In this document: positions 1-64,000 of the stretch, piece after piece | Layout of the letters: each line of letters starts with the position of its first letter | Position numbering within the stretch: position 1 is the first letter of the stretch | From: an uncultured bacterium | GTDB lineage: Bacteria > Oederibacteriota > Oederibacteriia > Oederibacteriales > Oederibacteriaceae | Direction: 5' to 3' | Assembly: GCA_965112635.1 (NCBI GenBank) | Contig: OZ218778.1 | Location: 192,001 to 256,000, forward strand | Length of the DNA stretch: 64,000 nt | Program-made: the position numbers and the translations under genes | The notes under the pieces: model-generated | The model's database searches: none | What the model was told of the DNA's origin: nothing | The model's input: the letters and a program-made list of their open reading frames with translations, nothing else

Positions 1-727
1 CTTCGCCTCCGGCGTCCATGCAAAACTGGTAACTGGTGGCGCTGTCAAAAAGAAAGGCTTTGGCTTCCTGGACTTCCCCCTCATCATGGCGGGCAATGGC
101 CTGCAGATGCAGGCCCGCTAAACCCTTTTCCACGCAGCGTTTCCTCATCCATGCCACGGCCTTTTGCGTCTCGCTCACCCCACCCAGCCCGCTGATAAGG
201 TTGGGATATTCAAAAATGGAAAAAACGGGTTTATCTTTAATACGGTAGTAGCAATCCAGTTTCAGGTAGCGCTCGATGACCCGGTCAAACATGGGCTCCA
301 AGATGGGGCGGGCTACTTGCCCGGTCCACAACAAATTCTGCTCATCGGTGTGCATATTCCACAAAGAAGTGGCGTCATGGTTGGCCCACATCAGGTAGAA
401 CTTGGAGTCCGTGCCTTTTAGGGCCGGGATCAGGCCTTCGTTGAGCTGGCGCTCAAAGCAGGGAGCGTTTTCGTACCAATACCAGTCCATGATAAAAACA
501 TTGATGCCGTGCTCTTGCGCCAGCTGCACATGTTCCCGCATGACTTTGGGGTCGGCCTCGTCCTGGTACCCCAGGAGCGGGACGCGGGGCATGTAGTGGC
601 CCGGAAATCTCGGCGTCCCGCGCCGCACCGTATACCATTCGCCGTCCTTTTCCGGCCAGAATCTTTCCATACGCGGCTCATAATGATAGGAAGGCCAGAT
701 ATAAGCGGCCACATCGTATTTTTTCAC
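1..727 (-). CDS. Glycoside hydrolase family 99-like / WbsX-like protein, 3' end outside window
   Basis: Not in the ORF track. Hand translation from GTG at 727 gives MKKYDVAAYIWPSYH...GEWYTVRRGTPRFPGHYMPRVPLLGYQDEADPKVM...AQEHGINVFIMDWYW...KFYLMWANH, the typical GH99-like/WbsX motif series. Confidence 0.8.
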   Translation of the reverse strand, partial: MKKYDVAAYIWPSYHYEPRMERFWPEKDGEWYTVRRGTPRFPGHYMPRVPLLGYQDEADPKVMREHVQLAQEHGINVFIMDWYWYENAPCFERQLNEGLIPALKGTDSKFYLMWANHDATSLWNMHTDEQNLLWTGQVARPILEPMFDRVIERYLKLDCYYRIKDKPVFSIFEYPNLISGLGGVSETQKAVAWMRKRCVEKGLAGLHLQAIARHDEGEVQEAKAFLFDSATSYQFCMDAGGE

Positions 728-775
728 GGCTAAGGCTCTCTTTGTCAGGCAAATTTAAGGGTATTGGCGCAAATT

Positions 776-1051
776 TTATTTTTTATTCCTGGAACCAGGT
801 TTTGGCCGGCTATCCTCTGTTTTCATTTCCATATATTTCGCAAGGGCTTCAACCTGGGGACGCAATAGGTTCTGAAAACATTCTGGAATATGACCCTTAT
901 GCCTCAGATGACCCTGTACGCATAAAACACAATTACCCAGTATCGAACAATCATATTGAATACAGGGGCAATGCTTGTTCACCGATATTTTTTGGTCTCT
1001 CATATTTACCTTCAACATTTTTCTATAGGCAACGACATCGCACTTTTTCAT
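776..1051 (-). CDS. Small Cys/His-rich hypothetical protein
   Basis: 91 aa ORF in line with its neighbours, with an AGAGGAG RBS. Pattern CPC-x3-C-x5-C-x2-C-x3-H...PEC suggests metal binding. Confidence 0.6.
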   Translation of the reverse strand: MKKCDVVAYRKMLKVNMRDQKISVNKHCPCIQYDCSILGNCVLCVQGHLRHKGHIPECFQNLLRPQVEALAKYMEMKTEDSRPKPGSRNKK

Positions 1052-1070
1052 GGCCCAACTCTCCTCTTTA

Positions 1071-1649
1071 TCACGCGGGTTTCAGGGTTTTGATCAGCCA
1101 GGCAATGGTTTCGCCCAGGTCCTGCATATTGGCCAGTCCTTCGCTGTCATTGGCCACTTCGCCTTTTTCCCTGCCGACCCCGAAATTCCAGTAGGTTGAC
1201 CCCGGCACGATCATCCGGGACATCAGGAACATATGGTTGATGGAGTCCAGGACATGGATGGCGCCTCCGCGCCGATGGGCCACCACAGCCGCCCCGATCT
1301 TGCGGTCAAAAAGCCTGCCGTTGGCTAGGGCCACATAGCCGGACCTGTCTATCAGGGCTTTCAGTTCCGGAGTCATATCGGCAAAATAAGTCGGCGACCC
1401 CAGGATGATGGCATCGGCCTCGATCATCTTGGCGATGCAATCATTGACCATATCGGTCGTGATGACGCATTTCCTATCCTTGGTCTCCCGGCACTTCATG
1501 CAGGCCGTGCAGCCGCGGATCGCTTTGCCGCCGACCTGCACCAGCTCTGTTTCTATCCCGGCCGCCGCAATGGGCTCCAGGACTTTTTTGAGCAAAAATT
1601 CCGTATTCCCGCCCTTGCGCGGGCTTCCGTTGAACGCTACAGCTTTCAT
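1071..1649 (-). CDS. Flavodoxin family / iron-sulfur flavoprotein (NADPH-dependent FMN reductase fold)
   Basis: NGSPRKGGNT, CTACMKC-x6-C cluster motif, GSPTYF, LKALIDR. Confidence 0.9.
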   Translation of the reverse strand: MKAVAFNGSPRKGGNTEFLLKKVLEPIAAAGIETELVQVGGKAIRGCTACMKCRETKDRKCVITTDMVNDCIAKMIEADAIILGSPTYFADMTPELKALIDRSGYVALANGRLFDRKIGAAVVAHRRGGAIHVLDSINHMFLMSRMIVPGSTYWNFGVGREKGEVANDSEGLANMQDLGETIAWLIKTLKPA

Positions 1650-1660
1650 CTTTTTCCTCC

Positions 1661-3961
1661 CTATTCTTTAATAGCCTTGTCCCAGCTTTTCATCGTGATA
1701 TTTTTCCCGCTGTTACCGGTGACCAGCAGTTTGACCACGGCGCAGCAAGTATAACCGTTAAGAGGCACCGTGATGATGGACCCGTCAAAGGTGAACTTCG
1801 TGTCCCTGGGCTTTTTATCCCCCGGATACATCACCTGCACCTTGCCGATATCATACCCGCGCCTGACCCTGAAATAGGCCGTGTGCGGGGCCGAGTATTC
1901 CACTTTATCCAGGCTGTTGATATTGTCGCTCCGGATGCCGGCGATATAGTCGTCCTTGACGGTAAAGATCTGGCCCACCATCCCGTGGTTGAGCCGCATC
2001 GGGTCAGGCTCAAAGCACAGCACCCTTCTCCGGAAAAGCTCATACAACGGACGATACCGGCCGTAAAGCTTGGCGTAAAAATCCAGCTGTTTCGCGGCCC
2101 TGTCCGTTTTTCCCCAATAGTCAGCGCTGGGCACGGTCGGAAAACCGCCCAGGACCACGGTCCTTTTGAGATTCTCTTCCGTCACTTCCTCGCCCGGACG
2201 ATAGAACAGCTTGATGAACGGCTTGGCGATGGCCGCGTAAAACAGGGTCATTTCACTGTCATCGTCCCCCTCCTGCAGCATGCAGTCGGTGTATTTCATG
2301 CTCCGGATGGTGGCCGGCCGGTTGGAAAAATTGCTCATGCCGCGTTCCAAAAGCATCTTTTTGATGGCTGCGCCGACGTCGTCGTAGCCGAAGCTGAGGC
2401 TGTAAGCCGGCCTGTTATTGATGACCGTGATGCCGTCCTCATGCCCGAAATCAATGTCCACGTGGGAGCAGGCGTCGTAAAAAAAGCCGTTGATTTCGGG
2501 ATACTCTTTCAATATTTTCGCGGCGTTATCCAGGATATGCCGGCCAAAAGAATAGGCCAGGTCCGGGTTCATCAACCGGCACATGAACCACCCGCTGCCC
2601 TTGTCACTGCCGTCCTGGTTCTTGGCCACGGAGTCGGCAAATCCCTTGTCCGCCCAGGGCATGAACCCGTCGGAGAAATTGATGTAGTAGTAAACATTGA
2701 CCCCCGCCTCATGGCACTTTTTCATGGCCGCGTGGGTCATGGCCCGCGAGGTGTCGAACCAGTTGCTGCCGAACTTCTCTTTGACCTCCGCGTCCGACAT
2801 CTCCTGATCTTGACGCCAGCATTCCGCCGGGTCCATCTTGTCCCCGCTGCGGTGGAAGATTTCTTCTAGCAGCATGACCCGTCTGAATTTTACCGTTTCC
2901 GGAAAATACTCGCCGTACCACGGAAAATTACCATGGAACTCTAAATATTGGAGGCCCATTTTACGGTAATTTTCCAGGCTATCCGCCGTATCCTTGCTCC
3001 CGCAGTTAAAAATCCCGGCCCGGTTGAACACGTCCTTGTTCTGCGGGTCAAAACAATCCCTGAACCTCTCATAGGCCAGGCCCAGGCCCGGCCTCCAGTC
3101 GCCCTCATGGAAAAATATCCGGCAGCTGGTGTGCATAACTTTCTGCCTGATGAGGCCGATGCAGCTGTTGACGACCTCCAACTGGGGCAGGTCCCCGGCC
3201 TCCTTTTCACAGCCCCGGTAAATAACCTTGTCCCCGCTGGAATACCTGAAAGTAGTGAGCGGTATCCTCTCGTCAAAAGGCACGATGACCGAATAACCCA
3301 CGTCCAGGCCTTTGCTGAAATGGGAAACAATGGGAACAATGATGTTGGTGTCCGGGCCGTAAGGGGTGCTTCCGTAGACATACTGGAAAGGGGCTTCGTC
3401 GTCAAAAGTGAACTGCCCCTTGCCCGAGGGCGCCCATACTTCCCAGCCGTAAATGACGGGCAGGCAAAAATGGACCTGCAAACTCCTGTCCGGCGCCGAG
3501 TCCGTTTTTTTCCTGGCCTCGACCTGCCAGTTCAGGGAATCGTTATCCAGGGTCAGGGTCTCCCGGAGCGTAAAATCCGCCCCTTTAAAATCCTTGGTGA
3601 ACGAAACCGCCCTGTCGTCCGCCTTAAAATCCTCTATCGTGAAATTTTTATCCAGGTCATTGAACCACTGTTTAGTCAGCTCGTCATAAAGCCGCAGGCC
3701 TCCCAGGTAATCTTGGGTATCCACTTTTTTCAGGTTCAATTTCTGTTTCAAAAGGTCAACACCCTTGTCTTTCCAGACCAGGGAGCTGAGCCAGCCTGTT
3801 TCCTTGCTCAGGCCTAGCTTGACCATGCTGTTTTCCAGGTAAATAACACCCTGGTCGGAAGGAGATTCCCCTCCTCCAGCAATACCCGCCAGCCCCAGCC
3901 ACACAACCGCGGCCAGGAAACTGACGGCCTTATAGGTTTTATTCTTTCCTCTTAGTGTCAT
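1661..3961 (-). CDS. Secreted putative glycoside hydrolase (TIM-barrel-like core), family unassigned
   Basis: N-terminal signal-like segment. N-terminal beta-sandwich-like LENSMVKLGLSKETGWLSSL, then KCHEAGVNVYYYINFSDG and INGFFYD, which resemble clan GH-D/GHL barrels. ATG 3961 has a GGGAGGG RBS; the ORF track extends to 3994. Confidence 0.55.
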   Translation of the reverse strand: MTLRGKNKTYKAVSFLAAVVWLGLAGIAGGGESPSDQGVIYLENSMVKLGLSKETGWLSSLVWKDKGVDLLKQKLNLKKVDTQDYLGGLRLYDELTKQWFNDLDKNFTIEDFKADDRAVSFTKDFKGADFTLRETLTLDNDSLNWQVEARKKTDSAPDRSLQVHFCLPVIYGWEVWAPSGKGQFTFDDEAPFQYVYGSTPYGPDTNIIVPIVSHFSKGLDVGYSVIVPFDERIPLTTFRYSSGDKVIYRGCEKEAGDLPQLEVVNSCIGLIRQKVMHTSCRIFFHEGDWRPGLGLAYERFRDCFDPQNKDVFNRAGIFNCGSKDTADSLENYRKMGLQYLEFHGNFPWYGEYFPETVKFRRVMLLEEIFHRSGDKMDPAECWRQDQEMSDAEVKEKFGSNWFDTSRAMTHAAMKKCHEAGVNVYYYINFSDGFMPWADKGFADSVAKNQDGSDKGSGWFMCRLMNPDLAYSFGRHILDNAAKILKEYPEINGFFYDACSHVDIDFGHEDGITVINNRPAYSLSFGYDDVGAAIKKMLLERGMSNFSNRPATIRSMKYTDCMLQEGDDDSEMTLFYAAIAKPFIKLFYRPGEEVTEENLKRTVVLGGFPTVPSADYWGKTDRAAKQLDFYAKLYGRYRPLYELFRRRVLCFEPDPMRLNHGMVGQIFTVKDDYIAGIRSDNINSLDKVEYSAPHTAYFRVRRGYDIGKVQVMYPGDKKPRDTKFTFDGSIITVPLNGYTCCAVVKLLVTGNSGKNITMKSWDKAIKE

Positions 3962-4174
3962 CCAACCCTCCCTTTTTTCTCCCACTTGGGTCAAAACCCC
4001 GGCCTTGCCAAAGGCTCTGCACAGTTCCCCCTGAAGGTTGCGGGTTTTTAGAATTATACCACCTTGGCCTTGGCCCGCTGACCTGTTCCCCTCAAGCTAT
4101 TTTCTGTTCAAAAGGCCTTGACCAGGCATTTAAAGTCCTTAGAATGATGCGGTAGGAACATTGGAGCCAATCAA

Positions 4175-4849
4175 ATGATTGGGAAGGAACCAGGCATGCC
4201 CGACCAGCCAGACAACGCTACTCAAAGCCCAGAACAGCCTACAACGCTCCCCCCCAGGAAAGTAGTTTGCCCGAAACACAACCTCACCTACGACGCCAAC
4301 CTCTATGACGGCTGCGCGGTCTGCCGGATGGCCCAGAAACACCAGGAGGAAATGGACAGGAAATACGGGAAATTCGCCACGCCCCTGATGCTCATCCTGC
4401 TGGTGGTCCTGGGGTACGCCTTATGGTCGCTTTTGGACCACTATCATTTGCTGGGCATACAAGTCCAGGGCCAAAACAGGACCAGGGGCCTGCAGGTGGA
4501 CCCCGCGCCTTACCAGATAGAGATCCAAAACCTGGAAACTAAACTGTATTCCGGGGACAGTTTTTCCCAGCAGGATGGCCAGGACATTGCCCTGGCCGTG
4601 CAGGTTATAGGGGATAGAATGGTGGACAACCGCAGCAGGGCCGTCAGCGCCGGAGGGGCCCTTTTGGAAACTTTCAGCTCGCAGATAGGCTCCACGGCCC
4701 GTTCCCTGGACCAAAACCCCGACCCCGGCCTGAAACAGACCTGGGTCCGCCAATGGCAGGACCTTAGGGCCGGTATCTTTAATCAAGCGGCCTGGTTCCA
4801 CCAGCCCTTGACCACTACGGCCCAGCCCGCCCCTGCTCCGGCCCCTTAA
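4175..4849 (+). CDS. Hypothetical single-pass membrane protein with N-terminal CxxH...CxxC motif
   Basis: CPKH...GCAVC, then hydrophobic LMLILLVVLGYALW and a helical C-terminal region. Alternative start at 4196. Confidence 0.65.
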   Translation: MIGKEPGMPDQPDNATQSPEQPTTLPPRKVVCPKHNLTYDANLYDGCAVCRMAQKHQEEMDRKYGKFATPLMLILLVVLGYALWSLLDHYHLLGIQVQGQNRTRGLQVDPAPYQIEIQNLETKLYSGDSFSQQDGQDIALAVQVIGDRMVDNRSRAVSAGGALLETFSSQIGSTARSLDQNPDPGLKQTWVRQWQDLRAGIFNQAAWFHQPLTTTAQPAPAPAP

Positions 4850-4874
4850 TTTTTCCCAGCGCTCCCGGGCCGTT

Positions 4875-5840
4875 TCAGGCCCAGTGCATCTTGCCCATTT
4901 TTTCCTTGATGACGATCTGCTTTAAGAACGCCACGGCCTTGAGAAAACCGTCTTCCATGGACATCAGGCTGTCCTCATGCTCGATGGAGAGCACATCGTC
5001 GTAACCGGCCATGATGAGGTTGCTGATGATGTCTTTCCAGACCATGGCGTCATGGCCGAACCCCACGGTGCGGAATATCCACGAACGATGTAGCTCGTCC
5101 CCGTAATGCTTGGTGTCCAGCACGCCGTTCTTGCCGGAGTTGATGGGGTCGATGCGGCAATCCTTGGCGTGGAAAAAGTGGATGGCGCCCTTCAGGGTGC
5201 GGATGACCGCCGGAAGGTCCATGCCCTGCCAGAACAAATGGCTCGGGTCCAGGTTGGCGCCGATGACCGGCCCCACGGCGTCCCGCAGCCTGAGACAGGT
5301 CTCGGGATTATAAACCACAAAACCCGGATGCATTTCCAGGGCTATCTTCGTGACGCCCCGTTTTTTCGCGTAGGCCACCGCTTGTTTCCAGTAAGGGATG
5401 ACCTGTTTGTTCCACTGCCAGTCCAATATTTTCAAAAAATCATCGGGCCAGGGACAGGTCACCCAGTTGGGGTATTTGGAACTAGCCGAATCGCCCGGGC
5501 AACCGGAAAAGGTCACTATCCTTTTGATGCCCATCTTGGAAGCCAGGTCCACGGTCTGCCTGAAAACTTTATCGTGCGCCGCAGCAATTTTGCGGTCCGG
5601 ATGCAGGGGGTTGCCGTGGCAGCTCAGGGCGCTTATCTCCAGCCTGCGGGACTCCGCGGCGGCTAGGAAACTCCTGCGCAGGCCTTCGTCAGCCAGCAAT
5701 TTTTTCGGGTCGCAGTGGCTGTTGCCCGGGTAATTTCCCGTGCCCACCTCCACGGCTTCGACCCCGGCGGCCGCGATCCTGTCCAGGGCCTGTTCCCAGG
5801 GCTCCTGCCCGAAAATTACCGCAAATACACCTATTTTCAT
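4875..5840 (-). CDS. Sugar phosphate isomerase/epimerase (xylose-isomerase-like TIM barrel)
   Basis: ALSCHGNPLHP, IALEMHPG, NLDPSHLFWQ, HAKD, SIEHED metal-binding motifs. Confidence 0.9.
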   Translation of the reverse strand: MKIGVFAVIFGQEPWEQALDRIAAAGVEAVEVGTGNYPGNSHCDPKKLLADEGLRRSFLAAAESRRLEISALSCHGNPLHPDRKIAAAHDKVFRQTVDLASKMGIKRIVTFSGCPGDSASSKYPNWVTCPWPDDFLKILDWQWNKQVIPYWKQAVAYAKKRGVTKIALEMHPGFVVYNPETCLRLRDAVGPVIGANLDPSHLFWQGMDLPAVIRTLKGAIHFFHAKDCRIDPINSGKNGVLDTKHYGDELHRSWIFRTVGFGHDAMVWKDIISNLIMAGYDDVLSIEHEDSLMSMEDGFLKAVAFLKQIVIKEKMGKMHWA

Positions 5841-5855
5841 GACCTTTTCCTCCTT

Positions 5856-7007
5856 TTAATTTTTGATCTTTACCCAGCGTTTGGTCTTGGCCGAACGCTC
5901 CACAGCTTCCAAAACCTCCTGGCAGGCCACGCCGTCCGCGAAATTGGGCGTCGGCGATTGGTGCTCGCTGAAAGCGTTGAGGACCTCGTAGATCTGGTGC
6001 ACGAACCCGTGCTCGTAACCTAGGATGTGCCCTGCCGGCCACCAGTGTCCGGCATAGGGGTGGTCGCCTTCGGTCGCCAGGATGTCCTTGAAACCCTGCT
6101 CCCGGCCCGGCTGGGTGCGGTCGTAGAATTTCAGGCGGTTCATATCCTCGAAGTTGAACACCAGGCTGCCCTTGGAGCCATTGATCTCGAACCCGTTGAA
6201 ATTCTTCCGGCCCGTGGCAAAACGGCTGGCCTCAAAAGAGCCCACCACCCCGTTCTTGAACCTGGCCAGGAACACGGCCGTGTCGTCCACCGTGACCTTG
6301 GCCTTGCCCTTGCCGGCCCTGGCGACCAGGCCGTCCATGGAGGCCGGGACGCTGCGTTCCTTGATAAAGGTCTCGGTCATGCCGCAAACTTCGCCGATGT
6401 CGCCCACCAAAAACCTGGCCATGTCGATGGAGTGCGCCGCGATGTCGCCCAGGGCCCCGGAGCCGCTGAGCTTCTTGTCCAGTCTCCAGACCATGGGGAA
6501 CTTGGGGTCCACGATCCAGTCCTGCAAATAGACCGAGCGCCAGTGGAACAGCCTGCCCATTTTTCCCTGCTCAACGAACTGTTTGGCCAGGCTCACTGCC
6601 GGAGAAAAGCGGTAGTTAAAGATGATGGCGTGCTGGACCTTGGCTTTTTTTGCGGCCACCAGCATGGCTTTGGCTTCCGCCAGCGTATTGGCCAGGGGTT
6701 TTTCGCAAAGGACCTGCTTGCCCGCCTTGATGGCTTCCATGACCATGGGATAGTGCATGTCCCCGGACGCGACCACGTCCACCATGTCGATGTCGGACCT
6801 GCGCACGGTCTCTTTCCAGTCTGTGGAAACCTCCTGCCAGCCGAAACGCCGGGCCAGCTCCGCAGCTCCGGCGTAGTTCCTGCCGCACACCACGGCCATC
6901 ACGGGCATGGCCTTGGGGTCAAAGAACTGCGGGATGCGGGAGTAGGCGTTGCTGTGCGCCTTTCCCATGAATTTATACCCCAGCATGGCTATCCTGATCT
7001 CTTTCAT
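5856..7007 (-). CDS. Gfo/Idh/MocA oxidoreductase (levoglucosan-dehydrogenase-like)
   Basis: GYKFMGKAHS, CEKPLA, FNYR, GSGALGDIAAHSID, WWPAGHILGYEH. Confidence 0.9.
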   Translation of the reverse strand: MKEIRIAMLGYKFMGKAHSNAYSRIPQFFDPKAMPVMAVVCGRNYAGAAELARRFGWQEVSTDWKETVRRSDIDMVDVVASGDMHYPMVMEAIKAGKQVLCEKPLANTLAEAKAMLVAAKKAKVQHAIIFNYRFSPAVSLAKQFVEQGKMGRLFHWRSVYLQDWIVDPKFPMVWRLDKKLSGSGALGDIAAHSIDMARFLVGDIGEVCGMTETFIKERSVPASMDGLVARAGKGKAKVTVDDTAVFLARFKNGVVGSFEASRFATGRKNFNGFEINGSKGSLVFNFEDMNRLKFYDRTQPGREQGFKDILATEGDHPYAGHWWPAGHILGYEHGFVHQIYEVLNAFSEHQSPTPNFADGVACQEVLEAVERSAKTKRWVKIKN

Positions 7008-7039
7008 ACAACCCCTCCTTTTATCCTAAAATGATGACT

Positions 7040-8056
7040 TTAACCGTTTTTCCTTGCGGGCAAAGGCTTTCCGTAAAGCTTTTCCGACCACTTGCTGAAC
7101 GCGTCGTACATATAGGGTTTGACAGTAGGGTCATTCACGCCGATGGCCTCGCCGTCCCCGTAATCGCTGAACACAAACCCTCCCTGGGGAGAGGCCCAGT
7201 GGGTCATCAGGTCGGCCGCATCCGCGTCGATCTTTTTCCTGTCTCCCGTGGGCAGGGTCGCCTGGATGTCGGCCAGGCTGTGGAAAGCGATGCGTCCGCG
7301 GTACCTCCGGCCTATCTCCTCGATGCCCAGGGCGCGCGGCTGCTGGAGGTTGACGCTGTTGACCCCGGCCTGGATGTAACCTTCGATGAGGTCGTTGATG
7401 CGGCCGCAGGAGTGCAGCCACACGTCCGCCCCTGTCTCGTGCATGGCGTCGAAGATGCGCTTGTAACGGGGCAGGAAAAAATCCATCCAGAGCTTATAAC
7501 TGACAAAGGAGTTCTGCTGGGTGCCCCAGTCGTCGGTCATGTCCCACCCGTTGATGCGGCCCGGGAACCGCCTGGCCGTCTCGCGGACAAAGGTCACGTG
7601 GGCCTCCACGATGCGGTCCGCCAGCTCTTCCATGGCCGGCCTGTCCGCGTAAAGGTCGGCCAGCGTGTTCTCGAAGCCGTGCAAAGAGTGCATCCTCTCA
7701 AAAAGAACCATAAAGATGCTGGCCATCACATATTTATTTTCGGATTCGGCTAGGGCGACCAGGGCGTGGGCCTCGGTAAAGCGGCTTTCTTTTTTGAAAT
7801 TGGGGACGGACAGCTTGTCCATTTTGGAGATATCTGCAAGCGGGTGGTCGGTGACCTGTCCCATGTTGTTGACCTCGGTCCTGCTCCACACGCAGCCCCA
7901 TTCGTCTTCGGCCTGCTTGAGGCCAGGCTCTAGCGGGTTACTGACGGCCCCGAGGACCCCCCGGGCGTCGCTGACCCCCAGGCTGTCCATAAAAACAGGA
8001 AGACGCTCCGGCTTTTCCTGCCGCAGCGCCCGGCGAACGATCTCTTTTGATGTCAT
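7040..8056 (-). CDS. Uroporphyrinogen decarboxylase / MtbA-like family protein
   Basis: DEWGCVW, DDWGTQ, WLHSCG, DIQATLP and GGFV motifs of the URO-D/CIMS-like barrel. Confidence 0.85.
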   Translation of the reverse strand: MTSKEIVRRALRQEKPERLPVFMDSLGVSDARGVLGAVSNPLEPGLKQAEDEWGCVWSRTEVNNMGQVTDHPLADISKMDKLSVPNFKKESRFTEAHALVALAESENKYVMASIFMVLFERMHSLHGFENTLADLYADRPAMEELADRIVEAHVTFVRETARRFPGRINGWDMTDDWGTQQNSFVSYKLWMDFFLPRYKRIFDAMHETGADVWLHSCGRINDLIEGYIQAGVNSVNLQQPRALGIEEIGRRYRGRIAFHSLADIQATLPTGDRKKIDADAADLMTHWASPQGGFVFSDYGDGEAIGVNDPTVKPYMYDAFSKWSEKLYGKPLPARKNG

Positions 8057-8086
8057 AACCTGTACCCTCCTCTCAGGGAGGATATT

Positions 8087-9157
8087 CTAGTATTTCCCGG
8101 CTTCTTTGACCACATCCATGGTCGCTTTAAAATCCTTGAGGCTGACTAAGGGCGGGATGGAGTGGTCCGTGGCATAGATATAACCGCCATTCTGCTTCAT
8201 GGCCGGCACGATTTTCCGTATCTCCGCCTGCATGGCTTCGGGCCTGTCCCACAAAACCGCGTTGATTCCACCGTGAAAAGTGAGCTTTTGGCCGTATTTT
8301 TGCTTTAAAGCCACCGGGTCCATCCCGGCTTTGACTTCCAGGGGATTGAGCACATCCACCCCCATGGCCACCAGTTCCGGGACAAAGGGGTTCACGTCCC
8401 CGCAGGAATGCAGGAAGACTTTCATTCCCTTTTGGTGCGCCCAGTCAATGGCGCGTTGGTGCACGGGTTTAAGCAATTCGCGGTAGGTCTTGAGGGAAAA
8501 GAACTGGCTCTTTTTGTAGCCCATGTCATCCCACCACCGCATCCCGTCGAACTCATAGCCCGCCTCCAGGATCATCTCAAAAAGTGCGATGTTCATGTCC
8601 AGCTCGTGGTTGAACATCTCCACGCACCACTCCGGCTCCTCCAGCAAAGCCATCAGGAACCGTTCGGTCCCCACAATACCGGCGTGAGTGATGTCAAATC
8701 CGAACCAGAACGCGGCATTGAGCCAGGCCCCGTCCTTCCTCCAGGTTGCATAATTTTCCTGCAGCCTGGCCCAGTCTATCCTGTCCTTGGTGGGAGTGAT
8801 CCTTTTTTTGACCTCTCTCCAGGAGTCCGGGTCCACCACCGTAAATTTCAGAAACTCGGGGGTGGAATCCATATGCGTCCAGGTTTTTTGGGTCGCGCCC
8901 CAGTTGGTGGTATAGATGGTGTATTCCGGGGTTTTTTCTATATCCACTTCGGGAAAGCGGGGGCTCCCATCTACCTTGAACTCTGCGATCTTATCCAGAT
9001 CAAAAAAATCTATCCAGTCCGCGCCCTCAGGCATGCCCTCTTTGACCCATCTTTCCTCTGTGGCCCGCCACGGGTAATCATAGATAGGGACGCGGTCAGC
9101 CTCCTGGTGGTTGATCATCCTGGTCATGCGTTCCTTGGTCGTCATTTTCACAGCCAT
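8087..9157 (-). CDS. Uroporphyrinogen decarboxylase / MtbA-like family protein
   Basis: MTTKERM...DRVP, DDMGYK, LHSCG, NPLEVKAGMD, GGYIYATDHSIP. Confidence 0.88.
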   Translation of the reverse strand: MAVKMTTKERMTRMINHQEADRVPIYDYPWRATEERWVKEGMPEGADWIDFFDLDKIAEFKVDGSPRFPEVDIEKTPEYTIYTTNWGATQKTWTHMDSTPEFLKFTVVDPDSWREVKKRITPTKDRIDWARLQENYATWRKDGAWLNAAFWFGFDITHAGIVGTERFLMALLEEPEWCVEMFNHELDMNIALFEMILEAGYEFDGMRWWDDMGYKKSQFFSLKTYRELLKPVHQRAIDWAHQKGMKVFLHSCGDVNPFVPELVAMGVDVLNPLEVKAGMDPVALKQKYGQKLTFHGGINAVLWDRPEAMQAEIRKIVPAMKQNGGYIYATDHSIPPLVSLKDFKATMDVVKEAGKY

Positions 9158-9176
9158 TTACGAAAACTCCCTTCTG

Positions 9177-10250
9177 CTACCAGCCGAGGACTTTTTCCCA
9201 GCGGCCGCTCTTGGCCGATTTGAGGCAGGTTTCCAAATAAGCCTGGATCTGCGCTCCCCGCACCAGGTCGGGCTGGGGCTGCCGGCCTGTTTGGATGGCC
9301 TTGATGAACCGCTGGTAATTGTTCATGGCGGGTTTGAGCTTTTTGGTCTTCCAAACGAACTTATCCGCGTCCTTGCCCAGGCAGAGCTCCAACTCGTGGT
9401 AACTCTTGTTGAGGTCTATCTTCAAGGCGCCCTTGGTGCCGCTCACTTCGCAGACGAGATGGTTGGCGTGCCCCGTGGTCCAGCGGCTGGTCTGGATGAC
9501 GCCCAGCCCGCCGCGGGTAAACTCCAGCTCAATGACCGCGGTGTCATTGGCGTCCATTTTCCTGCCTTTGTAGGCATTGACCTCTTTGTTGTTCAAAACC
9601 TTGGGAAATGTCCTTAAATTGCACCGTATCCTGGCCACATCGCCGGCCACGGCCGTGGTCATATCCAGGATATGACAGCCTATGTCGGCCAGCACCCCGC
9701 CTGACCCTGCGGCGGTCTGCAGTCTCCAAAGCCATCCCTCCGCGGTCCAGTGCCCCCAGCCCTTGCTGGAAAGCCAGCTCTGCAGGTAAAGGGACTGCAC
9801 GTGCCGGACCTGGCCCAGCTGGCCCTTGCGGACCATTTCCGCGGCGGTCCAGATGGCCTGGCTGCTGCGGTAGCTGAAATTGGTCATATGGATCACACCT
9901 TTTTTGGCGGCCTTATCCGCGGCCCGCCTCAGCGTCCGCGCATCTTTTAAGGTAACGGTGATGGGCTTTTCACAGAGCAGGTGTTTGCCCGCCTGCAGGG
10001 CTTTTAAAGCCGGTTCAAAATGGAAACGGTCCGGGGTGACCACGCTCAAAGCGTCAACCCGGCTGAGGAGCTCATCCAGGTTGGAGGCCGGATAGGGTAT
10101 GCCCCATTTCTGAGCAAAAGCGCGGGACCGTTCCTGGTTGATGTCCAGACAGGAGGTCAACTCCACTCCCGGTATATCCTTGAAGTTGTTGGCATGGGTG
10201 CCCCCCATGCCTCCGGTTCCGATGATACCTATCTTGATAGTTTTACTCAT
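9177..10250 (-). CDS. Gfo/Idh/MocA oxidoreductase
   Basis: IGIIGTGGMG, CEKPI, NFSYR, GSGGVLADIGCHILD. Confidence 0.9.
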   Translation of the reverse strand: MSKTIKIGIIGTGGMGGTHANNFKDIPGVELTSCLDINQERSRAFAQKWGIPYPASNLDELLSRVDALSVVTPDRFHFEPALKALQAGKHLLCEKPITVTLKDARTLRRAADKAAKKGVIHMTNFSYRSSQAIWTAAEMVRKGQLGQVRHVQSLYLQSWLSSKGWGHWTAEGWLWRLQTAAGSGGVLADIGCHILDMTTAVAGDVARIRCNLRTFPKVLNNKEVNAYKGRKMDANDTAVIELEFTRGGLGVIQTSRWTTGHANHLVCEVSGTKGALKIDLNKSYHELELCLGKDADKFVWKTKKLKPAMNNYQRFIKAIQTGRQPQPDLVRGAQIQAYLETCLKSAKSGRWEKVLGW

Positions 10251-10263
10251 GGTTTCGTTCTCC

Positions 10264-11004
10264 TTAGCGATAACCTTTGATTTTTTCTCTGGTCATTTCT
10301 GGTTTGACCCTGGGACAACTGTCAATCCAACGACTGGTGGTGGGAGCGGCCCATTTGACCGCGTTCTTCAGGATCATCTGGATCTTTTTATTATGGTAGA
10401 TGGGGTAGGTTTCGTGCCCCGGCTGGAAATAAAAGATCTTGCCGTTGCCCCGGAAAAAGCAGCAGCCTGACCTGAACACTTCGCCGCCCTGGAACCAGCT
10501 GACAAAGACCTGCTCGTCCGGGACCGGGATGCCGAAGGGTTCGCCGTACATCTCCTCGTGAGGCAGCTCCACGTAGCGGTCTATCCCCTGAGCTATCGGA
10601 TGCCCCGGCTGGGTCACCCAAAGCCGCGCCTTTTCGCCGGCCTCGCGCCAGCACAGGGAGCAGGTGGTGCCCATAAGCTTCTTGAATATCTTGGAGTAAT
10701 GCCCGCTGTGCAGGACGATAAGGCCCATGCCTTCCAGTACTCTAGTGTGTACCCTGTCCACGATCTCGTCGCGGACCCGGTCATGGGCCATGTGGCCCCA
10801 CCATAACAGCACGTCGGTCTTGTCCAAAACTTCCCTGGTCAGCCCGTGCTCCGGCTGTTCCAGCCAGGCCGTCCCCGCCTTGATGCCCTTATCGGTGTTG
10901 AGCGCTTGGGCAACGCACCCGTGGATGCCTTTGGGATAGATCTTCGCGATCTTGGCATTTGATTTTTCGTGCAAAAATTCGTTCCATACCAGAGCTTTGA
11001 TCAT
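10264..11004 (-). CDS. thuA: ThuA trehalose utilization protein (glutamine-amidotransferase-like fold)
   Basis: [57 protein letters not shown]. Confidence 0.9.
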
Positions 11005-11087
11005 GGATGAGTCCTCCTGGATATAAGATTTTGATGTAAAAGTTTAACCTATTGAATACCCAAAGCCAATTCTTTAAAATAGCCGGG

Positions 11088-11996
11088 ATGAACAAAAGTA
11101 TGCCTGTTTTTAACATTGAAAAACTAGCCTTCGACTTCCACTGGAAGGGCAACGTGGGGCTGGCCATCTACCCCGCGGGCACGAGCCTGGGGCCCCGGAC
11201 CATGGAGGACTATGAGTTCGTCTGGGTCATCGACGGGTCCGCGGACTGGGAATGCAATGGCCGGGTCATCCCGGCCCCGGCCGGCAGCATCATCCTGTCC
11301 CGGCCCGGCATGCGCGAAACCTACCGCTGGCACCCTCTGCAGCAGTCCCGGCACGCCTTTTTTCACTTCCAGATGCACCGTGCAGGCGTGAAACTGCCCC
11401 CGGAAAACTCCTGGCCCCTCATCCAGTACATGCCCGAAGGCGACATCATCCGGCCCTTGTTCCGCTACCTGGCCTGCCTTTTGGACGAGCGCCAGCCCGG
11501 CTGGGAAGAAGCTTCCCAGGGAGCGGCCCGCCAGATCTTCACGGCTTTTTTGACCGGACGCTTCCACACCAAGGGTGAGGGCAACCTCAAGCTGCCCCCT
11601 CCGGTGGAAAAAGTATTCAGCTATGTCCAGCAAAAATGGCTCAAGGATACCAGCTCCAACCCTACCCTGAACGAAATGGCCAAAGTGGCCTCGGTCTCGG
11701 TCATGCATTTATCCCGCCTGTTCCACCAGGCCGTGGGTTATAGCCCCAAAAAAGCGATTTTCCTCCTGAGGCTGGACCGCGCCGCCTCGCTCCTGACCCG
11801 GAGCAATTTCAACATCAAGCAGGTGTCTGAGATGACGGGATTCCAGAGCCAGTTCCATTTTTCCCGCAGTTTCAAAAGAGTCTACGGCATGTCTCCGTGG
11901 GATTTCAAAAAAGGGTTACTGAAGGGAAAGATCAACGCCAAACCCGCCTCGCGCCTGACCCAGCTAAGAAGCATGTCCCATATTTTATGGGACTAA
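11088..11996 (+). CDS. AraC family transcriptional regulator
   Basis: N-terminal cupin and C-terminal double HTH (HLSRLF...GFQSQFHFSRSFKRVYGMSP). Divergent from the thuA operon. Start uncertain (11052/11088/11100). Confidence 0.9.
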   Translation: MNKSMPVFNIEKLAFDFHWKGNVGLAIYPAGTSLGPRTMEDYEFVWVIDGSADWECNGRVIPAPAGSIILSRPGMRETYRWHPLQQSRHAFFHFQMHRAGVKLPPENSWPLIQYMPEGDIIRPLFRYLACLLDERQPGWEEASQGAARQIFTAFLTGRFHTKGEGNLKLPPPVEKVFSYVQQKWLKDTSSNPTLNEMAKVASVSVMHLSRLFHQAVGYSPKKAIFLLRLDRAASLLTRSNFNIKQVSEMTGFQSQFHFSRSFKRVYGMSPWDFKKGLLKGKINAKPASRLTQLRSMSHILWD

Positions 11997-12123
11997 TTGC
12001 AATTTTTTGACACTAGAGCTCAAATATTTCCACCAGGCCTAAGGGACCGCAGAAACCTAGAAATACCTCTGCAAAATTATCGTGATAAAATAAGGCCAGC
12101 AAAACATAAAAGAAAGAAGAAGC

Positions 12124-15100
12124 ATGCACAGAATTAAAGCAAAACTTCTTTTGCTTCTATGGCTGATCCCAGGGTTTTTATTCGTAGCGGATTCCCAGGC
12201 TATCGATCAATTCGTGGTTTGGCAATGCGGACGATACACCGCGCCCAGCCGGGGCTGTATTTACCTCTATCCCTGCGTGAATAACACAGCGATAAACCTT
12301 TATGGTTCGCAGATTTCTGACACCAACATCACCACCCAGAACGCCTGGGTGGGAAATTTCGCGAACGCCGGGAACCTGGGAGGCCAGCCGTGGAATCCTG
12401 TCTGTAATTTCGGCCCTGACTATTATTTTTATGCCAACACTAATTTCCCTTTCCCTTGGGAGATCGATAACGTTCCTGATGGCACTAACAGTGACTATGG
12501 GGTCTGGCTGATGTCCCCCAACGGGTCAGGGGTCGGAAATGTTTTTTTTACCCACCTTAATTGCAATGGCGGTGACGCTTCGAGCGATCAGACCGGCGAC
12601 GCTGTCTCGGTTTACAATCCCAATGCTTTTGCCGTGCCCGTGGATTTTGCCCGCTGGAACGGCGCCAATTGGGTGACTGAAGTGACCGGGCAGGTTATCC
12701 AGGCCCAAAGTATTTGGATGTCCGGCGGCACCATAGGTTTTGGCGCCACAGGCACGAGACTCCCTGAGGCCGGCGATTTTAGGGTGGTGTGCTGCACCGC
12801 CAACGTGTGCGTTCACAAAGGTTTTATTCAAGCCGCCGACCATGATACTTTTTTTACCAACGCCATTGATGTGAATACTGGTTTAAAGATCGGCACGGAT
12901 ATGATCGGATTAGCTTCCAGCACTCCCCTGTCAGGCGTTGCGGCCCAATCCATCATGATTACCGCCGGCCCGGCTGGCGCCCACTACACGATTTTCCAGT
13001 ATGTGCCCAATGGCCCTGCTCCTGTGGGCAATTTCATGGTCGGCATGACCAATAGCGGCAATTGGATCCAAGCCACCAATCTTCCCGGCAACGCCGGGGT
13101 TCTGGGAGCCAACGGAGTCATTGCTCTGCCCGCCATCAACGGCAATAATAACGCAAACGCTGGCGAGGTGAATAACTTTTACCGAGTCGTGACCGATAAC
13201 CCCGTCCAGGTGGCCATCGGCACAAGCATTCTTTCCTCTTACGGCGCCTCGGATTGGGCCGATAGCTTTGATAATCTGGCCAATCCCCTTCCCATGGGCA
13301 ATAACTTTACCTTCTCTTACTACAATCTTTTTCCGCAATCTGCTGACGGTTCAGACCGTTATGTCACGGCTATTTTCCCGAATGCGGGAACCACGGCCAC
13401 CCTTTCCGGCCCGGCCGGCATCATCACGGGCGTATCCAACAATCCCCCCGGCACGATCGCTCCCATCGCGGCAACGAACAGCCGGGCCCAGACCAGTGCC
13501 GCGCCTTATGAGGCAAAAGTCTGGCAACTGAACAGCTTTACAGCCGGCCTGGTCACCCTCAATTTAAACGTGAACAGCGGCGGCCCCGTTTTCTTTAATA
13601 TTTCAGGGGATGTGAACGAAAACAGCGAAGAACGAACCGTGGAAGGCATGATGAACCCCGGGGGTCCCAATTTAACCGTCACATGCCCCAACACTCCGAC
13701 CGTCACCTCTACCCCCACGATCACCTGGACCCCGAACCCCTGTCCTGTCGAGCGCATCTATGCCGGTGCCACAAATTACACGGACACCTCCGGTAACGTA
13801 TGGCAGGCTTTTCAAAATTACTCCGCGGGTGGTTATGGGTTCGTGGGCGCAGGCGACCAACTCACCGGCTCAAATATTCTGGGAACCAACGATTCTGCGT
13901 TGTACCAAAATTCAGCCATCAGTTCTTCTTTTCAATGCATTTTTACACTGCCGGATGGGAACTATGAGCTCACCATGAAATTCGCCGAGTGCTGGCTTGG
14001 AGCCACGATCGGCACCAGAGTTTTCACGGTCACAGCGAACGGGACCCCGATCGCCACCAACCTTGATGTTTATGCCACCGTGGGGGACTTCTATGCCTAC
14101 GACGTGAATAGTGTTGTGACTGTTGCGGGCGGCCTGCTGACGCTTGATTTTACGGCCAGCTCCAATAACGCCATAGTCAGCGCCATACAAGTTCAATCGC
14201 TGTCCTGTTCCACTTCTACACCCACAGTAACCCCGACCGTTTCACCGACGGCTTCATTGACCTGTACCTCCACCAACTCGCCTACCTCCTCAGCGACACC
14301 GACGGCCTCACCAACGGCGACCATAACAAGCACGGCTACGGCTTCTCCCACTGCCTCTAATACGGGTACCGTAACTTCCACGGCCACCCCGACCGCCACG
14401 GACACCTGGATGGCCAGCCCGACCTTTTCCAATACCGCCACCGCAACAGCCACTCTGTCCCAGACCAGCACGCCCACTATATCCAACACGGCCAGCTCCA
14501 CCGCAACAACAACTTTTACATTTACCATAACCCTGACCAGCACTATTACCTGGACCCCATCCCTGACCTTAACTCCTTCCATAACCTGGACCCCGTCCAA
14601 AACTCCTACCCAGACTAATACGGCCACTGTGACCGCCACCAATACCCCTGTGATGACCAACCTGGAGCTCAAGGTCTACAATGAGGCCGGTGAAGTGGTC
14701 AAAACCTTCAGTAATGTCCTTGTCTTGGGTGGGTTTAGCGGTATCCAGCTTTCCTCAGGCAGCGGCTCTACCATCTTTGACCCCAACTCCGGCCTCTTTG
14801 ATATCGAGATCAAGAGCGCTGGCATCATCTACCACGTCCCCTGGGACGGCAAAAGCGACCTGGGCTACCTTGTGGACAGCGGGCAATATGTGCTCAAAGC
14901 CGATATCCCCGGCCTGCAAGGCAATACGGTCGTCATGCCCCTGACCGTGCTCAAGTCAGGAGACCTTTTGACCGTCAGTATCTACACCACCAGCGGAGAG
15001 TTGGTCAAACAGCTTTACCAGAGCTATTTCGTCCAGGGACAATTGGGAAGCATGAAGTTGACCAGTAATTTACTGCAGATAAGCAATCAACCCACAGGGA

Positions 15101-15606
15101 CAACCACGATCGGGATAAACATCTTTTCCTCCACAGGTCAGTTAATGGCAGATGGGCTAGGCTCCTTGAACCAAGCCCGCCTGACCTGGGACGGCACCAC
15201 GGCCTTGGGCAATTATGTGCAAAGCGGAGAGTATTTGATCAAAATAGATCAGACCTACAACCACCAGCACGATGTGCTGGTGCAAAGTGTGACCGTGTTA
15301 AGCTCCAATTTAAGCGGGTTTATGGACGCTTCGGTCTACCCCAACCCGTACCTCTCCACCCCAGACCACAAGGTATGGTTCAAGGTCGCTTTGCAGGACC
15401 AATCCAGCCTGACCGTGAGAATTTATGATGTGGTGGGAGAGCTGGTGAACACCCTCAGCTTGCCCGCAGCCGGGCCTGGCATTGCCACCCTGGGTTGGGA
15501 TGTCAATAATACTGCGGCCGGTCTTTATGTGGGAATTGTAGAAGCCGCTTCACAGGTCAGCGGTCAAACACAGAAAAAACCTTTGAAAATATCAGTTATA
15601 AAGTAG
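12124..15606 (+). CDS. Large secreted protein: unknown N-terminal region, malectin domain, Thr-rich stalk, type-A tail (FlgD-like Ig x2 plus T9SS-like CTD)
   Basis: Signal peptide. Malectin motifs at ~13750-14195 (DTSGNVWQA, LPDGNYELTMKFAE, RVFTV, LDVYATVG). Tail has WDGK...DSGQY, WDGT...SGEYLI, VYPNP...IYDVVGELV...GLY. Confidence 0.8.
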   Translation: MHRIKAKLLLLLWLIPGFLFVADSQAIDQFVVWQCGRYTAPSRGCIYLYPCVNNTAINLYGSQISDTNITTQNAWVGNFANAGNLGGQPWNPVCNFGPDYYFYANTNFPFPWEIDNVPDGTNSDYGVWLMSPNGSGVGNVFFTHLNCNGGDASSDQTGDAVSVYNPNAFAVPVDFARWNGANWVTEVTGQVIQAQSIWMSGGTIGFGATGTRLPEAGDFRVVCCTANVCVHKGFIQAADHDTFFTNAIDVNTGLKIGTDMIGLASSTPLSGVAAQSIMITAGPAGAHYTIFQYVPNGPAPVGNFMVGMTNSGNWIQATNLPGNAGVLGANGVIALPAINGNNNANAGEVNNFYRVVTDNPVQVAIGTSILSSYGASDWADSFDNLANPLPMGNNFTFSYYNLFPQSADGSDRYVTAIFPNAGTTATLSGPAGIITGVSNNPPGTIAPIAATNSRAQTSAAPYEAKVWQLNSFTAGLVTLNLNVNSGGPVFFNISGDVNENSEERTVEGMMNPGGPNLTVTCPNTPTVTSTPTITWTPNPCPVERIYAGATNYTDTSGNVWQAFQNYSAGGYGFVGAGDQLTGSNILGTNDSALYQNSAISSSFQCIFTLPDGNYELTMKFAECWLGATIGTRVFTVTANGTPIATNLDVYATVGDFYAYDVNSVVTVAGGLLTLDFTASSNNAIVSAIQVQSLSCSTSTPTVTPTVSPTASLTCTSTNSPTSSATPTASPTATITSTATASPTASNTGTVTSTATPTATDTWMASPTFSNTATATATLSQTSTPTISNTASSTATTTFTFTITLTSTITWTPSLTLTPSITWTPSKTPTQTNTATVTATNTPVMTNLELKVYNEAGEVVKTFSNVLVLGGFSGIQLSSGSGSTIFDPNSGLFDIEIKSAGIIYHVPWDGKSDLGYLVDSGQYVLKADIPGLQGNTVVMPLTVLKSGDLLTVSIYTTSGELVKQLYQSYFVQGQLGSMKLTSNLLQISNQPTGTTTIGINIFSSTGQLMADGLGSLNQARLTWDGTTALGNYVQSGEYLIKIDQTYNHQHDVLVQSVTVLSSNLSGFMDASVYPNPYLSTPDHKVWFKVALQDQSSLTVRIYDVVGELVNTLSLPAAGPGIATLGWDVNNTAAGLYVGIVEAASQVSGQTQKKPLKISVIK
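15050..15581 (+). repeat. ~530-bp near-perfect direct repeat (partner 36452-36983; diverged third copy ~30220-30750)
   Basis: By-eye alignment finds about 4 substitutions versus 36452-36983. Confidence 0.9.
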
Positions 15607-15647
15607 GTTGCTTACCAGGAAAACTGCAGATTCCATTACCCGCCTAG

Positions 15648-16541
15648 TTAAACCAAATGGACAGAACGTTCGCGGTAGGCTTTGGGAGAGAGCCCGTAAA
15701 CTTTGACGAATGTTCGGTGGAAATGGCTCTCATCCCCGAACCCCCAGTTCCCGGCCACCGCCTTGACCGGGACATCGGATTGCCGAAGTTCCGTGGCGGC
15801 GCCTTGGAGCCTGTACTGCAAACCGAACTGTCCAAAACTCATATTCATAAGACTATGGAACCGTTTGCAAAAGATCGACCTGGGCATGCGGCAGACTTTG
15901 GCCCCATCTTGCACATTGATCTTCCCGTGGCTATTGAACACCATTTCTATCGCAGGATTGATACGGTCAAGTTCATCATGGGCCTTCTCATTCTCATCGG
16001 ATGGCCTGCGCCAGTCCTTGAGGATGGTCAGAAGCAACTCGAGGCTCAGCAACCGCACCATGGCCATGGTGTGTCCGCTGGGAGGATTCACCCATGTCTT
16101 ATAAGTGGCTATCCGCCTCCCCAGATCGATGATTTCCTGTCTTTTTTGGTTATCCTTCACGCTCACCTGCGGGCGCTGGTGGGGCGGGACAAAAAAGGGG
16201 GCCAGCAGGTTCAAATGGGGCATCTCGGGAAAACGCGTTCTCGCGAGCAAGGGAGGATAGAAAAAAATCACCAGCCCGTCAGCCGGGGTTTCAATTTTTT
16301 TATTGCCATGAGGCTCCCACATGCTGGCCAGCCACACTTGTCCCGGCCCGACCGTGATCTCGCTATCTTCATAGAGTGCTTTTAACTTGCCGGAGAATAA
16401 CACCCCTATTTCCAATTCATAATGCCGGTCGTTCAAGGGTGCCACGGGATCAAAATTACTGGTAAAAAGTGGCTTCGCTTCAGATAGATTAAAGAACGAA
16501 GGATAGAATGTTTTGAAATTGGTCAGAATATTCTTGGCCAT
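15648..16541 (-). CDS. AraC family transcriptional regulator
   Basis: Cupin (HYELEIG...WEPHG) and HTH (WGFGDESHFHRTFVKVYGLSP). ATG 16541 has a GAGG RBS. Confidence 0.88.
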   Translation of the reverse strand: MAKNILTNFKTFYPSFFNLSEAKPLFTSNFDPVAPLNDRHYELEIGVLFSGKLKALYEDSEITVGPGQVWLASMWEPHGNKKIETPADGLVIFFYPPLLARTRFPEMPHLNLLAPFFVPPHQRPQVSVKDNQKRQEIIDLGRRIATYKTWVNPPSGHTMAMVRLLSLELLLTILKDWRRPSDENEKAHDELDRINPAIEMVFNSHGKINVQDGAKVCRMPRSIFCKRFHSLMNMSFGQFGLQYRLQGAATELRQSDVPVKAVAGNWGFGDESHFHRTFVKVYGLSPKAYRERSVHLV

Positions 16542-16727
16542 CTTTAATTTCCTCAATAATCCCCTTATTTCCTGCGTCTAAATTATAACCTACAGGACCG
16601 TTCTTCCAGAGACGAATCTGCAAAGATTGTTGTCCAGTTCTGCAACACTCTGATTGGTTATTTCCCAGAATAAGTTGTCTAATTAAATAAAGAAACGCTC
16701 AAAGCTAACCAAAAGGGCCGGCAGATC

Positions 16728-19700
16728 ATGAAAAAAGTCATTTTTGCTTCTTTCTTACTATGTTTTTCTATATTTTTAACCCCTATCACAGGCTGGAGCC
16801 AGCAGGTTACCGGCCTCGCGGTCCACGGCCCCTACAATGGCCAAACCATACTGACCTGGAACGAAGTAAACCCGCCGGCCATCCCTGCCAGCACCACCTC
16901 TGTGGCGACGGTTGACACCTATGTCACAAACCTGGCCACAGCCAATCCTTCCTATACCTATAACATTTATCACTCCGCCTCCCAGATCAACGCGGTCGCC
17001 AGCCTCACCCCTGTGGCCACAGGAGTGCGCCAGCTGACCGGTTGGAATGACGATAACTCCCTGCCCAATCAGGCAGGCGTCCCCCTACGTTTCGTCGTGG
17101 ATGAAGGTGGAACGGGCAATCTGGTTCCCCAGACCCCGGTAGCCAACGGCACAGGGGTCTATGCCTATAATCCCGCCACCGCGGGTCCAGGTTATTACGC
17201 CATCACGGTATCCGTCAACGGCGTGGAGAACACAACCATTACACTCGGACAGAACTCCCTGACCAACCCGGTGACTGAAACAGTCGGCCGGGGAGACCCG
17301 ATACTGCAGTGCACCGCTACTGAGATCAACAATCCCAATAATTTCATCGCGCAAGATACGACCTACTATTACGTCCGCTGGGAATATCCGGATAATTGCT
17401 CCTTGTTCAGCACTCCTATGAACTATGCCCTGCGAGTGCCCTTGGGAACAACTTTCCCGGCTCCTTTGGGCATCAACCTGCACTGTTGGGGTGCGAATCT
17501 TGATAACCCCTGCTATTTTCCACCCAATGCGGGCGCAGCCGGCAGCACTCCCCCGCACCTTTCCATGCTGGTGAGCTCCGATGAGTGTCCCTATGATTGG
17601 TGGACTGGTTATTACGACAAAGCCTGGACTGGGATGAACGGCGGTGGAGGAGAGACATTTCTGCCTGGAGGCAGCTCCAGTTGGGCCACCTCAGGAGTGG
17701 TGAAAGATTACTCCGAGCAAAGGATGGTATCCATCTATGACTGGATCGCGGCCAACTGGGATAACGGCAGTAAGGTGGACTTGACCCGGGGCTTTATCGC
17801 GGGCGTCTCCATGGGAGGTTCGGGCACGGCCATGCTGATGATCCGCTATCCTGGCCGTTTTGCCTGGTGCTATTCCAGCGTGGGAGTGCATATCCCGTTA
17901 TTATCCCCTGTTTTTGAGGGCTCTTACGCCGGTGTGTATGGGGACCCCACTTGGAATGTTCTGTATCAGAGCCTGACCATCGTGCCTACAATAAGGGCAT
18001 TTGACTATTTTGACGATACCCAGTATTTGGCCAGTCATCCCACCCTTCAGACAGGCTACATGTGTGTGGCCAATGGTAAGAACGACAGCGGCATCGGCTG
18101 GAACCAGGCTTGGCAGTATGTCAAAGCCATGCAAGCGGCCAAAATGCCTTTCATTTTCTATTGGACTCAAAACGGCCATCAGACCCGCGCTTGCGGTCCC
18201 TATCCCAGCGCGGGCAACAACATGGCCATTGATGTGCAAAATAATCAGAGCATCCCGGCCTTTGAAAATTGCAGTATTGATGATGCTATCGGAGATGGTG
18301 TTGAGGACGGAACTGGCGCCGGCCTCAATGGCGGGACCCATGGATATGCTACAGGAGCCATCAATGGCTATCTTTACTGGAACCCAGCCACCATTGTGGA
18401 CACGGCCGGGTCCTGGCAGATGGATATAGGTCTCGTTTCCGCGGCTCATGGCCTGACCTGGGCCGCCTCCTGCACCGTGGACATCACCCCGCGCCGTTTG
18501 CAGAGCTTCGCAGTCAGCCCGGGCCAGTGCTTTAACTGGACCAATACGGATTTGAACACCAGCACAGTCATCCAGTCCGGCTCGGCCACGGCCGACACGA
18601 ACGGCTTTATCACCCTCCCCGCGGTCCTGATCAAAAACCAGCTGCAATGGCAGAACAGGATCAATATCGTTCCATCCGGGACATGCGCGACCAAAACGAA
18701 TACGCCCACGGAGACGAACACACCAACCGCAGGGCCATCACAAACCAGTACAGCTACACCCACGATTACACTTACTGCGACACAAACTGCCACCGCTTCA
18801 ATTACCGGTACGCCGACCCCGACGTATACGGCTGGTCCCAGCCAGACCGGAACTGCTACGGGCACCTCAACCTATACTGCCACTGCAACCTCAGCTTGTG
18901 TCCAATTCCAGGTAGCATGTAAAAGCTCAGAGGTGCCGAGTGGAAATACCAACGGCCAGCCCGTCAATCCCGCCGTCGGGCCTCATGGTACGGTCAAGAT
19001 AAGCGGTGCTGGTTCCATCACCTTTGACCCTTTTGAACCGGGAGGGAGCCCTACGGATGGGTTCTTTTGCGGGGTAGGCGGGGTCACCAACCAATCAGGA
19101 TACTGGAACTGGTCTGGAGCCCAGATAGGTACTATTTTCAGCCCTACCGGCGGAGATGTTATTTTCTATTGGAAATCCTACGCCAGTATGGCCCAGCGGA
19201 ACACAGACAACAAAACAGGGTGGAGTTTTGGAGTCACGGATGATGGAACGAGAACATTATGGCGTATTGAAGTAAGCCCTGCAGGCGGTGCTTACAACAC
19301 CATTACCTGGCAGGCTAATAGTCCTTCCTCGGGTCAATATTTTGACACCACCTATACCGTCAATGCTGGAGAAATAGCAAAATTCAGATTATCATGGACC
19401 GCCACAACGCAATCACTCTATATAAACGATATATTGATACAATCCGGCGCCACCACTGCCTACACTCCCAGTTGGGGAGCATCGTCACAGTTTAATATCG
19501 GAGCGTCAGCGGGTGACAATGGTTTTTCGGGCTGGAAAGCCAGCAAAGATACTATTGCCGACCTCCAGGTCAATGCCACTTGCGCGGGAAACACCAACAC
19601 CCCAACTGTTACGGCCACTTTGACCGGAACAGCCAGCCCGACAGCTTCTCCCACCCTGACCTACACCACCGGCCCCAGTCAGACTGCCACCAATACCATG

Positions 19701-20558
19701 ACCACCAGTTACACCGGCACCACGACCTATACCGCCACGGTCACGGCATCGCCTAGCAGCACCAGCACCAGGACTTTCACCGGCACAGTCACAGTGACCC
19801 CTTCTCTGACCTTGACCCCTAGTTCTACAAATACCATCACCCAGACCCCGACTTCCAGCACAACCGCAACGGTCACTCAGACCAGTACGCAGACCCTCTC
19901 GCCCAGCCAGACTTTTACAGCTTCAGCCACTCCCACTCGGACTGATACGGCAACCCAAACCATGACTTCTTCTCAGACCCTGACCTCCAGCCAGACCTAT
20001 ACCATCACCCAGACTTTTACTTCTACCGCGACCCCCAGCCAAACCTATACTTTTACCCAGACCGCCACCTTTACTCAGACCTCGACTCCCAGTCAAACCT
20101 TGACTCCTTCTTACACCTCTACCCCTTCCAACACGGTAACCCCTAGCCTCACCCTGACCTCCAGCATGACTTTCACCAATTCACCCACTTTCACTCCTAC
20201 CGCCAGCGCTCCTCTCTGGATCGCTTCCCATGTCCCCTACCCCAACCCTGTGAGGGATAATAATGGAACAAAGCTCTACATCAAAATGACCGATGTACCT
20301 AACCGCATATCCGTCAGGATTTACACTACCTCGATGCGTTTGATTTGGGATATTTCAGTAGAAAACCCGGCACTACAGATCGAGTATAACAACGAGGTCG
20401 CCTATTTCACCTACACCCTACCCTACAGCTTGACGGACAACCACAACGTGCCTCTGGCTAATGGTTTGTATTACTATTCCATCACGGCCAATAATATGAC
20501 CAGCTCCACCAATAGCCGCCAGGCCAGGGTCATGGGTAAATTGGCTGTTTTGAAGTGA
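16728..20558 (+). CDS. Large secreted protein: alpha/beta-hydrolase-like domain, ConA/LamG-like module, Thr-rich stalk, type-B tail
   Basis: Signal peptide, nucleophile elbow AGVSMGGSG, candidate Asp (GKND) and His (NGH). Tail PTASAPLWIASHVPYPNP...LANGLYYY...GKLAVLK. Confidence 0.78.
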   Translation: MKKVIFASFLLCFSIFLTPITGWSQQVTGLAVHGPYNGQTILTWNEVNPPAIPASTTSVATVDTYVTNLATANPSYTYNIYHSASQINAVASLTPVATGVRQLTGWNDDNSLPNQAGVPLRFVVDEGGTGNLVPQTPVANGTGVYAYNPATAGPGYYAITVSVNGVENTTITLGQNSLTNPVTETVGRGDPILQCTATEINNPNNFIAQDTTYYYVRWEYPDNCSLFSTPMNYALRVPLGTTFPAPLGINLHCWGANLDNPCYFPPNAGAAGSTPPHLSMLVSSDECPYDWWTGYYDKAWTGMNGGGGETFLPGGSSSWATSGVVKDYSEQRMVSIYDWIAANWDNGSKVDLTRGFIAGVSMGGSGTAMLMIRYPGRFAWCYSSVGVHIPLLSPVFEGSYAGVYGDPTWNVLYQSLTIVPTIRAFDYFDDTQYLASHPTLQTGYMCVANGKNDSGIGWNQAWQYVKAMQAAKMPFIFYWTQNGHQTRACGPYPSAGNNMAIDVQNNQSIPAFENCSIDDAIGDGVEDGTGAGLNGGTHGYATGAINGYLYWNPATIVDTAGSWQMDIGLVSAAHGLTWAASCTVDITPRRLQSFAVSPGQCFNWTNTDLNTSTVIQSGSATADTNGFITLPAVLIKNQLQWQNRINIVPSGTCATKTNTPTETNTPTAGPSQTSTATPTITLTATQTATASITGTPTPTYTAGPSQTGTATGTSTYTATATSACVQFQVACKSSEVPSGNTNGQPVNPAVGPHGTVKISGAGSITFDPFEPGGSPTDGFFCGVGGVTNQSGYWNWSGAQIGTIFSPTGGDVIFYWKSYASMAQRNTDNKTGWSFGVTDDGTRTLWRIEVSPAGGAYNTITWQANSPSSGQYFDTTYTVNAGEIAKFRLSWTATTQSLYINDILIQSGATTAYTPSWGASSQFNIGASAGDNGFSGWKASKDTIADLQVNATCAGNTNTPTVTATLTGTASPTASPTLTYTTGPSQTATNTMTTSYTGTTTYTATVTASPSSTSTRTFTGTVTVTPSLTLTPSSTNTITQTPTSSTTATVTQTSTQTLSPSQTFTASATPTRTDTATQTMTSSQTLTSSQTYTITQTFTSTATPSQTYTFTQTATFTQTSTPSQTLTPSYTSTPSNTVTPSLTLTSSMTFTNSPTFTPTASAPLWIASHVPYPNPVRDNNGTKLYIKMTDVPNRISVRIYTTSMRLIWDISVENPALQIEYNNEVAYFTYTLPYSLTDNHNVPLANGLYYYSITANNMTSSTNSRQARVMGKLAVLK

Positions 20559-20587
20559 TGAACTTTAAACTCAACTAGACAAACCGT

Positions 20588-20771
20588 ACAACACCTGGTG
20601 ACAAAGTCGCGGCCAAGCAAAAATTGGCCAGAGAGCCGAACAGGGGGTTATAAAACAAAATAAAGAACCAGCGATAAAGCCGTCCTGAGGTGTAAACCCG
20701 GGTGGGAGAGCTAACCGTCCTACAGAAAGCTTTGGGGATACAGGGGCATACCGAAAGGTTCTTTTTTTGTT
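20588..20771 (+). ncRNA. Candidate structured cis-regulatory leader RNA, copy 1 (riboswitch-like)
   Basis: Near-identical to 23294-23480 with pairing-preserving changes. Ends in GGTTC followed by T7, just before the ATG at 20780. Confidence 0.65.
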
Positions 20772-20779
20772 GAAGAAAT

Positions 20780-23163
20780 ATGATAAAAAGTAAAAACAGA
20801 ATATTAGTACTGGTCCTGGTTAGTTTGTTAGAGTTGGGCCTGAGCAAGCCAAGCCTGGCCAAGGTGCTGCTCCAGCAAAGCGATTTCACTTACTTAGGGT
20901 CGTTCAAATGCCCTGATTCGATCGGGTGCTCCAGCGACTCCTCGTTCAGCTATGGAGGGCTGACCCACCGCTACTTGAATGGAAATCTTCAGTTCTTTCT
21001 TTTGGGTCACACTGGCGCTTGCACGCCTTGTTATGAGGTAAATTATCCGGGCGTGTCCGCCGCCTCCCCCCCACCGCTGCTGTGGTCAGATGCTGGGGAG
21101 ATATCTATCACGGACATAAACTCCTCTACGACCAGAACCAGCCCGGCAATCCCACTCCTTATGATTCATGCTCCAACCCCCAGCCAAGCCAAACCGTCGT
21201 TGTCTATGGGTTGTTTTGGGATCCCACCCTGCAGAGGCTTTATTGGTCTTACGGCAACAACTACAACACCACCTGGCCTAGTGACCCGTGTATGGGCTAC
21301 TCCACGCTTAATGATGCTAACGGCACCTCCCAGGGGTTTGGACCCTGGGCGACCGGAGATACGCAGAAGATGTGCCAGGGGGGATTCACCCGTATTCCCT
21401 CGTGGTTCGCCTCTCAATACACAGGAGGCAAGAGTTTGGGGGTAGGATTCGGGGGTTATTTTTCCGTCTGTTCCAGCGCCAGCCTGGGCCCTTATCTGTG
21501 TGCTGTCGCAGACCCCACCACGGAGCCCCCTGTCACCGTGCCCAATCCAAGCCCGGCTCCCCTGCCCCATCTTGATTTGGTGGGATACCCCCACAACCCC
21601 ACCCCCTACACGCAACCGATGCCCTGCCAACGTGACATTGATTATTCCGGCGGGTTTGACGGCTGGCTTCCGCAGGGAGGAGTTGGATATTGGCAATGGA
21701 CGGATACGCTCTGGCAGAGTGGAATATGGGTGGACACCACCAACAAGACGGGGATGCTCTACTTTCCAACGATGGGTGACGGTTTTGTACATTACTGCAA
21801 TGCCGGCATAAACTCCGAACGCGGTTCACACTACTGTTTTGTCTACGATCCCGCTGACCTGGCCACTGTGGCCCAGGGCGCCAACATGTGGTCCATCCAG
21901 CCGAAGGACACCTGGAAAATGCACTATCCTGATGTGAACTATTCCACCATCAATCTTACGACGACCTGCTTTGCGGGAACAGGGTGTCCGGGCCAGTGCT
22001 GCCCCTCTACTTTTACCACTCCAGCCATACCGGATCCCCAAGGTTTTTTGACGTGTTGGGGTGCCGGTCAAAGCCCGTCCCATGTAGTGGCAGGAGTTGA
22101 TTTTGATTCGGCCACCAACACCCTGTACCTGGAGATTTTGGACGTGGATAAAATCGGATGCTGTTCTTTTCCGCCCCGCATCTATGCCTATCAGGTCTCT
22201 GATACCGTGGGAACACCGACAGCGACAGCCACCCAGACTTATTCTGCCACTTCCACGCAAACACCTGTTCCCAGTCTGACCGCCACGACCACAGCCAGCC
22301 TGACCTATACACGGACCTCCAGCCAGACGCCTTCAGCCAGTCCGACCTTTATGCCCTCTTTGACTTCCACACAAACCCCGTCTCCAAGCCTAACTTACAC
22401 CAGGACCTATTCTTTTACCCAGTCCCCTACCTTTTCCCAGACCTTGACTGCCAGCCAGACCTCTTCTCCAAGTTTAACTTCCACCAGGACCTATACTTTT
22501 ACTCAGTCTCCTACTTTTTCCCAGACCTTGACCTCTAGCCAAACCTCCTCTCCAAGTTTAACCTCCACTGGGTCCTATACTTTTACCCCGTCCCCCACTT
22601 TTTCCCAGACCTTGACTCCGAGCCAAACCTCCACCTCCAGCCTGACCGCCACGAAATCTTATACCTCTACCCAGACAGCCACCCCTACCGTGACCCCGAC
22701 TTCCAGCAACACCTACACCCCCTCCCTCACCACGACCCCTTCTTTTACGATGACCCCGAGCATGACCCTGACCTCCAGCCAAACCTTCACCAGCTCGCCC
22801 ACCTGCTCGCCCACGGCCAGCGAATCCCTTTGGATCGCCAGCCATGCACCCTATCCCAACCCCCTCCGCCAAGGTAATCAAGTCTCGGTTTATATGCTCA
22901 TGACCGATGTGCCCGATCGGCTGTCCCTCAAGGTCTACACCGTTTCCATGAGGCTCATCCGCTACATCACGATGGGGGATCCCCGGCATTCTCCAGACCC
23001 TTTAATTGTCTATGACGGCAATGTGGCCCGTTATGCCTACACGGTCGGCATCGACCTGGCCAAACCTAACCTTGTGGCAAACGGCCTTTATTACTATTCG
23101 ATCCAGGCAACTAAAGGGGATAGACAGGCTAAGGTTTTTGGGAAGTTTGTGATCATTAAATAA
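20780..23163 (+). CDS. Secreted protein (Cys/Trp-rich, beta-propeller-like N-domain, Thr-rich stalk, type-B tail), frameshifted at a C7 run
   Basis: ORFs 20780..21445 and 21082..23163 join into one protein colinear with paralog 23491..26229 if C7 at 21066-21072 is read as C8 (YPGVSAASPPTAAVVRCWGDIYHG). Confidence 0.78.
22381..22632 (+). repeat. Three tandem 84-bp (28-aa) coding repeats in the Thr/Ser stalk
   Basis: TCTCCAAG units start at 22381, 22465 and 22549. Peptide SPSLTxTxxYxFTxSPTFSQTLTxSQTS. Confidence 0.85.
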
Positions 23164-23196
23164 CCCGCCTTCTTGTGTGCTATAATCCCAAAAATA

Positions 23197-23224
23197 GGAA
23201 CTTTTACTGTTAATAATTGTCTAA
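23197..23224 (+). promoter_or_regulatory. ECF (RpoE-like) sigma promoter
   Basis: GGAACT-N16-GTCTAA, upstream of leader RNA copy 2. Confidence 0.6.
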
Positions 23225-23293
23225 TTTTCAGCCTTTTAGGGAGGTAGAAAAAGTTTTGCCGTAATTATTCGTCTAACGCAGTGAGTATACTGC

Positions 23294-23480
23294 ACAACAC
23301 CTGGTGACAAAGTCGTGGCCAAGTTCCACTTGGCCAGAGAGCCGAACAGGGGGTTATAAGACAAAATTAAGAACAAGCGAAAAGCCGGTCCGTGGTGTAA
23401 ACCCGGGTGGGAGAGCTAACCGTCCTTTCCCTGTCAGGGGAAAGGATACAGGAGCATACCGAAAGGTTCTTTTTTTGTTT
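23294..23480 (+). ncRNA. Candidate structured cis-regulatory leader RNA, copy 2
   Basis: Homologous to 20588-20771. Variable hairpins GGCCAAG-TTCCA-CTTGGCC and CCTTTCCCT-GTC-AGGGGAAAGG keep pairing. Confidence 0.65.
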
Positions 23481-23490
23481 TTAGAACAAC

Positions 23491-26229
23491 ATGAGCAAGC
23501 AAAGAGTCAATTCGGTCCTGCTCCTCCTAGGCCTGATGGTATTTAGTTTAACCTGCCCATCCCTGGCCAAAGTCATGTACCAGCCCGGAGATTTCACCTA
23601 CCTGGGGTCGTTCAGGATACCAGACTCTCTCGGCTGTACGGACGGATGGCCTTCGTCGTTCAGTTACGGAGGCCTTGCCCACCGCTATGTAAACGGCAAT
23701 CTCCAGTTCTTTCTTTTGGGCCACACCTACGGACCTCCGGATTGCTATGAAATAAATTATCCGGGTGTGTCCCTGGCCGCCCCTCCTATGTCTACCGTTT
23801 TAACCTGCTGGGGAGACATCTACCACGGACATAAGCTCCAGTACAGCGGGCCTGCCGGTAATCCGACCCCAGTGGATACCGTTCCCGGAGGATGCGTTTC
23901 TTACGGCCTGATGTGGGATCCAACCTCGCAAAGGCTTTATTGGTCCTACGGAAATAGTTACAACACGACCTACCAAAACGACCCCAATATGGGCTACTCG
24001 ACCTTCGACGATGTGCACGGCACTTCAGCAGGGTTCGGGCCCTGGGCCACAGGCGACGGGTGTAAGTGCGTCCAGGGAGGTTTTACCCAGATCCCGTCTT
24101 GGTTTGCCACCGCCTACACCGGCGGTAAAACTCTGGGGGTGGGGTTTGGGGGCTATTTTTCCATCGTGGACGTCGGGTCCACTAGCCTGGGCCCGGCGTT
24201 GTGCGCCATCGCGCCTCCCACCGCCGAGCAGCCCGTGACCGGGGCCGATCCCACTCCGCCGCTCCTGCCCTACGTGGACCTGCTCGGTTACCCTTACACC
24301 GGCAATTGCCCGCCGCCCACAGCGGCCTATGACCGCTGCCACCGGGACACCAATTACACCGATGAACTCGACTGCTGGCTGCCCTTTAACGGCACGGGCT
24401 ACTGGACCTGGCTGGACACCCTGTACCAATCCGGGATCTGGTTGGATACGCCCAACAAAAGCGGACTACTCTATTTCACCACTCTGGGGGACGGCGGGAT
24501 GTGCTACGAATGCGCCCTGACCGGCGGTGGGGCTGAACCAGGCTGCGAAAAAGGATCGCATTGGTGGCTTGAATACGACCCTAACGACCTGGCCACGGTT
24601 GCCCAGGGCGCCCACGAATGGTCCGTCCAGCCTAAAATGGCCTGGCAGGTGCAGTATCCTGACGTGCCCTACCCTGGCGGTTATTTAGCCGGATGGGGTG
24701 GAACCGCCCCCTACCAGCCAGCCGGGATCGATTTTGATCCGACCACGAGCACTTTGTATATAGAGGTCTTGGGCGTGGATAGGATAGGTTGTTGTTCCTA
24801 TCCTCCCCGCATCTATGCTTACGCGGTTTCTGATGTGGTGAATCCAACGGCGACGCCGACGCAGACAGCCACTCCGACCCAGACTTTGACGCCCTGGATC
24901 GCTGGTCCAAACTGCAGCACTCCTACCCTGGTGAACCAGGATGTGGGCCTTCCCTACCCGCAGGGAAGCTCCAGTTTGAGCAGCGGCACCTATACGGTCA
25001 ACGGCGGAGGAGAAATGGGGGGCAATCTTGACTCGTTCCAGTTCGATTATATCTATGTGCTGGGGGATGGAACCATGACCGTGCGGGTGGCGAGCCAGCA
25101 GAACACCAACGCCAATGCCATCGCCGGGCTCATGATACGCAACGACCTCTCGCCTAACTCTATGAACATGACCATAGGGCTCCAGCCCGGCGGCACCGGC
25201 GCCACGATGATGTACCGGTCGTCCTATGGAGGAACCGAGGCCGTGGGAGGCAACACGGCGAGCCCGGCGGCCCCGTATTGGGTCAGGCTGGTGAGAAGCG
25301 GCAATAGTTTCAGCGCCTATATATCCCCGGACGGCAACACCTGGACACAGGAAGGTTCCACCGTGACCCTAGGCATCAACACTTACGCCTATTGGGGACT
25401 GGTCGTGAACAGCGCTGTCGTCGCCGGTGTCAATAGTGTGCTGAACACTTCCACCTTTGACAACCTGTGCATCCCCTGGGGACCCTCCACACCGACCTTT
25501 ACGATGACGGCGACGCCAATGTTTACAGCGACCAGCACTTGGACCCCGACCCCCTCCAAAACGGCGACAGCCTCAGCGACTTTCTCGGCCACAGCAAGCT
25601 CTACCCAAACCCCCACCGCTACCCAGACCTTCACGGCCAGCCCGACAGCCACTCGTACGGCTACGGCGACCTATTCTCCGACTCCCAGCCAGACCTTTAC
25701 CTCCACCTTGACGAGCACCAGGACCAATACATCTACCCAGACCGCCACTTTTACCATGACCCTGACCTTCAGCAATACTTTCACGCCTTCCTGCACTATG
25801 ACCCCGTCTTACTCACTGACTCCCAGCCTTACCTTGACCTCCAGCCAGACCTTTACCAGCTCGCCCACCTGTTCACCCACAGCCAGCGAGCCTTTGTGGA
25901 TACCCTACCACGTGGCCTTTCCTAATCCTGACCGCTCTAGCAATCAGGTCACGATCTATATGCTCATGACCGATGTGCCCGACCGGTTGTCCGTGAAGAT
26001 CTATACGGTGGCCATGAGGTTGATCCGCAGCGCGTCCGCGATGGACCTCGATCAATCCTCCGTCCTCCAAGTTGTCTATGATGGCAGCGTCGCCCGCTAT
26101 TCCTATGCGGTCAGCATGGACCTTACCAAACCCGACATCGTGGCAGACGGCCTGTATTATTACTCGATCCAGGCTGATAAAGGCGGCAAGCGGGCCAGGG
26201 TCATTGGAAAACTCGTCATTATGAGGTAA
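23491..26229 (+). CDS. Secreted protein: beta-propeller-like N-domain, ConA-like (DUF1349-type) module, Thr-rich stalk, type-B tail
   Basis: Signal peptide ending SLA. DFTYLGSFRIP...; DSFQF...AGLMIR...APYWVRLVRSGNSFSAYISPDGNTW; tail PTASEPLWI...FPNP...GLYYY. Confidence 0.82.
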   Translation: MSKQRVNSVLLLLGLMVFSLTCPSLAKVMYQPGDFTYLGSFRIPDSLGCTDGWPSSFSYGGLAHRYVNGNLQFFLLGHTYGPPDCYEINYPGVSLAAPPMSTVLTCWGDIYHGHKLQYSGPAGNPTPVDTVPGGCVSYGLMWDPTSQRLYWSYGNSYNTTYQNDPNMGYSTFDDVHGTSAGFGPWATGDGCKCVQGGFTQIPSWFATAYTGGKTLGVGFGGYFSIVDVGSTSLGPALCAIAPPTAEQPVTGADPTPPLLPYVDLLGYPYTGNCPPPTAAYDRCHRDTNYTDELDCWLPFNGTGYWTWLDTLYQSGIWLDTPNKSGLLYFTTLGDGGMCYECALTGGGAEPGCEKGSHWWLEYDPNDLATVAQGAHEWSVQPKMAWQVQYPDVPYPGGYLAGWGGTAPYQPAGIDFDPTTSTLYIEVLGVDRIGCCSYPPRIYAYAVSDVVNPTATPTQTATPTQTLTPWIAGPNCSTPTLVNQDVGLPYPQGSSSLSSGTYTVNGGGEMGGNLDSFQFDYIYVLGDGTMTVRVASQQNTNANAIAGLMIRNDLSPNSMNMTIGLQPGGTGATMMYRSSYGGTEAVGGNTASPAAPYWVRLVRSGNSFSAYISPDGNTWTQEGSTVTLGINTYAYWGLVVNSAVVAGVNSVLNTSTFDNLCIPWGPSTPTFTMTATPMFTATSTWTPTPSKTATASATFSATASSTQTPTATQTFTASPTATRTATATYSPTPSQTFTSTLTSTRTNTSTQTATFTMTLTFSNTFTPSCTMTPSYSLTPSLTLTSSQTFTSSPTCSPTASEPLWIPYHVAFPNPDRSSNQVTIYMLMTDVPDRLSVKIYTVAMRLIRSASAMDLDQSSVLQVVYDGSVARYSYAVSMDLTKPDIVADGLYYYSIQADKGGKRARVIGKLVIMR

Positions 26230-26315
26230 TTTGTTTTTCAAAGTAATAGGCTGTTGAAAAACTCTAAATAACTGCCCTCTCATTATTCCTTTAAGGACAG
26301 CTCCTTATTGTGGTA

Positions 26316-26343
26316 GAAACCTTATGTGACTATAATTGCCCCA
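26316..26343 (+). promoter_or_regulatory. Degenerate copy of the shared promoter
   Basis: GAAACC-ttatgtgactataatt-GCCCCA. The spacer is nearly identical to those at 30895 and 33287 and contains TATAAT. Confidence 0.4.
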
Positions 26344-26407
26344 TTAGTAGTTTCCCCTGCTACTGTTTCTCTTTGCAGTGCTGGTATTACAAAAGAGACG
26401 GCAAAGC

Positions 26408-29400
26408 ATGAAAACAAAATATTTTACATACAGCAGCCTGATCGTCTATTTATTCCTTCTTCTGATGTTCCCTACCCCGTTACAGCCAGCAGTATGCAGC
26501 AATAATCCCGGCAAGGACGGCTCGGGAAACATTGGGGGAGTGGTCAACACCTACTACCCTGCCACGGCCTCAGTGGGCGCCGGAGCCGGAGCCATCCCCG
26601 TGGGTCCTATTAATGCCTGGGGCAGTCAGACCCCCATTTCAGCCGGAGACCTGCTCTTGGTCATCCAGATGCAGGATGCCACCATAGACTATACCGATAC
26701 GGATTCCTACGGGGACGGCACAGCTGGAGCTCCGGCCTCAGGTCAAACCGGCGTGGGCAACACCGGTACATTCGAATACGTGCTGGCCTCAGGTCCGGTA
26801 GCCGGCGGCGTTGTTCCCCTGAGTACTCCCCTGCAGAATGCCTACCACGAGGCTGCGGCCACAGCCACGCTGGGACAAAAGACCTATCAAGTGGTGAGGG
26901 TGCCCCAATACGCCAATCCTTCGTTGACCTCAAACTTGACCGCGGCCTACTGGAACGGCAGCAGCGGCGGTGTCCTGGCCTTTGACGTCTGCGGCACCAT
27001 GAACCTGAACAATGCCACGGTCAGTGTGGACGGTACTGGTTTCCGCGGAGGTGGCGGCTTTTTAGGCACAGGCGGAGGTGACGTTGCTGGTTATGTGACG
27101 GTGGTCGACCCCACGGGCGCAGATACCAGCGCCGAGAAAGGCGAGGGCATCGCGGGAACACCTCGGTTGGTCGCCAATGCCTATGGAGGGACCATTATTG
27201 ACACCGGAGTGGAGGGATACCCTGGAGGGAGTGCGCGCAGGGGAGCGCCCGCTAACGCGGGCGGGGGCGGCAACCAATGGCAGTCGGGAGGAGGAGGAGG
27301 CTCCAACGCTGGTGCAGGCGGCACTGGTGGAGATACCATTTCTTTCATCGACGATCCGTACGGAGGTTATGGGGGAGCGGTCTTTCCCTCTTCCAGCACC
27401 AGCCTGATCATGGGAGGCGGAGGCGGAGCTGGAGCCAGTAATAACGGCGGGAATGAAGTGAATTTCTGCAGCGGAGGAGCCGGAGGCGGGATCGTGATGA
27501 TCCGCACGGGTTCGGTTGCCGGAACAGGCACGATCTCGGCTAATGGAACTAAGGGAGTGGATGGGGGTGCCTGGGATGAAAACAACGCAGGAAACAATAA
27601 TGAATCCGCCTCAGGAGGAAGCGGCGGTGGAGGAAGCGTCCTGATCAGCTCCGCGGGAGCCCTGGGTGGATTGACCTGTGAACGCCAACGGAGGAGCTGG
27701 TGGGGACAATCTGCCCCGGTCCAATCCTCCTAATTACCTCCACGGTCCGGGAGGCGGGGGTGGCGGAGGAGCGGTGTTTCTTTCCGGCGCTCCAGCTGCA
27801 GCCACGGTTAATGGAGGAGCTCCTGGAACAACAGGTGGGGTAAATTACAATGCCACAACGGGGTCCGCAGGGCAAATAAGCACTTCCCTAGCCTCCAACA
27901 CCTGCTCAGGAGCCTGCGGCCCGGCATCTACCCCGTCGCTTACACCTACCCTGGAACCGGTTGCCTGCACGACCCCGGGCAGTAGCACTGCCACGCTTTC
28001 CGGGGTCATTAATACCTATTATCCGGGGGCCAACGGAACCGTGACTCAGGGATCTATGGCTATCCCGGTGGGAGCCATGCGGGCCGGCGGCGGGCCCGCC
28101 ATTGCGGCCGGAGACCTGCTCTTGGTCATCCAAATGCAGGCGGCTACTATAAATTCAAGCAATACGGCCTTTTATGGGGATGGGACAGGCAACGCCTCGG
28201 GGTCCACCAGCCTGCAAAACGCCGGAGTTTTTGAATACGCGGTGACCACAGGGCCGGTTGTGGGTGGTGTCGTTTCACTCATGGGTCCTTTGATGAACTC
28301 CTATACCAACGCGGCAGCCACCGGCGTGCAAGGCCAGGAGACCTATCAGGTGGTGAGGGTTCCGCAGTATTTTAACGCCACCTTGACCGGAGGTTTGACT
28401 GCTCTGCCCTGGGACGGTTCCAGCGGAGGCATCCTGGACTTTAATGTCTCGGGCACACTGAATTTGAACGGAGCCACGGTAAACATAGATGCTATGGGTT
28501 TCCGCGGTGGCGGCGGCAGGCAGCTCGGGGGCGGGGCAGGTGGATTGCTGACGGACTTTGTGAACCTTTCCACCAATAATTTCTATGGTCAAAAAGGAGA
28601 AGGCATCGCGGGCACTCCTAGGTTTGTATATGATTCCGTGACCATGGCTGAGGTGGATACTGGAGTGGAAGGATACCCCAATGGCAGTACTTGCCGGGGA
28701 GCACCGGGTAATGGCGGCGGGGGTGGCAGTGATGACTATCCGATTGGCAACCTGGACAACGCTGGTGGCGGTGGAGGAGGCAATGGCGGCACAGGAGGCA
28801 AGGGAGGAAATACCTGGAATCAGGATTTACCTATAGGAGGATACGGAGGAGTGGCGTTCCCAGCCTCAGCCAACAGACTTATCCTGGGAGGAGGCGGAGG
28901 AGCCGGAGATGATAATAATAGTGGAAATCCTAGCAGCAGCGGTGGATCAGGAGGAGGATTAGTCATCATCAAGGCCTGCACCTGTATCAGTACCGGGACC
29001 ATTACAGCCAATGGCGGATTTGGGGTAACCCCAGGCCTTGACGCAGGCGGTGGCGGTGGTGCGGGAGGAAGCGTGGTGTTCTTGACAGGAGGAGGAATAG
29101 GCGGACTGACCTTGCACGCCGACGGCGCCAATGGAACAGATGCTTCTTTGTCTTGGGCGAATCCTCCACCCTGGCATGGGCCCGGAGGTGGAGGTGGTGG
29201 CGGTGTAATATTTGTTTCCGGCGCCCCGGCTGCAGCTACGGCCAATGGAGGTATGAACGGATCAACAGGTATTCCATTATCTCTTTATAGTTCTAAACCG
29301 GGGAATAACGGCATTATTTCCACTACTCTTCCCTATCCTGAGCAAGGATGTATTTGCGGTATTTCTCCAACATTCACATCCACTGCTACCATCACGTCAA

Positions 29401-30776
29401 CCAGTACAAGCACAGCGACGGCGACACCTACCGCAACCGTTACGGTCAGTCCTACGTTGACCTCCACAAACACAACCAGTGCTACGGCCACCATCACCCT
29501 AACCAGTACGGCCACAGAGACTGCAACCCCTACGGCCACGGCGACGACTTTGTACTCCTCGACCAGTACGAATACAACTACTGAAACGGCAACGCCTACT
29601 GGCACATCGACACCTTTACCCACCTCGACCACTACAAACACCACCACCGAGACAGCGACGGCTACGACTACATCCACCATCACCCTAACTCAAACCAACA
29701 CCGTAACATTTTCTGTGACCTTAACCTCCTCTCTGACCTGGACCTCTTCCCAGACCTGGACTCCCTCCAAGACTCCCACGCAGACCTGCACGGCTACCGT
29801 GACCGCTACCAACACTCCAGTCATGACCAACCTGGAATTAAAGGTCTACAACGAGGCGGGAGAGGTGGTCAGGACCCTTCCCAACCTGCTGGTCTTGGGA
29901 GGCTTCAGCGGTATCCAGCTCACTCCGGGAAGCGGCTCCCCTGCTTTTGACCCCAGCACCGGTATTTTTGACATAGAGGTCCTCAGCAGCGGCATCGTGT
30001 ATCACATCCCCTGGGACGGCAAGAGCGATCTGGGCTATCTTGTGGACAGCGGGCAATACATTCTCAAGGCTGATATCCCAGGCCAGCCAGGCAATACGGT
30101 CACCATGGGCTTGACCGTGCTCAAGGCAGGAGACTATTTGACCGTCAGCGTCTATACCCCCAGCGGTGAACTGGTCAAACAGCTGTACAGCAGCTACCTG
30201 GTGCAAGGGCAATTGGGAGGCATGGATTTGACCAGTAAATTACTGCAGATAAGTAATCAGACCATAGGAACAGTTAAAATTGGGATAGACGTTATATCCT
30301 CTACCGGAACCTTGATAGCGGACAACCTAGGACCTTTGAACCAGGCCCGCCTGGTTTGGGACGGCACCACGGCTTTGGGCAATTATGTACAGAGCGGAGA
30401 GTATTTGATCAAGATAGAGCAGGTCTACAACCATCAGCATGACGTGGTGGTGCAAAGCGTAACCGTGTTAAGCTCCGATTTGAACGGGTTTATGGACGCT
30501 TCGGTCTATCCCAACCCGTACCTCTCCACCCCTGACCACAAGGTATGGTTCAAGGTCACTTTGCAGGACCAATCCAACCTGACCGTGAGAATTTACAATG
30601 TGGTGGGAGAGCTGGTGAACACCCTCAGCTTGCCTGCGGCCGGGCCTGGAGTAGCTTCCGTAGGTTGGGACATGACCTCAGTAGCCAGCGGTCTTTATGT
30701 GGGGATCGTGGAGGCCGACTCCCAGGTCAGCGGACAAACGCAGAAAAAACCTTTGAAAATTAGTGTCATCAAATAA
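26408..30776 (+). CDS. Large secreted Gly-rich adhesin-like protein (two Gly-rich modules, Thr stalk, type-A tail), frameshifted near 27677
   Basis: ORFs 26378..27733 and 27678..30776 join if one base in TTGACCTGTGAAC is removed, giving GLTVNANGG, which matches GLTLHADG/GLTVHADG in the paralogous modules. Confidence 0.78.
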
Positions 30777-30894
30777 GTCAGCTTATATCCATCTCAGAAT
30801 ATCCTTGTTTTTCCTTCCAAAAAATCCATTAAACTCACGATTATTTGAGGTTTACTCTTTATTATTCTCTTAAAGGGGACTATTTCTTGTGACA

Positions 30895-30922
30895 GGAACA
30901 TTTTGTGACTATAATTGTCTAA
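30895..30922 (+). promoter_or_regulatory. ECF (RpoE-like) sigma promoter
   Basis: GGAACA-N16-GTCTAA, 56 nt before the ATG at 30979. Confidence 0.6.
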
Positions 30923-30978
30923 TTAAGTAAGAATTTTGTTAAAAAAATGATAATAATAGGGTTAAAGAGAAATCAAAA

Positions 30979-33138
30979 ATGGCTAGAACACAGGAACAAA
31001 TCGCCTTGGTAAGGAAATATTTTTTTATCCCTCTGTTTCTACTATTATTTTTTCCCCAAATGGCCTCCGGCTATATTGTGACTGCGGACCTAGAATGCTG
31101 CGGAGACGATCATTGCCAATTTTATATTAACGGGACTTTAGGCGGCCAAACCGGCTGGAACTTTGACCAGATGATTAATTATTCCACCGCGGACGGGACC
31201 CTCGACCTGAACGATTTCCTTCCCGGTGTGCAAAACCTCATTGCCTGCGACAATCCGCCCAATACTGGAGGCCCGCAGTGCATCACCTTCCGCCTGACCG
31301 TCCGTTATTCCGACGGTACCACGGATGTCGTTTGGAGCAATCCTGACGCCACCTCGAAGTTCTTTCATGTGCAGTGGCCCCTGCCCGTACCCGTGGGATG
31401 GATGAACCCGGGGTTCAATGATTCGGCCTGGACCACGCCTTTTGACATTACGTACGAGGACTCAGGGTATTATGTGATGCCTGATGCATCCAATGTCCCG
31501 TATGGTTATGTGCCCTGGCTTTCGAATTCGCAACCATTTGCCCCTGATCCTCCGGGCTCCCAGAATTTGTACAGGAATTATTTCAGCTTTCCCGGCTCCG
31601 GCATCAACCTGGCGAAAAGCGCTTCGGTCAGCTCCGTTATGACCGGAGGCCAGGTGGATTATACCCTGGCCATAGGCACTCTTAACGATACGGTCAGCAC
31701 CATCACGGTCTACGATACGGTCCCGGCAGGCACGGTCTATGTCCCCGGTTCTGTGACCGGCGGAGGGACTTATAACCCTGTCACCAATATGCTTTCCTGG
31801 ACCTACAACCTCACCGGACAGGTAACTTTCAATTATTCCAACCAGTATATTAGTTCCGTGATCAGCGCTCCGGGTTGGACCAGTCCGGCCAGCGCGGTAG
31901 GAGTGACCCAGGGCGCTTTTGGAACAATGTTCACGCCCGGGAACACGGGATGGTTCCAGGTGGCGGCTCCCAATGTCGCTAATCAAAACCAATATATTAT
32001 TGCCGGTGTTATTTTCCACAACACGGTGGAAAGCCTCGGGCTCGACGGACTCATTGACCCTCTTTATTTCAACTATTCAGCGGACGGGACCAACAATGGC
32101 TTTCTCACGAACCCTCCCAATATCATGCGGGAGACAACTGAATTAAACTCGCTGGATGGTTATTATGACGCGACCGCGGACCGGCACTGGACCTGGCAGG
32201 ACCTCAATAATCTCCGCGTTGAATATTACAACAGTGTCAGCGGCGTCGCCGACGCCTCATCCCTAGATGGGCTGGATGTTATTGTCAAATACTACCAGTC
32301 TTCCGTGCCTCCGTTCGGCTACAGCGTCGTGGTGACCGCCACGGCCAACTGCCCCGGACCCACCGTGATCGACAATACGGCCGCGCTTCAGGGCTCCGGC
32401 CTAGTGACCACGACTTCCAATGACGTACCGGTGACCCTGTCCTGCTACACCAATACCAGCTCGCCCACTCCTTCGATCACGCTCACCTCGACACCTACCG
32501 CGACCATCACGGTCACCGCCACCAGGTCCTTTACAGCCACGACGACCAATACTCCGACGGTCACCTTTACTTCCAGCCAGTCTTTTACCTCCACTGCGAC
32601 GCCCAGCCAGACCCTAACTTTCACCCAAACCGCCACCTTTACCCAGACCCTGACATCCAGCCAAACCTTCACTCCTTCCTATACCACGACCCCCTCTTAT
32701 ACGGTTACCCCGAGCCAAACCTTGACCTCCAGCCAAACCTTTACCAATACCCTTACTTTCACGCCCACGGCCAGCGCGCCACTCTGGATCGTTTACCATG
32801 CCCCCTATCCCTGCCCGTCCAAGGATTGGGGCGGCATAAAAATTTACGTCAGGATGACGGACTACCCGGACCATATTACTTTCCGGATTTACACGACCTC
32901 CATACGGACGATCTGGACTTCCAAGATTGACATCCCGGCCAACTCTTCCCTGCTGCCGATCGAATATGACAATGGGGTAGCGTTGTATACTTACACGCTG
33001 CCTTACAATCTCAAAGATATGTTCGACCAGTATTTAGCCAACGGCATGTATTACTACACGATCGACGCTACCACCAAGTCCAATACCAACAAAAGCAGGC
33101 TGGCCCATGTGATAGGTAAATTTGCTGTCCTGAGGTGA
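30979..33138 (+). CDS. Secreted protein: lectin-like N-domain, DUF11-type Ig domain, Thr-rich stalk, type-B tail
   Basis: GDDHCQFYING...GWMNPGFNDSAW; INLAKSAS...VDYTL...VYDTVPAGTVY...LSWT; tail PTASAPLWI...LANGMYYY...GKFAVLR. Confidence 0.8.
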   Translation: MARTQEQIALVRKYFFIPLFLLLFFPQMASGYIVTADLECCGDDHCQFYINGTLGGQTGWNFDQMINYSTADGTLDLNDFLPGVQNLIACDNPPNTGGPQCITFRLTVRYSDGTTDVVWSNPDATSKFFHVQWPLPVPVGWMNPGFNDSAWTTPFDITYEDSGYYVMPDASNVPYGYVPWLSNSQPFAPDPPGSQNLYRNYFSFPGSGINLAKSASVSSVMTGGQVDYTLAIGTLNDTVSTITVYDTVPAGTVYVPGSVTGGGTYNPVTNMLSWTYNLTGQVTFNYSNQYISSVISAPGWTSPASAVGVTQGAFGTMFTPGNTGWFQVAAPNVANQNQYIIAGVIFHNTVESLGLDGLIDPLYFNYSADGTNNGFLTNPPNIMRETTELNSLDGYYDATADRHWTWQDLNNLRVEYYNSVSGVADASSLDGLDVIVKYYQSSVPPFGYSVVVTATANCPGPTVIDNTAALQGSGLVTTTSNDVPVTLSCYTNTSSPTPSITLTSTPTATITVTATRSFTATTTNTPTVTFTSSQSFTSTATPSQTLTFTQTATFTQTLTSSQTFTPSYTTTPSYTVTPSQTLTSSQTFTNTLTFTPTASAPLWIVYHAPYPCPSKDWGGIKIYVRMTDYPDHITFRIYTTSIRTIWTSKIDIPANSSLLPIEYDNGVALYTYTLPYNLKDMFDQYLANGMYYYTIDATTKSNTNKSRLAHVIGKFAVLR

Positions 33139-33286
33139 CCCCGTCTTATAAACCAGCCAGCTTTTACCGGCCATAAGACCATATCCCCTTAAAGACAACT
33201 ATTTATGACTATTGCCGAGAAAACCCCCGGCCTCGCCCTCAGGTGCGCATCCATGAGGATGTTAAGCCGGGGAAGTTTATTGTACC

Positions 33287-33314
33287 GGAGCCTTATGCGA
33301 CTATAATTATCTAA
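33287..33314 (+). promoter_or_regulatory. Degenerate copy of the shared promoter
   Basis: GGAGCC-ttatgcgactataatt-ATCTAA. Confidence 0.45.
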
Positions 33315-33342
33315 GATTGCGTGGTGGCTTTAAGGGGAATTT

Positions 33343-36300
33343 ATGAGAACCTTAGGAAATTGTCTAAAGCCCATTCTCTTTCTTTTTGTTTGTCTGGTAT
33401 GCCTTCTACTATCCCAACCGCCCCTGGCCCAGGTCTGCCCTAACTTATTTCGCCTGGCGGGAAAGAGCTCTGAGGTTCCAGGCGGCAATATCAACGGACA
33501 ACCGGTCAATCCGGAAGTAGGGCCCTCGGGCGTGGTCGAAATAGATCCCTTTGGAGGGGTGAGCGGTTCTGTAAATTTTAATCCCTATGAGCCCCTGGCC
33601 GGCCCTACGGACGGAGTATGGTTCGGCCCTGGCGGCCAAACCAATCAATCGGGATGGTGGAGCTGGCAAGGCGCCAATGTAGGGAATATTTTCGATGCCT
33701 GCGGGGGCGATATCACCTTTTACCTTAAATCATCCGAAAGCTGGGCCGCAAGGCATGCGGGCAATCCCACTCAAGAATATATTTTTGACGTGACTGATAA
33801 CGGAAGCAACTCGCTGTTCAATTTTCAGATCGTTGGAACGCTAAATTATTTTTCCTATGCCTTGGGAGGCCCCACTCAAACATATTTTATTCCAGCAGGA
33901 ACAGCGGAGACCTTGTTTGGCAACGGTGTCATCATGAAAGTAGAGATGAGGTGGGACAGCTTTAATAATTATTTGTATCTTAATGACACCTTGGTGCAGA
34001 TCGCTCCCTATAATGCGCCTCCAGCCCCGGCCTGGGGTGCGAGTTCTTTATTTAACATAGGAGCAACAGCAGCCGGGTTCCCCGGATACTGGAGCTGTGT
34101 GGACAGCATAGCTGATTTTCAGGTCAGCCCCTGGAATTTCAACTGCAGCTGCATCCCCACCCCTACCCCGCCGGCCCTGGAAGCAGTCCCCTGTGCTTCC
34201 CCGGGCACCAATCCGGCCACCTTGACCGGGGTCATTAACACCTATTATCCGGGCGTCAATGGGACCGTAACCACCGGCGCCTTGGCTATCCCGGTGGGTG
34301 CGCGTGTAGGAGCCGCTCCTATCGCGGCCGGAGACCTGCTCTTGGTCATCCAGATGCAGGGAGCGGTCATCAACTCCACCAATACGACCAATTACGGGGA
34401 TGGCCAGGGTAATAGCTCGGGTTACACCAACCTGCAGAATGCGGGGGTTTTTGAGTATGTCATAGCCGCGGGGCCGGTGGCCGGAGGCAACGTGCCTCTC
34501 GCTGAACCCTTAATAAATACTTACACCGAGGCGGCCGCCACAGCCGCCCAGGGGCAGGAGACCTATCAGGTGGTGCGGGTGCCCCAGTATTTTAACGCCA
34601 CTTTGACCAGCGGGCTGACCGCTGCTCCCTGGAACGGTTCCTGCGGAGGCATCCTGGCCTTTAATGACGCTGGAACAACGAACCTCAATAATGCCACGGT
34701 AAGCGTTAACGGGCTGGGTTTCCGCGGAGGAGGCAGCAGAAACATGATGGACGGGGTAGGCCTGGAAACAGACGTTGAGGATAATACTCCCAGCGACTGG
34801 GGCGCGCAAAAAGGCGAAGGCATCGCAGGCACCCCCTGGTATGTGTATGACGGCGCAGGAGAGGTCAATACAGGCATAGAAGGATATCCCAATGGCAGTG
34901 CCTCCATGGGTGCTCCGGGTAATGCCGGCGGAGGCGCCACGGACTGTATTTTTGGCGTGGGTAACTACGCCAGTAACGCGGGAGGGGGCGGAGGAGGCAA
35001 TGGCGGCACCGGCGGACATGGCGGCAACGGCCTGAGCAATGCCGACCAAGCAGACGCACCCGTGGGAGGTTTTGGAGGAGCAGGGCTCCCGGCCAATTCC
35101 AACCGCATTTTTTTAGGTGGGGGTGGAGGGGCCGGGTCCATGAATAACAGCCCGCTTCCTGACAGCAGCGGCGGAAGAGGCGGCGGGATGGTCTTTATTA
35201 AGTCCTGCAAAATCTCCGGCACTGGCACCATCACCGCCAATGGCGGAGCTGGAGTAGATAGCGGAACTCAATATCCCAATGATGGAGCAGGAGGTGGTGG
35301 TGCTGGAGGGAGCGTTTTGGCCCTGTCCGGAGCTGGTTTAGGCGGATTGACTGTTCATGCTGACGGCGGCATGGGAGGAACTTGTATCGGGGCAGGCCAG
35401 ACTTGGGAATTAGGTCCTGGAGGAGGCGGGGGAGGGGGCGTGGTGCTTCTTTCCAACGCCCCGGCAGCTGCCTCGGCCAACGGCGGGATGAACGGGCTAA
35501 CTTTTGGCAATGTTCCCTGGGGTTCTACACCGGGAACTGCTGGCAGTCTTTCTACTAATATTCCCTATCCTGACCAGAGCTGCATCTGCGGAGTTTCTCC
35601 GACCTTCACTTTTACAGCGACCTCTACGGCTACCTTTACCAACAGCCCCACACCCACTAGCACCTGCACAGCCACCGCTACTCCCACAGTTTCGCCCACA
35701 GCCACAGAAACCAGCACCTCCACGGCAACACCCACTTTCTCTGATACCGACACACCTTCTAATACGAGCACTATAACTTACACGGCTACTGCAACAGCCA
35801 CGGACACCTGGATGGCCAGCCCGACCTTTTCCGATACCACCACCGCCACAGAGACCTCGTCCCAAACCTACACTCCCACCATATCCAATACCGCCAGTTC
35901 CACAGCAACCATTACTCTGACTACCACCAACACCGTGACCTCTTCTGTGACTTTGACCTCTTCACCGACACTTACCCCTTCCCTGTCCTGGACGCCCTCC
36001 TTGACTCACACCCAGACTAATACTCCTACTGTGACCGCCACCAACACCCCTGTCATGACCAACCTAGAAATGAAGGTCTACAACGAGGCCGGCGAAGTGG
36101 TCAAAACCTTTAGTAATGTCCTTGTCTTGGGTGGGTTTAGCGGCATCCAGCTCGCTCCGGGCAACGGTTCCCTTACCTTTGACCCCAGCACCGGCCTCTT
36201 TGATATCCAAGTCAAGAGCAGCGGCATCGTCTATCACGTTCCCTGGGACGGCAAGAGCGACCTGGGTTACACCGTGGACAGCGGTCAATACATACTTAAG

Positions 36301-37008
36301 GCGGATATCCCGGGTAAGACAGACTCAACTATAACGATGAGCATCACGGTCTTAAAACAGGGAGACCTTTTGACTGTCAGTGTTTACACCCCTAGCGGAG
36401 AACTGGTCAAACAGTTATACCTGAGCTACCTGGTCCAGGGTCAACTGGGAGGCATGAAGTTGACCAGTAATTTACTGCAGATAAGCAATCAACCCACAGG
36501 GACAACCACGATCGGGATAAACATCTTTTCCTCCACAGGTCAGTTAATGGCAGATGGGCTAGGCTCCTTGAACCAAGCCCGCCTGACCTGGGACGGCACC
36601 ACGGCCTTGGGCAATTATGTGCAAAGCGGAGAGTATTTGATCAAAATAGATCAGACCTACAACCACCAGCACGATGTGCTGGTGCAAAGCGTGACCGTGT
36701 TAAGCTCCAATTTAAGCGGGTTTATGGACGCTTCGGTCTACCCCAACCCGTACCTCTCCACCCCAGACCACAAGGTATGGTTTAAGGTCGCTTTGCAGGA
36801 CCAATCCAACCTGACCGTGAGAATTTATGATGTGGTGGGAGAGCTGGTGAACACCCTCAGCTTGCCCGCAGCCGGGCCTGGCATTGCCACCCTGGGTTGG
36901 GATGTCAATAATGCTGCGGCCGGTCTTTATGTGGGAATTGTAGAAGCCGCTTCACAGGTCAGCGGTCAAACACAGAAAAAACCACTCAAAGTTTCTATTA
37001 TTAAATAA
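33343..37008 (+). CDS. Large secreted protein: ConA/LamG-like module, Gly-rich module, Thr stalk, type-A tail
   Basis: Signal peptide. The N-terminal module is homologous to an internal module of 16728, the Gly-rich module to those of 26408, and the tail is near-identical to that of 12124. Confidence 0.82.
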   Translation: MRTLGNCLKPILFLFVCLVCLLLSQPPLAQVCPNLFRLAGKSSEVPGGNINGQPVNPEVGPSGVVEIDPFGGVSGSVNFNPYEPLAGPTDGVWFGPGGQTNQSGWWSWQGANVGNIFDACGGDITFYLKSSESWAARHAGNPTQEYIFDVTDNGSNSLFNFQIVGTLNYFSYALGGPTQTYFIPAGTAETLFGNGVIMKVEMRWDSFNNYLYLNDTLVQIAPYNAPPAPAWGASSLFNIGATAAGFPGYWSCVDSIADFQVSPWNFNCSCIPTPTPPALEAVPCASPGTNPATLTGVINTYYPGVNGTVTTGALAIPVGARVGAAPIAAGDLLLVIQMQGAVINSTNTTNYGDGQGNSSGYTNLQNAGVFEYVIAAGPVAGGNVPLAEPLINTYTEAAATAAQGQETYQVVRVPQYFNATLTSGLTAAPWNGSCGGILAFNDAGTTNLNNATVSVNGLGFRGGGSRNMMDGVGLETDVEDNTPSDWGAQKGEGIAGTPWYVYDGAGEVNTGIEGYPNGSASMGAPGNAGGGATDCIFGVGNYASNAGGGGGGNGGTGGHGGNGLSNADQADAPVGGFGGAGLPANSNRIFLGGGGGAGSMNNSPLPDSSGGRGGGMVFIKSCKISGTGTITANGGAGVDSGTQYPNDGAGGGGAGGSVLALSGAGLGGLTVHADGGMGGTCIGAGQTWELGPGGGGGGGVVLLSNAPAAASANGGMNGLTFGNVPWGSTPGTAGSLSTNIPYPDQSCICGVSPTFTFTATSTATFTNSPTPTSTCTATATPTVSPTATETSTSTATPTFSDTDTPSNTSTITYTATATATDTWMASPTFSDTTTATETSSQTYTPTISNTASSTATITLTTTNTVTSSVTLTSSPTLTPSLSWTPSLTHTQTNTPTVTATNTPVMTNLEMKVYNEAGEVVKTFSNVLVLGGFSGIQLAPGNGSLTFDPSTGLFDIQVKSSGIVYHVPWDGKSDLGYTVDSGQYILKADIPGKTDSTITMSITVLKQGDLLTVSVYTPSGELVKQLYLSYLVQGQLGGMKLTSNLLQISNQPTGTTTIGINIFSSTGQLMADGLGSLNQARLTWDGTTALGNYVQSGEYLIKIDQTYNHQHDVLVQSVTVLSSNLSGFMDASVYPNPYLSTPDHKVWFKVALQDQSNLTVRIYDVVGELVNTLSLPAAGPGIATLGWDVNNAAAGLYVGIVEAASQVSGQTQKKPLKVSIIK
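36452..36983 (+). repeat. ~530-bp near-perfect direct repeat (partner 15050-15581)
   Basis: Constant offset of 21402 bp from the first copy. Confidence 0.9.
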
Positions 37009-37060
37009 AAAGGATCATCGTCGGGCTTTCCTAAAAAAGAGAACCGCTACACCTCTTTTC

Positions 37061-38101
37061 TCATTCCTTACGGGTCCCGTTTAAATACCTTTCAAAAAAA
37101 TCAAAGGCTTTGGCCCCGGAAAACCCATGGATCCCCGGTGAAATATCGAACCATAGGTCCTTCTGGCTACCCGCGGCGCGGTAGCCTCTTTTGACGATCT
37201 CATGGGCTTTGCGGGCGGAATCCAGGAAAAAGCAAGCGTCGTTGATGCGGCTCTCTACGAGCAAAGGTTTGGGCGCGATGGCAGCCATGACGTCACCGAT
37301 GTCAGCGTAGCGGTACAAGAAAGGAACGAGCTGGGAGCCGCAGACTTGGAATTGGTTGATGGCGTAATGCTCGGTCGTGGTGGCGTAGCAGACAATATCC
37401 CCTGCCTTTATCCGGGGGTCCAGCAGGGTGAGGTAGGTGGTCATGGTCCCGCCGAACGAAAGCCCCATGCAGCCGATCCTGTCCCTGTCCACCTCTTTCC
37501 TGGTCAGCAGGAAATCAATGGCCCGCATGGCGTCGAACAGATCGGACCCCAAAAGCGTTCTCCCCAGAAGAAGATGGCGCAGAAAATGTTGTCCGCACAT
37601 GTCCTGGCCGCTGTATCCTATCCTTTCCCCGAAAGAGCGCCAGTCCGGCACAATGGTGATAAACCCATGTTCCGCCATCTGCTCGCCGTAATTTGAATTG
37701 TAATCGTGGATATCAGCCGCCCTCTCCGGCTGGCCCAAAGTGGCTCCGGCGACGCTGTCCTTGCCGAATGGGCCGTGGCCATGGCAGCAAAGCACGGCGG
37801 CCGTCTTGCCGGTAAGCCCCCGTGGGACCAAAAGATAAAGGGGCATAAAGCAGTCTTTTTCCGTCTGGATAATCCATTTTTCCCTGATAAACTTTGCGGT
37901 TTCTTCCCTGCCCTGCAGGTCTGGTTTTAAGGGGGCAGGCTTGGGCAAAGGACCTAAAAGTTCCCTGACCTTGGCTTTTAACGCCTTTTGCCAGCCAAGG
38001 AATTCTCTTTTGTTTTTCGCCCGGCAGGCTAAAGACGGCCTGATGCTTTTATATAGCTTTTTGATAAAAGTATCGGTATAAAACCCCAGGTCTTCGAACA
38101 T
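37061..38101 (-). CDS. Alpha/beta hydrolase (dienelactone hydrolase / carbohydrate esterase-like)
   Basis: CCHGHG, VDRDRIGCMGLSFGG, IAPKPLL, ND and GIH triad residues. Confidence 0.85.
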   Translation of the reverse strand: MFEDLGFYTDTFIKKLYKSIRPSLACRAKNKREFLGWQKALKAKVRELLGPLPKPAPLKPDLQGREETAKFIREKWIIQTEKDCFMPLYLLVPRGLTGKTAAVLCCHGHGPFGKDSVAGATLGQPERAADIHDYNSNYGEQMAEHGFITIVPDWRSFGERIGYSGQDMCGQHFLRHLLLGRTLLGSDLFDAMRAIDFLLTRKEVDRDRIGCMGLSFGGTMTTYLTLLDPRIKAGDIVCYATTTEHYAINQFQVCGSQLVPFLYRYADIGDVMAAIAPKPLLVESRINDACFFLDSARKAHEIVKRGYRAAGSQKDLWFDISPGIHGFSGAKAFDFFERYLNGTRKE

Positions 38102-38155
38102 TTGATCCTCCTCTGCCCCATTAGAGTGTCGGGGACTCTTATCTTCCTCGTCTTA

Positions 38156-39532
38156 TCAAAAAAATCCTTTGTGCACCCATTTCCTGTGCACGGCCAGAAG
38201 GCGTCCTACCATTTCTTTGATCTTTGCCTTTTTCATATTCTGCAGCAGGGGGTCGCACTCCAGCGTGGAGATAAGAAGTTTGCGGTCTCCGGTCACGGCA
38301 GACTCAACAATGCCCTCGATGTTGTGCGCGTGGAGCAGGAGGTGTTTGTAGGGCTTTTCCGGCAGAGGCTTGACCGGGTCCGGATGGGCGCCGGCTCCGT
38401 CATAGGTGGTCATCCTTTCCAGGACAGCTCCGTTCACCATGCCCGGCAGGCTGGTGCCGTAGTAGGGAAGGTTGCCGATGTCATAGAATTTCTCGTTCAG
38501 CACAATAGCCCGGATGATCCTGGACGAGGCCTCCTGCGAGACTGAATATTTGATCTTGGCCTCGCCCCTGATGAGCTGGTACACCCACTCCCTCAGCTGG
38601 CCCCGGTGTTCCAGATACCTGTCCTGGATAGAGGTCAGGAGCACGCCGTAATCCGCGCCTTTATTGGTGCCCCAATTGACGAACTCCTTGAAAAATTCCG
38701 AGGTGTGCCTGTCTCCGCTGTAGGGGAACACGCCGTAGCGCAGGAACAGGTCTATCTTGACGTTCTGTCGCCGCAGTTCCGGATGGGCCGAGTCATACAG
38801 CCGTTTGACCTCTTTGGTGATGCCGTTCTTTTTGAGGAAGGCCCGCAGCATGGCGAACCCGTCCTTGCCGTCGATCTTGAGGGACTGCATCCAGCCGCAA
38901 TGGTTGATGCCCAAGGCTTCTATTTCTAAATGCCTTTTCCAGGTGCTGTTGGAAAAACCCAGCCACTGGGATAGGGTCCCAATGCCCCCGTAGATCTCAT
39001 GGCACAAGCCGATCACCTTGACCGGCGTTTCCTTGGTCACGGCCCGGCATAACATGGACATCGGGTTGGTCAGGTTGATCATCCAAGCACCCGGTTTGGC
39101 CACTTCCTGCATGTCTTTGGCCATCGACAGCAGGGCCGGGATGTTGCGGCAGGCCCGGATGGCGCCCCCGACACTAATGGAATCCCCGACCGGCTGGAAA
39201 ATCCCGTATTCATAAGGTATTTCCAGGTCAAATTTCATGGCGTCCAGCTGTCCCTGGGCAATGCTGGGGATGACAAAATCTGCGTCGCTGATGGCTCGGC
39301 GCTGGTCAAGGGTTTTCCAGACCTTGATCTTGCTCTTCATTCTCTTGAGTATCTTCCTGGCCAAAACCTCCTGGACCGCCAGGTTGACAGGGTCCACATC
39401 CTCCAAAACGTACTCGATGTCATAGTCAGCGAACTTCTCGTGGGATAAGGTGACGATGATGTCCCTGTTCAGGGTCCATCCCCACATGGGGCTCGCGGCC
39501 CCGACCAGTGTGACTTTTAATTTCTTGGCCAT
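38156..39532 (-). CDS. Family 4 glycoside hydrolase (NAD+-dependent, alpha-galactosidase-like)
   Basis: LVGAAS, DADFV, GIFQPVGDS, INLTNPM, IGLCHE, GINH, DRHTSEF. Confidence 0.88.
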   Translation of the reverse strand: MAKKLKVTLVGAASPMWGWTLNRDIIVTLSHEKFADYDIEYVLEDVDPVNLAVQEVLARKILKRMKSKIKVWKTLDQRRAISDADFVIPSIAQGQLDAMKFDLEIPYEYGIFQPVGDSISVGGAIRACRNIPALLSMAKDMQEVAKPGAWMINLTNPMSMLCRAVTKETPVKVIGLCHEIYGGIGTLSQWLGFSNSTWKRHLEIEALGINHCGWMQSLKIDGKDGFAMLRAFLKKNGITKEVKRLYDSAHPELRRQNVKIDLFLRYGVFPYSGDRHTSEFFKEFVNWGTNKGADYGVLLTSIQDRYLEHRGQLREWVYQLIRGEAKIKYSVSQEASSRIIRAIVLNEKFYDIGNLPYYGTSLPGMVNGAVLERMTTYDGAGAHPDPVKPLPEKPYKHLLLHAHNIEGIVESAVTGDRKLLISTLECDPLLQNMKKAKIKEMVGRLLAVHRKWVHKGFF

Positions 39533-39560
39533 TCGTTCCTCCTAAAATGGATTATGATTA

Positions 39561-40043
39561 CTATCGCTTAGCCAATAGTTCCGGTGTGACCATCCAGCGG
39601 ATGTACCAGCGCTTGGCGGACTCCTCGTCCATCCTTTCCAGGCAGATCACCCCTGCTGGAGGAATATCAAAAATATCATGTCCCAGGTCGTCGAATAATA
39701 ACTTTGAAGCCAGCCTGGCCAGATGGGGCAAATGGCCCACCAGCATCAGGTTGTGGTCCGCTGTTTTCATTTCTTCGGCCATATCCCGCACCTCAGCCAT
39801 GGGTGCCAGGGCCTCGGACTCTCTGAGCTCCACGGGCTGCCCCACAAACTCCGCCAGGATATGGGCCGTTTTCCTGGCTCTCTCCTTGGTGCTGTGCCTG
39901 ATCTCAGCCGTCTGGAATCCCTTCAGCCCGCCCAGGAACTGCCCGATCTGCTTGGCCATGAACTCTCCCTCGCTGTTCAAAGGCTGGCGAGGGTCTTCAT
40001 CGCTGCTTTTGGCCAGACCGTGTCGGACTAAGTATAGTTTCAA
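39561..40043 (-). CDS. sixA: Phosphohistidine phosphatase SixA
   Basis: LYLVRHG, HSTKERARKTA, LVGHLPHL. Confidence 0.85.
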   Translation of the reverse strand: MKLYLVRHGLAKSSDEDPRQPLNSEGEFMAKQIGQFLGGLKGFQTAEIRHSTKERARKTAHILAEFVGQPVELRESEALAPMAEVRDMAEEMKTADHNLMLVGHLPHLARLASKLLFDDLGHDIFDIPPAGVICLERMDEESAKRWYIRWMVTPELLAKR

Positions 40044-40073
40044 ATTTTTCTCCCTGGGTTCAAGCCCAAACGC

Positions 40074-40826
40074 TCAATGGTTGATCCTGTTGAACGCTTC
40101 TTGGAATCCCGCGCTGTGGGCCGCCTGCCTCAGTCCGCTCGCGAAGCCGACCGGTATCTCGTACTCGTCCTTTTCCATGGCTTTCAAGACCGCCGAGGCG
40201 ACCTCCACCGGCTGGATACCGCGGTCTCTTTGGCCGCGTTGTTCCCTGGCGCCTCCGTCCAGCTCCGTGTCCACGATGGGCGGGATGACCTCGAACACTT
40301 TGATGGAAGTATCGCTCAGTTGGTGGCGCATGGACAGGGTAAAGGAATGCAGGGCGGCCTTGGTGGCGCTATAGACCGGGGCAATGGCCATGGGCACAAA
40401 ACCCAGGCCTGAGGATACATTGACGATGGCCGCCTCCTTTTTCTTCATCAGGAACGGGATAAAATGCCCGGCCAGATGGATGGGCGCCCTCAAGTTGGTC
40501 TCGATCTCGTCCTCGATGGGCAGGATACCCTCGATCCCCTTTTTCAGGAACATCATCCGCTGGATGCCGGCATTATTGATCAGTATATTTAAGTTTTTAA
40601 AACTTTTGTCCACTTCGTCATAGAGTCGGTTCCTCTCGTTCGCCTTGGAAACATCGCAGACCTTGTAATGCAGGCCAGTCACCTTTTCCTTGGCTTGCTT
40701 CAGCCGTTCTTCCCTGCGTCCGCAAATGATGACCTCGTTGCCCGCCTCGGCAAAAGCCTGGGCCAGGCTAAACCCTATCCCCGTGCCCCCGCCCGTAATA
40801 AGAATTGAATTCCCAGAAACCTTCAT
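40074..40826 (-). CDS. Short-chain dehydrogenase/reductase (DltE-like)
   Basis: ITGGGTGIG, INNAGI, NVSSGL, YSATK, VFEVIPP. Confidence 0.9.
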   Translation of the reverse strand: MKVSGNSILITGGGTGIGFSLAQAFAEAGNEVIICGRREERLKQAKEKVTGLHYKVCDVSKANERNRLYDEVDKSFKNLNILINNAGIQRMMFLKKGIEGILPIEDEIETNLRAPIHLAGHFIPFLMKKKEAAIVNVSSGLGFVPMAIAPVYSATKAALHSFTLSMRHQLSDTSIKVFEVIPPIVDTELDGGAREQRGQRDRGIQPVEVASAVLKAMEKDEYEIPVGFASGLRQAAHSAGFQEAFNRINH

Positions 40827-41073
40827 TCAAACCCCCTGTTATTATCACAAAGTTTCAAATCCATTTTACAATCCTATTTAATTTTTCTGTCTTTATCCAT
40901 ATTTTTTAATAAATAGAATAAAGGAAAATCTATAGCGAGAAATAAAATCAAAAACAACATTCCGGATTGAATACCTACTAAACCTGGAAAAAACAATATT
41001 ATATTCCATAATATTGTGAAAAGTATTAATAATGCCTTTTTCATTTAATTCCCTTGTCACAATATTCTGGTAA

Positions 41074-41970
41074 TTACCGCTTTACAAACAGAGGATTGCT
41101 CCAGGCACGCCGGCCCTTGGCGTCCTTGATCTCCACCCGCATATAGACCCTGGGCCGGTCATGGTTCGCCTGATAATCGATGTCCCAGGCCGTCTTTGGT
41201 TTGCCTTTGGAATAATAGCATTTGCCCCTTGACCAGTCATCCAGGAGGACCCTGATCTCCTGGACCGGCGAGCATTTGACCCGGAGTTTTCCTCCGCCGA
41301 CTTTGAGGTCATGGAGCGACGGCCCTTGGGATATATAAAAGGAACCCCGGCTCAATGAGCTTAAAATAGCCTCCTGGGTCAGGGCCTTGGCCTTGATGAC
41401 CACAAAACCGCCTCCAAAATCAGCGAATCCGTTCCTAAAATGGTCGTCATCATTGGCAAACCCCCATATTTTCAAACCCTTTTTGAGGAGCATGTCCCAG
41501 CGCTCCACGGAATAGCCGCTGGCATTTTCCACTTCGCACACATGGTTGTAAATTTCCATGGCATCCGCAAAAGAGGCGAACTTTTTCAATTCGCAGGTGC
41601 ATAAATTGGACCAGTGGGGATGGTTGATGACCGCAAAGCCTTTATCCCTGCGTATCCTGGCGATGGACTGCCTATAGGACTCCTGGGGAAGTTCCCCCTT
41701 TGTTTTACACCCGATATGCAGGAGGTGCGGCTCGGCTATTTCCGCGGTGGGGATGAACAAAACTCCGGGGAATTTGGACTGGGGAACCTGGGTCACAAAG
41801 TAATGGTCCGAGACTCCGATGACCTTGAACCCCTTTTTTACATACGCCGCCACGGTCTTTTCCGGGCTGAAACTTCCATCCGAATTGGTGGTATGAATAT
41901 GGAACTCACCCTTATACCATCGGCCGGGGACTTGATAAGGATTTTGCAGTTTTGCGATCGGCTCTTTCAT
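41074..41970 (-). CDS. PHP-domain metallohydrolase (CehA/McbA-like)
   Basis: KGEFHIHTTNSDG, SDH, NHPHW, EIYN, NDDDH, RAWSNP. Confidence 0.85.
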   Translation of the reverse strand: MKEPIAKLQNPYQVPGRWYKGEFHIHTTNSDGSFSPEKTVAAYVKKGFKVIGVSDHYFVTQVPQSKFPGVLFIPTAEIAEPHLLHIGCKTKGELPQESYRQSIARIRRDKGFAVINHPHWSNLCTCELKKFASFADAMEIYNHVCEVENASGYSVERWDMLLKKGLKIWGFANDDDHFRNGFADFGGGFVVIKAKALTQEAILSSLSRGSFYISQGPSLHDLKVGGGKLRVKCSPVQEIRVLLDDWSRGKCYYSKGKPKTAWDIDYQANHDRPRVYMRVEIKDAKGRRAWSNPLFVKR

Positions 41971-42011
41971 AAAACCTCGACAATTTCTTTTGTTTTACGC
42001 ACGCTTGTAAA

Positions 42012-42105
42012 AACTGCGCTGGTGGAATAGCCTGAACGGCTATTCCACGGGCACTTACCTTAGATACTTATGAAAAAGTGCCCGAGGTAAATGCTCAGCG
42101 CAGTT
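42012..42105. other. Intergenic three-way-junction inverted-repeat element
   Basis: Outer stem AACTGCGCTG/CAGCGCAGTT encloses GTGGAATAGCC/GGCTATTCCAC and GGGCACTT/AAGTGCCC. Confidence 0.55.
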
Positions 42106-42131
42106 GGATAACCTTATATTTTTGCTATTGC

Positions 42132-45100
42132 TTAAGCTGCTGGAGCTCCACCAGCCGGCGGCTCGGCCTTGAACTTCTGTGCCGCCAGGTAGGTGTACTG
42201 TTTCCAGCGGGCCAGGGCGTCCGCCTGGGCGCCTTCCAGCATCTGCTTGGCTGCCTCGGGTTTGGTCTTGGTCAGCAGCTTGAACCTGTTCTCATTGTAC
42301 ATATATTGGTCAATGGGAAGTTTGGGTTCCGCCGAATCAATGGTCAGCGGATTGTCCCCGGTCAAGAGCTTGTCTGGATTGTAGCGGTACAGGATCCAGG
42401 AACCGGAATCCACCGCGGCTTTTTGCTGCTGCAGACCCTTGAGGGTATTGATCCCCTGTTCCCGGCAATGGGCATAGGCAATGATGAGCGATGGCCCGTC
42501 ATAGGCTTCAGCCTCCAAAAAGGCCTTTAAAACCTGCTCGTCCTTGGCACCCAGAGAAACCCGCGCCACATAGATGTTGCCGTAGGTCATGGCGATCATG
42601 CCCAGGTCCTTTTTGCCCATAACTTTGCCGCCCGCGGCGAACTTGGCCGTGGCGCCTTTGGGGGTGGATTTGGACATCTGCCCGCCGGTGTTGGAATACA
42701 TTTCCGTATCCAGGACCAGCACATTGACGTTCCTGCCGCTGGAAAGCACATGGTCCAGCCCGCCGAACCCGATATCATAGGCCCAGCCGTCTCCGCCCAC
42801 GATCCATACGCTCTTTTTGACCAGCATATCGGCGATGGACAGGAGCTCTTTGGCTTCAGGAGCGCTGTTGCCTTTTAGTTTTTCCTTGAGTTCCTTGACC
42901 CTTTCCCGCATGGCTTCGATATCCGCCTCATCCTTTTGCGGAGAGTTCAGGATGGCGTCAGCGAGGGGCTGGCCGATGGTCCCCGACAGTTTCTTGACCA
43001 GTTCAGCGGCGAACTCTTTTTGCTTGTCAATGGAAAGCCTGAACCCGAAACCGAACTCCGCGGCATCCTCAAACAGGGAGTTGGCCCAACTCGGACCCCG
43101 ACCCTTGGCGTTTTTGGCCCAGGGTGTGGTGGGCAAGTTGCCTCCATAGATGGAGGAACAGCCCGTGGCGTTGGCCACAATGGCCCTGTCCCCGAAAAGC
43201 TGGGACAGAAGTTTCAAATAAGGGGTCTCGCCGCATCCGGCGCAGGCGCTGGAAAATTCGAACAAAGGCACCTGAAACTGTTGCTGCCTGATCTGGTTGA
43301 TCTTGAGCTTCAGGCGGTCCACCGGTGGCAGGGACAGGAAAAAGAACCAGTTGTCCCTTTCGTTCATGCGCAAAGGCGCCTGGGGAGACATGTTGATGGC
43401 CTTTTTGGCCGGGTCGGTCTTGCTCTTGGCCGGGCAGACTTCCACGCACAAGCCGCAACCCGTGCAATCCTCGGGCGCGACCTGGAGCGTGTATTTCATG
43501 CCCTTGAAATCCTTGTCCTTAGCGTCCGTGGATTTGAAGGTCGCCGGAGCTTTGGAAAGCAATGAGGCGTCATACACGATGGGCCGGATGGCCGCGTGCG
43601 GGCAGATCAGGGAGCATTTGGCGCACTGGATGCAGAGCTCAGGCTCCCATACCGGGATATCCTGCGCAATGTTCCTTTTCTCGTACTGGGAAGTGCCCGT
43701 CGGAAATGTCCCGTCCACCGGGAAGGCGCTCACGGGCAGATCTTCGCCCTTACCGGCGTAGATGACGCCGAGCACTTCTTCCACGAACTTGGGCGGCTTG
43801 CCGCTAAATGGCGCCGGCATGCCGATCTGGCCTTCTTTGCCCTGTAATTTGACCTCGTGCAGGTTCTCCAAAGTCTGGTCCACGGCCTTGAGGTTCTTGT
43901 TGACCACTTCCTCGCCTTTGGACGCGTAGGATTTTTGGATGGCTTTCTTTATGGAAGCAATGGCCTGCTCCCGGGGTAGCACTCCGGAGATGGCAAAAAA
44001 GCAGACCTGCATGATGGTGTTGATGAAACTGCCCATGCCGGTCTCTTTGGCCACCTTGTAAGCGTCGATCACATAGAATTTAAGTTTCTTGCTGATGAGC
44101 TGGTGCTGGAACAGCTGGGGCAGTTTGTCCCAGATGGCTTCCGGCCCGTAGGGCGTATTGAGCAGGAAAGTCCCGCCTTCCACCAGGGGTTGCAGCATAT
44201 CGTACCTCTCTAAAAAGAACGGCTGGTGGCAGGCCACAAAATTGGCTTTGTTGACCAGGTAAATGGAACGGATAGGATTGGGCCCAAACCGCAAATGGGA
44301 CACGGTCATGGCTCCGGCTTTTTTGGAGTCATACACAAAATACGCCTGCGCGTAGTTGTCCGTGTTCTCGCCGATGATCTTGATGGAGTTGCGGTTGGCG
44401 CCGACCGTGCCGTCCGAACCCAGGCCGTAGAACATGGCCCGGATGACATTGGACGGTTCCGTGGAAAAATTGGGGTCGTAGTTGAGGCTGGTCATGGTCA
44501 CGTCGTCTTTGATGCCGATGGTGAAATGGTTCTTGGGCGTTTTTTCCGCCAGGTTGTCATAGATGGCCTTGACCATGGCCGGGGTGAACTCTTTGGAGGA
44601 CAGGCCGTAGCGTCCGCCCACGATATGGGGCGTTTTTAAGAGGCTTCCCCACCCTTTCTCCATAGCTTCGGTCACGGCGGCCACGCAGTCCAAATACATG
44701 GGCTCACCGGCGCTTCCCGGCTCTTTGGTGCGGTCCAGCACGGCGATGGTTTTGACCGTGGCCGGCAAAGCCTCAGCAAAGCGTTTTACGTCAAAAGGCC
44801 TGAACAATCTTACTTTGAGCACTCCGACCTTGGCGCCCTTGGCGTTCATAAAATCCACGGTCTCATGCACGGTCTCCGCGCCTGAGCACATGATGACAAT
44901 GACCCGCTCCGCGTCCGGGGCTCCGGCATACTCGTAAAGCTTGTATTGGCGTCCGGTCATCTCGCCGAACTTGTCCATGACCTTCTGGGTGATCTCCGGG
45001 CAGGCCTGGTAGTACTTGTTGACGGTTTCCCGCTCCTGGAAATAAACATCCGGGTTCTGGGCCGTGCCCCTGAGGACCGGACGGTCCGGGGTCATGGCTC

Positions 45101-45719
45101 TCTGGCGGTGCGACAAAACCAGGTCATCGCTGACCATGGCCTTGAGGTCGTCGTCATCCAGTATCTCTATTTTGGAATATTCATGGGAGGTCCTGAACCC
45201 GTCAAAAAAATGGACAAAAGGAATGCGGGATTCCAGGGAAGCTACCGTAGAAATGAGTGCGAAATCCTGGGCTTCCTGCACGGAATTGGAGGCCAGCATG
45301 CCAAACCCGGTCTGGCGGATGGACATCACATCGCTGTGGTCGCCGAAAATGGACAGGGCGTGGGTAGCCAAAGCACGCGCCGTCACATGGAACACGCACG
45401 GCATGAGTTCACCGGCCAGCTTGTACATGGTAGGAATCATTAAAAGCAGACCCTGCGAGGCCGTAAAAGTGGCGCACAAAGAACCGGTCTGTACGGCTCC
45501 ATGCAGTGACGCGACCGCGCCGCCTTCGCTCTGCAGTTCCACCACCGAAGGCACTGTTCCCCAGATATTGGTCTTGCCTTGTGAGGCCCAGGTGTCCTGC
45601 CATTCGGCCAGCGGTGTGGACGGCGTGATGGGGTAGATGGCCATCACCTCTCCGATCCGGTATGCCACCGAGGCTGCTGCCTCTGCTCCGTCAATCGTGA
45701 TCTGTTTACGCGTCTTCAT
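42132..45719 (-). CDS. nifJ: Pyruvate:ferredoxin (flavodoxin) oxidoreductase
   Basis: YPITPS, QSEGGA, GLGSDGTVGAN, two CxxCxxC ferredoxin motifs, ACAGCGET, GGDGWAYDIG. Confidence 0.97.
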   Translation of the reverse strand: MKTRKQITIDGAEAAASVAYRIGEVMAIYPITPSTPLAEWQDTWASQGKTNIWGTVPSVVELQSEGGAVASLHGAVQTGSLCATFTASQGLLLMIPTMYKLAGELMPCVFHVTARALATHALSIFGDHSDVMSIRQTGFGMLASNSVQEAQDFALISTVASLESRIPFVHFFDGFRTSHEYSKIEILDDDDLKAMVSDDLVLSHRQRAMTPDRPVLRGTAQNPDVYFQERETVNKYYQACPEITQKVMDKFGEMTGRQYKLYEYAGAPDAERVIVIMCSGAETVHETVDFMNAKGAKVGVLKVRLFRPFDVKRFAEALPATVKTIAVLDRTKEPGSAGEPMYLDCVAAVTEAMEKGWGSLLKTPHIVGGRYGLSSKEFTPAMVKAIYDNLAEKTPKNHFTIGIKDDVTMTSLNYDPNFSTEPSNVIRAMFYGLGSDGTVGANRNSIKIIGENTDNYAQAYFVYDSKKAGAMTVSHLRFGPNPIRSIYLVNKANFVACHQPFFLERYDMLQPLVEGGTFLLNTPYGPEAIWDKLPQLFQHQLISKKLKFYVIDAYKVAKETGMGSFINTIMQVCFFAISGVLPREQAIASIKKAIQKSYASKGEEVVNKNLKAVDQTLENLHEVKLQGKEGQIGMPAPFSGKPPKFVEEVLGVIYAGKGEDLPVSAFPVDGTFPTGTSQYEKRNIAQDIPVWEPELCIQCAKCSLICPHAAIRPIVYDASLLSKAPATFKSTDAKDKDFKGMKYTLQVAPEDCTGCGLCVEVCPAKSKTDPAKKAINMSPQAPLRMNERDNWFFFLSLPPVDRLKLKINQIRQQQFQVPLFEFSSACAGCGETPYLKLLSQLFGDRAIVANATGCSSIYGGNLPTTPWAKNAKGRGPSWANSLFEDAAEFGFGFRLSIDKQKEFAAELVKKLSGTIGQPLADAILNSPQKDEADIEAMRERVKELKEKLKGNSAPEAKELLSIADMLVKKSVWIVGGDGWAYDIGFGGLDHVLSSGRNVNVLVLDTEMYSNTGGQMSKSTPKGATAKFAAGGKVMGKKDLGMIAMTYGNIYVARVSLGAKDEQVLKAFLEAEAYDGPSLIIAYAHCREQGINTLKGLQQQKAAVDSGSWILYRYNPDKLLTGDNPLTIDSAEPKLPIDQYMYNENRFKLLTKTKPEAAKQMLEGAQADALARWKQYTYLAAQKFKAEPPAGGAPAA

Positions 45720-45823
45720 AAAAAGAAACCTCCCTTATAAGATTTAATTCCAATGGTTTGTATCCCGTGGAAAACCGCGGGACAAATGATTCCGGATTAG
45801 AAAAATCTAGTATATCACACCCT

Positions 45824-48163
45824 CTAGCGGCTGGCAGCTACCACCTGGCCGAGTGCGATACCGCCGTCGTTGCACGGGACCCGCTGATGCCAGTAAGGCT
45901 TAAAACCCTCCTCAGCCAGGCGTCTGACCGCCCTTTCGGTCAGATATTTATTTTGGAAACAACCGCCTGAGAGCACGACCCTTTTTTCTTTGCTAATCTT
46001 GGCCACTTTGACGAGGACCTCCACCAAAGCATTGTGGAATTTGGCTGAAATGACGCTGAGCGAAACTCTTTTATCCACATCGACCAGCAACCCTTTAAAA
46101 AGAGGTCCCCAATCTATGATCAGGGGCTGGCCTGTCTTGGCCGGTTTTATGAGGCCAAAACGATAGGCCAGATCCGTCTCCACGCCCTTGAGGCAGAATT
46201 CCAGCTCCATGGCGGTCTGTCCCTCGAAATTGGTCTTGTGCCGTAGTCCCGCCAGGCTGGCTGCCGCGTCAAAAAGCCGTCCAACGCTGGAGGTTACGGG
46301 GCTGTTTATTTTTTTATCCAGCATCACCTTGAGGAAATCCAGCTGGACCTCGGAAAAGGCCCCCAGCAGCGGCCTGGATTTGGCCAGGAACTGGTCCTTG
46401 CCCAGCAGCTCGAACAAAAGTCCCAGGGCCGCGCGGCCGGGTTCCTGGACCGCCTTGTCCCCGCCCGGCAGCGGAAAGGTCCTGAAGGTCGCCAGGCGCT
46501 TGATCCTTTTATCCCGGACAGCAAAAAATTCGCCGCCCCAAACGGTCTTGTCAGTGCCATAGCCTGTCCCGTCCCAGGCCACCCCCAACGCCGGGCCGCT
46601 CAGCTCGTTCTCGGCCATGCAGGAGAGCACGTGGCTCAGATGGTGCTGGACCTTGCGGACAGGCAGCCCGGATGCCTCGGCCCACTTGGTCGAGTGGTAG
46701 TCCGGGTGCAGGTCGCAGCGCGCGGTTTCCGGCTGGATGCCCAGCAGGTTTTCCAGATCAAGGATGGTCTTTTCAAAGGAACGGGTGGTCAGGGCGGCGT
46801 CCAGGTCCCCGATATGCTGGCTCAGGAACACTTCCCTGCCCCGGGATAGGGCCACGGTGTTCTTAAGATGCCCGCCCACGGCCAGGATCGAAGGAACGGG
46901 TTTAGAGACGCTCACCGGCAGAGGCGCGTATCCCCTGGACCGGCGCAGCATGGACGGCCTGCCGGCCATGACCCGCACCACGGAATCGTCCACGGGCCTG
47001 GCAATGGGCCGGTCGTGCACCAGGAATAGTTCGGCGATGTCTTTGAGCCGCTGCAAAGCCTCGAACTCGTCGATACAGATGGGCTCGCTGCTCAGGTTGC
47101 CGCTGGTCATGACCAGGGGCACCCGGACCTCGGCCAAAAGCAGGTGATGGAGAGGCGTGTAAGGCAGCATGAGGCCCAGGTAAGGATTATCAGGAGCGAC
47201 ATTGACGGCCAGGTCAGGCAGGCGCAGGGTCCTTTTGGTCCCCGCTTTGAGGGGTTTTCGCTCCAACAGCACGATGGGCGCCTCGGAAGACCTGAGCAGA
47301 CGCTCCTCCAGGGCCGAGACCAGACAGTAATTTTTGACCAGGTCCATATTGGCCACCATCAGGGCAAAAGGCTTTTCGTCCCGTTGTTTGCGGCGCCTAA
47401 GGCGGCGGATGGCTTCCTCGTTACGGGCGTCCACCATGAGCTGGAACCCTCCCAAACCTTTCAAAGCGACGATACCGCCGTTGCTCAGAGAGCGCGCCGC
47501 GGCCGGGATCACGTCTTCTTTGATAAAAAGGACATTGCCCTGCCGGTCCCAAAGCTCCAAATGCGGCCCGCAGGCCGGGCAGGCATTGGGCTGGGCATGG
47601 AACCTCCTGTTGGCCGGGTCCTCGTATTCCCTGCGGCAGTCGGGGCAAAGCTCGAAATGTTTCATGGTGGTGTTGCGGCGGTCGTAGGGCAAGGCCTCCA
47701 AAATGCTGTAGCGGGGCCCGCAATGGGTGCAGTTGGTAAAAGGATAAAGGTAGCGCCGGTTGGCCGGGGTAAATATTTCCTTGAAGCATTCCGGGCAGGT
47801 GGCGATATCCGGCAGGACCAGGGCGGTCTTGGCCGCGGTGTCCTGGCTTTCCCGTATCTCGAACTTTTTATACCCGGCCGGGTCCAGGTAGGCGGTCTCC
47901 ATGCTCTGGATAAAAGAGTGGCTGGGCTTTTCTTTTTCCAGCCTCGCCTGGAAAGATTTCAGGGTTTCTTCGCGGCCTTCGACCTCCACCAGGACGCCCA
48001 GGGTGGAATTGCTGACCCAGCCCATGAGCCCCAGTTCCTGGGCCAAACGGAACACAAAAGGCCGGAAACCCATCCCCTGGACCGCTCCGTGGATGATGAG
48101 ACGCAGCCGCAACACACCCTGCAGGAAAAGTTTTTTCGTGGAGTTGGTTGTTTCGGGGTTCAT
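45824..48163 (-). CDS. hypF: Carbamoyltransferase HypF
   Basis: GAVQGMGFRPF, CPEC/CTHC zinc fingers, DLHPDY, QHHLSH, DGTGYG, NDGGIALGQ. Confidence 0.96.
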   Translation of the reverse strand: MNPETTNSTKKLFLQGVLRLRLIIHGAVQGMGFRPFVFRLAQELGLMGWVSNSTLGVLVEVEGREETLKSFQARLEKEKPSHSFIQSMETAYLDPAGYKKFEIRESQDTAAKTALVLPDIATCPECFKEIFTPANRRYLYPFTNCTHCGPRYSILEALPYDRRNTTMKHFELCPDCRREYEDPANRRFHAQPNACPACGPHLELWDRQGNVLFIKEDVIPAAARSLSNGGIVALKGLGGFQLMVDARNEEAIRRLRRRKQRDEKPFALMVANMDLVKNYCLVSALEERLLRSSEAPIVLLERKPLKAGTKRTLRLPDLAVNVAPDNPYLGLMLPYTPLHHLLLAEVRVPLVMTSGNLSSEPICIDEFEALQRLKDIAELFLVHDRPIARPVDDSVVRVMAGRPSMLRRSRGYAPLPVSVSKPVPSILAVGGHLKNTVALSRGREVFLSQHIGDLDAALTTRSFEKTILDLENLLGIQPETARCDLHPDYHSTKWAEASGLPVRKVQHHLSHVLSCMAENELSGPALGVAWDGTGYGTDKTVWGGEFFAVRDKRIKRLATFRTFPLPGGDKAVQEPGRAALGLLFELLGKDQFLAKSRPLLGAFSEVQLDFLKVMLDKKINSPVTSSVGRLFDAAASLAGLRHKTNFEGQTAMELEFCLKGVETDLAYRFGLIKPAKTGQPLIIDWGPLFKGLLVDVDKRVSLSVISAKFHNALVEVLVKVAKISKEKRVVLSGGCFQNKYLTERAVRRLAEEGFKPYWHQRVPCNDGGIALGQVVAASR

Positions 48164-48309
48164 CTGTCGCTCCGCTAGACCGAGGCAAAAAGATAAGTTA
48201 TAAAATCAGCACCAGAATAATCCCAAGGGGGGCCAAAGAAAACAAAAATTTTTTCTTGCGGCGATTTTCCGAAAAATTTATTGTTGACAAACCAGGGAGA
48301 AGAGAACGC

Positions 48310-48786
48310 TTAAAGCTGGAGCAATGCCTGTATCTCTTTTTGCACTTCGCCGATGACCTTGGGCAGGACTTTGATGACCGGGCTGGAAAGCCGGCGGCCT
48401 TCCTCGAAATCCTGGCCTTCGACCCCGAACAGGACCAGGTGGGGCGGCAGCAGGTTGAGCTTGCGGGCCATTTCCACGGCCTCGGCCACGCTGAAATTAT
48501 GGGTGGAATACTGGAAAAAATTCTTGGGGATGGCCTCAACTGCGGAGTCCAGGCGGAAAAAAGTGCCCGGCTCTTCGCCGGAAAGGACCGCGTCCACGAG
48601 GATGACCCGGTCAAAACCTTTCCAGGCCTCCATCAGGGACGCGCCTTCCCCGCTCTGCTCGATGATCTCGACCCCGTCCAAATGGAGGGCTTTGAGTTTC
48701 CTGGCCACGGCCCCTCCCAGTCCGTCGTCGCACCGGAAGGAATTCCCGATCCCTATGACCAGGACCTGTTTGGATGTGTCAGTCAT
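48310..48786 (-). CDS. Hydrogenase maturation protease
   Basis: GIGNSFRCDDGLG, LVDAV, STH. Confidence 0.92.
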   Translation of the reverse strand: MTDTSKQVLVIGIGNSFRCDDGLGGAVARKLKALHLDGVEIIEQSGEGASLMEAWKGFDRVILVDAVLSGEEPGTFFRLDSAVEAIPKNFFQYSTHNFSVAEAVEMARKLNLLPPHLVLFGVEGQDFEEGRRLSSPVIKVLPKVIGEVQKEIQALLQL

Positions 48787-48807
48787 TACCTTTGGCGCTC
48801 ACTGGCG

Positions 48808-50102
48808 TTATGAATCGATCCTTTCGATCTTGAGTCTGAGGAAATGGGTGGCGCAGGAAATGCACGGGTCGTAATTGCGCACGGCCTGTTCGCACTGCCA
48901 GGTCAGCTTGTCCTCCGGCAGGTCCAGGTGCTTTTCCACGTAGCGCTTGAGGTCCTGCTCCATGACGCGCTGGTTCTGCGCCGTCGGAGGCACGATCTTG
49001 GCGTTTTGGATCACGCCCTCGCTGTCCAGCTTGTAACTGTGGTACAGGATGCCGCGGGGCGCTTCCGTGCAGCCGCAGCCGAACGAGGCTTTGGGCTGGA
49101 CCTCCACATAGGCTTTTTCCGGCTGCTTGTAGCCTTTGATGAGCCTCAAGGCCTCTTCGCAGGCGTACAAAAGTTCCACGGCCCTCACGATGATGCTCTT
49201 GAATGGGTTGAAGCAGGTCTCTTTGAGGCCCGCGGCCTTGGCCGCTTTTTGCGCGGTCGGGGTCAGTTTATCGAAGTTCAGGTTGTAGCGGGCGAGCGGC
49301 CCACAAAATAGGGCCCTTTGCCCTTGTGGATGCCCCGGAGGGCGTTGGAATGCTCCGCGTGCTCTTCGTAAAAGTGCTGCTCGTATTCCCTGACCGAGAT
49401 ATCCAGCCCCTTGTTGGAGACCAGCCTGCCCTCGGTGATGGGGTATTCGCTGGGGTGACGCAGGGCCACGAACTCGTAATCCTGGTCAAAATCCGGGAAT
49501 TTCAGAGTAGAAGTGAGCTTGATGGTCTCTTTGGAAGCCTCCACGGCCCACTCCAGGTCCGGCACCATGGCCAGCAAAACCTCTTGGGCAGGCACGCTGT
49601 AAAACCCGCCGACCCGCGTGTTGATGGGGTGGATCTCCCGGCCGCCCAAAATCGTCATCAGTTCGTTGCCGATCTTTTTGAGTCTTAGGGCCTTTTTGAC
49701 CACGTCCGGCATGACGCCGGCCAGCTGGATAGCGTCCTCGTAACCCAGGAAATCCGGAGCGTGCAGCAGGTAGATGTGCAGGGCGTGGCTCTCGATCCAT
49801 TCCCCGCAGTAGATCAGACGCCGCAGGTCGCGGAGCGCTCCCTCGACCTTGACGCCAAAAGCGTCCTCCATGGCCTGGGAAGAACTCATGATATAGGCGA
49901 TGGGACAGATACCGCATATCCTGGCCGTGATATCGGGCGCTTCGTAATATTTACGGCCCCTCAAAAATGCCTCGAAGAACCTGGGCGGCTCAAAGATGCC
50001 GAACTTGGCCTCGGTCACTTTGTTGTTCTCTATTTTGACGAGGAGGTTGCCCTCGCCTTCCACCCTGGCCAGATAATCGACTTTGACGGTTTTATTTTTC
50101 AT
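48808..50102 (-). CDS. hydA: Group 3b NiFe hydrogenase (sulfhydrogenase) large/alpha subunit, frameshifted near 49300
   Basis: ARVEGEG and ARICGIC (L1) in the 5' [13 protein letters not shown] (L2) in the 3' ORF. Adding one base at ~49298-49302 restores [16 protein letters not shown]. Start MKNKTVKV at 50102. Confidence 0.88.
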
Positions 50103-50874
50103 GGGATTCACTCTCCTTCCGGAACGCGTCCGCGTAGGCATTGAACCCGCGGAACATCCTCACCTGGTCGTCCTCTTTGACGCCCAGTTTGGCGAACTGC
50201 TGGCTCAAGGCGCCTGTATTGGGCGTTTCCTTGGGTCCAAAGCAGGCATAGCACCCGCGCAGGTAGGACGGGCAGAGGGCGTTGCAACCCGTCTGGGTCA
50301 CGGGACCCAGGCAGGGAGTGCCGTTGGCCACCATCACGCAGACCGAATTCCTCAGTTTGCACTCAATGCAGACCGCGTGGGCCGGGATGTTGGGCTTGCG
50401 GCCGTTCAAGAACGCGTTGGCGACCTCCAAAAGCTGGTACTTGCTGATGGGGCAGCCCCTGAGCTCAAAATCCACCGCCACATGGTCGCTGATGGCCGTT
50501 GATTTTTTGAGCGTGTGGATATATTGCGGGTTGGCGTAAACGATGTTGATGAAATCCTTGACGTCCTTGAAATTCTTGAGGGCCTGGATACCGCCCGCCG
50601 TGGCACAAGCGCCGATGGTGACCAGTACCTTGGACTGGCGCCGGATCTCGTGGATGCGTTCCGCGTCATGCGGGGTGGTGATGGAGCCCTCGACCAGGGA
50701 AAGCTCGTAAGGGCCCTTGACCACGGCCCGGGACGCCTCGGGAAAATTGGCGATATCGATGGCTCCCGCCACCGCCAAAAGCTCGTCCTCGCAGTCCAAA
50801 AGGCTCAGCTGGCATCCGTCGCAGGAGGAAAATTTCCAGACCGCTAATTTGGGTTTGCTGGGTTTTGTCGACAT
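50092..50874 (-). CDS. hydD: Group 3b hydrogenase small/delta subunit
   Basis: [38 protein letters not shown]. Confidence 0.9.
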
Positions 50875-50875
50875 A

Positions 50876-51715
50876 TTAGACCTCCCTCTTGCTGAAAATG
50901 AATTCGGCCTGGTCGGCCCGGAACACCGGACCGTCCTTGCAGATAAACATGGGCCCGAATTGGCAGTGCCCGCACAGCCCGATGCCGCAATGCATGTTGC
51001 GCTCCATGGAGTAGTAGACGTTGCTCTTGGGGATGCCGGCCTCCTGGAGGGCCATCAGGGAGAACCGCATCATGATCTCCGGCCCGACCAGCATGGCGAT
51101 GGTCTTTTTGGGCTCAAAGGAGACCTTGGGGACCAGGGTGGTCACCACGCCGACATTGCCTTTCCAGGTTTCGTTGCCGCGGTCCACGGTCACCTGGACG
51201 TCCATCTGTCCGGATTTGGCCCACTTCTCCAGCTCTTTGGGATACATGATGTCCTGGGGCGTCCTCGCTCCGTAGAGCAGGATGAACTTCCTGTATTTCT
51301 TGCGGTTGGCCAGGATGTGGTACAGGGCCGGCCGCAGGGGCGGCAGGCCGATGCCTCCGGCCAGGACGAGCACGTCCTTGCCTTCGGCTTCTTCCACGGG
51401 CCAGGCGCTCCCAAAAGGCCCGCGCACGCCCAGCTGGGCGCCTATCTTGGAATTGATGATGGCTTTGCTCACGACCCCCACCCCGCGGACCGTGTGGATC
51501 AGGTTGCCGCTGGAGGACGGGTCGCCGCAGATGGAAATGGGCACCTCGCCTTTGCCGAACACGTAGATCATATTGAACTGGCCCGGTTTGAACTTCATGG
51601 GCTTGGCCCCTTTGGCGGGCTTAAGCTCCAGGGTGGAAGTGTCCACGGTGTCCTGCTGGACCTTGACCACCTCATAAGGAACCGGCACCATCGCGTCTTT
51701 ATTGAGTTCTTTCAT
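50876..51715 (-). CDS. hydG: Group 3b hydrogenase gamma subunit (FAD/NAD(P)-binding, 2Fe-2S)
   Basis: [36 protein letters not shown]. Confidence 0.9.
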
Positions 51716-51725
51716 GATGTCCCCC

Positions 51726-52193
51726 TTATGGTTTAACGTTGTAAATGTTGAGTAACTGGAACCGGGCAGCTTCTAAGCGCTGGCTCATGATGACGCTGAA
51801 CCGGCGCAGCAGCTCATAACCGAGCTCATGGTTGGCCTCGCATTTGCCTCTCAGGCACTTGCCGTCCAGGGCGATGACCTGGGACATTTCTACGGCCTTG
51901 GCGTCAAAGCGGTTCTGGTAGGGCGGTATCAGCCACGACCAGCCCAGGATATCTCCTTCGCCCAGGGTCTGCACCGTGATAGGCCCGGCCTCGGGCGAAT
52001 AAACCTGGACCGCTACCTTGCCGCTGCGGATGATATAGAACTCATTGGCGTCCGCGCCCTGACGGAACAGGAACTGGCCCGGGTCATAACGCCGGTTGCT
52101 GGCGCAGCCCACGACGGTCTTGAGATGAGCGTTTTGCAGGCCTTTCAAGAACGGGTGCTTGGAAAGAATAGGTTCTAAGGTCTCTTTTTGCAT
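51726..52193 (-). CDS. Cyclic nucleotide-binding domain protein (no HTH)
   Basis: LFRQG...FYIIRSGKV...GDILGWSWL, 155 aa. Confidence 0.88.
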
Positions 52194-52203
52194 GGTTCCT
52201 CCT

Positions 52204-53355
<1,152 letters not shown>

Positions 53356-53604
53356 ACTGCTCTCCTTTCGAGAAATTTAAAAAATGATAGCGTTATAGAT
53401 GTTCTATTATTATAGGCCTTTGCTCTTTCGTCTAATTTTTGTTGGAAAATGGAAGGTTATTTTTTTTGATGTGAGATTATACATTAAAAAATAATAAATT
53501 GTAAACATCCCCGGCATATATATATAAAGAAGAACAATAGGCCAATTTACATAGGTTTACTGGGTCAAATACCAGCGGAAAAATTATGGGTTGAAGGACC
53601 TGAA

Positions 53605-53729
53605 CATGCTCAAGCATGCGTGCTTAAACACGTGGTCGTTCAACGGACACACTCTTTTTACTCTTTATAGCCCTCGTATGAGGGGTCCCCGAACAGGCTC
53701 ACGTCATCACTGACGCATGCTTGAGCATG
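53605..53729. repeat. 17-bp perfect inverted repeat / REP-like palindromic element
   Basis: CATGCTCAAGCATGCGT (53605-53621) and ACGCATGCTTGAGCATG (53713-53729). Related copies at 53741-53773 (reverse) and 60816-60845. Confidence 0.65.
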
Positions 53730-53910
53730 CGCCTGCGCACCTCGTGCTAAAGCACGTGCACCTTGAGGGCATGAGGGCGTGGGGATACCTTAAATCCTTA
53801 TGGGGTTGTGCCCCGGATGTCTGCCCTACAAAGCTTTAGCGAAGTAGGGATGCTGGGAGGGGGTGTATTTGATCTAGTAAATACTGTTGGATTCTACCGG
53901 TTGGATTGCT

Positions 53911-54861
53911 TCAGCTTCCGTGCTCGTCCAGCCAGCGCAAGAGCTGGCTGATGCTTCCGGTCGCCAGGCTGATGTTGGTATCCGCCGCGCCGTAGTAAAG
54001 ATTAATGGTATCCTTGTCGGCCCCCAGCGTGTATCCGCAGGGGAACACCACATTGGCCACATCGCCATGGCGCTCGTAGTCGGCCTCAGGACTAAAGATC
54101 CAGGAGTCGCCGCGCTTCAGGCATTGGTCCGGCTTGTCGAGCGCCAAGAGCGCCGCGCCCAGGCGGTAGATACACCCGGCCGCCGTTTGCCGGACCCCGT
54201 GATAAAGCATCAGCCAACCCCGGGAAGTCTCGATCAAAGGCGGAGAAAGCCCGATCTTGTTGGCGTCCCACCAGGCTCCTTTACGCGCCTTGAGGACGGG
54301 CTTATGGTCTCCCCAGTTCTGCAGGTCAGGCGAGTAGGAGATCCAGATGTCCGCCTGCGAGTAGGTCGTCGGGCGGTGGATGAGCGCGTAACTGCCGTTG
54401 ATCCTGCGCGGCAGCAGAGTCGCGTCTTTGTCTTCCGGCTGCATGATCACGCCATAACGCTTGAAAACGCGGAAATCCTGCGTCTCGGCCAGTACCACGG
54501 CCGGGCCGCTTTTGCTGTAAGCGGTATACGCGACCATATAACTGCCGGACTCCTCAAAGTAGGTGATCCGCGGGTCCTCGATCCCCCAAAGCTCCTCGGG
54601 ATAATTCTGGGGATCAGGGCTGAGCGTGGGTTTTTGGTCAACGACCCACCCGTCTATCCCGTTCTTCGAGCGCGCCGCGCACAGGTGGGAATGCCCCCGC
54701 CGGTCCTCTACCCTGCAGAGCAGAAGCGTGGTGCCGTCCAAGAGCTTGATGGCGCCGGCGTTGAACACCGTATGGGCCGGATACGGCCAGTCATCCGCCG
54801 TCAGGATTGGATTTTTTTCATGCCGTTTAAAAAGGACCTCATACCCGTGTTCCATGCTCAT
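53911..54861 (-). CDS. GH130-family glycosidase/phosphorylase
   Basis: NPIL, VFNAGA, GIEDPR, DKDA, IHRP, YHGV, NVVFPCG, YYGAAD. Confidence 0.88.
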   Translation of the reverse strand: MSMEHGYEVLFKRHEKNPILTADDWPYPAHTVFNAGAIKLLDGTTLLLCRVEDRRGHSHLCAARSKNGIDGWVVDQKPTLSPDPQNYPEELWGIEDPRITYFEESGSYMVAYTAYSKSGPAVVLAETQDFRVFKRYGVIMQPEDKDATLLPRRINGSYALIHRPTTYSQADIWISYSPDLQNWGDHKPVLKARKGAWWDANKIGLSPPLIETSRGWLMLYHGVRQTAAGCIYRLGAALLALDKPDQCLKRGDSWIFSPEADYERHGDVANVVFPCGYTLGADKDTINLYYGAADTNISLATGSISQLLRWLDEHGS

Positions 54862-57116
54862 GGTTTTTTCCCCCGTCTGACAGTTTTTTCGCTGACAACG
54901 CCGATCCCGCCGCTGGAGTACATTTCCGCGAGCGCCAGCAGGAACGAGAGCGTGGACTCCGCGCCCTGGTTCGCGTTCACGGTGTCGCTATGGAGCCCGT
55001 CGCAGCAGCCGCCGGTCGATGGGTCGTAAAGTGATTGCTGCAAATGATTTTCCCCCAGCATCCAGTTAAAAGCCCGCCGCGCCTGCTTCGTCCACTGGCC
55101 GTCTCCGGTGACCCGCCCTGCCTCCAGGCAGGCCGAGACCATGCCGCAGGCTTCCACGGGCTGCTGGTCAAAAGCGGCCTTGGGCCCGCCCCGGCTGTAG
55201 AAGCCGTTCGAACCGACCGGCGCGAAAGTATCATCCCCGGAGCGCTGCACGGAGACCAGCCACCCCAGCGATCTCAAGCCCGCTTCCTTCATGATTTCAT
55301 CCCCCATCAGGTTCCCGGATACGAGGAGCGCCTGGGATAACCGCGCGTTGCAGTAGGTCACGCGGTCCTCGAACCAGGGCCAGTCGCTGGTGCTGGTCCG
55401 CTGAAAAAGTCCCAGGAGACGCTCCGCCAGGGTTTTTCTCACCGACTGGATGCCGCTGTCCCCCTGGAACGCGCGAAGGTATTCGTCGATCCCTAAAAGC
55501 GCGTACGCCCAGGCGCGCGGGCTGGAAAAACCCTGGACCGCGGGTAAAGCCGCGTAAAACAAGCTGCTACTGAGGCTCTGTTGTCCGGGATCGCTGGCGC
55601 GGCCGACCACGCTTCCCAGCGCCCAAAGGGCCCGGCCATGGCTTTCTTCGGAGCCGCATTCTTCGGCCCACTGCCGGGAATAGGTGAGGAAGTTACGGAA
55701 CCGGCCCTTTTCCGCGTTGAACGCGTTATTGACAAAGGCCAGATAACGGGAGGCCAGAGGAGTCACCTCTTTGGCCGTGACCGTGCCCGCGTCCTCCAGG
55801 AGCGTCATCAGGAGCAAGGCGCGCGCGTTGTCGTCAAGGCAGTAGCCGTCCTGGTACCGCGGGATGCTGAAGGCGGCGTGCTGCAATACTCCTGTCCCGT
55901 CCGTCATCAGCCGGAGGTGCTCTAGGTTGATCTCCGGAAGGTCAGCCGGCTGTTCCGCCAGCGTCCTGGCCTGGAACACCGTGCGCCGCCGGTCCGCTTG
56001 CCCGGATACGGCGCGTTCAAAACTCTTTAGATAGCTGGCCGCGACGCTGGGCCACAGCATTTCGCGGCCCAGGCTGGCGGCGCGCTGGCGCATGGCCAGC
56101 CGTTTCGCGTCATTACCCAGAAGGTCGTTGACGGCGTCCGCGATAGCCTTGGAGTCTTTCAAGGGGACCAGGACCCCGACGCCGTCGCGGAGCAGCTCCT
56201 GGGCGTGCCAGTAAGGAGTGGAGATGACCGCCCTGCCGGAACCCAGAGCGTAGGCCAGGGTCCCCGAGGTGGTTTGTTCCATATTAAGATAGGGCGTCAC
56301 GTAGATGTCCGTCGCGGATAGGAATTCCACGAGCTCGGCCTGGCTCACGAAGCGGTTATGAAAAATGATATTGGCGTCCACGCCCAGCCGCTGGGCGCGG
56401 TTTTCCAGCCCCAGCCGGTAGATCTCGCCGTGATGCTCTTTGACGTGGGGGTGGGTGGCTCCCAGCACGATGTAGACCGTGTCCGGATGCCGCCCCAGGA
56501 TGGCCGGCAGGGCTTCGATGACATACTCGATCCCCTTGTCCGGCGAGAGCAGTCCGAACGTAAGGAGCACGGATCTGCCCGCCACGCCGAGCTTGTCCTT
56601 GCTGAGGGAGTCGAACGGCACGGCCGGTATCCCGTGGGGGATCAAGTCGATCTTGTGGTCCGGGACCCCGTAGACCTTTCGGAGCGTCGCGGCGCCGCGC
56701 TCGGTCATGACCACGAGGCGCTCGGAAACCTGGACGAGTTCTTCCATCACGGCACGCTGGGGTTCATTGGGTTCGCTGAGCAGCGTGTGCAGGGTCGTGA
56801 CGACCGGCATCCGCAGCTCCCGGAGAAGCACCAGCAAATGGCTGCCGGCCTTGCCTCCGAAGATCCCGTATTCGTGCTGGACGCAGAGGACATCCACGGC
56901 GTTGACGTTCAAAAAATCCGCCGCCCGCCGGTACGAGGCGATATCGCTCTCGGTGATCTCGAAACGGACGCGGCCGGAGTAATCATAACGCCGGTCGGCG
57001 TCGTTCATGGCCAGCACGAACAGGTCTTTTTCAGGGGATTGGGCCGCGACGGCCTCAGAGAGGTCACCAGTGAAAGTGGCGATACCGCACAGGCGCGGGA
57101 CATAACTGCCCAGCAT
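54858..57116 (-). CDS. GT4 glycosyltransferase fused to a C-terminal (alpha/alpha)6-like domain
   Basis: PRLCGIATF, QHEYGIFGG, FGLLSPDKG, STPY; C-terminal GYCLDDNARAL, FDQQPVE, NQGAEST. True start may be 57158. Confidence 0.88.
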   Translation of the reverse strand: MLGSYVPRLCGIATFTGDLSEAVAAQSPEKDLFVLAMNDADRRYDYSGRVRFEITESDIASYRRAADFLNVNAVDVLCVQHEYGIFGGKAGSHLLVLLRELRMPVVTTLHTLLSEPNEPQRAVMEELVQVSERLVVMTERGAATLRKVYGVPDHKIDLIPHGIPAVPFDSLSKDKLGVAGRSVLLTFGLLSPDKGIEYVIEALPAILGRHPDTVYIVLGATHPHVKEHHGEIYRLGLENRAQRLGVDANIIFHNRFVSQAELVEFLSATDIYVTPYLNMEQTTSGTLAYALGSGRAVISTPYWHAQELLRDGVGVLVPLKDSKAIADAVNDLLGNDAKRLAMRQRAASLGREMLWPSVAASYLKSFERAVSGQADRRRTVFQARTLAEQPADLPEINLEHLRLMTDGTGVLQHAAFSIPRYQDGYCLDDNARALLLMTLLEDAGTVTAKEVTPLASRYLAFVNNAFNAEKGRFRNFLTYSRQWAEECGSEESHGRALWALGSVVGRASDPGQQSLSSSLFYAALPAVQGFSSPRAWAYALLGIDEYLRAFQGDSGIQSVRKTLAERLLGLFQRTSTSDWPWFEDRVTYCNARLSQALLVSGNLMGDEIMKEAGLRSLGWLVSVQRSGDDTFAPVGSNGFYSRGGPKAAFDQQPVEACGMVSACLEAGRVTGDGQWTKQARRAFNWMLGENHLQQSLYDPSTGGCCDGLHSDTVNANQGAESTLSFLLALAEMYSSGGIGVVSEKTVRRGKKP

Positions 57117-57334
57117 GGCGATCTTGCGGACTGCCTTTGGCGCGGTAAGGTTTTCGATAACTCCTCCGATGGCGCGCTCCTCGCTAAAGCAAGCGGAGAC
57201 AGCGTCACTTCTAATGTATCACCGAATCGCGGGTGGAATATCACGATCTTCAGTCCCCGCCCTAGAGTCCGCGAGAAATAGACATTCCATTAGATTTATC
57301 AGTTGTCCTAATGGCAGTATTTGAAAGGACGGAT

Positions 57335-57613
57335 TCATTTATATATTTCTCTTCTGTGCCCAATATCAATAATAATGACCAACAGCACATCGGATTTGAT
57401 CATATAAATGATCCGATAACTCCCTACCCGGTAGGAATACTGACCTTTTAAATCCCCATGAAGGGGCTTGCCCAGATACGGTTCCCTTTCCAGGCCGTGA
57501 AGAGCATTGCTGATCCTTTCATAAAGCGGCCTGTCTCGTTTTGCAAGCTTCTTATAAAATTTTTCTGCATCTTCCTGCAGGACAACAGTGTATTTATTCA
57601 ATTTCTTTTTCAA
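57335..57613 (-). CDS. Type II toxin, RelE/ParE family
   Basis: GKPLHGDLKGQYSYRVGSYRIIY...IGHRREIY. Confidence 0.9.
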   Translation of the reverse strand: MKKKLNKYTVVLQEDAEKFYKKLAKRDRPLYERISNALHGLEREPYLGKPLHGDLKGQYSYRVGSYRIIYMIKSDVLLVIIIDIGHRREIYK

Positions 57614-57860
57614 TCTCCTCTAATGGACGCACCTTGCCTTTCTTCACATTTTCCAGTCCCGCTTTAATTCTTTTCATGGCACTGCGGTCATTCAAAATAT
57701 CAAGGGTTTCCATCAAGGATTCATAATCCTCATAGCTCATAATTTCAGCCACAGGTTTGCCGTGGTTCGTGACCGTGACCCTTTCCAATTTATGGTCTAT
57801 CTTCTTAAGAACGCCGGGCAAGGTTTGCCTCAATTCCCTGACGCTCAAAACATTATTCAT
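57594..57860 (-). CDS. Type II antitoxin, Phd/YefM family
   Basis: VTVTNHGKPVAEIMSYEDYESLMETLDIL. Overlaps the toxin; ATG 57860 follows a GAGGAGG RBS. Confidence 0.9.
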   Translation of the reverse strand: MNNVLSVRELRQTLPGVLKKIDHKLERVTVTNHGKPVAEIMSYEDYESLMETLDILNDRSAMKRIKAGLENVKKGKVRPLEEIEKEIE

Positions 57861-57921
57861 CTGCAACACCTCCTCATTATGAAAATTTTATGTTAAGTAT
57901 AGCAGGAAAAGGGTTAATTTG

Positions 57922-57937
57922 GTACACAGATGTGTAC
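57922..57937. promoter_or_regulatory. Probable TA autorepression operator
   Basis: Palindrome GTACACA-GA-TGTGTAC about 60 nt upstream of the antitoxin start. Confidence 0.5.
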
Positions 57938-58094
57938 ACATTAGGCAAAGGTGTTCTGCCGAAAGTGCTTTTCGACATAAATACGCAAGTAAGGAAACGC
58001 ATTATTATAACTGGGCTTGCGCTTGTTTTGTCGTAAAGCTATTACGACATAAACACCCTTGAGTGGAAACGCATATTAAAATCTGCAAGGGTGT

Positions 58095-59144
58095 TTAGCA
58101 GATCCTCGGCAGTTGGTCTCCGCTGAGCATGTCCAGGATCCTTCTCACGCCGATTTTGCTCTCCAGCGTGACCTGGCCCTTGGCGGCATCCAAAACCTTT
58201 CCCACCACAGCCGCTTCTTTACCAAGAGGATGGGCCCTCATCAAGTTAAGGGCTTTTTTCTCGTCTTTTTCCGGCACAAACAAGGCAAACCTGCCCTCAT
58301 TGGCCACATACAAGGGATCCAGCCCCAGCATTTCACAGGCCGCCTGCACTTGATTGTTTACTGGGATGGCCTTTTCTTCCAGGGCTATTTCCCTGCCAGA
58401 GGCCTGGGCTATCTCCACCATTGTCGTAGCCAATCCGCCCCGGGTCAGGTCGCGCAAACAATGGACCTCGACCTCGGCCTTTAAGAGCTCCAGCACCAGG
58501 CCGGACAAGGGAGCGCAGTCGCTCTGGATGGTGGTTTCAAAATTCAACCCTTCCCGGCTGGCCATGATGGCCATGCCGTGCCTGCCCAAATCTCCGTTGA
58601 TGAGGATCTTGTCTCCGGGTTTGATGCTTTTGGGATGGATAACCAGCTTGTGGTCTATGGCTCCCACCCCGGCGGTATTGATATACACGCCGTCCCCCTT
58701 GCCTTTGTCCACCACTTTGGTGTCACCGGTCACGACCTGCACTCCGGCCTCTTCGGCTGTTTTGGCCAGGGACTGGACGATTTGCCACAAGGTTTCCATG
58801 GCCAAACCTTCTTCCAATATAAAGGAAGCGGAAAGATAGAGCGGCCTGGCCCCGCACATGGCCAGATCATTGACCGTGCCGCACACAGCCAGCTTGCCTA
58901 TATCCCCGCCGGGGAAAAATAAAGGTTTGACCACGAATGAGTCCGAAGTGAAGGCCAGTTTTTCCCGTGTCGTGGGGAACACCGCGCTGTCGTGCCCTGC
59001 TCCAGGCAGGTCATTTTTAAAGGCGGGCAAAAACATTTTTTCGATGAGCTGGTGCATGAGTTTGCCGCCGCTGCCGTGGCCCAGGGTCACGACCGGATAT
59101 TGGGCTATGGGGATGGGGCAGGTCAGATTAAATTCTTTAGGCAT
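58095..59144 (-). CDS. hypE: Hydrogenase maturation protein HypE
   Basis: [35 protein letters not shown]-terminal PRIC. Start MPKEF at 59144 with a AAGGAG RBS. Confidence 0.95.
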
Positions 59145-59166
59145 AAATATGCTCCTTAAAAATTGT

Positions 59167-59236
59167 GTCCAAAGTCTCAAGTCCAATGTCCAAAGTTTTT
59201 GTGTAACTTTGAACTTTAAACTTTGAACTCGGAACT
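59167..59236. repeat. Opposed heptamer tandem repeats
   Basis: GTCCAAA/GTCTCAA/GTCCAAT/GTCCAAA followed by AACTTTG/AACTTTA/AACTTTG/AACTCGG. Confidence 0.7.
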
Positions 59237-59249
59237 ATCATTACTCCAA

Positions 59250-60335
59250 TCAATGCTTCCTATAGTTGTAATAAGCTGCGCAGGCGCCCTCAGGCGACAC
59301 CATCGGCGCACCCAGCGGCGTTTCCGGAGTGCAACGCGTGGCAAAAGCCGTGCATTCCTTGGGTTTTTTGATGCCCTGCAGGACCAGACCGCTGATACAC
59401 TCGGGGTCTTCGCTCACCGCCAGGTCTTGGAGGTCAAACTTTTTTTCCGCGTCATAGGCCGCATACTGGGGCCGCAGACCTAGGCCGCTCAAGGGGATCT
59501 CTCCGATACCGCGCCATTTGCGCGGTACGATCTGAAAAACTTCCTTGATGAGTGTCTGGGCAGGTAGATTGCCCTGCCTCTGGACACTGCGGGTATATTG
59601 ATTCTCCACTTTGGCTTCGCCTTTTTCCAGTTGAGCGATGCATAGATACAGCCCCTCTAAAATATCCACTGGTTCGAACCCCGTGACCACGATGGGAACT
59701 TTGAATTTCGCCGCCAGCGGTTCATACTCGGTATAACCCATGACCGTGCACACATGGCCCGCGGCCAGGAAGCCGTTGATCCTTTGGTTCGGGGAACTCA
59801 GGATCGCCTCCATGGCCGGCGGCACCAACACATGAGAGACCAGAATGGAAAAGTTCTTTATCCCCTGTTCCTTGGCCTGGAAAACCGCCATGGCATTGGC
59901 CGGCGCCGTAGTCTCAAACCCCACGGCAAAAAACACCACCTGTTTCCCTGGGTTTTCCCGGGCCAGCTGGAGACAATCCAGGGGTGAATACACCATGCGC
60001 ACATCCCCGCCCTGGGCCTTGGCCAACAACAGGTTCTCTTTGGTCCCGGGCACGCGCATCATATCGCCGAAAGAGCAAAAGATGATGTCAGGCCGATGGG
60101 CCAGCTGGATGGCCTTATCGATGAGCTCGACGGGTGTCACGCACACCGGACATCCCGGGCCGTGGATCAGGGTGATCCCCTTGGGCAACAGCTCATCCAC
60201 TCCGTACTTGACGATGGAATGCGTCTGTCCGCCGCACAGTTCCATGATGTTCCAGGGCTTGGTGGTTATCTTCTGGATAAGTCCGGCGATATGGCGGGCT
60301 TGTTCCGGGTCACGGTATTCGTCGATAAATTTCAA
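59250..60335 (-). CDS. hypD: Hydrogenase maturation protein HypD
   Basis: [38 protein letters not shown]. Confidence 0.96.
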
Positions 60336-60577
60336 CCAATGCCTTCCCTTCCCAGGGCATCCATCTCACGAAAAGCTTCGTAGACTTTGGCCGCTTCTTT
60401 TTCATCCAACCGGCTGATGGCAAAACCCACATGCACATACACATAGTCGCCGACCTTAGCCTCAGGCACATAGGCCAGGCAGGCCTCTTTGATCACGCCT
60501 TCGTAACTCACTTTGCCCATACGGGTCTGGGCGTTCTCTTCAATGCTAATGATCTTACCGGGTATGGCTAAACACAT
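60332..60577 (-). CDS. hypC: Hydrogenase chaperone HypC
   Basis: MCLAIPGK...[13 protein letters not shown]. Confidence 0.95.
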
Positions 60578-60877
60578 AATTAAATACCTCCCAGACCAGC
60601 TTGCAAATTTTCAACATACTTTCCCTCTAAAGCTGGTCTTTATCGTAAAGTGCTTTCAACAACCTTATTATTATCATTATTTCACGAATCATTAGTCCGG
60701 GCAACCGCTTCAAGTATTATCTGATGAGACTTTTTCGGCGGACTAATGAGGTTGACTTTCCCCTCTGGGCTTGTTAGCTTTTTTTTGCACTGGGCAACAG
60801 CCCAGCCCGGAGCGCCATGCTCATGCATGCGTGCTTTAGCACGAGCCAAAGGATCATTCTTGGCAAGCGAAGGTGCA

Positions 60878-60917
60878 GTTCGTATGCTATTCTATAAAAA
60901 ATTAATAGCATACGAAC
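60878..60917. promoter_or_regulatory. Palindromic operator, candidate NikR site
   Basis: Perfect 14-bp arms GTTCGTATGCTATT-N12-AATAGCATACGAAC, between hypC and the operon that carries nikR. Confidence 0.55.
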
Positions 60918-60969
60918 CAGCATCAATTATTCAATTTTTTGTAAAGAACTTTAAATTAGGAGGAAATAA

Positions 60970-61894
60970 ATGTTCCCCTCCAAAGTCTATCTATTCATTT
61001 TCACACTGCTCCTATTATCCTTGACCAATCAGGGCCTGTGCCATGTGATACCCACTACTCCTAATGATGACTGGAATCCAGTTTCCACCGGCCCCATCAA
61101 CACCTGGACCGCTTCCCTGGAACCCGCCGGGGAACTTAACACTCAGCTCTTTGTTTTTTACACCATGACCACGGGATTTTATGACGGGGCGGGAAAGTTC
61201 TGGTCATTGCCGGATAACACCACCAAGACCCAGTTCCAGGAGCAGCTGTTCCTCCAATATGCTATCAACCCTATGTTTGAAATGGATGCCCAACTTTCCA
61301 CTTTTCAAAATACGCTCAAGGTCGGCGACCAGACTTCCTATTATAGTGGCCCGGGTGACTCGATCTTCTTTTTGCGTTATGCCATCGCCACCGAAACTCA
61401 TCCTTACCCCTTCCTGACCGGCGTACTCCAGCTCAGGGTTCCCTCGGGCAATTTTCTTAACCAAACCTCCACCCTAAGGACTTCTGATCTCACCGGCACG
61501 GGAAGCGTGGGCAGTGGGTATGGGGTTGATGGCCACCAAAAAACTCAAACCATTCTTGCTGCATACCGACCTCATCTACAATGTACCCTTACAGACCCAG
61601 ACCAATATCACTTCTATTAACTACGGCGACTCCGTGAATTATGACCTGGGTGCCGAATACTTTATGTCCTACGGATTTAACCTGTCCATGGAGATGAATT
61701 ATATCTACGAGGCCACTGGCAGTATTTATGGCTTATTCACTCCCGGCGTTTCGGGTAACTACCTCATGCTGACCCCGGGACTAGGCTGGGCCGTAAAAAA
61801 TACCCAGTTACTACTCGGCTATCAATGGGGACTCTATGGCGTCAACACCGATGCCCTAAGTTCCTATGTCTTTACCGCCTCGGCTCCGTTCTAA
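60970..61894 (+). CDS. Putative outer-membrane beta-barrel transporter (phenol-degradation meta-pathway-like), frameshifted near 61503
   Basis: Signal peptide, TGPINTW, GPGDS...LRVPSG. Removing one A near 61503 gives TGTGAWAVGMGLMATKK in frame with 61514..61894. C-terminal Phe. Confidence 0.6.
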
Positions 61895-61932
61895 AAAAAC
61901 ACTCGTCGGACAAAACTTAAGGAGGCAAAATT

Positions 61933-62349
61933 ATGGCAGGTTTAGTAAGATTTGGCGTATCCCTGGAAAAAGAACTTCTCAAAAAATTTGATCGACTTAT
62001 CACCCAAAAACACTACACCAACCGCTCCGAAGCCCTGCGCGACCTCATCCGGGAAGAATTGGTCAAAGAACAATGGAACCAGGGAGACGAAGTGGCCGGC
62101 GCCATTACCCTGATCTACAACCACCACCATAGAGACCTGACCGATAAATTGACTAACATTCAACATGATTATGGAGACTGCATCCTGTCTTCCCAGCACA
62201 TCCACCTAGACCACCACCACTGCCTGGAGATCATCGCGGTCAAAGGGTCCCCCAGCCAGGCGCAAAAACTGGCCGACACCCTCCACGCGGTTAAAGGAGT
62301 CATGCATTCCAGCCTCAGCATGTCCACCACCGGCAAAGAAATACATTAA
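61933..62349 (+). CDS. nikR: Nickel-responsive regulator NikR
   Basis: RFGVSL RHH strand, NRSEALRDLIR, YNHHH, QHIHLDHHHCLE. Confidence 0.95.
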   Translation: MAGLVRFGVSLEKELLKKFDRLITQKHYTNRSEALRDLIREELVKEQWNQGDEVAGAITLIYNHHHRDLTDKLTNIQHDYGDCILSSQHIHLDHHHCLEIIAVKGSPSQAQKLADTLHAVKGVMHSSLSMSTTGKEIH

Positions 62350-62410
62350 ACCGTATTTTCACTCGTAACTCCCAGTCCATATCTCCTCAAAAATAATGAC
62401 CCTCAAACTC

Positions 62411-62456
62411 TTGACAGACCTACTCCTATGTGTTACTTTTCCAAAATTCGTGTTAC
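62411..62456 (+). promoter_or_regulatory. Sigma70-type promoter overlapped by a candidate NikR direct-repeat operator
   Basis: TTGACA (62411-62416), 17 nt, TACTTT (62434-62439). GTGTTAC-N13-GTGTTAC at 62430-62456. Confidence 0.6.
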
Positions 62457-62481
62457 TAATTATACAAGAGGAGGATTTAAG

Positions 62482-64000
62482 ATGATGAAAAGCAATAAAA
62501 CCAGGTTTTCCTTGGTCGGTTTTATTTTTTGTTCGCTATTGTTGTCCAACCCTAGCTGGGGGCAGGATGGCGCCAACAGCACCCTGGATGCATTGCGTCA
62601 TGACAGCAGCCCTGCGGCAGTTACTAAGAGCGCTATACCTGTAAGTGTGACCAAGACCGCTGCAACGGAGTCAACCGTGGCCGGTGAAGAAGTAGTGGTT
62701 AGAGGCAGGGCTGCCAACTTGCTGGGACTGGCAGACTCGGCCATGCAGGGCAGTGTCAGCCAGGAAGACCTGAGCCACCGTGCTTTGCTCAGGACGGGAG
62801 AAGTTATGGAAGCCGTACCCGGACTGCTCATCACACAGCACAGTGGTGACGGCAAAGCCAACCAGTATTTCAGCCGAGGTTTTAATCTTGATCACGGCAC
62901 TGATTTTTCATTCAATGCTGATGATGTTCCTATTAACCTGCCCAGCAATGCCCATGGTCAAGGCTATACAGACCTTAATTTCCTCATTCCCGATCTGGTT
63001 AAGGAAGTGAACTATTCCAAAGGACTTAATAGCGTTGAATACGGGGAATTTAATACCGCAGGCTCAGCCAATTTTGTTTATCCCAATACTCTGCCCCAAA
63101 ATATCGCTTCTCTGACCATGGGAGAATGGGGATATCAGAGAGGGCTTTTGGCCGCATCCAACCCCTTGGGGTCAGGGAATTTGTTGTACGCCGTGGAAGT
63201 TTGCGGTTATGACGGTCCCTGGGATGTCCCGGAAGATAATAAAAAATATAATGGATTGCTTCGCTACAGTTATGGAAACTCAGAGAGCAGGTGGGCGATC
63301 ACGGCATCCCTTTATCAGGCTGCCTGGACCTCCACTGACCAGGTCCCGCAACGAGCGGTGGACGAGGGTCTGATCGATTTCTGGGGCAGCCTTGATCCGA
63401 CTGATGGCGGTAAGACAAAACGCTACAGCGTTTGGGCAAGCTGGAATGGCCAATCCCAGGACTGCCAGTCCATGGTCATGGCCTATGAAACCTATTTTCA
63501 TATGAATCTTTGGAGCAACTTCACCTATTTTACTGACGATCCTGTTCACGGCGACCAGTTTGAACAGGAAGATGAGCGGTATATCACCGGCGCTAAAGCC
63601 AGGCAGATATACAACAACACTATCGCCGGGCTGGCCATGAAAAATGAGATCGGCGCGGATTTCCGCAATGATGACGTGCCCATCCTGGGCCTTTACGATA
63701 CGGAGGCTCATATTCCGTGGCAAACCGTCCAGCTTAACCAGATGGTCCAAACCAGCGGAGCTCCCTATGCGGAAAATACCACTTATTGGACACCATGGCT
63801 GAGAAGTATTTTGGGATACCGTCACGACTTCTTCCATTTCAAAGTTAACGGTGCTACTCCTGCTACCAGCGGAGAGGCTGATGCCAACATAGCCGAACCT
63901 AAGGTAGCCCTGGTGCTGCGGCCTTATGAAGGGCCGGTGGAGCTGTACGCCAACTATGGCTGGGGTTTTCACTCCAATGACGCGCGTATCATTGCGCCGG
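62482..64000 (+). CDS. TonB-dependent receptor, probably nickel-related; 3' end outside window
   Basis: Not in the ORF track. Hand translation gives MMKSNK...EEVVVRG...GEVMEAVPGLLITQHSGDGKANQYFSRGFNLDHGTDF...NAHGQGYTDLNFLIP. GAGGAGG RBS. Confidence 0.92.
   Translation, partial: MMKSNKTRFSLVGFIFCSLLLSNPSWGQDGANSTLDALRHDSSPAAVTKSAIPVSVTKTAATESTVAGEEVVVRGRAANLLGLADSAMQGSVSQEDLSHRALLRTGEVMEAVPGLLITQHSGDGKANQYFSRGFNLDHGTDFSFNADDVPINLPSNAHGQGYTDLNFLIPDLVKEVNYSKGLNSVEYGEFNTAGSANFVYPNTLPQNIASLTMGEWGYQRGLLAASNPLGSGNLLYAVEVCGYDGPWDVPEDNKKYNGLLRYSYGNSESRWAITASLYQAAWTSTDQVPQRAVDEGLIDFWGSLDPTDGGKTKRYSVWASWNGQSQDCQSMVMAYETYFHMNLWSNFTYFTDDPVHGDQFEQEDERYITGAKARQIYNNTIAGLAMKNEIGADFRNDDVPILGLYDTEAHIPWQTVQLNQMVQTSGAPYAENTTYWTPWLRSILGYRHDFFHFKVNGATPATSGEADANIAEPKVALVLRPYEGPVELYANYGWGFHSNDARIIAP

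Follow-up and report, generated by a model that had tools for sequence, protein, structure and literature searches.

The repeated leader and its genes

Within the window, as we call the whole 64,000-nucleotide stretch of DNA analysed, a leader at 20588-20771 precedes a gene (20780-23163) whose secreted product has a Thr/Ser/Pro-rich linker, and by sequence comparison it has a second copy at 23294-23480, followed by a paralog of that gene (23491-26229). The parts of the leader, in both copies, and the gene behind the first are on the + strand. The first copy, c1, starts 30 nt after the point where the gene upstream stops. The gene behind it is split over two frames, 20780-21445 and 21082-23163, and so is read as frameshifted near 21075-21090 relative to its paralog, a 912-amino-acid protein whose start codon at 23491 is downstream of the second aptamer copy. 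The encoded paralogs have a protein identity of 55-64%, and the downstream gene found no named family in Pfam, searched with both frame pieces, or in NCBIfam, searched with the second (21082-23163).

The leader has two domains joined by an A-rich linker (20645-20661) that is 81% identical between the two copies. Over the leader as a whole 163 of 196 aligned columns are identical (83%), with domain 1 at 90%, while identity is only 48% for the 100 nt upstream and, for the paralogous coding DNA, 67% in its first ~300 nt and 61% further downstream. The contention of the earlier note that a ~185-nt leader is repeated, and is better conserved than the paralogous coding DNA, thus holds, and the sequence features it listed were all present at the positions it gave. 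In the pairwise alignment the differences between the copies are confined to hairpin loops and to the upper arm of a helix, P3, which, from the alignment and minimum free energy (MFE) folds, has been rebuilt with its pairing retained. A minus-strand ORF of 104 amino acids across the leader (20575-20889) was set aside as mechanical, given its overlap with a covarying RNA.

How widespread is this RNA? A covariance model made from the copies has 10 full-length matches in the 2.88-Mb genome, with E values from 2.8e-25 to 2.3e-9, and so the repeat is beyond chance. A further four copies are in one genus of the same phylum, Candidatus Firestonebacteria, to our knowledge a candidate phylum known only from metagenome-assembled genomes. 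Among 99 genomes of the phylum, searched with the stricter filters of Infernal, the variant is restricted to this genome (G000) and to three of the four genomes of that genus, g21, and the g21 genomes also carry canonical c-di-GMP-I RNAs, at different loci. Strict pattern scans of genome contigs and of metagenome contigs gave no loci in either set. Looser ones gave 7 and 15, respectively, of which nine of the 22 were confirmed by the model at E<=0.01, eight of them being already known Firestonebacteria sequences and the other marginal (L070, 19.3 bits). The remaining 13, including those from Bathyarchaeota, Ardenticatenaceae, Eoetvoesiella and TARA contigs, had no match to the model, and these looser scans, which P3 arms >50 nt and five-A 5′ ends escape, added no further lineage. 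As a general motif GACAAAGTCG is not enriched, with 8 occurrences in the genome against ~5.5 expected.

All ten copies in this genome are upstream of an ORF on the same strand, and a cis-regulatory role of the RNA is supported. The genes downstream include those for secreted or surface proteins, for a PorV/PorQ-family type IX secretion protein and for STAS-domain regulators, with a beta-helix/CBM11 protein and a protein of >2,000 residues as further candidates for regulation. Secreted proteins of unknown family adjoin genes for type IX C-terminal sorting-domain proteins, and -10-like TATAAT boxes can be read upstream of c3, c4 and c6. No paper joining ‘c-di-GMP riboswitch’ with ‘type IX secretion’ was found; in the excerpted text of PMC5737381 c-di-GMP is mentioned once.

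A three-helix RNA and its relation to c-di-GMP-I

Domain 2 (20662-20768) is a three-helix RNA, with helices P1, P2 and P3. Its closing stem, AAGAAC (20663-20668) with GTTCTT (20758-20763), encloses in turn GCGATAAAGCC, a GTAA-capped hairpin (tetraloop at 20692-20695), GGGAGAGCTA, a variable hairpin and CATACCGAA, and a T7 run follows at 20762-20768. The 5′ strand of P1 (20662-20673) is made up of P1b, AAAGAACC at 20662-20669, an internal-loop AG, and P1a, CG at 20672-20673; six of the seven P1b pairs change on both sides among the 14 sequences. Next is J1/2, AUAAAG (20674-20679), and its last nucleotide, G20679, corresponds to G20 in the Vc2 aptamer and is G in all 14. P2 (20680-20706) starts with the pairs C20680-G20706 and C20681-G20705 and then has a conserved G20682/G20704 mismatch at the site of the canonical A23..C44 internal loop. 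Eight of its ten pairs change on both sides, and its loop is GNRA throughout (14/14), whether as GUAA, the tetraloop at 20692-20695, or as GCGA, GUGA or GAAA. In 12 of the 14 copies the first P2 pair is reversed to C-G, with the canonical G-C, C-G base being kept in c9 and c10, and the second, equivalent to C22-G45, is C-G in 12/14 (11/13 distinct rows) and U-G in the other two.

J2/3, A-G-A at 20707-20709, has the equivalents of A47, A48 and A49. The outer two are A in all 14 sequences, and the middle one divides them evenly, AGA in seven and AAA in seven, c1 and c2 being among those with G48. P3 (20709-20749) has a lower stem AGCU/GGC(A)U, a 5′ bulge AA, CC/GG, a 3′ bulge ACA (20740-20742) and a variable upper hairpin (20717-20739) whose length among copies is from ~15 to ~105 nt; its pairs vary as G-C/G-U/A-U, C-G/U-A and U-G/U-A. 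In the ten copies from this genome the 3′ bulge lacks G, reading ACA, ACACA or AACAA, and the conserved C-G pairs directly above it could be a tetraloop receptor, in the role of C59 and G79. J3/1, U-A-C, comes within 20749-20753, where C20751 is the equivalent of C92 and CG at 20752-20753 the 3′ strand of P1a; it is UAC in those ten copies and UGC in the four of the relatives, and its C is invariant (14/14) and followed by CG that pairs with a 5′ CG or UG. Finally, the P1b 3′ strand GGUUCUUU together with U7 (20762-20768) constitutes, at 20757-20768, a proposed built-in intrinsic terminator. The second aptamer copy, c2 (23369-23476), has the same P1 (AAGAAC/GUUCUU), GUAA loop, AGA, UAC and U7 (23470-23476), and is the best match of covariance model R1, at 117.9 bits.

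In the 14-sequence alignment, which is a model-fitted one, pairing extends to 91.9% of cells, and for 18 of the 28 pairs both partners change; since ten of the 14 are paralogs of one genome and two rows are identical, these covariation events are not independent. None of 500 shuffles reached the observed pairing values and slid controls pair at 35-51%. An unfitted MAFFT/RNAalifold run recovered P2 with compensatory changes and otherwise spurious short pairs, P1 and P3 being placed by hand. Single-sequence MFE folds of both leader copies have P1, P2 and the upper part of P3. Overall the covariation supports the predicted three-helix junction.

Is it then a new riboswitch? At gathering cut-offs the whole window had no match in Rfam. 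At E<=10, with 3.3 kb or 206 nt as query, there were only chance-level ones, TB10Cs4H3, MIMT1_1, HYMAI and EGFOA (13 bits), and even at that threshold the 206-nt search of c1 gave no alignment to c-di-GMP-I. In a genome-wide search with the c-di-GMP-I (GEMM-I) model, RF01051, again at E<=10, c1-c8 are absent, and the top match is a sister copy, c10, whose 26.1 bits (E 0.006) do not reach the gathering cut-off of 35 bits. So no existing family reaches its cut-off for the leader, and, as had been asserted, the GGCAAAC and GCAAA signatures are missing from domain 2. Run with filters off against 12 RF01051-positive loci, the variant model R2 matches eight at E<0.01 and ten at E<1, the best at 44.1 bits, and its matches to the canonical loci of relatives are at the same coordinates as those of RF01051. 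The 5′ CCG-AAAAG is common to the variant and its canonical relatives, and in one of the 12, L042, the 3′ GGGC-AUAC-CG-AU is identical to that of the variant. These reciprocal matches, with the weak full-length Rfam matches of sister copies, bear out the suspected resemblance and show domain 2 to be, in sequence and predicted fold, homologous to the c-di-GMP-I core. The same matches tell against the ‘new’ of the initial proposal: domain 2 is best classed as a lineage-specific variant of the known c-di-GMP-I class, not as a new class.

Much is common to the two. The variant has the three-helix junction with CG/CG at the top of P1, a J1/2 ending in G20, a GNRA-capped P2 with C22-G45, the A-R-A of J2/3, the U-A/G-C of J3/1 with C92, a P3 lower stem GCY/GGC with a 5′ A bulge, and a site in the 5′ leaders of genes for surface or secreted proteins. 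From passages of PMC3764141, G20 has a role in ligand contact and A48 is among the key recognition nucleotides, and, from passages of PMC11705072, C92 pairs with one guanine of c-di-GMP and, in Vc2 (the aptamer structure being PDB 3MXH as cited there), A48 forms a Hoogsteen pair with U90. Among the positions that contact the ligand in the class, those kept by the variant are G20, A47, A49, C92, C22-G45 at the P2 base (which receives an A-minor contact from A49), the CG/CG top of P1 and the GNRA loop of P2 (G32 and A35 in the class). The class positions that it does not keep are A23, A25, G42, C44 and G83. In place of the conserved internal loop of P2 (A23, A25/G42, C44), i.e., AMA/GNC, there is a single G/G mismatch with pairs on either side; c9, c10 and the f11 copies have GA/G(G) instead. 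Aligned to canonical loci, these columns come out as unpaired in the canonical RNAs. With G at the position of C44, and an ACA bulge on the 3′ strand of P3 where the class has a bulged G83, the inter-helix C44-G83 pair is absent, and a swapped G-C contact replacing it is possible. In further contrast to c-di-GMP-I, the first P2 pair is mostly flipped, half of the copies have G48, no score is above 26.1 bits and the P1 3′ strand goes directly into a U-run. The excerpts of PMC3764141 list the internal loop of P2 and the bulged G83 as highly conserved in c-di-GMP-I, and those of PMC11705072 report that an engineered C44G/G83C swap in Vc2 did not restore binding, and so loss of the C44-G83 contact could matter.

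A catalogued variant of the same fold, c-di-GMP-I-GGC (RF03167), is also relevant. Its top match is c7, which aligns over all 80 model positions, full length, at 17.9 bits, the cut-off being 59. The name stands for positions 20/47/92. Its consensus has G after P2 (GCGA.A), whereas the present variant has A there in 14/14.

Ligand and switching

The explanation that in our judgement probably fits best is a joint one, a variant c-di-GMP-I aptamer acting as a c-di-GMP OFF switch, with domain 1 as a P3-less derivative of it. We infer that c-di-GMP is most likely the ligand; that the nucleotides contacting it are kept argues for it and against a changed cyclic dinucleotide. As for ligand supply, domain matches alone show candidate c-di-GMP proteins in the genome, with 10 matches to GGDEF (at 9 loci), 3 to HD_5 and 17 to PilZ.

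Could the fold be the same and the ligand another, e.g., 3′3′-cGAMP, c-di-AMP, pGpG or another guanine-containing nucleotide? Position 20, G in c-di-GMP-I, is A in the cGAMP type, a replacement we take to be tied to the switch to c-AMP-GMP. The c-AMP-GMP aptamers (GEMM-Ib) are also derived from c-di-GMP-I, with a new ligand gained, according to the passages of PMC9481103, by a small pocket change, and the same passages describe single-nucleotide pocket changes as shifting c-di-GMP-I aptamers towards c-AMP-GMP. The rebuilt P2 base, with its first pair flipped to C-G in 12/14 copies, the loss of C44-G83 and the presence of G48 would reshape the pocket, and position 48, which is G in 7/14 including c1 and c2, is where the excerpted PMC3764141 has an A key for recognition and the excerpted PMC11705072 a Hoogsteen pair with U90. 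However, unlike in GEMM-Ib, position 20 is G in all 14 copies, C92 is kept and GGDEF and PilZ domains abound in the genome. In addition, A and G alternate at position 48 between the close paralogs c9 and c10, both upstream of STAS genes, so that this difference looks neutral and not specificity-changing. Overall we regard another ligand as unlikely.

How would binding of c-di-GMP be read out? The most likely direction is OFF. Ligand binding would close P1, and since the P1 3′ strand goes straight into a U-run of U6-U9 in nine of the 14 copies (c1-c5 and all four of the other family), the folded aptamer may itself become the terminator hairpin. The adjacency of closing stem and U-run needed for the terminator role that had been proposed is thus there for domain 2, with its T7 at 20762-20768. 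A simple terminator scan of 20300-23700 with a loop limit of 8 nt had no site, because the ‘loop’ is the whole aptamer. The copies c6-c10 have no U-run. Two of them have a start codon inside the P1 3′ strand, ATG in c7 and GTG in c8, and AAGGGG in the P3 3′ strand, and there P1 and P3 would hold the start codon and this Shine-Dalgarno-like sequence.

That the RNA, though derived from c-di-GMP-I, no longer binds or senses anything, and serves as a structured attenuator or intrinsic terminator, as a stable 5′ leader or as a family of small RNAs, has a number of points in its favour. P1 with its U-run forms in MFE folds without ligand, which would allow for constitutive termination. A conserved antiterminator pairing as an alternative was not seen, the folds of truncated leaders giving non-significant pairings that differ between c1 and c2 (z from -2.55 to +0.55); a candidate partner for the P1 5′ strand, GGUUCU upstream of c3, is missing from c4. 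Further, as c1 begins 30 nt past the upstream stop codon, it could also end the upstream transcript. Against this, it is the unpaired junctions (AAAAG, GGGARAGCUA, GCAUACCG) that are most conserved, exactly the ligand-contacting positions and a pattern expected of an aptamer and not of a mere hairpin. In addition, c6-c10 lack the U-run, the aptamer overlaps the start codon in c7 and c8, and the motif has been retained in two distant families. We consider this reading improbable.

A more elaborate reading, to which we attach little credence, joins several departures from the class at once: a rebuilt clamp together with G48 altering selectivity or kinetics, an aptamer that doubles as terminator and, in domain 1, a natural P3-less mini-aptamer. 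In the clamp part a G-C contact in swapped orientation, or A-minor contacts made by the ACA bulge, would stand in for the Watson-Crick contact C44-G83, and the terminator part would make it a one-piece riboswitch whose expression platform is not a separate element.

On the favoured interpretation, that of a c-di-GMP OFF switch, the genome is instructive in several ways. By standard annotation it has no c-di-GMP riboswitch, yet there are ten predicted copies, and with these unrecognised copies one RNA type would wire c-di-GMP, as the inferred ligand, to genes of various kinds. It also becomes possible to test in Firestonebacteria whether c-di-GMP controls surface and secretion genes. The variant is also a natural experiment on the c-di-GMP-I fold, with the pocket kept and the P2 internal loop and C44-G83 clamp replaced; set beside the engineered Vc2 swap that, in the passages of PMC11705072, failed, it points to contexts that tolerate a change of the clamp. 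If confirmed, the layout of P1 plus U-run, common to two distant families, would be a very compact expression platform.

Domain 1 and the remaining readings

From its sequence and MFE folds, domain 1 (20594-20644) is a bulged hairpin lying 5′-most in the leader, with its second copy at 23300-23350 (sequence, alignment and MFE fold). Its closing stem, CCTG (20594-20597) with CAGG (20641-20644), encloses GTGACAAAGTC, a GGCCAA..TTGGCC hairpin and AGAGAGCCGAA. Its order is GUGACAAAG, a stem UC-G-CGGCCAAG/UUGGCCA-GA, a 7-nt non-GNRA loop, GAGC and CGAA, and so it reads as domain 2 minus P3 and most of J3/1. Between its copies the stem is retained and the loop altered. Is it a minimal two-helix cyclic-dinucleotide aptamer cooperating with domain 2, in a true tandem sensor of one minimal and one full aptamer as the earlier note would have it? 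It does share the order of domain 2 (P1, a J1/2 ending in G, a P2-like stem, GAGAG and C-CGAA), its stem is kept while the loop differs at 5/6 positions, and c-di-GMP-I tandems, likewise with two GEMM-like units serially in one leader, are common, the passages of PMC9481103 giving 347 doublets and 12 triplets. However, a tandem riboswitch has two complete aptamers, and domain 1 lacks P3, the GNRA loop and the A47-A49 junction; against the variant covariance model, in an alignment that leaves out P3 entirely, it reaches 4.4 bits (E 0.59), an argument against its being a second aptamer, and in contrast to the known tandems there is only one terminator-like element. Moreover, it is confined to the leaders of c1 and c2, which are recently duplicated, plus a 34-nt 5′ fragment without the remainder at genome position 414286, and covariation cannot be shown from two sequences. 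In the homologous c3 leader its interior is missing, CCTGG being joined directly to CAGGG. The tandem claim finds no support here and we consider it very improbable. On its sequence domain 1 is a truncated look-alike and no independent aptamer of the c-di-GMP-I class, probably a P3-less derivative that would form a 5′-terminal hairpin.

The least credible reading, and one we would scarcely entertain, is of an ordinary c-di-GMP-I RNA with nothing structurally new, missed by Rfam through threshold or seed bias, in that, though c9 and c10 keep the canonical P2 base and c10 reaches 26.1 of 35 bits, so that the set grades into the canonical form, canonical c-di-GMP-I RNAs from within the phylum reach 35-69 bits with RF01051, c1-c8 are unlisted there at E<=10, the P2 internal loop and G83 bulge that the excerpts of PMC3764141 call highly conserved are replaced in 14/14, and the g21 genomes have both forms at different loci. 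The variant sequences could extend the Rfam model.

The duplicated leader and its relatives

The non-coding leader at 20588–20771 recurs at 23294–23480, as an earlier note had proposed, and the repetition is real: on reading the window sequence, every feature listed in that note was found where it had been placed. The 5′ part, domain 1 (20594–20644), extends from CCTG (20594–20597) to CAGG (20641–20644) with a GGCCAA..TTGGCC hairpin inside, and the 3′ aptamer-like part, domain 2, from AAAGAACC (20662–20669) to GGTTCTTT (20757–20764), inside which a hairpin with a GTAA cap precedes GGGAGAGCTA, and after this come a variable hairpin and CATACCGAA; a run of seven T occupies 20762–20768. The two leaders, whose domain 2 copies are termed c1 (20662–20768) and c2 (23369–23476), are 83% identical overall and 90% in domain 1, with differences in loops and in a rebuilt upper arm; the 100 nt upstream are 48% identical. 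Since the coding DNA behind is 61–67% identical (the products are paralogs, with 55–64% identity), the leader is, as had also been claimed, far better preserved than the genes it precedes.

BLAST of the leader against its own genome (2.88 Mb, one contig) revealed domain 2 fragments at five more sites where, as reading of the sequences showed, the core is as in domain 2 and the stems differ. A covariance model from seven copies gave ten full-length matches in this genome (c1–c10, E 2.8e-25 to 2.3e-9) and, among 100 relatives, four copies in three of the four genomes of one genus, g21. Those relatives are related to the window's genome at phylum level only, and it is the lone representative of its family in their phylum. 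A second model, from all 14 sequences, returned the identical set of 14 matches over the phylum's 99 genomes, and pattern scans of large genome and metagenome collections, with patterns that long P3 arms would escape, found no further lineages. The ten copies would be unannotated, putative sensors of the c-di-GMP type, in a phylum about which little is known.

Relationship to the c-di-GMP-I class

Is this the new riboswitch that was envisaged? The Rfam check that had been advocated yielded no family at its cut-off anywhere in the window, and in a 206-nt search c1 gave no alignment to c-di-GMP-I even at E≤10. The likeness of domain 2 to the c-di-GMP-I core is nevertheless borne out, both by weak Rfam alignments and by the variant model. 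The alignment of copy c7 to RF03167 (c-di-GMP-I-GGC) spans the full model and has 17.9 bits, and the genome-wide best match to RF01051 (c-di-GMP-I) is c10, whose 26.1 bits fall short of the cut-off, 35 bits. Canonical c-di-GMP-I RNA is above cut-off, at 35–69 bits, in 10 of 101 genomes of the same phylum, and on 12 canonical loci the variant model, with filters off, gave matches of coinciding coordinates, eight at E<0.01 and ten at E<1, the best with 44.1 bits. The 5′ end of these canonical relatives is CCG-AAAAG, as in the variant, and the 3′ end of one of the 12 (L042), GGGC-AUAC-CG-AU, matches the variant exactly. On sequence grounds the variant family is homologous to c-di-GMP-I despite its sub-cut-off Rfam scores. 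In g21 the same genomes have canonical RNA (RF01051, 50–56 bits; loci L043–L045) and the variant (L028–L031) at different loci, and so the two coexist rather than being simple orthologous replacements.

The consensus order is P1 - AAAAG - P2 - A-R-A - P3 - (A)UAC - P1′, where P2 is CC-G-stem-GNRA-stem-U-G-GG and P3 comprises GCU with an AN bulge, then CC ahead of a variable hairpin and, on the 3′ strand, an ACA bulge followed by GG and RGY. In the 14-sequence alignment (13 distinct rows), which was fitted to the model and ten of whose members are paralogs of one genome, 91.9% of cells have standard pairs and two-sided changes are seen in 18 of 28 pairs, including six of seven in outer P1, eight of ten in P2 and four of nine in P3. 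None of 500 column shuffles matched the observed pairing values, and sliding the partners by 1–3 columns reduced pairing to 35–51%. P2 with compensatory changes was recovered model-independently, by RNAalifold on a plain MAFFT alignment, and P1, P2 and upper P3 are present in single-sequence MFE folds of both leaders.

By the numbering of the Vc2 aptamer, the positions highly conserved in c-di-GMP-I are, according to PMC3764141, G20, C22, A23, A25, G32, A35, G42, C44, G45, A47–A49, C59, G79, G83, G90 and C92, of which G20, C92, A47 and A48 are key for ligand recognition, while the C22-G45 pair is the docking site of A49 and P2 and P3 are kept parallel by C44-G83. PMC11705072 confirms pairing of the ligand with C92, Hoogsteen pairing of A48 with U90 and the presence of two long-range contacts. 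Mapping of these positions was via alignment to the canonical loci and a per-column base table of the 14 variant sequences. As in the class, the equivalents of G20 and C92, A47 and A49, and the GNRA loop are in all 14, the second P2 pair is kept (C-G in 12, U-G in 2), and J3/1 retains U ahead of A/G-C. Unlike the class, the P2 internal loop is gone, with G at the A23 position in 14 of 14, G at that of C44 and the neighbours paired, and the 3′ strand of P3 is without the bulged G, the ten own copies having ACA, ACACA or AACAA. Position 48, A in the class, is G in seven of the 14, c1 and c2 among them. In c9 and c10 the base of P2 is still canonical (G-C, C-G) and a small loop, GA/G, is retained, so the variant set grades towards the canonical form. 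Pocket positions kept, and internal loop and bulged G lost, lead to the family being filed, from its sequences, as a c-di-GMP-I variant, no member by the Rfam criterion and no new class, and the proposed novelty gives way to this. Neither of two papers in which C44, G83 and c-di-GMP occur together describes natural variants lacking C44-G83; the variant would be a case in which a conserved tertiary clamp has been rebuilt in nature.

The 5′ domain

Tandem c-di-GMP-I units are common. Compared with domain 2, domain 1 has counterparts of P1, of J1/2 with its final G and of the P2 stem, then GAGAG and C-CGAA; it reads like domain 2 after removal of P3. The description of the leader as a tandem riboswitch, with a second aptamer, is not borne out: P3 is missing, the loop is non-GNRA and, in a search of 131 nt, domain 1 reached 4.4 bits with the variant model (E 0.59). 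Aside from 34 nt of the 5′ half elsewhere in the genome, domain 1 is confined to the leaders of c1 and c2, between which the stem is preserved and the loop altered. It is probably a functional hairpin at the transcript 5′ end, or else what is left of a tandem arrangement. The leader of c3 (C1:2723145-2723260 (-), L021) resembles those of c1 and c2 flanking domain 1, with CCTGG joined straight to CAGGG, and so the 42-nt interior is an indel that sets the paralogous leaders apart. The 34-nt stretch found elsewhere (C1:414286-414319 (+), L006), an 85% match to the leader's first 34 nt (ACACC-ACCTGGTGACAAAGTCGC) with the remaining domain 1 absent, is in front of another secreted-protein (signal-peptide) ORF; the two leaders may have a transcript 5′ end in common there, or an element close to the promoter.

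Downstream genes and proposed control

All ten own copies are upstream of, and codirectional with, an ORF. The paralogous secreted proteins behind c1 and c2, with no family named, adjoin genes whose products have type IX C-terminal sorting domains; c3 precedes a 940-aa beta-helix/CBM11 protein, c4 a related one of 425 aa, c5 a 591-aa protein with no family named, c6 an ORF of >2,059 aa that matches nothing in Pfam (C1:2652001-2658178 (-), L035), c7 a 295-aa membrane protein, c8 a PorV/PorQ-family type IX secretion protein (C1:1816833-1817768 (+), L037; 157 bits, cut-off 90), and c9 and c10 STAS anti-sigma-antagonist-like small proteins (C1:991994-992926 and 1605422-1606261 (+), L039 and L038). 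A link between a c-di-GMP riboswitch and type IX secretion was not found in the literature. The first listed ATG of the c6 ORF falls inside the aptamer and may not be the true start. Two STAS genes follow c10 in succession, and the c9 and c10 leaders run ~120–130 nt past the aptamer, with conserved blocks CUGUUUCC and CCAAUUAGA.

In c1–c5 and all four g21 copies U6–U9 directly follows the 3′ strand of P1, and the closed aptamer would itself be the hairpin ahead of the U-run, a predicted terminator layout that, with P1 leading straight into the U-run, is very compact. For c7 and c8, that P1 strand contains the start codon (GTG in c8), and the 3′ strand of P3 contains AAGGGG. Both layouts predict that ligand binding would turn the gene off. 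Against such an OFF switch, P1 closes without ligand in the MFE folds, and as a conserved antiterminator was looked for and not found, kinetic control is an assumption. As ligand, c-di-GMP is a plausible candidate in this organism because its genome has matches to GGDEF (10 at 9 loci), HD_5 (3) and PilZ (17); EAL had no match there, and c-di-GMP breakdown would rest on HD-GYP-type enzymes.

The gene behind c1 (20780–23163) is in two overlapping frames, 20780–21445 and 21082–23163, whereas its paralog (23491–26229) is a single 912-aa ORF; the frames join at a point equivalent to residues near 98–103 of the paralog, and so there is a frameshift near 21075–21090, which points to a genuine pseudogene or to a fault in the assembly. 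Both genes are in a same-strand run of large secreted-protein genes (12124–33138), of which 12124–15606 (with a Malectin domain in addition) and 27678–30776 encode C-terminal sorting domains (FlgD_ig / Por_Secre_tail); an AraC-family regulator at 15648–16556 is on the opposite strand.
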